Part shown: positions 1 to 39,007 of the stretch, piece after piece
Layout: each line of letters starts with the position of its first letter
Numbering within the stretch: position 1 is the first letter of the stretch
From: Calditrichaceae bacterium
GTDB lineage: Bacteria; Calditrichota; Calditrichia; Calditrichales; JBFXGD01
Direction: 5' to 3'
NCBI GenBank assembly: GCA_050178385.1
Contig: JBFXGD010000016.1
Location: 1-39,007, forward strand
DNA: 39,007 nucleotides
Program-made: the position numbers and the translations under genes
The notes under the pieces: model-generated
What the model saw: the letters and a program-made list of their open reading frames with translations, nothing else
What the model was told of the DNA's origin: nothing
Database searches by the model: none

Positions 1-59
1 GTGAGTTTCGTCGTCTTGCCACTCCGGACAGGTCCCGTTAATATGTAAATTTCTTTCAT
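1..59 (-). CDS. P-loop NTPase N-terminus (THEP1/NTPase_1-like), truncated by the window edge
   Basis: Manual translation from ATG at 59 gives MKEIYILTGPVRSGKTTKL, a beta-strand followed by Walker A GxxxxGKT. It starts 7 nt after the stop of the upstream gene. Not in the supplied ORF track. Confidence 0.7.
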   Translation of the reverse strand, partial: MKEIYILTGPVRSGKTTKL

Positions 60-66
60 ATCCGCT

Positions 67-789
67 CTAAAATTTTGTCAGCCAGTAAAAGTGCGCCCAT
101 CCCATCGAATCAATCCCCCGGAGAAAAGTAATTGCTCCCAGCAGCATCACAATAAAAGCGGCGAGCCGGAACATCCTGTGTTTCAATTTAGCCGAAAACA
201 GATTCGCGGTCAAACCGATCAAAATCAGAGCCGGCATTGTGCCGATTCCAAACACCAGCATCACCAAGGCTCCTTTCCAAATGCTGCCTGTCGCCGCCGC
301 GGCGGCGCCGACCGAATAAACCAATCCGCAGGGGATAAATCCAAGAACGATTCCCAACACAAACACGTTTTTCCGGTCAAGACGATTCAAAAGATGATCA
401 ACCAATTTTCTGAAGTAACCGAATCCCGGGAACGATTCCGGTGAAAATCCGCGGAGAATTCCGGCCAGATCAAGCCCCATCAAAAACATCACCACACCGG
501 CGAATATCTGCAGGATTCCCTGAAAATCCCTGATCGCAAGAACCACGCCAATCGTGCTTCCAAGCAAACCGAATATTTCACCGAGAAAGGTATATGTAAG
601 CACCCGGCCGGAATTATACAACAGGTGCGGTGTCAGATTTCTCAAACGATCCCTGAACGAACCCGATGGGTGATTAAGCTGCGGCAATTTTAATGAATAC
701 GCCATGATAAATCCGCCACACATACCGATGCAGTGGCTGAAACTACCCAATAATCCTATTAAAAACGCGCCTGACAGATCAATATTCAT
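67..789 (-). CDS. DsbD_2 / TauE-SafE-like membrane protein (cytochrome c biogenesis/heavy-metal associated family)
   Basis: Motifs GLLGSFSHCIGMCGG, YNSGRVLTY, GFIPCGLVY and FGIGTMP; multiple TM helices. Start moved from 843 to ATG 789 (MNIDLSGAF). Confidence 0.85.
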   Translation of the reverse strand: MNIDLSGAFLIGLLGSFSHCIGMCGGFIMAYSLKLPQLNHPSGSFRDRLRNLTPHLLYNSGRVLTYTFLGEIFGLLGSTIGVVLAIRDFQGILQIFAGVVMFLMGLDLAGILRGFSPESFPGFGYFRKLVDHLLNRLDRKNVFVLGIVLGFIPCGLVYSVGAAAAATGSIWKGALVMLVFGIGTMPALILIGLTANLFSAKLKHRMFRLAAFIVMLLGAITFLRGIDSMGWAHFYWLTKF

Positions 790-860
790 TTTTTTCTTCG
801 ATTTTTTTAAATTAAATATAAACCGCTTACAAATAAATGACAAACGGATTCAATTTCCTC

Positions 861-889
861 TTGATATTTTGCGCGCCCTTCAATAATAT
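861..889 (+). promoter_or_regulatory. Putative sigma70 promoter for the acyl-CoA dehydrogenase
   Basis: TTGATA (861-866), 17-nt spacer, TAATAT (884-889). Confidence 0.45.
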
Positions 890-1010
890 GATGCTGTTAA
901 CTCTCCGAATTTGCATTCACTCGTGGACAAATCAGCATATGATTTTTATTGAATTTGAAAAATTAAACGGATAAAACTAATCACATTTCTAAACAATTAC
1001 AGAGGTCAAA

Positions 1011-2243
1011 ATGATTGAAGCATTGTTATCCGATCATCAAAAGAAACTGCGTGAAGAGACCAGATCATTTGTCAACAGCGTTCCCGGCGGCCTGCTTCTT
1101 GATATGGATGAAGAAAAGGTACAATATCCACGGGAATTTTTAATTTCCGCCGCGGGGTCTCAGCTTTTGGGGCTGCGATTTGACAAACAATACGGCGGAA
1201 GAGGACTAAAATGGGTTGATGAAATTATAGCGCTGGAAGAAGTCGGCGTCCTTGGCGCTTCTCTGGCCTGCCTTTATTCACTGGTCAGCATTGTGGGTGA
1301 AGCGCTTCATATCTTTGGAAATGAATCGCAGAAACAGAAATATCTTGCTCCGCTGTTACGCGGAGAACTGTACTGCGCCGAGGCGCTTACTGAGCCCCGT
1401 GGCGGATCCGATTTTTTTGGAGCGACCACAACCGCTGTTAAAAAGGGGAATTCTTATATTCTCAACGGACAAAAAAGATTTGTGGTCGGTGCGGAAGGAG
1501 CGGATATTTTTCTTGTCTATGCCAAAACCGCGGATGAACATCCTTCAAAGTCGCTGAGCGCGTTTATTGTTGAACGGGATATGGGGATTGAAGTAAAATA
1601 TCTCTACGGCCTGATGGGAACAAGAGGCGGCGGCGCCGGAAGAATTATCTTTAAGGATACGGTCGTTCCGGAGGAGAATATTTTGCTCGGTGAAAACAGA
1701 GGAAAGGAAATTTTTTATCAGATGATGATTCCGGAACGAATGACTACCGCGGCCGGCGCGATCGGTCTCGCCCGCACAGCCATAGAAATTGCCGCAAGAT
1801 ACAGCGACAAGCGGAAGGCATTCGGTCAAAAGATTCGCGATTTCCAGGGTGTAAATTTTCAGATAGCTGAAAGCATTACACAGCTTGACGCTGCAAACGG
1901 ACTGATCTATGCCGCGGCATCCGCGGCGGATACTACGGGAAACACGGGATACACACGCCGGTTGGTATCAGAATCAAAAAAGTTTGCCACCGAGACATCA
2001 TGGAATGTCATAAACCACGCCATGCAGATTCTCGGTGGCATCGGTTACACCAATATTTTTCCGGTGGAAAGAATGCTGCGTGATTCACGACTGATGATGA
2101 TATGGACCGGCACCAATGAAATTATGAATCTCATTATTCAGCATGAATATTACAGGGAGTTGCTTGGCACAAAATCCAGCGCCCGGGATATGGAAGGTGT
2201 CGCTCCGGAATCAAACGCGGCAGATGAAAAAATTTATGAATAA
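1011..2243 (+). CDS. Acyl-CoA dehydrogenase family protein
   Basis: Motifs [37 protein letters not shown] and [14 protein letters not shown] upstream. Confidence 0.93.
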
Positions 2244-2282
2244 AAAAAAAGACTGGCCGAATCAACCCGGTCAGTCTCTTTT
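2244..2282. terminator. Bidirectional intrinsic terminator between convergent genes
   Basis: Stem GACTGGCCG/CGGTCAGTC (2251-2276), with an A-run before it and TCTTTT after it. Confidence 0.75.
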
Positions 2283-2301
2283 ATAACTTATATGAGCCAG
2301 G

Positions 2302-2973
2302 CTAAAAACTCAGTTTTATTCCCGTACTCAGGACATGAAGCGTTTCATTATCTTTTAGATCCTGACGGATATAATTCACCACAAACCCGACATGTTCCAT
2401 CAGGGAGATACCGGTGCCTGCGTACAGACGGTGCCGGTTTATGAACTGCTGGGTATCCTCTTTGGTGTCACCGAAAGGCTCGGTCGCGATGAACGGTGTT
2501 AGATTTAAATTGCCGAATTTAAGCTTATATGAAAACTTGAACATCAAACGGTACATCATATGATCTTCCACCTGCGGCTGCTCATAGTTTCTGAATTCAA
2601 AACGTAAACGGGTATCAAGATTCAGATTTCCCACAAGATTTGTCTTTCTGCCGGAATCCACGATGATTCGGTTATCATAACTTGTGAACGTTGATTTTTC
2701 CTGATGTTCTCTTTTGTATGCAAGCCCGAAATACAGGTTATGAGGCAATTTGTAGATAAAACCCGCCTGTACATTGCTTAGAAAAGATGATCCGAGATAG
2801 GTCAGTTCCTGATAACGGCTTTCCTGACTTAAAGCCAAAGTCAGTTTGTCATTTGCTTTTAATGAAAGACTTTTAGTGTTCCATCCCTGATCAGACGCGA
2901 ATGAAGAGGTGATTCCGAATCCGATAAAAAGTAAGATTATTGTTTTGAGTGTAAGATGATAACTGTGTTTCAT
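2302..2973 (-). CDS. DUF2490-like outer-membrane beta-barrel protein
   Basis: Signal peptide (…SSFAS), alternating beta-strands, RLRFEFR and RHRLYAG motifs, C-terminal Phe (GIKLSF). Confidence 0.75.
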   Translation of the reverse strand: MKHSYHLTLKTIILLFIGFGITSSFASDQGWNTKSLSLKANDKLTLALSQESRYQELTYLGSSFLSNVQAGFIYKLPHNLYFGLAYKREHQEKSTFTSYDNRIIVDSGRKTNLVGNLNLDTRLRFEFRNYEQPQVEDHMMYRLMFKFSYKLKFGNLNLTPFIATEPFGDTKEDTQQFINRHRLYAGTGISLMEHVGFVVNYIRQDLKDNETLHVLSTGIKLSF

Positions 2974-3477
2974 AATCCCTTTTCCTTTGATATTAATTCC
3001 ATTTATTTAACTTTTCTACTGTCATGCCAAGGCCTGTTGAGCAGGCCATCTTAAAAAGTGTCAAACTTACAAAAAAAAACCAAAATTGCAAACGCCCACA
3101 GCATTCTATTTTGATTTTTTTCCGTTTTTTCAAATATTAGTTATGTTTAAAAGAGATTTATGACAATAAACTGTTTTTTCCGGTCATATATCGGCAATGT
3201 ACGATTAAAATAATTTACTAAACGATAGTTTATAATTCATAAACAGCCATTTATCATATATAAACGCTCAGTTTTCATTCCGAAACGGAAATATATCGCT
3301 TCTTCCCGGGTCCTGTTGACTTATTTATAGCGTTTGATAGATCAATTACATAATTCTTGTCTTTTGCAATCGAAATGTAGAGAGAACAAAACTAAATGAT
3401 TTGTTCATGTCACGGCGGGGAGTTAAAATGGACGTACAAGTCCTGGTATGTTCATTAAAAAACGGATCAGATCAGAG

Positions 3478-3520
3478 AAAGAACAAAATCACACGCCGGT
3501 ACAGTTCAACCGGCGCGTGA
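3478..3520 (-). terminator. Intrinsic terminator of the 12074-3540 operon
   Basis: On the minus strand: TCACGCGCCGGT-loop-ACCGGCGTGTGA followed by TTTTGTTCTTT, about 20 nt past the hydrolase stop. Confidence 0.8.
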
Positions 3521-3539
3521 AATTGTATCCTTAGGAGAT

Positions 3540-4496
3540 CTAATTTTCAGAAAGAAATTCCAGAATGGCTTTATTGGCCGCTTCAGATTTTTCGTATTGT
3601 ACAAAATGGCCGCATTTCGGAATCATTATTAATTTACTGTTTGGAATCTCACGGTCACCGATATTCGCCACATCGATGGTTTTACCGCCATGTAGGTAAG
3701 GATTTGGAATTAGCCCGTCATTTTCACCGAACATAATCAGCGTTGGCTGCATGACTTTATCCAGCCTGTCCCATACGATCCCGTCGAGCATCGCGCCGAC
3801 ATTCTTTGAAACCGCGTAACAGTAATCATCAAAATCGGAAGCGCCCCTTATCTGAATCCTGTCCGTAATCATAAAATCCACATCTTCCGGCACCTCATAA
3901 AAGTTAGATTTCAGATTGACATCAATGCTTCTTGTGTTGGTATTTTTTACAAATTCCGCGGAGACCGCTTTTCGCATCCAGTCGCCTTCACCCTCGGTAA
4001 ACCGCTCGAATCCCGCGGGGGATATCAAAACCAGTTTCTCAACCTTGTCCGGATAATTCAGCGCGGCGGTCATGGCGATCTGTCCGCCCATTGAATGACC
4101 GATCAATGTTGCTTTCTCCACTTCAAGATTGGTAAGCAGCTCGGTCAATACCTGCGCGTAAAAATCCATTGAATACTGATAATAGCCTTTTTCCGATTTT
4201 CCGTAGCCCGGCAAATCCACCGCAATAACCCGGTAAGATTTTGCCAGAACGGGAATATTTTTTATCCAGCCCTTGGCATTTGTGCCCAGTCCATGAATCA
4301 GCATCACTGTCTTTTCGCCGCTGCCCTGATCAATAACAGCCACATTAATATTGCGGACCTGTACTTTTTTGACAGGGAATCCATAATCGATGTCATCAAA
4401 TTCAGCGGCAGGCAGCTTATAATACCGCGATGTCGCGCACCCGGAAAATGCCATGGCAATGATCACCGTGATAAGTAATTTTGTAAGTTTTTTCAT
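3540..4496 (-). CDS. Alpha/beta-fold hydrolase (esterase/lipase-like), predicted lipoprotein
   Basis: Lipobox FSG-C; HGLG oxyanion motif; GHSMGG nucleophile elbow; GENDGL (Asp) and CGHFV (His). Confidence 0.9.
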   Translation of the reverse strand: MKKLTKLLITVIIAMAFSGCATSRYYKLPAAEFDDIDYGFPVKKVQVRNINVAVIDQGSGEKTVMLIHGLGTNAKGWIKNIPVLAKSYRVIAVDLPGYGKSEKGYYQYSMDFYAQVLTELLTNLEVEKATLIGHSMGGQIAMTAALNYPDKVEKLVLISPAGFERFTEGEGDWMRKAVSAEFVKNTNTRSIDVNLKSNFYEVPEDVDFMITDRIQIRGASDFDDYCYAVSKNVGAMLDGIVWDRLDKVMQPTLIMFGENDGLIPNPYLHGGKTIDVANIGDREIPNSKLIMIPKCGHFVQYEKSEAANKAILEFLSEN

Positions 4497-4506
4497 TCCA
4501 CACCCC

Positions 4507-6045
4507 TTAAAACATTATCCACTTAAGTGTGGCAAATACCGTCCAGGGATCCTTGGGACGACTGGTCCGGTTACCGTTTAGTTCGGGTGAATCAAAGAAG
4601 TCACCCAATGCCAGATATGCCGCGTGCAGCTCCATATCCATATATACTTTCGGACGATACAGTAAGTTGAAGTTGATTTCGGAACCGATATAATTACCAC
4701 CCTGTGCCGGTGAGACCGCGGAATAGCCCGTACCCAGTCCGACCTTCGCCTTGAATTTATTTGGAACAATATCATACGAACCGGCAAGGGATGCCGCCGC
4801 GAGACCGTACCCGACATTCTGTATATCAATAACGGCCGCGTTAAACCGATTCACCACATTACCATGCGGAAGCAGCAGATAGAGACCGTGACTGAAGAAT
4901 ACCGCGCCCGGAGCCGTCCAGTTATTACCTGTGAGAACACCTGTATATTTTCCGTCGGAAATATTTTTTTCATCTCCCGATGTGAATATCCCGTCCAGCG
5001 CCAGATGATCATTCGCGTTTTTTCCGTATTTATAGGCCAGGCGAAGGTTACCCGCGAAACCGGCGATATCTACAGAATGTGACTCGGACTCTGCTTTTCC
5101 AAGATTTGTGACCGCGAAACCGCTGTAACCGAATCGCCCCTGGTTCAGCAGGGGATTCCCGTGAAAATGGGTTCCAAGCCAGATGATATCCGCCGTATAG
5201 TCTTCATTTCCGAAGTTGAAATTATAAACGCCGTTATAATTACTTAGCCCGGAATTTAATCCCTGACCAAGGATGGATACTCCGCCTTCTCCGTTGCCCC
5301 TGTCCTTTAAATACCAGGCGGAAACACCGATAGAGTTGATAATATCCAGATCATATTCATAATCTGTTTCGAACAGAACAACATCATCGTTTTGTTCAAC
5401 ATTGTTTTCATAAAGCTGATAAACACCGGCTTTCATGCGTTGATTGTTCTTCAAATAATGTGTGGTGATACCCGAAGCATCAGAACCCCAGAAGGCCAGA
5501 CGATAACCTGTATTCACAAGATAACTGGTAGGCGTATAGGCCGGAACGCTGACATTGTCAAACAGACGGGTTAGACCCGCGTTGACAAACAAATTTTTCT
5601 GAGGACGGAATTCAATATATAGATTCTGTGTCTGCATGTTTACAAAGTCAGCTCCGAAAGCGCCGCCAAAATTCCCGCCGGCGCCATAATTGGCATCCCC
5701 CCAGGTCCAGTCAAATTCGAAACTCATACGCATGGTTGCCCAGCCGTCAAACAGACGTGGTGTATAGGCAATGATGGGGATAAATCGCTGTTCGGTAAAC
5801 GATGAAACACGGTCTGATGTTTTGGTTGTATTGCCTCCAAACAGGCGCCCGACGACCTGACCTTTCAAGAATTCATTTGTCGGAGCCACGTTGGACTGCT
5901 CGGTGCGCATAAAATAGTACCCGATAAAGGTGAATTCACTTTTCTGATCTTTTTCTTTTTTTTCTGTGAATGCTTCATCCACCTGAGCAAATATATTTGA
6001 AGAAAGCAGGAACACCGATATTATGAAAAGACTGATTCGTTTCAT
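4507..6045 (-). CDS. Hypothetical protein, predicted outer-membrane beta-barrel/porin
   Basis: Signal peptide (IFAQ), Gly/aromatic-rich amphipathic strands, C-terminal ...LKWIMF; no recognisable family motif. Confidence 0.7.
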   Translation of the reverse strand: MKRISLFIISVFLLSSNIFAQVDEAFTEKKEKDQKSEFTFIGYYFMRTEQSNVAPTNEFLKGQVVGRLFGGNTTKTSDRVSSFTEQRFIPIIAYTPRLFDGWATMRMSFEFDWTWGDANYGAGGNFGGAFGADFVNMQTQNLYIEFRPQKNLFVNAGLTRLFDNVSVPAYTPTSYLVNTGYRLAFWGSDASGITTHYLKNNQRMKAGVYQLYENNVEQNDDVVLFETDYEYDLDIINSIGVSAWYLKDRGNGEGGVSILGQGLNSGLSNYNGVYNFNFGNEDYTADIIWLGTHFHGNPLLNQGRFGYSGFAVTNLGKAESESHSVDIAGFAGNLRLAYKYGKNANDHLALDGIFTSGDEKNISDGKYTGVLTGNNWTAPGAVFFSHGLYLLLPHGNVVNRFNAAVIDIQNVGYGLAAASLAGSYDIVPNKFKAKVGLGTGYSAVSPAQGGNYIGSEINFNLLYRPKVYMDMELHAAYLALGDFFDSPELNGNRTSRPKDPWTVFATLKWIMF

Positions 6046-6079
6046 AATGTCACTCGTATTTTAGTTTTCAAAAGGAAGA

Positions 6080-6104
6080 AATCTCCCTCACGTGAAGGGA
6101 GATT
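6080..6104 (-). terminator. Intra-operon hairpin (attenuator or mRNA stabiliser)
   Basis: 9-bp stem AATCTCCCT-N7-AGGGAGATT, followed on the minus strand by TCTTCCTTTT. Confidence 0.55.
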
Positions 6105-6117
6105 CTGTAATTAGCGT

Positions 6118-6609
6118 CTACTCTTTTACATAGTACTGAATATTGCTGGTACCTAAAGCCGGATCGGAACCAAAGCCTGTTGCCACAGTTCTCGGGGTAG
6201 CGCCGATATCTGGAAGAGTCTGCACGGCTTCAAGCTTCAGAGTGTCAGGGGTCGCGTCAATTACCTGAAAAATACCTTCCTGTTCAAACGCGGCATAAAC
6301 AAACTTCACAGTGTGAACATCACCGGAAGCTGATTCCGTTACCGCAAAGGTGCCTTCGACTGTGTTCCATGCTCCGTCTTTTACATGAGAGCTCGTTTTT
6401 ACGGTGTTCAGTTCGGTCAGTTCAACTCGGACACTGTCATAATTAAAAAGATATACCAGAATAGGCGCAACATCCGGACCGGCGCTAAGCCATGTGCCAA
6501 CTCATGCATCTACTTCCACGGTACTGTTTGTTCCGCTGTCATCACTGCCGCAGGAAGCCATAAACAGCATTCCCATAACGACTAACGATAAAATAATGAT
6601 ACGCTTCAT
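6118..6609 (-). pseudogene. 163-codon lipoprotein gene interrupted by one in-frame TGA (codon 36, 6502-6504)
   Basis: SD GGAGG, then ATG 6609: MKRIIILSLVVMGMLFMAS-CGSDDSGTNSTVEVDA*VGTWLSAGPDVAPILVYLFNYDSV...QYYVKE-TAG. The frame is otherwise open and joins the 6118..6309 ORF of the track. Confidence 0.75.
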
Positions 6610-6647
6610 TTTCTTTTCCTCCAATTAAGGGTTAATTGATAGCGTTA

Positions 6648-8150
6648 TTATAGTTTTCTTAAGGCTTTTCTGTCAATTTTTCCTGCCTCGTTTTTTGGCA
6701 GGGCATCAATTCGTTTTACATACCTGGGTATTTTATATTTCGCCAGCTTTCCTTTACAGGTGTCCAGAATTTGCTGTTCTGTCAGTTTTGTATTTGATTC
6801 GAACACAACATACGCCTTCCCGACTTCTCCCCATTTTTCGTCATGAACACCGATAACGGCGACTTCTTTTATCCCCGAAATCGTATAAAGATATTTTTCC
6901 ACTTCAGCGGGATATACATTTTCTCCGCCGCTGATAAACATGTTTTTCTTTCTGTCCACCACGTAAAAATATCCTTCATCATCCTTCATGACGATATCGC
7001 CTGTGTGAAACCATCCATCGGTGATCGCCTCGCTCGTCTCTTTATCTTTTCGCCAGTAACCTGGTGTCACCACGGGAGATTTCAGCCACAATTCGCCCGG
7101 TTCATTTATCCCGCGCTCATTTCCATTCTCATCCATAATTTTAGCGTTTATGTAAAAATTGGGAAATCCTATGGAACCCTTTTTGCGGATAGCGTCATCC
7201 TGATGAAGTGAAAAACAATTTGGACCGACCTCCGTTAAACCGTACCCCTGCCGGATATAAATACCTTTCGCGTGCCAGCGGTTAATCAGCGGAATAGGCA
7301 TCGGGGCGCCACCGACAATCGCGTATCTGACACCGGAAAGATCCACTTTATCAAACAGCGGTGAATCGGACATCATTTGAAGCATGGTGGGCACGCCAAA
7401 CAGTATGGTCGATTTTTCTTTTTCCATTAAGGTCAGAATTTCATCCGCCTCAAATCCGGAAAGCAAGGTGTGTGACGCGCCATGATGAATAAACGGTGTC
7501 AGCAGCACATTCCAGCCGCCAGTATGAAAAAACGGGGCGAAACTTTGCGTGTGATCCATTGAATTCAGATCCAGTCTCAGGGATGTGTTGATGGAATTCC
7601 AGAACAGCATCCGATGATTGATCATCGCGCCTTTTGGCAATCCTGTTGTACCGGCCGTATATAAGATCATAACCAGATCATCTTCGGTAACGGATTGTTC
7701 CTGGTTAACACAATCCAAAGCTTTATTTTCCGTTAGAAACGGTGTAATTGAATTCATCTCTGACTTTATTTTTATCGGCAGCAGCGATTTTAATAACGAA
7801 ACCTGGTCTTTAAATTCACTCTCATAGATAAAGACTTTTGGTTCGGCATCTGAAATCAAAACATCCAGTTCAACGGGTGTTAATCTGAAATTAAGAGGCA
7901 CAAGAATCGCGCCTGTCTTTATACAGGCATAGAAAAGAAAGACATACTCAGCGCGGTTTTTTGAATAAACGGCAATTCTGTCGCCTTTATTTATCTTCAA
8001 ATCATCAATAAGATATTGCGCAAGAGCGTTTACGCGTCCGTTAAATTCAAAATATGTCCATTGCAGATCACGGTCATGCTCACGCAGCGCCATTCTCTCA
8101 GGTGTGTAAAGCGCCCATTTTTTTAACCAGTCAAATCCATCGTTAAACAT
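6648..8150 (-). CDS. Acyl-CoA synthetase / AMP-binding enzyme (MenE/FadD-like)
   Basis: Motifs YTAGTTGLPKG, QGYGLTE, WFHTGD, ISGGENVYPAEVE and PKNEAGKIDR. Confidence 0.93.
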   Translation of the reverse strand: MFNDGFDWLKKWALYTPERMALREHDRDLQWTYFEFNGRVNALAQYLIDDLKINKGDRIAVYSKNRAEYVFLFYACIKTGAILVPLNFRLTPVELDVLISDAEPKVFIYESEFKDQVSLLKSLLPIKIKSEMNSITPFLTENKALDCVNQEQSVTEDDLVMILYTAGTTGLPKGAMINHRMLFWNSINTSLRLDLNSMDHTQSFAPFFHTGGWNVLLTPFIHHGASHTLLSGFEADEILTLMEKEKSTILFGVPTMLQMMSDSPLFDKVDLSGVRYAIVGGAPMPIPLINRWHAKGIYIRQGYGLTEVGPNCFSLHQDDAIRKKGSIGFPNFYINAKIMDENGNERGINEPGELWLKSPVVTPGYWRKDKETSEAITDGWFHTGDIVMKDDEGYFYVVDRKKNMFISGGENVYPAEVEKYLYTISGIKEVAVIGVHDEKWGEVGKAYVVFESNTKLTEQQILDTCKGKLAKYKIPRYVKRIDALPKNEAGKIDRKALRKL

Positions 8151-9663
8151 GAACTTTTCTCCTCAACGCGATATAAACCAGATAACCGGCAATCACCGAA
8201 CTAATAATCGCCACCGCGGCAGCGACTCCCGGATTCTCTCCGCTTGATTTGCTAAAAGGTACCGCAATTTTTCCGTAATACATCGTAAAATGAACAATGA
8301 TCGCGGTAACCGAGGCTGTGATGGGCGCCGCCTTGGGAACATCCTTTAAAAACATGCCAAACAGAATCGGTACGAAGGCCGCCGCGAAATAGGCATAGAC
8401 ACCGTTCTGGGCAAAAATGGCCACACTTAACTTGGGATTGATCAACTGATCATATGAAATATATATGGAGATAATACCGAGAATTACGATTGCAACCCGG
8501 TTAATGGAAACTTCAAGAAATGATTTTTTTGATTCATTTTCAGGATAGTATTTTCCAAACAGCGGTTTGATGATGTCAGATGTGATCGTCGTGCCGAGCG
8601 CCTGAATCAACCCTTCCAGGGTGGAAATTCCCGCGGAAATTAATCCCAAAACCACAATCAGACCTACATATACAGGGAATTCGCTAACCACGTAGGCGGA
8701 CATGATTCCATCCATTTTTAGCGGAGCGCCGTTTACGCTTAAATCAGGGAATGTGATACGCGCGTAAAGACCGGTGATGACAACTAAAAAGAAGATTATT
8801 TCGGTGATGATTCCGACAACGAGATAGCGATTTACATCTTTGTCCGTTTTTAGCAACAGGGATTTTGTAATGATATGCGGCTGGCAGACAATGGCGACAC
8901 CGACAACGATCTGCGCGAAGAAAATTTCAAAATAATCTCTGAATAGAAAACTGCTGTCATTTGTTGTCTGTACCATTTTCGGATCTATCGAGCTTAATTT
9001 ATCAAGAAATCCGCGAACCCCGTTGCTAAAATGTTCATACCCCGATCCAAGCAGTATGAACGCTACGATCAGCATCAGGATGGCCTGAACGGTGTTTGTG
9101 TAAACCATTGAATTGGCGCCGCCGAACATCATATAACCAAATATGAAGACAACAATGCCGATCAGAATGTATAATTCGGTGACATCCAGAGTTTTGGACA
9201 GGACCTTTGTCAGCCCCACAACGATAAGGACAATAAACGTGATAAGCAGCAGAGACAGAAAGCCAAAAAACAATCCGTAGCCGGAACTTTTGTAGCGGCT
9301 ACCGATCCATTGAGCCAGACTAAGCGCTTTGACCGTGCTGCCGTGTTTACGGAATCCTTTTGTCAAAATAACCAGAGAAATCATTGCTGCGGCAGGAAGA
9401 ACAAACGCGTAGGATATTACGGCGCTGATGCCATATAAGGCTATAAAACCGGGATTGATGATAAAGGTCGCCGCGCTGGTCATGGATGCCGCGAGGGCAA
9501 GACCGACAGCTACCGGGGAAAAGGCGATATTACCAACCGCGTAATCCGAGATTGTTTTAATTTTCCGAGCGCCACGGATGACGAAGAAAAGAATAACACC
9601 CATATAACACAGAATGAATATCCATCCCGCAAAAATTAAATCTTTTGAAGCGATACCTGTCAT
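8143..9663 (-). CDS. Sodium:solute symporter (SSS family)
   Basis: About 13 TM helices; SAATFIINPG, YTNTVQAILM and SAGISTLEG (SSS-like). Start likely ATG 9663. Overlaps the ligase start by 8 nt. Confidence 0.88.
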   Translation of the reverse strand: MTGIASKDLIFAGWIFILCYMGVILFFVIRGARKIKTISDYAVGNIAFSPVAVGLALAASMTSAATFIINPGFIALYGISAVISYAFVLPAAAMISLVILTKGFRKHGSTVKALSLAQWIGSRYKSSGYGLFFGFLSLLLITFIVLIVVGLTKVLSKTLDVTELYILIGIVVFIFGYMMFGGANSMVYTNTVQAILMLIVAFILLGSGYEHFSNGVRGFLDKLSSIDPKMVQTTNDSSFLFRDYFEIFFAQIVVGVAIVCQPHIITKSLLLKTDKDVNRYLVVGIITEIIFFLVVITGLYARITFPDLSVNGAPLKMDGIMSAYVVSEFPVYVGLIVVLGLISAGISTLEGLIQALGTTITSDIIKPLFGKYYPENESKKSFLEVSINRVAIVILGIISIYISYDQLINPKLSVAIFAQNGVYAYFAAAFVPILFGMFLKDVPKAAPITASVTAIIVHFTMYYGKIAVPFSKSSGENPGVAAAVAIISSVIAGYLVYIALRRKVHV

Positions 9664-9734
9664 TTTTTCACCCTTTTTCAAGAATTAAACGGTATCTTTC
9701 GAATAGGATTCCCGATCGGGATTTTAATCTTTCA

Positions 9735-10721
9735 TCACCAGCGAAACACCGCTGTTGCAAATGAAAGCCCTCCCCCGGACCCCATGAAAACGATCAAATC
9801 ATTCTCTTTTAATTTGCCCAGCTTATTTGCTTCCGCCAGCGCCATAGGAATACATGCCGAGCCCGTGTACGCGTATCGATCCATCACCGTATGCGTCTGA
9901 TTCATGTTCAAACCCAACAGATCCAGTGTTTCCCGAATGCTGTTGATATTAATCTGAGTCAGAAAAACCATGCTGATATCGGTCAGAGAGTTTCCGGAAT
10001 TTTCAACAGCTTCTCTAATCATCCGGCTCCAGGTTGTGGGATTGATCTCCTTTGGAAATTTTCGGACGAATTTCAGCAGATGATCATTTGAATTTAACAC
10101 ATCCTGATTCACAGGCTTAAAGGTACCCCCCGCGTAAATCCCCATCCAGTCATGATACTGACCTTCTGTATGCAGAAGGGATTGTAAAAATCCGCGGTCT
10201 TCTTTCGTTGCCTGAAGTACAACCGCCCCCGCTCCGTCGGCGAATAATGTGACCGTTTTTTTATCTGTCATATCTAAATATTTTGACATGGCATAAGCGC
10301 CGATCACAAGAATATTGTTATACTTTTCATCCGCTTTTATATATTTGGAACCAATATCCAAACCGGTAACAAATCCCGCGCATGCCGTGTTTATATCAAA
10401 AGTTCCGGCATTCACCGCCCCGAGACGGTACTGGACAACTGACGACGTGCTCGGTGATATATATTCCGGCGTATCCGTTGACAATATAATAAGATCGATA
10501 TCTTTTGCTGTTAATCCGGCCCCGGATATGGCCTGCTCACCCGCGCGGCAAGCGAGATCGGCGGTGCTTTCATCATCCGCGCACCAGCGGCGTTCACGAA
10601 TAGTCAGATTCTCACTCAGCCAGGTATCCACATCCTCGCCAAGGAGATCATTAAAATATTGATTTGGCAGCACCTTTTCCGGGGCATAGAATGCTGTAGA
10701 GACAATTTTCGCGTTTCGCAT
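9735..10721 (-). CDS. 3-oxoacyl-synthase III (FabH/KAS III)-like protein with a non-canonical active site
   Basis: Motifs FDINTACAGF, LFADGAGA and GSGGGLS; the His and Asn positions read LTQIN and AYTGSAC. Confidence 0.88.
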   Translation of the reverse strand: MRNAKIVSTAFYAPEKVLPNQYFNDLLGEDVDTWLSENLTIRERRWCADDESTADLACRAGEQAISGAGLTAKDIDLIILSTDTPEYISPSTSSVVQYRLGAVNAGTFDINTACAGFVTGLDIGSKYIKADEKYNNILVIGAYAMSKYLDMTDKKTVTLFADGAGAVVLQATKEDRGFLQSLLHTEGQYHDWMGIYAGGTFKPVNQDVLNSNDHLLKFVRKFPKEINPTTWSRMIREAVENSGNSLTDISMVFLTQININSIRETLDLLGLNMNQTHTVMDRYAYTGSACIPMALAEANKLGKLKENDLIVFMGSGGGLSFATAVFRW

Positions 10722-10776
10722 TATTTAGTATCCTGCTATCAAATTCATAGATGTCTGCGGCAGACGGACAATTTAC

Positions 10777-11520
10777 TTAAAGAATCAGACCGCCGTCTAC
10801 ACATAACACATTACCATTGATAAAAGACGCCTCATCGGATGACAAGAAAAGATAAGCATTCGCGATATCTTCCGGTTCACCAAGTCTTGCAAGCGGTGTT
10901 TTATCTTTTACCGCGTTAATAACCTTTTCCGGCACTGTCTTAACCATTTCTGTGGCAATAAATCCGGGAGCTACCGCGTTTACACGGACGCCTTTGCGAC
11001 CGAGCTCTCTCGCCCAGGTTTTCGTCATGCCTATAATACCCGATTTTGCCGCCACATAGTTCGTCTGGCCGTAATTACCATAAAGAGCGACAACGGAACT
11101 TGTGTTAATAATGACCCCCGAACCCTGTTCGGCCATAATTCTTCCGACTGCCTGTGCGCAGACAAAGACACCTTTAAGATTCACTGAAATCACCTGATCC
11201 CACTGTTTCTCTTCCATCTTTAATAAGGAGGCATCACGTGTAATTCCCGCATTATTGATCAAAATATCGATATGACCGTATTTCTCTTTAATTTTCGCCA
11301 CCTGAACAGCCACATCCTCTACTTTCGAGACATCGACCATCCGGAATTCAACCTTATTCCCTTTTTGGGTTAGCTCGGCGGATAGTTTTTCCCCTTTTTC
11401 CCGATCAACATCCCAAATGGAAACGGTCGCCCCTTCTCTGGCAAAAACCCGCACTGTGGTTTCTCCGATTCCAGCCGCGCCGCCGGTTACAACAGCTACT
11501 TTTCCATCAAGTCGCTTCAT
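10777..11520 (-). CDS. SDR oxidoreductase, FabG/PhaB-like 3-oxoacyl reductase
   Basis: Motifs TGGAAGIG, NNAGITRD, YVAAK and NAVAPGFIAT; SD GGAGG. Confidence 0.9.
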   Translation of the reverse strand: MKRLDGKVAVVTGGAAGIGETTVRVFAREGATVSIWDVDREKGEKLSAELTQKGNKVEFRMVDVSKVEDVAVQVAKIKEKYGHIDILINNAGITRDASLLKMEEKQWDQVISVNLKGVFVCAQAVGRIMAEQGSGVIINTSSVVALYGNYGQTNYVAAKSGIIGMTKTWARELGRKGVRVNAVAPGFIATEMVKTVPEKVINAVKDKTPLARLGEPEDIANAYLFLSSDEASFINGNVLCVDGGLIL

Positions 11521-11542
11521 GTCGCCTCCGCTGTATTATTGA

Positions 11543-11566
11543 AACGTTTGAAATTTTCAAAACGTT
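11543..11566. promoter_or_regulatory. Palindromic operator candidate upstream of the SDR
   Basis: AACGTTTGAAATTTTCAAAACGTT, with core TTTGAA-N3-TTCAAA. Confidence 0.5.
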
Positions 11567-11603
11567 GTGTTTATAAAAAATTCTTTCCTCTAATAGAAGC
11601 CGT

Positions 11604-12074
11604 CTATTTTTGAGCGGTCCATTCTTTCAAAAAATCATTGAAATGTTTTACCATCAATGTATAAAACCGGGTCATTTCTTCCATGTTCTGTTTAAAGAAC
11701 TGAACTTCTTCCGTGGGATCATTCTTGACCACGCTATGGTATTTTTGCGCCAGTCTCAGATTTTCCTTCATAAGAGAAATTTGGTTGCGAAACGCGTTGC
11801 CAAATATATCCGGCGCCGCCTGATAATAGTCTTTTCTGTCCCCGGGAACCCAGATACGCTGAATGAGGTTGTGATCCCTAAGCCGGCGTGTGATCTGACT
11901 AACCGGCCCTTTACTTACATTCAGCTCAGTCGTTATGTCATCCAGGCTGATTGGACGGCCTAGAAAAACCAGCAAACCGACGATCCTTCCCATTAATTTG
12001 GGCAGCCCAAAAGTCTGATAGGCTTCACCGTAGTCCTGAATAAATTCTTGTTTTAAAGATGGTAAATGATTCAT
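11604..12074 (-). CDS. GbsR/MarR-family transcriptional regulator
   Basis: GLPKLMGRIVGLL, SLDDITTELNVSKGPVSQITRRL (wHTH) and PGDRKDYY. Confidence 0.88.
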   Translation of the reverse strand: MNHLPSLKQEFIQDYGEAYQTFGLPKLMGRIVGLLVFLGRPISLDDITTELNVSKGPVSQITRRLRDHNLIQRIWVPGDRKDYYQAAPDIFGNAFRNQISLMKENLRLAQKYHSVVKNDPTEEVQFFKQNMEEMTRFYTLMVKHFNDFLKEWTAQK

Positions 12075-12084
12075 GTTGTAATCT

Positions 12085-12136
12085 TTTGAAATAATTCAAA
12101 CTTTTAAAAGATAGTTTTTCTTTTTTGAAATTGCAA
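12085..12136 (-). promoter_or_regulatory. Sigma70 promoter plus operator for the regulator-led operon
   Basis: -35 TTGCAA (12136-12131), 17 nt, -10 TATCTT (12113-12108), then palindrome TTTGAA-N4-TTCAAA (12085-12100). Confidence 0.6.
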
Positions 12137-12236
12137 GAACAAAATAAATATTTTTTTACTGCTCATTCCGAAATATTTAGCGCATTATTAATTATTCCTG
12201 TGTCACCCGCAGAGACCTTATGTGTTGTTTCACTAT

Positions 12237-12265
12237 TTGCATATTTTAGGATACTACAGTAAATT
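12237..12265 (+). promoter_or_regulatory. Putative sigma70 promoter of metG
   Basis: TTGCAT-N17-TAAATT. Confidence 0.45.
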
Positions 12266-12323
12266 TCTGCTCGATTTATTCAATTTATGAATTAAAATTA
12301 TTTTATAGATTTCGGAGTTTCAA

Positions 12324-14381
12324 TTGTCTGAAAAAATTCTAGTAACCAGCGCTCTGCCCTATGCAAACGGGCCCATACATCTGGGGCATCTGGCCGGCGC
12401 CTATCTGCCCGCCGATATTTTTGTCCGCTACCACCGGCTAAAAGGTTCAGATATTGTATATATCTGCGGCTCCGATGAACATGGTGTGCCGATCATGCTG
12501 CGCGCCCGAAAAGAAAAAGTTTCCCCCCAGGAAATTGTTGATCGTTACCATTTTTTAAACAAAAAAAGTTTTGAAGCATTCGGGATTAGTTTTGACTATT
12601 ACGGACGGACATCATCGAAGACTCATCATGAAACCAGCCGTGAATTCTTTAAAAATCTCGCTAAAAAAAATGAATTTATCTTAAAATCAGAAGAACAGCT
12701 CTTTGATCCTGAAGCAAAAATTTTTCTGGCAGACCGCTTTGTGCGGGGTACCTGCCCGGTTTGTGGTTATGATGACGCCTATGGTGATCAGTGCGAAAAA
12801 TGCGGCAGTTCTCTCAGTCCAAAGGATCTTAAAAATCCACGCAGCGCCATTACCAACGCGGCGCCTGTCCTAAAAGAAACAACGCACTGGTATCTGCCGC
12901 TCGCCAAATATCAGGATAGGCTCGAAAAATGGATCGACACGCATCCCGAGTGGAAAACAAATGTCGTAAACCAGGTAAAAAGCTGGTTCAATGACGGCCT
13001 AAAAGACCGCGCCGTAACACGTGATCTCCCCTGGGGAGTAGCTGTACCCGAAGACATCGCAAAAGAACGAGGTGTGGATGCTTCCGGGAAAGTATTATAT
13101 GTCTGGTTTGACGCGCCCATCGGATACATATCTGCAACAAAGGAATGGGCGGAGGCCAGAGGTAATTCAGAGTTATGGAAAGAATACTGGCAGAATACAG
13201 AGACAAAACTTGTTCATTTTATTGGTAAAGATAACATCGTGTTCCACTGCCTTATCTTTCCGGCAATGCTGATGGTTCACGGTGATTATGTTCTTCCGGA
13301 AAACGTACCGGCCATGGAATTTCTCAATCTTGAGGGGAACAAGCTCTCCACAAGCCGGAACTATGCCGTATGGCTCGATGAATATCTTGAAAAATTTGAT
13401 CCTGATCCATTGCGTTATGTGCTGGCGAGCAATCTTCCTGAAGCCCGCGATACGGATTTTTCATGGAAGGATTTTCAAGCCCGGTATAACAATGAACTGG
13501 CCGATATACTCGGTAATTTTGTAAATCGTACCCTTACGTTTGCGCAAAAATATTTTGACGGAAAAGTCCCGTCGCTGAACGATACTGATGAAACTGATCG
13601 TGAACTCATCAACCTGATAGAGACTACGCCGGCGAAACTCGGCTCCAGCCTCGAGCAATATCAGTTTAAAAATTATGTTCGTGAACTGATGGATTTTGCC
13701 CGGTCCGCGAACAAGTATTTCAATGACAAGGAGCCTTGGAATACCCGCAAAACAGATCCGGATACCTGCGCCACGACCATCAATTTGTGTCTAAAGATGG
13801 TTTACAGTTTATCGATTTTATCAGAACCGCTGCTTCCGTTTACAGCAGCTAAAATCAGACATATGCTGGCCGTTGAACCTGATAGCATAACCTGGAAAGA
13901 TGCCGGAAATCCGAATTTGAAAGCCGGACATGCGATCAATCAACCGGAGATCCTTTTTAGTAAAATTGAGGATGGACCAATCGAATCAGAAGTTGAGCGT
14001 TTAAAAAATGCCATTAATTCCGGAAACAAGCCGGAAACGGATGAGATACAAGATAATCAATCAATCGATATAGAAACCTTTCAAAAAATTGATCTGCGTG
14101 TAGGAGAAATCATTCAGGCGGAAAAAATTAAAAAAGCGGACCGCTTATTAAAACTGCAGGTCAAAATCGGGGATGAGCAGAGACAGATAGTTGCCGGTAT
14201 TGCCAAATCGTATGACCCGGAAAAGCTGATCGGCAGAAAAGTTGTAGTTATCGCGAATCTTAAACCGGTTACTCTGCGGGGAATTGAATCTCAGGGAATG
14301 CTCCTTGCCGCGAGCGGTGAATCCGGTTTGAGCCTGTTAACCATCATGGATGATGTGGAATCAGGCAGCAAAATAAGTTAA
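12324..14381 (+). CDS. metG: Methionine--tRNA ligase
   Basis: ALPYANGPIHLGH, zinc knuckle CPVC/CEKC, LYVWFDAPIGY, KLSTS and a C-terminal tRNA-binding OB domain (ESQGMLL); TTG start with GGAG SD. Confidence 0.97.
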   Translation: MSEKILVTSALPYANGPIHLGHLAGAYLPADIFVRYHRLKGSDIVYICGSDEHGVPIMLRARKEKVSPQEIVDRYHFLNKKSFEAFGISFDYYGRTSSKTHHETSREFFKNLAKKNEFILKSEEQLFDPEAKIFLADRFVRGTCPVCGYDDAYGDQCEKCGSSLSPKDLKNPRSAITNAAPVLKETTHWYLPLAKYQDRLEKWIDTHPEWKTNVVNQVKSWFNDGLKDRAVTRDLPWGVAVPEDIAKERGVDASGKVLYVWFDAPIGYISATKEWAEARGNSELWKEYWQNTETKLVHFIGKDNIVFHCLIFPAMLMVHGDYVLPENVPAMEFLNLEGNKLSTSRNYAVWLDEYLEKFDPDPLRYVLASNLPEARDTDFSWKDFQARYNNELADILGNFVNRTLTFAQKYFDGKVPSLNDTDETDRELINLIETTPAKLGSSLEQYQFKNYVRELMDFARSANKYFNDKEPWNTRKTDPDTCATTINLCLKMVYSLSILSEPLLPFTAAKIRHMLAVEPDSITWKDAGNPNLKAGHAINQPEILFSKIEDGPIESEVERLKNAINSGNKPETDEIQDNQSIDIETFQKIDLRVGEIIQAEKIKKADRLLKLQVKIGDEQRQIVAGIAKSYDPEKLIGRKVVVIANLKPVTLRGIESQGMLLAASGESGLSLLTIMDDVESGSKIS

Positions 14382-14407
14382 GTGTGAGAAAAAATTAAAG
14401 GATTAAT

Positions 14408-15175
14408 ATGTTCATTGACACACATGCGCATCTTGATTTTGATTCCTTTGACAACGACAGAGAAGTTGTCATTCAGCGCGCCATTCAAAACCAGGTTCTT
14501 GCAATCATCACCATCGGCACTGATTTAAAATCATCAAAAAACGCCGTCCTTCTTGCCGAAAAATACGCGTCCATCTACGCCGCTGTTGGTATTCATCCAT
14601 CGGATTGCGCGGAGGCGGAAGAGAATGATTTTGAAGAAATCCGGGAATTAGCCAAACATGAGAAAGTGATTGCCATAGGTGAAGTCGGACTCGATTATTA
14701 CCGGATGCATGCTGAAAAAGACAAACAAAAGGACACATTCGGCCGACAGATTGAACTGGCCAGAGAGCTGAATCTCCCGTTAATTATTCATAACCGTGAA
14801 GCGCACAAAGATGTTTACGATATGATTGTAAGCGAAAAGGCCACTGAAGTCGGCGGAGTTTTGCATTCATTTACCGGTGATGAAAGCTATCTCGAAAACA
14901 TTCTCCTGACAAACTTCCATATATCATTTACCGGAGCCATTACTTATAAAAATAATGATTCTGAAGCATTGATTGCTAACGTCCCATTGGAAAGACTGCT
15001 TCTTGAAACGGACAGCCCTTTTCTTACCCCCATGCCGTTGCGCGGTAAAAGAAATGAGCCATCTCTGATTGTTCACACCGCAAAAAGAATCGCGGAAATC
15101 CGGGGAATTACAGTTGATCAACTCGCCGAAGTTACATCTGAAAACGCGGGGGCTTTATTTCGAATAAAATTCTAA
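14408..15175 (+). CDS. tatD: TatD family hydrolase/nuclease
   Basis: Motifs DTHAHLD, VGIHP, IGEVGLDY, IIHNREA, HSF and ETDSPFL. Confidence 0.93.
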   Translation: MFIDTHAHLDFDSFDNDREVVIQRAIQNQVLAIITIGTDLKSSKNAVLLAEKYASIYAAVGIHPSDCAEAEENDFEEIRELAKHEKVIAIGEVGLDYYRMHAEKDKQKDTFGRQIELARELNLPLIIHNREAHKDVYDMIVSEKATEVGGVLHSFTGDESYLENILLTNFHISFTGAITYKNNDSEALIANVPLERLLLETDSPFLTPMPLRGKRNEPSLIVHTAKRIAEIRGITVDQLAEVTSENAGALFRIKF

Positions 15176-15225
15176 TCGAACCGGGTGGGAATTTTTATAT
15201 TAGCTTTAATCCGAGGCTTGCCTGA

Positions 15226-16032
15226 ATGGACAGTAATCAGCGCCCATTGAAACGATTTGGTCAGAACTTTCTGAATAATCCATATATACGTCAGGAAATT
15301 GTAAAAGCCGGTATTATTTTATCCGACGATGTTGTCCTGGAGATCGGACCCGGCAAAGGCGCGCTTACAGAGCTGATAATAAAGGCGTCCCCGGCTGATT
15401 TTATCGCTGTCGAAATCGACACCAGAATGTCTGATTACATCAAGGAGCATTTTCCTGAAGGTGTCCGGATGCTTAACCAGGACTTTATGACTTTGGATTT
15501 GCCGCAGCTTTCTAAACAGTTCGGCAGAAAATTGAAAGTTTTTGGGAACATACCATACAATATCACCAGTCCAATCCTATTCAGTTTGATTGATAATCAC
15601 AAGTCCATTGATTCAGCGGTTCTTATGACGCAGAAAGAGGTAGCAAAACGCATCGTCTCAAAACCCGGCTCAAAGGATTACGGCATATTATCGGTGATAT
15701 GTCAGACTTACAGCCGGACAGAGTACTTGTTTGATGTTAAACGCGGGAATTTTTTTCCGGTCCCAAATGTTGATTCCGCAGTCTTTAAAATGGAGTTCAT
15801 CGACGCGATTCCAAATGTTGACAATTTAACCCTTTTCAGGACCGTGGTGAGAGGTACATTTAACTACCGGCGAAAAATGTTAAGAAATTCTTTGTGTAGA
15901 AAATTTGACAAAAGTATTGTATATTCCTTAGAGGCTGTGGATCTTAACAGCCGGCCGGAAGATCTGACTATTGATGAGTTTAAAAAACTTTCTAACGAAA
16001 TAAATCATAAACTGAATCAAAATTATGGATGA
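15226..16032 (+). CDS. rsmA: 16S rRNA m6(2)A1518/A1519 dimethyltransferase
   Basis: Motifs KRFGQNFL, LEIGPGKGALT, GNIPYNITSP, QKEVAKR and PVPNVDSAV. Confidence 0.95.
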   Translation: MDSNQRPLKRFGQNFLNNPYIRQEIVKAGIILSDDVVLEIGPGKGALTELIIKASPADFIAVEIDTRMSDYIKEHFPEGVRMLNQDFMTLDLPQLSKQFGRKLKVFGNIPYNITSPILFSLIDNHKSIDSAVLMTQKEVAKRIVSKPGSKDYGILSVICQTYSRTEYLFDVKRGNFFPVPNVDSAVFKMEFIDAIPNVDNLTLFRTVVRGTFNYRRKMLRNSLCRKFDKSIVYSLEAVDLNSRPEDLTIDEFKKLSNEINHKLNQNYG

Positions 16033-17377
16033 AATTAACTTCGAAAGCATTATAACGGATATTGAAAAGCTCATCGAGAGCAAACAAGCAGGACCACTGC
16101 TCAATATTCTTATTGATTTACATCCGGCCGATATCGAAGACATCCTGAATCGTTTAAAAAAGGAAGACCGGAAATATCTTTTCCATCTCCTTCCTACAGA
16201 ACTCGCCAGTGAAGTTCTTTCGGAACTTGACACCCCCCTTGTCGAACAGGTACTTGAAGATTCCAGCGAGAAAAAGATCTCTCTGCTTGTGGATCAGATG
16301 GAATCTGATGACGCGGCGGACCTTCTTGCCGAACTGCCTGAAGAAATTGCCATTAAAGTTCTTGACCACATGGCTGTTGAGGGGCAGCAGGATGTCAAAG
16401 AACTGCTTCACTACAAAGACGACACCGCCGGCGGAATTATGGCACTGGAGTTTCTCTCCATGCCGGAAACAGCTACGGTCAATGAAACCATAGAAAAAAT
16501 ACGTGAAGTCCGTGATGACTTTGATGATCTTTATAATATCTGGGTAGTCGATGAAAACAATTCACTGATAGGCAGTGTATCTCTGACTGATCTGGTCCTG
16601 GCCAAAGGCTATACAACGCTTAGGGAAATCATGGATGTGGATATTCAGTATGTCACTGTGGATATGGACCAGGAAAATGTGGCGAATTTCTTCAAGAAAT
16701 ATGACCTGATCAGCGTACCCGTTATCAACGAAGCCGGAAAATTGGTCGGCCGAATCACCATTGACGATATCGTCGATGTATTGGAGGAAGAGGGTTCTGA
16801 AGACATCTCCAGATTATCCGGTGCGCCTGACGAAGAAATTTTGGAGGAATCACCTTTTGTTCTATCCAGAGCGCGGCTCCCCTGGCTTGCAGTTGCTTTT
16901 TTTGGCGAAATTGCCGCTGCAATGATTCTTGATTCATTTTCAGCTACCCTGTCTCAAAAAGTGATGGCGGCATTTTTTATACCCATCATCATGGCTATGG
17001 GCGGATCAACCGGCCAGCAGGCCAGTGTTATTGTTGTGCGTGGTCTTTCGACGGGAGATATCAGTATCAGCGATACAAAGAGCCGGCTGTTCAAAGAATT
17101 CAGGATCTCACTAATCAACAGTCTGGTCTTTTCTTCTATGATTTTTTTAATTGTCTATGTTTGGGACGGCCCTGTATTCGCGTCAATCCTGGCGATTTCC
17201 ATGTTTATAGTCATTAATAATGCGGCGGTTATAGGCGCCCTGGTTCCTTTGATGTTTAAACGATTTAAGATCGACCCTGCATTGGCGTCGGCTCCCTTTG
17301 TATCCACATTCAATGATATTTTTGGGCTGCTCATTTATCTGACAATCACTACTATTTCTTTAAATCTTGCCCTTTAA
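16025..17377 (+). CDS. mgtE: Magnesium transporter MgtE
   Basis: HPADI, TAGGIM, CBS pair, GRITIDD, ARLPWL, MGGSTGQQ and DPALASAPFVSTFND. Confidence 0.95.
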   Translation: MDEINFESIITDIEKLIESKQAGPLLNILIDLHPADIEDILNRLKKEDRKYLFHLLPTELASEVLSELDTPLVEQVLEDSSEKKISLLVDQMESDDAADLLAELPEEIAIKVLDHMAVEGQQDVKELLHYKDDTAGGIMALEFLSMPETATVNETIEKIREVRDDFDDLYNIWVVDENNSLIGSVSLTDLVLAKGYTTLREIMDVDIQYVTVDMDQENVANFFKKYDLISVPVINEAGKLVGRITIDDIVDVLEEEGSEDISRLSGAPDEEILEESPFVLSRARLPWLAVAFFGEIAAAMILDSFSATLSQKVMAAFFIPIIMAMGGSTGQQASVIVVRGLSTGDISISDTKSRLFKEFRISLINSLVFSSMIFLIVYVWDGPVFASILAISMFIVINNAAVIGALVPLMFKRFKIDPALASAPFVSTFNDIFGLLIYLTITTISLNLAL

Positions 17378-18468
17378 GGCTGCCCTAACACCGCTGACTG
17401 CTCGGAATCTTCAATTTTCACATACTCTTTTTCGGATGAGCTTCGGGATAATTTTCTGGTTTCACCATGTTTTAAAATCCAAAATTCATCATTTGCAAAG
17501 TTCTTTTCTCTCAGAGCTTTTTCCAACGCTTTCGGCGGTTCATCAAGAGGTTCATCCGCCAGTTCGAATGTCCCCCAGTGAATCGCGACAAACTTTTTTG
17601 CTTTAAGATCCAAGAAAGCATCGACTGCTTCATCAGGGCTTAAGTGAACAGGCCTCATAAACCAGCGGGGCAGATAAGCGCCAATGGGCAATGCCACCAG
17701 GTCAAACGGTCCGTATCTTTTTCCGATTTCCTTCAAACCGGGGAAATATCCCGTATCGCCGGCAAAATAAAAATTCTGGTTTTTTCCCTGCACTACCCAT
17801 CCGCTCCAAAGGGTTTTGTTGCGGCTAAAAAGTGATCTCCCGGAAAAATGTTGCGCCGGCACGCAAGCAATTTCAACCCCATTAAATTTCATGGAATCCC
17901 ACCAGTCCAATTCTAAAAAATGCGTTATCCCCCATTCCCGCAGAATTGCCCCAATCCCCAATGGCACAATATACAAAGGTTTATTCCCCAGCAATTTAAT
18001 TGTAGCCTTGTCAAGATGATCATAGTGATCATGCGAAATCAGAACCACATCAATTTCCGGCAGATCATCAAATGCCAGACCGGGCGGCACATACCTTTTC
18101 GGACCGGCAAAATTAACTGGTGAACATCGTTCGCTCCAAATCGGATCAGTAAGTATATTGATGCCGTCAATTTGAATGACCAATGTTGAATGCCCGATCC
18201 AGGTTACCGTAAATGCATCCGTATTTTCGCGGAGAATATGACCGTCGTTGGGTATCATTTGAAAATTATAATGATCCGGTTTATCGGGCTTTTTACCGGC
18301 AAGGCGATCAACAACCGACCATTTTAGGAAGTCCGTGAATCCCCTCTCCGTAAATCCCGGATCCGGATTGACAAATCCATCTGAAGTATGGTGCATTAAC
18401 CGCTTGCCTCCTGATTGAGAGATGAGAACTATTGGAAGGAACAGTATAATAATTAGTATTTTATTCAT
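17374..18468 (-). CDS. MBL-fold metallo-hydrolase (NAPE-PLD/RomA-like), exported
   Basis: Motifs TWIGHST, TDPIWSER, SHDHYDHLD, FAGDTGY and IHWGTF. Signal peptide from ATG 18468. Shares TTAA stops with mgtE. Confidence 0.9.
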   Translation of the reverse strand: MNKILIIILFLPIVLISQSGGKRLMHHTSDGFVNPDPGFTERGFTDFLKWSVVDRLAGKKPDKPDHYNFQMIPNDGHILRENTDAFTVTWIGHSTLVIQIDGINILTDPIWSERCSPVNFAGPKRYVPPGLAFDDLPEIDVVLISHDHYDHLDKATIKLLGNKPLYIVPLGIGAILREWGITHFLELDWWDSMKFNGVEIACVPAQHFSGRSLFSRNKTLWSGWVVQGKNQNFYFAGDTGYFPGLKEIGKRYGPFDLVALPIGAYLPRWFMRPVHLSPDEAVDAFLDLKAKKFVAIHWGTFELADEPLDEPPKALEKALREKNFANDEFWILKHGETRKLSRSSSEKEYVKIEDSEQSAVLGQP

Positions 18469-18565
18469 ATTGAATACTCCGGGAACAAACATCTTTGCAC
18501 TTATTAACGCTAAGACATACTTTAATATTCTTTGATCTTAGAAAATTGGGCGGGCATCCGGATAA

Positions 18566-19264
18566 TCAGATTTTCATCGCATCCTGAAATGAACCGACTA
18601 TACTATCCTGCAAATTACTCCATCGCGTTTGATTTCCATAGACGTGTTTTTGATTCACTTCAAGCTCGATACCGATATAACAATCTTCCGGTAATCTTTT
18701 CCTGAAATATGCTGTTAATCCTTCAGGTTTCCCGGAATAGGGATAATTGAAGCGTATTTTTAACCCGGAATCCATTCGCATAAGAGAACTTTTCCACAAG
18801 CAGCAGAATTCTTTCTCTCTTTTTCTTGAATTGTCATACAAGAACGCGGTATCAGCTTTTCTTTCAACATCCTTCAGAACAGGCGTAAAACTATGAACAG
18901 ATATGTGGATAACTTCATCATCGCAGTTAACATGATAGACAATTTCATTCTCCAGCCGCTTACGGTATGAGTAATAATATTTATCTAAAATTTTTTCTTT
19001 CTCATTACGGCTCAGCCCTCTTGTGACCTCGGAAAAAATTGATCTCCTTTTTAAAGATCTGTTCAAATCAACAAGAAGCCGGGAGAAGGTTGATGAATAG
19101 CAGGAAACCGTAAGCGTACCCGCGAATTTTTGGCTTAATTCGAGCGCTCCGGGATCGTACGCTTTATGCGTGGTCAGTAAATTCTCATAACCCGAAAAAA
19201 GCGAAATATACTCATCCGGAATCCGGTTCCCGCCATGCTCACAGGTGATGATAATTTTCTTCAT
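18566..19264 (-). CDS. N-formylglutamate amidohydrolase family protein
   Basis: Motifs ITCEHGGN, YDPGA, SRLLVDLNR, SVHSFTP and GIELEVNQ. Confidence 0.85.
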   Translation of the reverse strand: MKKIIITCEHGGNRIPDEYISLFSGYENLLTTHKAYDPGALELSQKFAGTLTVSCYSSTFSRLLVDLNRSLKRRSIFSEVTRGLSRNEKEKILDKYYYSYRKRLENEIVYHVNCDDEVIHISVHSFTPVLKDVERKADTAFLYDNSRKREKEFCCLWKSSLMRMDSGLKIRFNYPYSGKPEGLTAYFRKRLPEDCYIGIELEVNQKHVYGNQTRWSNLQDSIVGSFQDAMKI

Positions 19265-19399
19265 TTGCAATCATATTGATTAGATATCTGCGCATTACAA
19301 TTTTTCATTATTCTCTTTATTAAAACCGCTATTCAAATTATTCAGATGATGAAATAAATGCAAGGAATGAAAAATTTTGCGTTTGGCGTCGTCATTAAA

Positions 19400-20326
19400 T
19401 CAAAGTCTGTGCCTCTCCTTATACAACTGCCCGATTTCGGCTCCTATAATAAAAATTATGGATGAATAATATATCCAGAATGCGACAACCGCGAAAAGGA
19501 GATAGGTGCCATATATCTTGTTTAGAGAAGCAAAATTTGAGAGATAGTACTCAAATAACTGTTGAGCGCTCACCCAGAATACCACAGCCCAAAACGCGCT
19601 GATGCTGACAACCTTTTTTTTCATTTTTCTGTAAGGAATTACCTTATAAAAAAGAAAAAACACCGCGAATAACGATATTGTAGAAAAAATGAACAGTGCA
19701 AAGGAACTGACATTAAGCGAACCAAGCCACTGAGTATATTGAAAACTTCGCGCGACGGTCTTCGCCGCGTGAAAAAATGGAAGAAGCATTGCAGAACTGA
19801 GGAAAAGAACCATCAGCAATATGACCATGCCAAAATCCCTCAGCTTAGCAATCAGAAAATGCGGGGTTTCCTTAATATTATAGACACTGTTTAGAATCGT
19901 TCTCAGGCTTGAGAAAAAACCGCTTGATGCGAGTATCAGTCCGATAACACCAAAATATCCGGCAATCTTTTTATATTTTATAAATTCTTCAACCCGTGAA
20001 TTTATAATATTTTTTACAAATGCCGAATAATTCGAGTATGGGATAAAGGTTTCAATGATTACATCTAATTGCTCCCGGATCGAAGAAATTTCCAGCAAAT
20101 TCCCCACAAGATAAAAAATCACCAGTAAAAACGGCATAATACAGGCGAACATAGAAAAGGCAAGACCGCCGCCCAGGATAAAAATATGATGATTCCCGGC
20201 ACGGGTCTTCAATCCGCTTAAATAATATAAAAGCGCTGTCTGTCCTGTTTGCTCGCTTTTTTGTTTCCGGGATACTCTTATTCTCCGGAAAAACCTGAAA
20301 TTTGAACGCGTGTTTTGTTTTTGCAA
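19400..20326 (-). CDS. YihY / virulence factor BrkB family membrane protein
   Basis: Motifs GGLAFSMFACIMPF, YKVIP, IYGT and WIYYSSIIFIIGAEI; start uncertain. Confidence 0.85.
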   Translation of the reverse strand: MQKQNTRSNFRFFRRIRVSRKQKSEQTGQTALLYYLSGLKTRAGNHHIFILGGGLAFSMFACIMPFLLVIFYLVGNLLEISSIREQLDVIIETFIPYSNYSAFVKNIINSRVEEFIKYKKIAGYFGVIGLILASSGFFSSLRTILNSVYNIKETPHFLIAKLRDFGMVILLMVLFLSSAMLLPFFHAAKTVARSFQYTQWLGSLNVSSFALFIFSTISLFAVFFLFYKVIPYRKMKKKVVSISAFWAVVFWVSAQQLFEYYLSNFASLNKIYGTYLLFAVVAFWIYYSSIIFIIGAEIGQLYKERHRL

Positions 20327-20434
20327 AATTCCTCTTTATGGCATATTTAATGTTACTTGAATGTAAAATTGCTTTCCTAATATATCAATAACTATGGAAT
20401 TATTTTATCGGCAGACCATAGTAATATTCTGACA

Positions 20435-20463
20435 TTGATGTAGACCCATTTCTTTGTTAAAAT
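20435..20463 (+). promoter_or_regulatory. Putative sigma70 promoter for the MFS gene
   Basis: TTGATG-N17-TAAAAT with an extended -10 TG. Confidence 0.4.
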
Positions 20464-20536
20464 ATTTATATTCAAGATTAGACATAATTAACCAAAAAAA
20501 TCAATACTTTTTGCTATTCGGCGGAGCATTATCAGC

Positions 20537-21760
20537 TTGAAAATTGATTCCCGCATGACCTCCATCTTTGTGGTGGCCTTCCTGAATCTCATTGGATTTG
20601 GAATTATCATTCCTCTGCTGCCGTATTACGCGGAAACATTCGGAGCGCATCCTACCCAGGTGGGCTTTCTGGTTGCTTCCTACGCGGGCGCTCAACTAAT
20701 CGGCGCGCCGCTCATCGGAAGGTTTTCTGATAAATACGGCAGACGGCCGGCGTTAATGTACAGCATTGCCGGTTCCATTTTCGGATATATGCTGTTCGCG
20801 TCCGCCTCATCGTTGTCACTTCTCTTTTTCAGCCGCATTGTGTCCGGTTTTATGAGCGGAAATATTTCCGTGGCCCAGGCGTATATCGCCGATATCACCG
20901 ATGAGAAGGATCGCGCCAAAGGGCTGGGTCTTATTGCCGCCGCTTTCGGGCTCGGTTTTATAACAGGTCCGGCTCTGGGAGGCGCATTGAGTATATGGGG
21001 CTATGACGCGCCTGCTTACGCTGCGGGAATCCTGAACCTTCTCAGTCTTTTGGCGGTATTTCATTGGCTTCCTGAAACGCTATCGGTGGAAGACCGGGAA
21101 AACCATTTAGTTAATCAGAATCCGCCCATGAGTTTTTCAGCGCTATCAGATGCACTAACCCGGCCTTTGGTTGGAACTTTGCTGCAAATGCGCTTTTTTT
21201 TCAGCCTGGCGTTCGCGATGTTTACGACGGTTTTTGCATTGTTTGCTCAATACCGCCTTGAGCTTGACGCCCAGTCAACCGGATATATACTTGCCTATGT
21301 AGGCCTGTTGATTGTGATTGTTCAGGCATTTGCAATTGGCGTATTAACAGCCAGGATTAGTGAAGGACGTTTGCTCTTTAGTTCCATGGTGTTAATGGGA
21401 TTTTCTCTCTTAATTTGGGCCTTTACCTACACGGTCCCTGTACTTCTGATTGTTCTCGTACCTTTGGCATTATCCAGCGGTGTTTTCAATACCGTAATCA
21501 ACAGCTCGCTGAGTATAGCGGTTTCAAAGAAAGAAATTGGAGGCATTCTTGGAATTTCGGCGTCTCTCGACAGCTTTACCCGAGTCATCGCACCGTCCGC
21601 CGGCGGTTATGTCCTGGAACAATACGGCGCGTCCGCTCCGGGGATTGTCAGCGCGCTGCTACTGATTTTGCTCATCCCGCTCGCGTGGAAACGATTTATA
21701 TCCAGCCCTCATCCCGCCTTGAACAGTAATCAAAAAACACCGGATAATCAGGAGAGATGA
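20537..21760 (+). CDS. MFS transporter, DHA1/TetA-like efflux family
   Basis: GFGIIIPLLP, motif A GRFSDKYGRRP, AYIADIT, motif C GFITGPALGG; TTG start with GGAG SD. Confidence 0.92.
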   Translation: MKIDSRMTSIFVVAFLNLIGFGIIIPLLPYYAETFGAHPTQVGFLVASYAGAQLIGAPLIGRFSDKYGRRPALMYSIAGSIFGYMLFASASSLSLLFFSRIVSGFMSGNISVAQAYIADITDEKDRAKGLGLIAAAFGLGFITGPALGGALSIWGYDAPAYAAGILNLLSLLAVFHWLPETLSVEDRENHLVNQNPPMSFSALSDALTRPLVGTLLQMRFFFSLAFAMFTTVFALFAQYRLELDAQSTGYILAYVGLLIVIVQAFAIGVLTARISEGRLLFSSMVLMGFSLLIWAFTYTVPVLLIVLVPLALSSGVFNTVINSSLSIAVSKKEIGGILGISASLDSFTRVIAPSAGGYVLEQYGASAPGIVSALLLILLIPLAWKRFISSPHPALNSNQKTPDNQER

Positions 21761-24700
21761 ACCGGGAAGGCATCCTTTATTTCACCAATCTTTTCCTCAA
21801 AGAAATCCTCAATTTCAAGAACTTCTGCCGCGCTGAAAGTCCGCTGATATAAACGATCCGGTTTTATAAAATACAAACTGATGCCATATTGCCCCTGGTC
21901 CGGGAAAAGCCGGCTTAAAAGCAGGGCATAGGATTTAATCTGCCATTCGTATTTGCGGCCTTCACTTTCAATTTGGGCTTCGGTGATCCGGTTTGTTTTA
22001 TAATCAACGACCTGCCATTCTCCGCTTTCAATTCTGTAAATCCGGTCAAGAGTCCCGGTAAAGTAATCATCTCCGATTTTCATTGTAACGGATATTTCAT
22101 TTTTGGCGTCAACCGCCCGGATTATTTCTCTGCCTACCGGTGACTGAAGGATATCCCTGCTCAGATTTTCCAATTCCAATCTGAATTCTTCCCTTAAAGT
22201 GGTCTCAAAAATATCAAATTCAAATAATATCTGATCAATGATTTTTTCTTCCGGGGTTGTATCTTCATTCATCAGTTCCAGATACCTATGCACCATTTTA
22301 CCCTTCAACAACGCATGATCTGTCTTTCTGACATCATCCGCAAAGGTCTCATAATCACCTTCAAAAAAGCCGAGATGATATCTGCGGAAATATTCATCCT
22401 TATCCTTTAGATAAGTCATGATCTGAGTCGCGGAGAATGTCCTGCCGCGGACTTCACCTTCCAATGCCACTAAATATTCCGGTGTTATCTCAGTATGTTT
22501 TTCATCCCCGATGGCAATTTGCGTGAGACGGCCCAGACCTTTATAAAAACTTTCATAATCACTTTCCGGTGTTCCGGTATCGTCAAAGCCGGTTACAATC
22601 GGGACAATGAATTCTTCTGTTTCAATTTTTTCAATTTCGTTTATTGACGGCAAATCTAACCCGAAACGGCTGAAAATCCAGCTCAATGGTGAATCCGCCT
22701 CAATTTTCTCCTTCTTAACAGCTGAAGAGAGAAACAGATAATTGCTTGATCTTGTCACGGCAACATAGAAAAGACGTTTTAGTTCGGCGGTCTGCTTGCG
22801 GTGTTCACGAATCTTAATCAGTCGATGAAGAAGATGATCCTGCGAGTCCTTTCCATCGCCGCTTGACCTCAATTTGGCGCTAAACCCTAAATTTGTATCG
22901 ATGAGCATTGAAGATCTTCTGTTTTTCTGCTCCTGATTGAGATAGGGCGCGAAAACAACAGGAAACTGCAGCCCCTTGGAAGCATGGATGGTCATAATCT
23001 TTACAGTCCCTCTGTCCTCAAGGGTCACCTGAGCTTCGGCTTCTTTTATTTCTCTGTCGATTAAATCTTCCACACTGCTCATAAAATCCTGAAATCCGCC
23101 CAATCCCCCACTGTCAAAGGCATTTGCAAGATTGATGACTTTCTCCAGATTAGCGGAAAGCTGTTCGCCGTCCAGCTCGGCGCTCAATACCGCCTTCAAT
23201 CTCACATCATCAATAATCATATTTAGTAAATCGAACAGGCTCATGCGATCCCGGCATTCTATCCATTTCAGAGCCAGGGCTGCGGCATCACGAAGTTGTT
23301 CAATATCAACTTCAGAATATCCGGTCTGATTAAATTCCGCGGAAAGTTTTTCAAGATATGTATTGCCCTCTTCACGGGCGAGGAGATACAAGGCGCTGTC
23401 CGGGATTAAAAACAATCTTGACCGCAGAAGCGCTATCAGGGCAAAGTCATCCATGGGATTGCTGATAAATCTGAGTAAATGGTAAAAATCAAAAATTTCC
23501 TGACGCTGCCAGAAGCCAATCCCACCGATGGTTTTAAATGGTATTCCTTTTCGCCTGAGCGCTTCTTCTACTTTAAGCAGGCGATTTCTGTTTTTTAACA
23601 GGATTGCGATGTCACCATACTCAAGCGGCAGCTCTTTTTCTTCTTTATCCCATTTATAACAGGGCATCGAACCGTCTATCAAATTTCTTATCTTCCAGGC
23701 GATGTATTCCGCCTCACCGGGTGACCCGGGATCAGTGGAGTCAAGAATCGCCAGCTCTGCCCAGCCTTTTCCGGGCAAATCGCGTTTTGATGTCAGCGGA
23801 TTATAGTCCACCTCGAACGGATTTTCAGGGTCTTCCCTAAGTATATCTCTAAACAGGTGATTGATAAACGCGTTCAATCGCGGCAGAAACCGGAAACTCT
23901 CGGTAAAAATCACATTACCGTCGTATTCGGCTTCGCTTTTATATCCCGCCTTCTCAGCAAACACATTTTTCACGTGTCTGAATACGCGAATGTCCGCATT
24001 GCGAAAACCATATATAGACTGCTTCGGATCGCCTACGACGAACACTTTTTCCAGCCCGGATCCCTTATTTCCCAATGCCGTGACTATCTGCCACTGAAGC
24101 TCATTTGTATCCTGAAACTCATCAACCATGATATATTCAAACCTGCTTTGAAATTCCGTTAACACCGTTTTATTTTCTGTCAGAAGTTTTAATGACAGTG
24201 ATTGCAGGTCCTCAAAATCAACGCACCCCTGGTCCTCTTTCATTTCGACATATTGCATCCGGACCAGCTCAAACAGATCAATAAATATTTTTAGCAGCCT
24301 GAACCATTTGCGGTCAGTTTCATTTGGCGGTTCACCCGGATCAACTGTTTGAATATTCTGAGCATGAATTTCAGACATATCACTCAATTGTTTTACTAAG
24401 GGACGCGCTGGTGGCGACCACCCGTTATTCGTTCCTAAATAGGCTAAATTTTTGTACGCTATTCCTTTTCCGGTTGTTGATTGTCTGATCAGGCGAAGAA
24501 ATGCTGCCCTGGTTTGTAAATCATCCGTATTGCGTCTGTAATTTCCCCGCAGAGAGTTCATCGTGTCCAGTATATCATTACCGGCTTTATTCTTATCCGC
24601 AACGCTGTCCAGCGCGACAATCTGATCGCTTATTTGGACAAATTCGTCAATATTCGGATTCCCCAAACTTTGACTGAAGAGTTCAAGCCAGGAATTCTCT

Positions 24701-25308
24701 AAAAATTTTATATGCTCTTCTTCATTCCGGTCCCGGTAATTTTCAATTATCCGATTCATTTCCCAGGGTTTTCCCAGAGCTTCCCGCAGCATATCAACAA
24801 TTGATTTCCCGGGCAGTTCGATAAAGAGCTTTGCCCATTTTTCAATTTCTGATTTCTCTTTACTGCTGTCGATTTTTTCAAAAATTTGTTTTATCGCATC
24901 ATTTATCAATACCGATTGCTTTATTTCATCCATTACAGAGAAATCGGGCACAAGACCCGCTTCCAGCGGAAATTCACGCAGAAGCCGTGAGCAGAATCCG
25001 TGTATTGTTGAGATAAAAGCCGAATTCAGCTGATCACGAATCATAAGCAGCTTTTTTCGTTCATCCGGATTTTTAGTATCAGCCAGTTTCCGGTTGACTT
25101 CATCCGCAATACGTTCCTGCATTTCACCCGCGGCTTTATCAGTAAATGTAATTGCAAGGACTTTTCTGACTTTGCGCGGATCAAGCATTACAATTTTCAG
25201 GTAACGGTCAACGAGAATTTTTGTCTTCCCCGACCCGGCGCCCGCGGTAACAGAAACATTTTTATCCAGTACCAGCGCTTTTTGCTGAGCAATGGTCAAT
25301 TCCGGCAT
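21748..25308 (-). CDS. addA: AddA-like UvrD helicase / PD-(D/E)xK nuclease
   Basis: AGAGSGKT, ITFTDKAAGEM, STIHGFC, VDEFQDT, VGDPKQSIYGFR, MTIHASKGLQF, YVAVTR, and a C-terminal nuclease GTLDR…VDYKT. Confidence 0.92.
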   Translation of the reverse strand: MPELTIAQQKALVLDKNVSVTAGAGSGKTKILVDRYLKIVMLDPRKVRKVLAITFTDKAAGEMQERIADEVNRKLADTKNPDERKKLLMIRDQLNSAFISTIHGFCSRLLREFPLEAGLVPDFSVMDEIKQSVLINDAIKQIFEKIDSSKEKSEIEKWAKLFIELPGKSIVDMLREALGKPWEMNRIIENYRDRNEEEHIKFLENSWLELFSQSLGNPNIDEFVQISDQIVALDSVADKNKAGNDILDTMNSLRGNYRRNTDDLQTRAAFLRLIRQSTTGKGIAYKNLAYLGTNNGWSPPARPLVKQLSDMSEIHAQNIQTVDPGEPPNETDRKWFRLLKIFIDLFELVRMQYVEMKEDQGCVDFEDLQSLSLKLLTENKTVLTEFQSRFEYIMVDEFQDTNELQWQIVTALGNKGSGLEKVFVVGDPKQSIYGFRNADIRVFRHVKNVFAEKAGYKSEAEYDGNVIFTESFRFLPRLNAFINHLFRDILREDPENPFEVDYNPLTSKRDLPGKGWAELAILDSTDPGSPGEAEYIAWKIRNLIDGSMPCYKWDKEEKELPLEYGDIAILLKNRNRLLKVEEALRRKGIPFKTIGGIGFWQRQEIFDFYHLLRFISNPMDDFALIALLRSRLFLIPDSALYLLAREEGNTYLEKLSAEFNQTGYSEVDIEQLRDAAALALKWIECRDRMSLFDLLNMIIDDVRLKAVLSAELDGEQLSANLEKVINLANAFDSGGLGGFQDFMSSVEDLIDREIKEAEAQVTLEDRGTVKIMTIHASKGLQFPVVFAPYLNQEQKNRRSSMLIDTNLGFSAKLRSSGDGKDSQDHLLHRLIKIREHRKQTAELKRLFYVAVTRSSNYLFLSSAVKKEKIEADSPLSWIFSRFGLDLPSINEIEKIETEEFIVPIVTGFDDTGTPESDYESFYKGLGRLTQIAIGDEKHTEITPEYLVALEGEVRGRTFSATQIMTYLKDKDEYFRRYHLGFFEGDYETFADDVRKTDHALLKGKMVHRYLELMNEDTTPEEKIIDQILFEFDIFETTLREEFRLELENLSRDILQSPVGREIIRAVDAKNEISVTMKIGDDYFTGTLDRIYRIESGEWQVVDYKTNRITEAQIESEGRKYEWQIKSYALLLSRLFPDQGQYGISLYFIKPDRLYQRTFSAAEVLEIEDFFEEKIGEIKDAFPVHLS

Positions 25309-25456
25309 GATTTTCCTTCTTGTTGTCGGACTTCCTCTTATAGCTGCCCGTATTATTGATTTTGTTAAAAAATTTCTGAGCGAATTTTACTTAACTCTCT
25401 GCTTTACTTCCAGTATTCAGGGGGATGCTAAATTTCATCCAAATGACAGACGGGTA

Positions 25457-28400
25457 TTACTCATCCTCATTATTCTCATCTCTCCCGGCCATCTTATTTA
25501 GTTTCGCCGCGTTTTTCTGACACATACGGCGGTATTCGCAAAGACTCTTGCAAAAATATTCCCCCGGATGCATGGTATGCCGGAACATTCCGTTTTTTAA
25601 CTCTTCGACTTTGTCCACCGCTGTGGCAAGGGAATGTTCAAGCAATTCATTAAAAGTCATTTCGTTTCCGGCATCATCGGTGACTTTTTTATTCGGCAGC
25701 GAAGCATTGCTTCTTCCTAAATCAAAATTAATTTCGTTTTTGTCAGCCATAACCGGAATTCGTTTACAGTTATCCGCATCCTTCACCTGAAAATATCCGG
25801 CATAGACCGGATCCAATTCCGGTTTGAGTTTTTGAAGGGCTAAGATATAAAAGGGCAGCTGAAAGCTGATTCCGTTAAGAATCTGTTTTGCCTTAATTTT
25901 TTCAGCCTTTGTGCCGGTTTTGTAATCAAATATCAATATCTGGTCTTTTGAATTGATATCCGCGCGATCGAGCTTACCGCTTAATCGTATGCTTCCCTTG
26001 TCATTTTCAAGGCGTACGGTTGTTTTAACTGATGACTTGTCCTCGGCCGAATCCCCCGTGTATCCGAATGAATATTCCAGTAATGCGGGCGCGAATCCAG
26101 TTTGCTCTATCTGATCCTGATCATGCTCAAGAAAAACATCCAGCAGGCCTTTTGAGTCAGGCAGACCGAAATATCTTTTTTTCTCAAGATCCCAGAAGAA
26201 GCCATGAAACGGCAGCGCGGCAAAAACTTCTTCGGCAATCTGAAAAAGCCGTTCTCTGTGCCTTGATGGATGCATCTGTTCTCCTTTTTCGACCAGTTCA
26301 GAATAGAACCTGTACAGAATTTCATGAACGGTGTTACCCCGTTCAAGGCTGGTCATTTCCTCTTCAAATTCGGGTGTTTCTTCAATTTTCAGTTTTCGTT
26401 TTAAATAATAAAACATTGGACAGAATGCGTAATCTTCCAGTGAACTGATGGACCATCCAAAATCTTTATAAATTTCAGACAGCTCTTCAGTAACCGAAGA
26501 TATGGATTCCAGATTGCCTTCAAAAACTGAAAAACCGTTGGCTGTAATTCGCTTCCTGGATTGTCCCATACGACTCAGAACGCTTTTAAGATCATGACGC
26601 GTCCAGCCTCCGGTTTCATCAGACATGGAGACCAATTTTTTAGCGGCTTCTTCCGCCCCGGTGATTTTATTCTGCTGAAGTTTTAGGCCGATCTGTTCCC
26701 AGAGACTATTGGGACTGTATAAATAAGTTTCATCAGGTATATCGGCGAATTTTATATTTGCGATATCAGCGAGTTCCGAAACAAATGTAGAAGTCACGAG
26801 TGCCCGTTCGCCCTCGTACTTCGGATAGGTTAGAATAATAGAGTCGGCTCCTGAATCGAGCAAATTATAAAACATAAAGCGATCCTGATCCAGCAGTTCC
26901 TCCGCCGCGACCAATCCCATCCTGGCTCTCACCGGATCGCTGAAAAAGATATCTTTTGATGAACTTCTGGGGAAATCACCATCCACCAGCCCTCCGATCA
27001 TCAAGACATCAAAGTCCAATGCCTGAATTTCCAGACGAGGCATGATCTGGACACCGAATCCCGGCCATTCGGTCAGATTAAAAGAAGCACGTTCTACCGC
27101 TGTTTGCAGATGCCTGATAAAAACATCGAGAGTGATGGGTTTTCCCCGGCTGAGAAACTCCATCGTCCAGATGAACTTATCAAACAGTTTCATAAACCGG
27201 TTAAAAGCCCGGAATTCCTTTTCCTTTTGCCTTTCGGTCAAATATTTATTTTCGGCGGTATACCAGGTTAAAAGTCCGTACGTCTTTAGCAGTTTTATAA
27301 AATGCGACCGGAATTCAGCAATATTCGCTTTTTGGGGAATTAAAAGAAATGACGATATAAAGCCGTTTAGTTTATCAATTTCAGAAAATATATCCTTCCC
27401 CGATTTATAATTCTGTTTTTTTGAGATTTTATCCTGCCACCCGGGGCGTAAATATTTAATCCGGTTTTCCACAATCAATTTATAAAGCGCGATGGTATCT
27501 ATCGGGTCTTTTTTATAAATCAGGTTGGAATTAAGAAGATCAAATACTTTCTGATATTCAAAACCCGATTCCACCAGACGTAACGTGTTTAGAAAAGCCA
27601 GTATAAGAGGGGATTGGTTCAGACTATAACCTGTTGACAGATTAAATGGAATACCGTGTTCACTAAAAACCTGCCGGATCAGCGGTACATATCTCTCCAT
27701 ATCGCTGAATGTCACCGCAATCTTCTCAAGTGGAATATTTTTATTCCGATGAAGATCACGGGCTTTGGCGGCCATAAAGGCAACTTCATCACGCCGGTTT
27801 GTGAGCGGCTGAACCTCCACACGGTTATTCAGGTCACTTTTTATCTCTTCGTTGTGGCCGCGGTTAAAAAGTCTCAGCGCAAGCGGTCCCGGAGACAAAT
27901 CGTCTTCCACTTGTGCTCCCATCACTTCAAGACGGGAAATAACAGTTGATGTATGTCTGAATAAATCCTGATTATGATCAACGTATTCGATTTTTATGTG
28001 AACCGGACACCACCCCCTGATTTTCCCTATAAATTCATACATTGCGGGAGTGAACAACCCATAACCACTAATATAAACACATCGGGTTTGCGGAAATATC
28101 CGCTTAAACGATTTCTCATCAAGTAATTTCGCGGCCGTATGCATAGCAAAGGCTTCATCGATCAGATTATCTCCAAGCAATTCCTCAAGTTTGGACAGCA
28201 GCAGTTTAAAATCATTGAGTTTCAGCTGATTCTCACTTAAATCGGCCAGATCAACGTCATCAAAATTGGATGAAGAATAACCAAATCTGCGCAGTTCATT
28301 GATCATATCACTCGTTTTTTTGACCAATCCCCCGGGAATTTTATCTTTTGCCGGCAGGTATTTCAGCTCCCTGAAATTCGACCTTAACAGCTCTTCGACC

Positions 28401-28705
28401 ATAAACAGCTGCATATCGCTGTTAATAATCCGCTTTCGGGATGGAAGATTTTCATAAAGTTTCAAAAGAACCTGATCAAAGGTAAAAATCGGCGGATCAA
28501 TTAACGCGTTACCCCGCGCCGAATCCAGCAGGCTTTTTTTAAAGAGCCGTACCGCCCTGTTGACCGGTAATATGGCCAGATAATCTGATATTCCTTCATC
28601 AACCCGTTTTTTAATTTGGTCATCAAAATAATAATACTTTTTCAGCGCCCCTTTGTAGATATAAAGCTGGCTCATAGATTCTGCTATTTCCTTTTTGTGA
28701 TTCAT
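25457..28705 (-). CDS. addB: AddB-like nuclease subunit with Fe-S staple
   Basis: GGLVDGDFP, ISSLEDYAFCP, ERGNTVH, GKLDRAD…FDYKTG, QLPFY and CKSLCEYRRMC (4 Cys). Start may be ATG 28675. Confidence 0.88.
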   Translation of the reverse strand: MNHKKEIAESMSQLYIYKGALKKYYYFDDQIKKRVDEGISDYLAILPVNRAVRLFKKSLLDSARGNALIDPPIFTFDQVLLKLYENLPSRKRIINSDMQLFMVEELLRSNFRELKYLPAKDKIPGGLVKKTSDMINELRRFGYSSSNFDDVDLADLSENQLKLNDFKLLLSKLEELLGDNLIDEAFAMHTAAKLLDEKSFKRIFPQTRCVYISGYGLFTPAMYEFIGKIRGWCPVHIKIEYVDHNQDLFRHTSTVISRLEVMGAQVEDDLSPGPLALRLFNRGHNEEIKSDLNNRVEVQPLTNRRDEVAFMAAKARDLHRNKNIPLEKIAVTFSDMERYVPLIRQVFSEHGIPFNLSTGYSLNQSPLILAFLNTLRLVESGFEYQKVFDLLNSNLIYKKDPIDTIALYKLIVENRIKYLRPGWQDKISKKQNYKSGKDIFSEIDKLNGFISSFLLIPQKANIAEFRSHFIKLLKTYGLLTWYTAENKYLTERQKEKEFRAFNRFMKLFDKFIWTMEFLSRGKPITLDVFIRHLQTAVERASFNLTEWPGFGVQIMPRLEIQALDFDVLMIGGLVDGDFPRSSSKDIFFSDPVRARMGLVAAEELLDQDRFMFYNLLDSGADSIILTYPKYEGERALVTSTFVSELADIANIKFADIPDETYLYSPNSLWEQIGLKLQQNKITGAEEAAKKLVSMSDETGGWTRHDLKSVLSRMGQSRKRITANGFSVFEGNLESISSVTEELSEIYKDFGWSISSLEDYAFCPMFYYLKRKLKIEETPEFEEEMTSLERGNTVHEILYRFYSELVEKGEQMHPSRHRERLFQIAEEVFAALPFHGFFWDLEKKRYFGLPDSKGLLDVFLEHDQDQIEQTGFAPALLEYSFGYTGDSAEDKSSVKTTVRLENDKGSIRLSGKLDRADINSKDQILIFDYKTGTKAEKIKAKQILNGISFQLPFYILALQKLKPELDPVYAGYFQVKDADNCKRIPVMADKNEINFDLGRSNASLPNKKVTDDAGNEMTFNELLEHSLATAVDKVEELKNGMFRHTMHPGEYFCKSLCEYRRMCQKNAAKLNKMAGRDENNEDE

Positions 28706-28720
28706 CCCGGAACGGGATCA

Positions 28721-30565
28721 CTATTGTTTTATTGGCTGCCTGCGGATTTGAGTCGTTTTATCTTTTCTTGGAAAATCGAGTATGAATTTTGTGCCTTTCC
28801 CTTCTGCGCTTTCAAACGTGAGACGCCCATCATGCGCTTCCATGATGTTTTTACTCACGGCTAAACCGATTCCGCCGCCGTCATTTTTTGTCGTAAAATA
28901 CAGTTCAAACAACCGCTGCTGCACCTCCGCCGACATCCCCTGACCATCATCCTGAATTTCAGCGAAGATCCGGTCGTTTGAGCTCCTTGTTTTAATTAAC
29001 ACCATTCCGTTTTGATTGATAGCCTGAAAAGCATTCAATACGATATTGAGTATCACCTGCTTGAGCTGATCGGGATCGCCGTAAATAAAATCGATCGTAT
29101 CATCCAGTTGTGATTCAATACGGATATTGCGCTCGATTGCCTGCTGCTGAACTAAAAACAGGACATCTTTAAAAATGGAGTTCAGATTAATCAGATTTAA
29201 ATCCGTTTTTTTGATCCTGGCGAGATTAAAGAACTGACTGATAATCCGGTTCAGCCTTTTCACTTCATTCTGAAGCACATCAAGAGAGCGGGTTATGGTT
29301 GCGTCTTCCGTGATCTGCATCTTTTTAATTCTGACATTCAGGACTTCGGCATGAATAGCGAGCGAAGAAAGCGGATTTTTTATTTCGTGGCTGATGGATG
29401 AGGCCAGATTGGCAATGACTCCGAATTTCATTGATCTTTGCAGATTGTGCTGCAATTCATTCAGCAGCTGAAGATTTTTAAAGGAAAGTAATATACCATT
29501 TATTCTGGATTCCTCCCTCAGCACCTGAGTGGAAACACGGGTCAGCAAACTCCTGCCGTCCGGAAGCCATACAGCCATTTCCCGGTTGGCCTCCAGCGCC
29601 CCACCCCGGAACGCGTTTGCGATTACCGTTTGCAGCTCCTTGTTCTGTGATTTGATATGACTAAAATAGTCCGCAAATTCCTCGTTATTATCACACCGGA
29701 AAAGTTTTACGGCAGCATCATTATAGCTGCTGATCTGTCCCTCCTGATCCAGTAATATGATGCTCTCATCCGCAAATTTTAGTAATGCCGAAATTCTTTT
29801 TTCCGCTTTTTTATAACTTTCACTAAGAATATTTACCTTTTCGATAGACTTGTTCAGGCTCATAAATGTGTCCGTAAACTCATCATTCCCGGTGTATTTA
29901 ATCCTATAGGAAAAATCACCATCGTTTAGTTTGCTGGCCATTTTTTTAATCGACTCAAGCGGTTTTGTGTATGTCCTTGAAACAAAATAAAAAGTAAATA
30001 TGATCAATATGGTAAACACAACGGTGATTGGTACAAAGATAAGAGATAAATCCTTATAAAGCAGATATAGTTCTTTATAAGAGAGAACCAGCCGCAGATA
30101 TCCAAAAACTTTTCCCTCTTTATTTTTGAGAGGCACTATGACATCAACAACCCTGAAATTTCCTTCCCATTCCTTACTCAGGACGCGGGGCTGATCTCCG
30201 GTCAGGTTCGCCAGCTCTTTTGTCGATGTATATTTTTTCCCTTCCACCGCTTTATCGCTGCTCAGCAGAATTTTCATTTTATCATTGATCAGAAGAATGT
30301 GCAAAATACTGCCCGTCTCCGTCGTAAGCGAACTCATCAGTTTTCGTACACTGTTCTTTTCTCTTGTAGTAAGCGATTCCAGATTCTGATCCGCCGCGTT
30401 TATGAGTGTTTCTTCAACCGACCGGGCCAGCAATAGAGATGTCCGCCTGATCAATTGTTCACTAAGGTTGGAATATGTCTGGTATATCAGAAATACGCTG
30501 ATTCCCAGGGCAAGGATGAAAACCCCGATAATGATGATAATACGTTTGTAAAAAGATTTCATCAA
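28721..30565 (-). CDS. Membrane sensor histidine kinase (2 TM, HAMP, PAS, HisKA, HATPase)
   Basis: Motifs SHEIKNPL, QVILNIVLNAFQA, DDGQGM, FTTK and GGIGL. Confidence 0.93.
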   Translation of the reverse strand: MMKSFYKRIIIIIGVFILALGISVFLIYQTYSNLSEQLIRRTSLLLARSVEETLINAADQNLESLTTREKNSVRKLMSSLTTETGSILHILLINDKMKILLSSDKAVEGKKYTSTKELANLTGDQPRVLSKEWEGNFRVVDVIVPLKNKEGKVFGYLRLVLSYKELYLLYKDLSLIFVPITVVFTILIIFTFYFVSRTYTKPLESIKKMASKLNDGDFSYRIKYTGNDEFTDTFMSLNKSIEKVNILSESYKKAEKRISALLKFADESIILLDQEGQISSYNDAAVKLFRCDNNEEFADYFSHIKSQNKELQTVIANAFRGGALEANREMAVWLPDGRSLLTRVSTQVLREESRINGILLSFKNLQLLNELQHNLQRSMKFGVIANLASSISHEIKNPLSSLAIHAEVLNVRIKKMQITEDATITRSLDVLQNEVKRLNRIISQFFNLARIKKTDLNLINLNSIFKDVLFLVQQQAIERNIRIESQLDDTIDFIYGDPDQLKQVILNIVLNAFQAINQNGMVLIKTRSSNDRIFAEIQDDGQGMSAEVQQRLFELYFTTKNDGGGIGLAVSKNIMEAHDGRLTFESAEGKGTKFILDFPRKDKTTQIRRQPIKQ

Positions 30566-30606
30566 GAGTGCTCTTATTAAGTGTCAGAGTTTCAAACAGA
30601 CATTAA

Positions 30607-31752
30607 TTATTGACTATTCCCACGGGCGGATACGGGAATTTCTGTGATTGGTTTATCATGACTTATAAGATAATATTTTTCATACAGATTGGCAACGGCG
30701 CAGGCATGGTTCGGTATGATGATCACCGGACTGCCGATCTTAACCGGTTGCGGACTGCGAAGCCTGATAACTCCATGTTCTTCGGATAACCTGACAATTT
30801 CACCGTCAATATTGATCAATGTTCCGTATCCCGAAACAAGTGAAGAAGAATGCGCGCCACGATCCAGATTAAGCGCCTTACTGCCGGCATCAATGACGAT
30901 TTGATTTTCTGATGGCTGAGAAATAACCGTTGACATCACAAACAGACTGCATTTCTCAGGCCCGCAGACCCCGAGAGCGACCTGGATACCGTCATAAAAA
31001 ACATAATTTCCGGGTCTAATTTCATTAACGGATGGATTCGCTGCCGACCAGCGTACCGTAGGTGTTGATCCGGTACTGACCGTCTTCAATTTAATACCAT
31101 TTTGGCTTAGCATCCTTGCCGCTTTTTCCATGATGGCGCCTTCATGAATACCGATTTCCATGATTTCTTCTGTCGATCCGGCTGCGTATGACTGCCCGGC
31201 ATGCGTAAAAATTCCTTCAGTCTCAAGCCAGTCTGTTTTTTGGACCTTTTCAGCCAGCGTGACAAGGGTCTCATCCACCGCCATCCCGCAGCGGTGCAAT
31301 CCGCTGTCAATTTCAATCCGGACTTCTAAGGGCTTATCGGTATTGTGAAAAGTTTTTTCCAGAACGGAAATCTGATCAGGATGATCCAATCCAATGATCA
31401 ATCGTATTTTTCGATGAAGTTCCTTTAACCTGCTCATTTTTATATGCTGAGTGATCTGATTGGCGATGAATATATCATTGATGCCTGCTTCCGCCATTAT
31501 TTCCGCTTCGGAAAGCTTCGCTACCGTGATTCCGGAAGCGCCCGCCGTAATTTGCCGCAATGCCAGGTCAACCGATTTATGTGTTTTTATATGCGGGCGT
31601 AATTTGCAAGAGTGAGTTTCCGCGAGTGTTTGCATATCACTAATATTTTTTACAAGTCTGTTTTCGAGAATCAGCAGCGCCGGGGTCGGAATTTTAGTAT
31701 GCAGCGGGAATATACGATCAGACGGAAAAATTTGCGCATTCAAAGTTGACAT
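30607..31752 (-). CDS. PLP fold-type III enzyme, D-threonine aldolase / DSD1-like
   Basis: RPHIKTHK (PLP Lys), HRCG, HAGQSY, GSTPT, EIRPGNYVFYD, SEEHG and PNHAC. Confidence 0.88.
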   Translation of the reverse strand: MSTLNAQIFPSDRIFPLHTKIPTPALLILENRLVKNISDMQTLAETHSCKLRPHIKTHKSVDLALRQITAGASGITVAKLSEAEIMAEAGINDIFIANQITQHIKMSRLKELHRKIRLIIGLDHPDQISVLEKTFHNTDKPLEVRIEIDSGLHRCGMAVDETLVTLAEKVQKTDWLETEGIFTHAGQSYAAGSTEEIMEIGIHEGAIMEKAARMLSQNGIKLKTVSTGSTPTVRWSAANPSVNEIRPGNYVFYDGIQVALGVCGPEKCSLFVMSTVISQPSENQIVIDAGSKALNLDRGAHSSSLVSGYGTLINIDGEIVRLSEEHGVIRLRSPQPVKIGSPVIIIPNHACAVANLYEKYYLISHDKPITEIPVSARGNSQ

Positions 31753-31821
31753 GATTGTCTGTTATCTCAATTTTATATTTGATTAAGACACCGTTAATCA
31801 CAGAGCCCTCACCTCGGCATG

Positions 31822-32286
31822 TCAGAGTTGTGAAAATTTCTTCTTGATCCTTGTCCAGAGCCCTTCGCCCAGAAAATAATTTGCAGTTGTGGCGATATTT
31901 TGAATGGATGCCAGAACATCCCCTTCACCGGCCCAGTGTTCATAGATAATATCCGGTTCATTATTATTAAGATAATCATTCAGAATATAGGCTGCCACAG
32001 CCAGATCATCCATATAGCCGATCGGTCCGAGAATCGCCTCGGGAAGGAGATCGATGGGCATGATAAAATAAGCCACCCCGGCCGCGAACTTCACTTTTTT
32101 GTCGTTCGGAACACGACTGTCCAGACTCAGTTTTACCAGTAAGTGGAAAAAATCAGGAGCCAGCATCAATAATTCCGCGTGCTTAAAGTTCTTTTTTTTC
32201 AGATAGTCGTGAATCTGCTTTCTCATTTTCTGATAAAAATCTTTTTGATCCCGATTCATCTCATCTTTAATGATTTCATCATTCAT
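31822..32286 (-). CDS. DUF1232 (YkvA-like) protein
   Basis: AYFIMPIDLLPEAILGPIGYMDD. Confidence 0.85.
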   Translation of the reverse strand: MNDEIIKDEMNRDQKDFYQKMRKQIHDYLKKKNFKHAELLMLAPDFFHLLVKLSLDSRVPNDKKVKFAAGVAYFIMPIDLLPEAILGPIGYMDDLAVAAYILNDYLNNNEPDIIYEHWAGEGDVLASIQNIATTANYFLGEGLWTRIKKKFSQL

Positions 32287-32288
32287 TT

Positions 32289-33125
32289 TCAGAATCCCCG
32301 TTCTTTTCTCAGCGCGTTATAAGCGTTGTTAATTTCAGCCATCTTTTCGTTGGCTATTTTGATAAAATCTTCCGGAATGCCTTTTGCCATTAACTTATCA
32401 GGGTGATATTCCACAACCAATTTTCTGTATGATTTTTTAATTTCATCGTCAGTCGCCTGAGGAGTCACACCAAGTATGCGATACGCTCCGTCGTTATTTT
32501 TGACATATATAGCCATTATCTGTTCGTATTCCATTTGCGAAATGCCCAACACCGATGAGACCTGCCCGATAAACTGCTCTTCCGCCGGGTGAAAATGTCC
32601 GTCGGCCATGGAAATTCTGAACAGCAACTGGATCATCATTTGCGCGACATCCGGCTGATAACCAATCAGGTTTTTAAACTGTCTGGCAAAACTTAAGCCG
32701 TCTTCCGGTGATTTTTTCGCCTCGTTAAAAAGCCGGGCAACAATCTTTCGTTCCTCATCTTTTAATCCCAAATCTACTCTGACAAAATGATCAAATGCTT
32801 TCACTTCGTCATCTGTAACAACACCATCCGCCTTTGCCATTTTTGCCGCCAGCGATGCCAGACTCACATAAAATACAAACTGACGATCATAGTCATTCCC
32901 ACCATTGGAAAATCCAATTTGTTTTCCGCAATAGGGGCAGCTCCAGTTACCCGGGTGATCGATAATTACTCTGTTGCCGCAGTGCGGGCACTGTATCTGC
33001 TGCTTGTTTCCGTTGCCTTTTTCGGCATCAAAAGAATGGCCAATCGCGCCTCCGATGATCGCCCCTAACGGCCCTCCAACCATAAATCCCATACCGACAC
33101 CTATTGCTTTGCCCCAAAATCCCAT
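32289..33125 (-). CDS. djlA: DjlA-like co-chaperone (TM anchor, zinc ribbon, TerB-like domain, C-terminal J domain)
   Basis: GGPLGAIIGGAIGHSFD, AKMAKADGVV, MADG, and J domain YRKLVVEYHPDKL. Confidence 0.85.
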   Translation of the reverse strand: MGFWGKAIGVGMGFMVGGPLGAIIGGAIGHSFDAEKGNGNKQQIQCPHCGNRVIIDHPGNWSCPYCGKQIGFSNGGNDYDRQFVFYVSLASLAAKMAKADGVVTDDEVKAFDHFVRVDLGLKDEERKIVARLFNEAKKSPEDGLSFARQFKNLIGYQPDVAQMMIQLLFRISMADGHFHPAEEQFIGQVSSVLGISQMEYEQIMAIYVKNNDGAYRILGVTPQATDDEIKKSYRKLVVEYHPDKLMAKGIPEDFIKIANEKMAEINNAYNALRKERGF

Positions 33126-33392
33126 TCAGATCTCCATTATTATAAATAAAATTTCTTCCTTGTCTCAGCGTGTAAAATACAGATCAAAAAGGCAGCAAAT
33201 ATATAAAAAATTGGCTGTTCTTAATGATCATTTGCGAACCCACTGAGATTCTGTTTAATCTTAATTTAAAAAATACATACTATAAATAAAACCCGAAATA
33301 CATAGTAATTCTCATACCGGCCATTTAATCGTGAAAAAACAATCAATTTTCATTAAATTAAAAACATTATTTTATCATTAAGAGAATTAATT

Positions 33393-34379
33393 ATGCAATT
33401 TCGTACCGAGATTAATCCGGACAAAAGTCCGGTTTCGATGGAACACGATCACAGAATTTTATCAATGGGATCCTGTTTTGCCAGCAATATCGCGCAATAT
33501 CTGAAACGGTACCGGTTTAGGATTTTCGACAATCCGTTCGGCGTACTTTATAATCCGGTGTCCATCCATTCCGCGGTAAAACTTTTAAACGAAAACAAAC
33601 AGTTTAAGCAATCCGATCTGATATTTCATGATGATGAATGGCATAGTTTTTTTCATCACAGTGATTTTTCCCATCACGTCGCCGAGACCTGTATTGAAAA
33701 GCTAAACAGGGAATTAAGTTCCGCGGCGGAATTTCTAAAAACAACAGACTGGCTTATTTTAACTTACGGCACATCCTATGTTTACCGGCATAAACAAACC
33801 GGAATAATTGTTTCAAATTGCCATAAAATTCCATCGTCGGAATTCGATCATTTCCGTTTATCCGCGGATCAGGTTTATGACTATCTTCAACAGACTCTTC
33901 GGATGCTCAATCGAATTAATCCCGGGATCAAGGTAATCATTACCGTCAGTCCCGTACGTCACCTTAAGGACGGTCCGGTTGAGAATCAGCTTAGTAAATC
34001 TACTCTGCTTCTTGCCGAGGATAAAATCGTAAACGCGAACGCAAATTGTTTCTATTTCCCATCTTATGAAATCATGATGGATGATCTCAGGGATTACCGG
34101 TTTTATGATTCTGATCTGATCCATCCGAATAGCGCCGCCACAGACTATATCTGGGATAAATTTTGTGAAGTATGGCTGAGCCCCAAGACCAAAACTGCAG
34201 TGACAAAACTTGAAAAATTAGCATCGGCGCGCGCGCACCGGGTAAGAAACCCGGAATCCCCGGTACATCAAAAATTTTTAGATAAACAGATCCAATTTAT
34301 CGGTGCATTAAAAAATGAATATACGTACCTTGACCTGGATGAGGATCTTCAATATTTCAGAAATCAAAAAAATACCTGA
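33393..34379 (+). CDS. GSCFA domain-containing protein
   Basis: Motifs MGSCFA, NPFGVLYNP, SNCHK, TVSPVRH, YFPSYE and DDLRDYRFY. Confidence 0.92.
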   Translation: MQFRTEINPDKSPVSMEHDHRILSMGSCFASNIAQYLKRYRFRIFDNPFGVLYNPVSIHSAVKLLNENKQFKQSDLIFHDDEWHSFFHHSDFSHHVAETCIEKLNRELSSAAEFLKTTDWLILTYGTSYVYRHKQTGIIVSNCHKIPSSEFDHFRLSADQVYDYLQQTLRMLNRINPGIKVIITVSPVRHLKDGPVENQLSKSTLLLAEDKIVNANANCFYFPSYEIMMDDLRDYRFYDSDLIHPNSAATDYIWDKFCEVWLSPKTKTAVTKLEKLASARAHRVRNPESPVHQKFLDKQIQFIGALKNEYTYLDLDEDLQYFRNQKNT

Positions 34380-34477
34380 TACGGCTTATATGAACTTTTA
34401 ATTTTAAAATGCATTTTATTTATTAAATCAATTTCCGAACGACTGGTTAAAGAATAAATTTTACGGGGAAAGAATCC

Positions 34478-36196
34478 ATGCTCAGATTGTTATTGTCTGC
34501 TTTAATATTTTTAATCTTATCGATTCATACAGATTTATATGCTCAGCAAACAGAAATTGAACGGTATATCGAAAAAACTGATAAACAAATAATTCCTGTC
34601 TGGATATATTTTAAAGATAAGGGTGCTCATTCTGATATAAGCTTAAAAAAACAAACCGAATATTTAACCGAACGCGCAGTCACCAGACGGCTTAAGGTCA
34701 GGAGTTCCGGTCAGCTGTATGATTATGACGATATTCCCGTTTATCAAACGTATATCGATAAAATTCAGCATCTTGCGTTAAAAATAAGGATTCGCTCGAA
34801 ATGGCTGAACGCGGTAAGCATCGATATCAACAGGGATGATCTCGATCAATTAAACCAGTATGAATTTATTGACCGGGTCACACCCGTAATGGGTTATCAG
34901 AGAAATGAACCTGAATCCGGTGAAATATATGAGGGGGATCGCTACCGTTTACAAAAAGAAACAGGGGCGATTGACTACGGCAGCTCAATCACACAGCTTG
35001 CACAAATTCAGGTTCCTGTATTACACGCAGATGGATTGGACGGCGAAGGTGTTCTGATCTGTATGCTTGATGACGGTTTCGCGAAATACGATCAACACAT
35101 TGCATTTGATTCTTTAAAAGTCATCGGCACATGGGATTTCATTAACAATGACGCGACGGTCGATGACAACGACGGATCGGGTACACATGGTACCAAGACC
35201 CTTTCCACCATTGCGGGTTACGCGCCCGGGGAACTTATCGGACCTGCATACAAGGCGACTTATTTGCTGGGTAAAACAGAATACACACCTACCGAGACTC
35301 CCATTGAAGAAGATTACTGGGTGTCCGGTTTGGAATGGGCCGAGAGTCAGGGCGCCGATATTGTGAGCAGCTCTCTGGGGTATATTGACTGGTACACTCC
35401 CGATGATATGGACGGGGCAACGGCTGTAACGACCATCGCCGCCGACAAAGCGGTTAATCGCGGCCTGATTGTGGTAAATTCGGCAGGCAATGAAGGATTC
35501 AATTCTTCGCAAAACACATTAATCGCACCCGCTGACGGAAAGAATGTCATCGCTGTGGGGGGCGTGCTTGCTGACGGGACCCGCTGGGGAGGCTCTTCGG
35601 TCGGTCCTACTGCCGACGGAAGAATCAAACCCGATGTGGCCGCCATGTCATCCGGTGTAAAAGTGGCATCGGATTTCACAACCACTTCATTTACAACCGC
35701 ACCCGGGACATCATTTTCATGCCCGCTGGTCGCCGGCTCAATCGCGCTTCTTCTTCAGGCTTTTCCGGATCTGACACCCGCTCAGGTGGTCAACTCATTA
35801 AAATCAACCGCCAGCCAGTCTCATAATCCCGACAAATTACTGGGATGGGGAATTGTGAACATCATGGAGGCTTATAATTACGCTTCGTGGAATTACGCGG
35901 GTGGTGTAGAAGAAACCCCGTCGTTTTTACTTGCTCAAAACTACCCGAATCCGTTCAATTATTTTACGGTCATCCGGTTTTCAGTTGTGAGAGAAAGTCG
36001 CGTTACTATTGATTTGTATGATATTTTAGGAAGAAAAGTCAGAAATATATATGACGAGGTTGTAAGTAATCGGGGGAGTAAGACCATCTATGGGAATGAT
36101 CTTGCCTCGGGGATATATTTTTACAGGATGGTCGCGAAAGATTTGGTGTCCGGGAAGGAGAGCGGTCTGACGCGAAAGATGATTTATGTAAAATAA
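34478..36196 (+). CDS. Secreted S8 (subtilisin-like) serine peptidase with a C-terminal sorting domain
   Basis: Signal peptide; triad LDDGF / HGTKT / GTSFSCP; SAGNEG; C-terminal QNYPNPFN…SGIYFY. Confidence 0.92.
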   Translation: MLRLLLSALIFLILSIHTDLYAQQTEIERYIEKTDKQIIPVWIYFKDKGAHSDISLKKQTEYLTERAVTRRLKVRSSGQLYDYDDIPVYQTYIDKIQHLALKIRIRSKWLNAVSIDINRDDLDQLNQYEFIDRVTPVMGYQRNEPESGEIYEGDRYRLQKETGAIDYGSSITQLAQIQVPVLHADGLDGEGVLICMLDDGFAKYDQHIAFDSLKVIGTWDFINNDATVDDNDGSGTHGTKTLSTIAGYAPGELIGPAYKATYLLGKTEYTPTETPIEEDYWVSGLEWAESQGADIVSSSLGYIDWYTPDDMDGATAVTTIAADKAVNRGLIVVNSAGNEGFNSSQNTLIAPADGKNVIAVGGVLADGTRWGGSSVGPTADGRIKPDVAAMSSGVKVASDFTTTSFTTAPGTSFSCPLVAGSIALLLQAFPDLTPAQVVNSLKSTASQSHNPDKLLGWGIVNIMEAYNYASWNYAGGVEETPSFLLAQNYPNPFNYFTVIRFSVVRESRVTIDLYDILGRKVRNIYDEVVSNRGSKTIYGNDLASGIYFYRMVAKDLVSGKESGLTRKMIYVK

Positions 36197-36336
36197 AGAT
36201 GATGGCTTGTAAATTAAACAATCATATAGATTATTGGCAAATAAGAGTCAGATCATCCTAATTTGATCCAAATTTGTTCACGGGGAATAGGCTGATTTTT
36301 AAATTCCCCTCATTCTTTTTTCTTTTATCTTTTTTC

Positions 36337-36990
36337 TTAATTCTTAACAATGTTTTGGTCAATTTTTTTGTTTTTGCAGAAAGGCAGGTAATAATCGGAA
36401 AGTGTATTGAGTGTTTTTTGCAGATGATCGTCATTGACTTCTGATGGGCAGAAAAAAACGGCAAGAATATGTGTTGATTCATTTGTGATGGATGTTCTCA
36501 GGGAGTCGGCGGTTGGATTGCCAAAAATACCCGTCTCATCTCTTAGAATCATTTTTCCTTCCGCGTGAATCAACGGCTTACTGATCCCCTGATAGCTTTC
36601 ACCCGCCTTGCCGACATCCACGATAATATCACCGGTAATTTTATCAACATCATACAATCCGAGCGGCAGATGATATTTCGCCGACACAAGATTACCGTAA
36701 TCCACAATATTATTGATGCGGTATAATCCCTTGCCCTGAAGGATACGCCGTATGAGCGCTTCTGATGACGGCCTGTATTTTGTCGGTTCCCATCCAATGC
36801 GGCGATACATTCTTCGTACATGACTGACGATTTCATTTTCGGAAGGGCGTGTGTCTGCAAATTTGCGACGAGTTTCTTCCTCGAATTCTTCAAATATCTT
36901 ATCAAATTTATCATCATTATCACTAACTTTTACATTTTCAGCATCAATAAGCCCAAATTTCAGCTCTTCAATTTTGCTTATAATTTGCAT
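36337..36990 (-). CDS. Stand-alone B3/4 domain protein (PheRS beta editing-domain-like)
   Basis: Motifs PTKYRPSSEALIRR, INNIVDYGNLVS, PLGLYDVDKI and GNPTADS. Confidence 0.88.
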   Translation of the reverse strand: MQIISKIEELKFGLIDAENVKVSDNDDKFDKIFEEFEEETRRKFADTRPSENEIVSHVRRMYRRIGWEPTKYRPSSEALIRRILQGKGLYRINNIVDYGNLVSAKYHLPLGLYDVDKITGDIIVDVGKAGESYQGISKPLIHAEGKMILRDETGIFGNPTADSLRTSITNESTHILAVFFCPSEVNDDHLQKTLNTLSDYYLPFCKNKKIDQNIVKN

Positions 36991-37030
36991 ATCTCATCCC
37001 CCGGCTGATTCCTAAAAAACTAATGAGAGA

Positions 37031-37439
37031 GCCCACTAATTTCCACGAATTATAAATTACTTTTATTCTCTTTTTAGTGGTAATTCGTGTAATCCGTGGA
37101 CAATTCTCTTCTCTTCCGGTTTTTTAAGATCGTCCACTAATTTCACTGATTTTCACGGATTTAAAATAATTTTTATTTATCTTTTTCTGTGTTATTCGTG
37201 TAATCCGTGGACGACTCTTCTTCTCTTCCGGCTTTTTAAGAAGGTCCACTAATTTCACTAATTTCCACGAATTTATAATTACTTTTTTTCTCTTTTAGTG
37301 TTAATTCGTGTAATCCGTGGACAATTCTTCTTCTCTTCCGGCTTTTTAAGAAGGTCCACTAATTTCACTAATTTCCACGGATTTAAGAACAAAGAATATT
37401 TTAATCTTTACTTAGTGTTTATCCGTGTAATTCGTGGAC
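37031..37439. repeat. Array A: four tandem ~110-bp hairpin units downstream of the GxxExxY gene
   Basis: CCAC…GTGG units at 37033-37099, 37134-37210, 37246-37320 and 37356-37437. Arms are CCACTAATTTCACT[A/G]ATTT[C/T]CACG[A/G]ATT and GTGT[T]AATTCGTGTAATCCGTGG, with AT-rich loops and a linker ACAATTCTTCTTCTCTTCCGGCTTTTTAAGAAGGT. Confidence 0.95.
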
Positions 37440-37452
37440 TACTCCTCTTCCA

Positions 37453-37824
37453 TCATGAAACAAGTCGTTTAACTTTTAGAGATGATTCTCCGAAATTTAT
37501 TATTAAGCCTAACTTATAGCCGGTTACTTTTAAATAATTCAAAACCTGTGCTTCATGTTCTGAACCTATTTTTGATAGTGCTTTTATCTCTAAAACGATT
37601 TTATCATAACAAATAAAATCTGCGAAATATGTTTTATCAAGAATTCGATCTTTGTATGATATTCTCAATTCCTTTTCTTCTTGGAATGGTATGTTTTGAC
37701 TAAATAATTCTATGGCGAGCGCTTCCTGATAAACAGCTTCAAGAAACCCCGCACCCAATTCCCGATGGACTTCCTGAGCAGCACCTATGATTTTAAAACT
37801 TTCCTCTGAATAAATTAATGCCAT
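37453..37824 (-). CDS. GxxExxY protein (PD-(D/E)xK nuclease-like family)
   Basis: [18 protein letters not shown] (G-F-L-E-A-V-Y), ADFIC…[13 protein letters not shown] and GLIINFG. Start likely ATG 37824; the 37851 start lies inside a repeat. Confidence 0.93.
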
Positions 37825-37836
37825 TTTCTTAAATTG

Positions 37837-38318
37837 GTCCACTAATTTCACTGATTTTCACGGATTTAATAACAATGAATTAAATTTTATCTTTATCTGT
37901 GTAATTCGGGGACATTTCTTCTCTTCTTGTCAGCTTATTAAGATAGTCCACTAATTTCACTGATTTCCACGGATTTAAATACAATTTTATAAATTTTTAT
38001 CTGTGTAATTCGTGTAATCCGTGGATGACTCTTCTTCTCTTCCGGCTTTTTGAGAAGGTCCACTAATTTCACTGATTTTCACGGATTTAAATACAATTTT
38101 ATAAATTTTTATCTGTGTAATTCGTGTAATCCGTGGACAATTCTTCTTCTCTTCCGGCTTTTTAAGATGGCCCACTAATTTCCACTAATTTCCACGGATT
38201 TAAGAACAAAGAATATTTTAATCTTTACTTAGTGTTAATTCGTGTAATTCGTGGGCTCTTCTTTTTCTGTGCAATTCGTGTAATTCGTGGGTTCTTATTT
38301 TCTGTGTAATTCGTGGAC
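37837..38318. repeat. Array B: four hairpin units plus two orphan half-arms upstream of the GxxExxY gene
   Basis: Units at 37839-37911 (degenerate), 37948-38024, 38060-38136 and 38172-38254; half-arms at 38267-38290 and 38302-38316. Confidence 0.95.
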
Positions 38319-39007
38319 TATTTTTCTTCTTTTTTGACCAGGATATCCTGATTCAAACTCTGACCATCCAGGTTCGGGGCATACTCCGGTATGATCGACA
38401 TTAGTTTATCATAAATGCCTTTTTTATTGTATGTCTGGGAATATCCTTTTAAAACTTCAATGTGTTTACTCATGATATCCCAGTGATTAAAATGATTACC
38501 CAGCGCCATCATTATTTTTGGATGATCCGTTTTCATGGGGACTTCCCCGGTGTTCCAGAGCTCTTCTTCCAGTTTTTCACCCGGTCTTGTCCCGATGATT
38601 TCAATCGCGATGTCCTTGTCAGGCTCATAACCCGAAAGACTGATCAATCTCCTTGCGATGTTTAACAGTTTTACCGGTTCACCCATATCCAGAACAAAGA
38701 TCTCATTTCCCTGTCCCATTCGCGCCGACTCCAGAATGAGTTTCACCGCTTCCGGAATGGTCATGAAAAACCGTTTCATATCCGGATGGGTTATGGTTAC
38801 CGGACCGCCGTTTGAAATTTGTTTTTGAAACAATGGAATCACACTTCCGTAGCTTCCGAGCACATTCCCGAATCGGACGGTGATCAGTTTCATATCGGTT
38901 TTTGATGAGTACGATTGCAGTATCAGTTCAGCCGTTCTCTTTGTCGCGCCCATGATGGAACTTGGATTCACCGCCTTATCGGTTGAAATGAGCACAAATT
39001 TTTCCAC
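38318..39007 (-). CDS. Polysaccharide biosynthesis nucleotide-sugar dehydratase (CapD/PglF-like), C-terminal part; 5' end outside the window
   Basis: Motifs ISTDKAVNP, MGATKR, VRFGNVLGS, RFFMTIPEA, VLDMGEPV and RPGEKLEEEL. Confidence 0.93.
   Translation of the reverse strand: MEKFVLISTDKAVNPSSIMGATKRTAELILQSYSSKTDMKLITVRFGNVLGSYGSVIPLFQKQISNGGPVTITHPDMKRFFMTIPEAVKLILESARMGQGNEIFVLDMGEPVKLLNIARRLISLSGYEPDKDIAIEIIGTRPGEKLEEELWNTGEVPMKTDHPKIMMALGNHFNHWDIMSKHIEVLKGYSQTYNKKGIYDKLMSIIPEYAPNLDGQSLNQDILVKKEEK

Follow-up and report, generated by a model that had tools for sequence, protein, structure and literature searches.

Between two housekeeping genes of a Calditrichaceae bacterium, one CapD-like and the other with a B3/4 domain, we found an element of about 1.3 kb that fills the whole gap with eight hairpins of about 80 bp (37031–38256) and two extra arms (to 38318), and one linker of which holds a small GxxExxY gene. 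A sister species has this array but not the gene, which thus appears to be an optional and selfish passenger in hairpin "slots" resembling rRNA intervening sequences (IVS). Our best explanation, to which we assign a probability of roughly 0.5, is that an IVS-like or BIME-like hairpin array hosts a selfish nuclease cassette; as part of that explanation, the array would be built like a BIME and occupy a place between genes that members of the genus have inherited. The window, i.e., the whole stretch of DNA analyzed, spans 39,007 nucleotides of a contig (source genome G000), in which the relevant features are the following.

36337–36990, minus strand: B3/4-domain gene (PF03483, E 5.3e-22), the host gene that follows the array in the direction of transcription
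37031–37439, no strand: four hairpins that make up the left half (37031–37101, 37132–37212, 37244–37322, 37354–37439)
37102–37131, 37213–37243, 37323–37353: linkers of the left half, 30–31 nt
37440–37452, no strand: half-linker of 13 nt, 3′ of the gene's stop codon, similar to that half of an empty linker which is rich in pyrimidines
37453–37824, minus strand: GxxExxY / PDDEXK_3 gene, 123 aa, ATG at 37824 (PF13366, TIGR04256)
37825–37836, no strand: half-linker of 12 nt, 5′ of the start codon, like the A-rich half (mRNA sense) of the empty linkers
37837–38256, no strand: four hairpins that make up the right half (37837–37913, 37946–38026, 38058–38138, 38170–38256)
37914–37945, 38027–38057, 38139–38169: linkers of the right half
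38257–38318, no strand: two solo arms with a period of 36, the first reaching to 38292 and the second to 38318 (Tandem Repeats Finder, 38236–38315)
38318–39007, minus strand: 3′ part of the CapD-like (Polysacc_synt_2) gene (PF02719, E 7.3e-72), the host gene upstream of the array

All eight hairpins have the form GYCCAC...GTGGRY and measure 71–87 nt. Each arm is a run of 9–10-nt CAC..ATT units; the arms alternate in orientation and so do the spacers between them, an AT-rich loop being followed by a conserved linker of about 31 nt. The last solo arm shares a single base with the stop codon of capD. A hairpin array around a nuclease gene, four units per side, had been described in a first-pass annotation of this DNA, and it proved real: Tandem Repeats Finder (TRF) reported 37034–37439 (period 110, 84–86% matches) and 37835–38262 (period 112), while a repeat search within 37026–38329 recovered a 70-nt family (7 copies), a 44-nt family (9 copies) and a 26-nt sub-repeat (15 copies). 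The linkers, estimated there at about 35 nt, actually span 30–32 nt; the estimate of about 34% GC for 37501–37800 agreed with the computed value (0.337, with 0.328 for the gene, 0.325 and 0.326 for the arrays and 0.427 for the window).

The linker is imperfectly palindromic, and the gene is placed exactly at its CCGG centre, flanked by 13 and 12 nt of linker halves as compared with 31 nt for an empty linker. An intact CCGG centre is kept by five of the six empty linkers beside the gene. The variable, AT-rich loops recur between units (H4 and H8; H6 and H7). A CRISPR array was rejected, given a unit of 110–119 nt against repeats of 23–55 nt and loops that recur instead of unique spacers. Short ORFs inside the repeats (44–73 aa) were treated as chance frames, which recur because the repeat itself recurs. 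In a search of the 3.89-Mb genome, 15-nt arm words were confined to this contig, and an 18-nt arm pattern with one mismatch gave nine matches, against none for the reversed control, which exceeds chance.

The encoded protein matched both PF13366 (E 5.5e-41; 140 bits against a cut-off of 22) and TIGR04256, GxxExxY (E 5.1e-44; 149.4 bits against a cut-off of 35). The motif G26-F-L-E29-A-V-Y32 and the catalytic-type residues E39, D69 and E79-I-K81 are all present, and 27 aligned sequences all share the G, E, D, E and K. An AF2 model (pLDDT 95.1) showed a restriction-endonuclease-like alpha/beta fold, for which the best Foldseek matches were Cas4 SSO0001 (E 1.7e-4), 3ijm, lambda exonuclease, RecE and Hjc (TM 0.4–0.6). 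Family HMMs, an intact D..ExK and the modelled fold thus agree with the initial identification of a GxxExxY protein of the PD-(D/E)xK type. There was no Pfam match besides PF13366, hence the protein is not a HUH Y1 (IS200/IS605-like) transposase; a PDB sequence search returned no match at E ≤ 1, and a PADLOC defence search gave none. A 132-aa reading from a GTG start is unlikely, because this start falls within a hairpin arm. The gene is the sole PF13366 member of its genome. PF13366/GxxExxY is a very common bacterial family for which we know of no established function, and a literature search that excluded subscription journals and supplements yielded no published description of hairpin-flanked GxxExxY genes.

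Logan contigs from two runs of two different studies (X1 and X2) matched the assembly without differences at the junctions of the locus, which bears out the array against the initial concern that sequencing data might expose an artefact. The B3/4–array junction was covered at 36864–37095 (X1) and 36900–37179 (X2), the array–gene junction at 37390–37865, with the entire gene (X1), and 37390–37553 (X2), and the array–capD junction at 38236–38579 (X1) and 38207–38416 (X2). These contigs are short, and their support concerns the junctions, not the number of units inside the arrays. Run X1 also contained skip joints with short sides (22–30 nt) in repeats, which we did not count as deletion alleles; their likely source is the array of a relative that lacks the gene and is evident in this sample.

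In G001, a genome of the same genus, capD is followed by about 1090 bp and then by B3/4, and nine full hairpins (TRF period 119, 7.3–8.7 copies) occupy the gap, with boundary sequences identical to those of the G000 array on both sides. GxxExxY was absent from this array by tblastn, and no ORF exceeded 73 aa. The empty site whose existence had been proposed as a check was therefore found as far as the gene is concerned, but it still holds a nine-hairpin array and is not a bare capD–B3/4 junction. The G001 array has one solo arm at its capD-side boundary (two in G000), the linker is well conserved, and the B3/4 orthologue, 87% identical, has kept the array upstream. At their flanks, the filled and empty sites are too diverged for reading a target-site duplication. 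The capD–B3/4 synteny was kept in none of 28 other relatives, so that no further empty-site comparison was available. Most of those relatives have a different gene upstream of B3/4, separated from it by a short spacer; by eye, the C-terminus of this neighbour appears anhydro-MurNAc kinase-like.

A second site is shared by the two genomes, with flanks 82–86% identical: a single hairpin in G000 (C250:706–796) faces a 1484-bp array in G001 (C11:63744–65227). Hairpins in this genus occur at just two inherited sites, and the change between genomes is in tandem copy number, not dispersal. Internal duplicates are present in both capD–B3/4 arrays, which indicates growth in place, and within our best explanation, held with the same even confidence, unequal recombination or slippage would make the arrays longer or shorter where they stand.

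Of the 86 genomes covered by a phylum-wide family search, 78 had PF13366, the highest copy number per genome being 16. Among these related genomes, whose counts are not independent, bracketing inverted sub-repeat arms (z ≥ 5) were found at 17 of 27 homologue loci in a first set and at 14 of 28 in a second (three of which repeat the first set), as opposed to 1 of 291 control ORFs, that is, 50–63% versus 0.3%. The link between gene family and flanking repeats, suspected from one locus, is thus systematic and not local, even though some 40–50% of the homologous loci had no significant arms in this test. When arm-type labels were placed on the protein tree, seven changes were counted against a mean of 19.6 for shuffled labels (none of 200 shuffles was as low); arm type tracks clade, which answers the question, raised in the first-pass annotation, of whether repeat type follows protein phylogeny.

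The gene's nearest relatives (61–68% identity) reside in other host families (G017, G016, G057 and G083) and all have CACGRATT-type arms; the GxxExxY copies of G001 are 42% identical to the G000 gene and have CACGAAG/CACAAAG arms. G040 gave 147 arm matches and contains four GxxExxY genes with CACGAAG or CGCTGAG arms, the best homologue being 46% identical, and G031 (88% completeness) gave eight arm matches, with no PF13366 gene found. CACGRATT hairpins are in fact most numerous in genomes in which no cognate-clade gene was found. The gene lies in a linker at the G000 locus, at L008 and at G001:C7 (three gene–hairpin units of 469 bp) and in the hairpin loop at L003, L004, L007, L009, L191 and L205, so no single insertion rule explains both placements. 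In-frame stops are found in many homologues, as expected of decaying selfish genes. Co-orientation with both neighbours was observed in 39 of 44 cases, the genome baseline being only a little lower (75% of 785).

The same architecture is shared by PF05635 genes, which encode the four-helix-bundle 23S IVS protein: sub-repeat arms were found at 16 of 27 such loci, and the PF05635 gene of G000 itself has them. As this protein is not a nuclease, the architecture cannot in general be due to the enzyme that is encoded. Furthermore, a conserved hairpin slot between gmd and fcl is occupied by different gene families in different genera. The 12 junctions that we read, in several genera, contained GxxExxY (three), GIY-YIG (two; PF01541, E 4e-18 and 2.9e-16), PF05635 (one), gene-less CAC hairpins (two), a short or empty spacer (two) or other content (two). 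Within one genus, G017 has the gene at this position and G007 two gene-less hairpins.

At the RNA level, three hairpins of the left half (37031–37101 being omitted) folded with −16.8 to −23.4 kcal/mol and z of −3.3 to −5.3. For six of the eight units, both strands were folded, and each of the 12 predictions was an interrupted stem, with energies of −12 to −24 kcal/mol and z ≤ −3 in nine (range −1.9 to −5.3). The array lies between co-oriented genes, and the promoter/terminator scan found no intrinsic terminator; its 14 promoter-like sites, against 8.6 ± 2.9 expected, were uninformative. An RNase III gene is present in the genome. Rfam gave no family at E ≤ 1 in 36000–39007 and none at gathering score across 40 related loci, where there was no rRNA. 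Arm-to-arm covariation at the variable arm positions was not detected in a small sample of 17 dispersed G040 hairpins (position 8: 10 matches versus 8.6 expected, p 0.44), so this sample gives no sign of selection for pairing.

The way in which such cassettes would cut, bind and move is what we infer from the sequence comparisons. The occupant of the G000 linker would be optional, moving horizontally and not needed by the array. Its class of cassettes would be a large one, comprising small genes (GxxExxY, the four-helix-bundle IVS protein, GIY-YIG) housed inside hairpins or between them, each arm being a series of short units; this build is also that of the ORF-bearing IVS of 23S rRNA. Tentatively, and at clearly less than even odds, we propose that the nuclease is a selfish homing-type enzyme, which would cut gene-less hairpin or linker sites, whereupon repair would copy the gene into the cut sites, the arms serving as homology. 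The persistence of intact CCGG linkers beside the gene, odd if the resident nuclease cuts there, speaks mildly against this. An evenly balanced proposal is that the hairpins form interrupted stems of about 25 bp in the host operon transcript, to be processed or to stabilize the RNA, as RNase III does for IVS; the insert would then do little harm. The homing and the RNA-stem proposals are compatible.

It is unlikely, in our opinion, that the element acts at the RNA level only, with the hairpins serving as operon-internal structures (RNase III sites, stabilizers or insulators, as in the 23S IVS) and the gene as passive cargo, carried or expressed from them, with an unrelated role, e.g., in defence or repair, spread by ordinary recombination. 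The co-oriented neighbours with no terminator between them, the 12 interrupted stems (nine with z ≤ −3), the RNase III gene, the conserved linker and the congener's array, which keeps its site but lacks the gene, would all suit this possibility, for which excision of IVS by RNase III, as presented in parts of PMC4990558, is a precedent. However, Rfam matched neither this region nor the 40 related loci, no compensatory change between arms was seen in the small G040 sample and PADLOC did not point to defence. RNA structure also fails to explain why the cargo is typically a nuclease (PD-(D/E)xK or GIY-YIG) and why arm type tracks protein clade. That an ordinary minisatellite-like intergenic repeat merely happens to contain an unrelated small ORF is strongly disfavoured: the array is gene-less in G001 and varies in size in place, as this would predict, but the arm enrichment around homologues (50–63% versus 0.3%) and the recurrence of gene-plus-hairpin arrangements in other genera run counter to coincidence. 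Scarcely credible is an assembly artefact of a metagenome bin. The assembly consists of 320 contigs and repeats are hard to assemble, but the junction-spanning contigs of two runs from two studies agree exactly, and G001, an independent genome, carries the array at the same site.

Quite unlikely, too, is a RAYT/REPIN-like relationship in which the GxxExxY protein would be a dedicated enzyme that recognizes, cuts and spreads or maintains the hairpins, its non-autonomous partners. According to PMC3337134 and PMC5581495, REPINs, which are pairs of inverted REPs, are believed to owe their mobility to a RAYT that is usually single-copy. The G000 gene is likewise single-copy and has inverted repeats of its own type on both sides, its catalytic residues are conserved, arm type tracks protein clade and gene-less hairpins can outnumber genes (147 arm matches against four genes in G040). 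The resemblance of the layout to RAYT/REPIN, noted in the first-pass annotation, therefore stands, and extends to BIME, whereas neither a HUH transposase nor gene-dependent dispersal was found. The accompanying idea that the protein spreads the hairpins fits poorly. CACGRATT hairpins persist without a cognate-clade gene in G040, G001 and G031, and G001 holds two arrays yet only 42%-identical genes with other arms; hairpins that are plentiful without the gene argue against their being spread by it. Within the genus the hairpins stay at two inherited sites and change in tandem number, with no dispersal. Unlike RAYTs, GxxExxY genes reach 16 copies per genome, often with stops, and the same kind of hairpin houses GIY-YIG genes and non-enzymatic PF05635 genes.

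Returning to the hairpin array with a selfish passenger, its boldest extension is possible but doubtful: the hairpins would be docking slots for unrecognized mobile mini-cassettes, with GxxExxY, GIY-YIG and Avd-like four-helix-bundle genes being swapped in and out. GxxExxY would copy itself by cutting gene-less hairpins or linkers (intron-free homing), and stem processing would keep the operon working, making these cassettes the protein-operon counterpart of rRNA intervening sequences. If true, this would provide a function for the large PF13366 family and an explanation for the origin of IVS; the shared architecture, shared slots and clade-matched arm types tie the two together and make both testable. 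Mobile cassettes would be a compact new kind of selfish DNA living inside operons, and in metagenome bins they would also give rise to broken assemblies and wrong annotations.

Among known systems, the element resembles the ORF-bearing IVS of 23S rRNA (Leptospira, Coxiella; S23p / PF05635) in having an ORF of about 120 aa within inverted arms and a stem of about 25–28 bp. Passages of PMC4990558 describe for the 23S IVS a 28-bp terminal stem, excision by RNase III and tandem heptamers before the S23p ORF; the 7-nt units of arms or leader vary in number. The same passages present IVS as thought to be selfish or formerly mobile, their origin and function having been unresolved for decades, and parts of PMC11270868 report rRNA insertions of CPR bacteria that carry GIY-YIG and 23S_rRNA_IVP ORFs. 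As in IVS, complementary arms stand on both sides of the gene, which in relatives lies within the hairpin loop, and the PF05635 genes of relatives carry sub-repeat arms resembling those of GxxExxY. Unlike IVS, the element lies between protein-coding genes and not in a 23S rRNA helix (there is no rRNA match), its ORF is a PD-(D/E)xK nuclease and not S23p, and the gene occupies a linker of an eight-hairpin tandem array instead of a loop.

BIMEs consist of imperfect palindromes in alternating orientation, with two kinds of spacer, in intergenic tandem clusters. Our array shares with REP/BIME and REPIN–RAYT the alternating palindromes, the two spacer kinds and a gene flanked by its own repeat type, inverted; gene-less copies outnumber genes in some genomes, as in the REPIN–RAYT systems covered in PMC3337134 and PMC5581495. 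It differs from REPIN–RAYT in a PF13366 protein in place of a HUH Y1 transposase, in arms made of 9–10-nt units and in hairpins that occur without a cognate gene, the genes being often multi-copy and decaying. Its own genome has two hairpin sites only, the large populations being those of G040, G001 and G031, which are without the cognate gene.

Some known homing enzymes have a PD-(D/E)xK or a GIY-YIG fold. Like free-standing homing endonuclease genes, ours encodes a small nuclease, occurs at a given site in one genome but not in a close relative (capD–B3/4 in G000 versus G001; gmd–fcl in G017 versus G007), has a patchy phylogeny with frequent decayed copies and sits at the centre of a near-palindrome. 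Unlike them, it comes with no intron or intein, has intact empty linkers beside it and has counterparts of the same build, the PF05635 cassettes, that are non-nucleases. Finally, the co-oriented rows of hairpin, small promoterless gene and hairpin seen at G001:C7, with slots either empty or filled, recall integron gene cassettes (ORF plus attC hairpin); unlike those, the arms are runs of short units and not attC, and the cassettes are scattered inside ordinary operons.

The 1.33-kb gap that separates the B3/4-domain gene from the 3' end of the CapD-like gene is filled by a repeat array, with a single gene in its middle.

Features of the gap and its borders (window coordinates)
36337-36990, minus: B3/4-domain gene
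37031-37101: hairpin 1
37132-37212: hairpin 2
37244-37322: hairpin 3
37354-37439: hairpin 4
37453-37824, minus: GxxExxY gene, 123 aa
37837-37913: hairpin 5
37946-38026: hairpin 6
38058-38138: hairpin 7
38170-38256: hairpin 8
ends at 38292 and 38318: two additional solo arms, in contact with the capD stop codon
38318-39007, minus: CapD-like gene, 3' end

The eight hairpins (71–87 nt each) start with GTCCAC (or GCCCAC), end with GTGGAC (GTGGGC, GTGGAT or GGGGAC) and are separated by six conserved linkers of 30–32 nt; the GxxExxY gene occupies the seventh, central linker position. Linker-like remnants of 13 nt on one side and 12 nt on the other adjoin the gene and, read in the mRNA sense, resemble the two halves of an empty linker whose CCGG centre has been replaced by the gene. 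The first-pass annotation had described the units as imperfect inverted repeats. The arms are not simple: each consists of two or three successive 9–10-nt units of the type CAC-N-R-ATT-N (repeat family D4, 15 copies). The outermost arms also match, GCCCAC at 37031 with GTGGGC at 38251 (inverted pair I2). The AT-richness noticed earlier in the gene region holds, the GC content of gene plus arrays being 0.33 versus 0.43 for the window. Beyond the B3/4-domain gene lies a 572-aa ORF (34478–36196, plus strand) whose C-terminus, by eye, resembles that of a subtilisin-like protease carrying a type IX secretion sorting domain; an AT-rich spacer (36200–36336) comes after it.

Short contigs from two public landfill-metagenome runs, belonging to two studies, covered all four array junctions without difference (B3/4 to array; array to gene, both sides in run X1; array to capD). 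An assembly artefact, considered in the first-pass annotation, is thus dismissed at the junctions, these contigs supporting the junctions only and not the unit number within the array. In the own genome (G000), the 15-nt arm words are confined to the window contig, and the second copy consists of one diverged hairpin only, on contig C250.

The array units fold into periodically interrupted stems (6+4+3+... bp), about equally on both strands, with energies of −12 to −24 kcal/mol (z −1.9 to −5.3). A promoter/terminator scan returned no terminator-like sites and no clear promoter excess, and no Rfam family was matched. RNase III is encoded in the own genome. GxxExxY genes share the strand of both neighbours at 39 of 44 loci, a small excess over the 75% found for 785 own-genome ORF triples. 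What is conserved in the arms is the CAC..ATT unit, recurring roughly every helical turn, a spacing that would also be compatible with a DNA-binding protein; at the variable positions, no arm-to-arm covariation was seen in a small sample of 17 dispersed hairpins from a relative, G040.

The resemblance of the protein to PD-(D/E)xK nucleases, stated in the earlier reading, was borne out by family matches (PF13366, PDDEXK_3, E 5.5e-41; TIGR04256, GxxExxY, E 5.1e-44), by residues and by structure. When the window protein was aligned with 26 relatives, G26 and E29 were invariant, as were the nuclease-type residues E39, D69 and E79-x-K81 (Met-based numbering), while Y32 was present in at least 90% of sequences. 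A confident AlphaFold model (pLDDT 95.1) had PD-(D/E)xK nucleases as its top structural matches, albeit with TM values of only 0.4–0.6: Cas4 SSO0001 (E 1.7e-4), the restriction-endonuclease-like protein 3ijm, lambda exonuclease, RecE and Hjc. No solved structure was sequence-related to the protein, and no PADLOC defence model matched the gene. In the available part of a superfamily survey, PF13366 is listed as 'Unknown', with multiple transfers (PMC3424549).

PF13366 has one gene in the own genome (3.89 Mb, 94% complete), homologues in 39 of 41 genomes including the own, often several per genome, and members in 78 of 86 genomes of the phylum, with up to 16 copies; many homologues lie near contig ends and many carry in-frame stops. 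To tabulate their flanks, as had been proposed, we aligned the 300-nt upstream flank to the reverse-complemented 300-nt downstream flank, against 30 shuffles, taking the best homologue of each relative; short or gapped arms are missed. Inverted arms (z>=5) were detected at 17 of 27 evaluable loci in a first set (29 foreign loci, 2 dropped for short flanks; 2 extra tested loci were copies of the window) and at 14 of 28 in a second (2 dropped; 3 overlap the first), versus 1 of 291 random 110–160-aa ORFs of the own genome. The arms are again short-unit runs, the unit varying by locus: CACGAATTA, CACAGAG/CACGAAG, CGCTGAG, N-TGATT or CAGGATT.

Repeat type follows protein phylogeny, a point that the earlier reading had proposed to check: on a 55-protein tree (38 rows labelled, 17 without a type by the regex rule) arm type changed 7 times, versus a shuffled mean of 19.6 (0/200 shuffles as low), although kinship among the genomes, which belong to one phylum and are mostly draft bins with contigs broken at repeats, inflates such tests. 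The window protein clusters with L003 (G017), L004 (G016), L191 (G057) and L205 (G083), loci from four host families whose arms are all CACGRATT. The result, then, is that arm type and gene move together; it does not demonstrate recognition of the arms by the protein. Placement varies: the gene lies inside a hairpin loop (GTCCAC-units, gene, units-GTGGAC) at L003, L004, L007, L009, L191 and L205, and between complete hairpins in the window, L008 and G001:C7. L191 resembles the window in being a tandem hairpin array with a central gene, but there the gene is in a loop position. Since arms alternate, a linker-placed gene is also enclosed by complementary arms, with the stem base beside it.

Among 40 relatives, only the same-genus G001 keeps capD adjoining B3/4. 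In its gap of ~1090 bp there are nine full hairpins, which belong to the same family (TRF period 119), and one solo arm, with no GxxExxY gene and no ORF >73 aa. The empty site sought earlier thus exists as the same array without the gene, though not as capD directly next to B3/4. Because G000 and G001 share the sequences at both array boundaries, the array is inherited; its linker is well conserved, its loops are not, and both arrays contain internal near-duplicates. The lone C250 hairpin (C250:706-796, one CACGGATT hairpin with a convergent gene on either side) occupies the site of a 1484-bp array in G001 (C11:63744-65227), with flanks 82–86% identical; in this ~1.5-kb array two hairpin types alternate, and the super-period is roughly 220–230 bp. 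From these two comparisons, the hairpins of the genus lie at two inherited sites and change by tandem copy number, and the capD–B3/4 site carries the gene in G000 and not in G001. The three GxxExxY genes of G001 itself are 42% identical to the window protein and have another arm unit type (CACGAAG/CACAAAG), in a hairpin-gene-hairpin-gene-hairpin-gene-hairpin row of 469-bp period. The gene immediately downstream of this row (L062, C7:69000-72500; three near-identical genes, a hairpin after each) has an N-terminus that by eye resembles a type I restriction-modification HsdM subunit.

A similar build surrounds other genes. Of 41 genomes, 40 have genes of PF05635 (23S rRNA IVS protein, a four-helix bundle), often within 1–2 kb of GxxExxY genes, and inverted sub-repeat arms (z>=5), of different unit types, flank 16 of 27 evaluable loci. 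The single own-genome copy (C187:5650-6680, outside the window) is bracketed by inverted purine/pyrimidine arms, AAAAGAT/AAAAGAA upstream and the complement downstream: the GxxExxY-cassette build with another unit type. Own-genome contig C173 ends (7440–7730) with short-unit repeats of the CTTAAC/CTACTT/TTTTTTC type in a duplicated block, perhaps one arm of a further cassette truncated by assembly. The spacer between gmd (GDP-mannose dehydratase) and fcl (GDP-fucose synthase) is a hotspot for small cassettes in relatives (L166-L180), readable at 12 junctions.

Content of the gmd–fcl spacer
GxxExxY gene: 3/12 (G017, G016, G010)
GIY-YIG gene: 2/12 (G015, G019; PF01541, E 4e-18 and 2.9e-16)
PF05635 gene: 1/12 (G012)
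Gene-less CAC hairpins: 2/12 (G007, G024)
Short or overlapping: 2/12 (G013, G030)
Other content: 2/12

A CAC-type right arm is recognisable immediately before the fcl start at six or seven of the 12 junctions and, within one genus, G017 has the gene and G007 two gene-less hairpins. L191 directly follows a gene whose end by eye resembles the gmd C-terminus. At the gmd–fcl junction, L171 (G034) has two other small ORFs of no assigned family, and L180 (G011) has ATGACAAATGA-type repeats.

The first-pass annotation read gene and hairpins as a RAYT-like system, in which the GxxExxY gene would spread the hairpins. The layout fits; the distribution of hairpins and genes does not, and we consider this unlikely. 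An 18-nt arm pattern (<=1 mismatch; reversed control 0–1 per genome) matched 147 times in G040, over many contigs, 20 in G023, 19 in G001 (two arrays), 11 in G007, 9 in G000, 8 in G031 and 7 in G020. At 38 G040 places inspected we found REP-like palindromes, some nested, and the GxxExxY genes of that genome have CACGAAG or CGCTGAG arms, not CACGGATT. G031 (88% complete) has no PF13366 match, and G007 has a solo hairpin immediately 5' of B3/4, a position taken in G017, of the same genus, by a different hairpin rich in GC. Hairpins therefore persist, and peak in number, without a cognate gene. N runs occur within hairpin clusters at L138 (G040:C56) and L210 (G039:C47), the repeats coinciding with masked or unresolved stretches.

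Most likely, a REP-like hairpin family here forms a BIME-like tandem cluster, the GxxExxY gene is an optional, horizontally moving occupant of it, and the whole belongs to a class of small-gene cassettes that share the build of ORF-bearing 23S rRNA intervening sequences (IVSs). As to mechanism, the reading we prefer, at less than even odds, is that the protein would be a selfish, homing-type nuclease, copied into gene-less hairpin sites. Against this stand the CCGG centre, intact in 5 of 6 empty linkers beside the gene, the two kinds of gene placement, loop and linker, and PF05635, which is no nuclease. There is perhaps an even chance that, combined with homing, the stems would be processed, or act in stabilisation, within the operon transcript.

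The literature searched on GxxExxY, PDDEXK_3, PF13366 and PF05635 yielded no description of hairpin-flanked GxxExxY genes. The window adds a GxxExxY gene embedded within an eight-unit tandem array, an orthologous array without the gene in a congener, array expansion in place at a second shared site and a gmd–fcl slot common to three gene families. In the available part of one account, RNase III excises the Coxiella IVS, which has a terminal stem of 28 bp and, before the S23p ORF, tandem heptamers of variable number, and whose origin is called unclear (PMC4990558); available extracts of another describe rRNA insertions of CPR bacteria that bear GIY-YIG and 23S_rRNA_IVP ORFs (PMC11270868).
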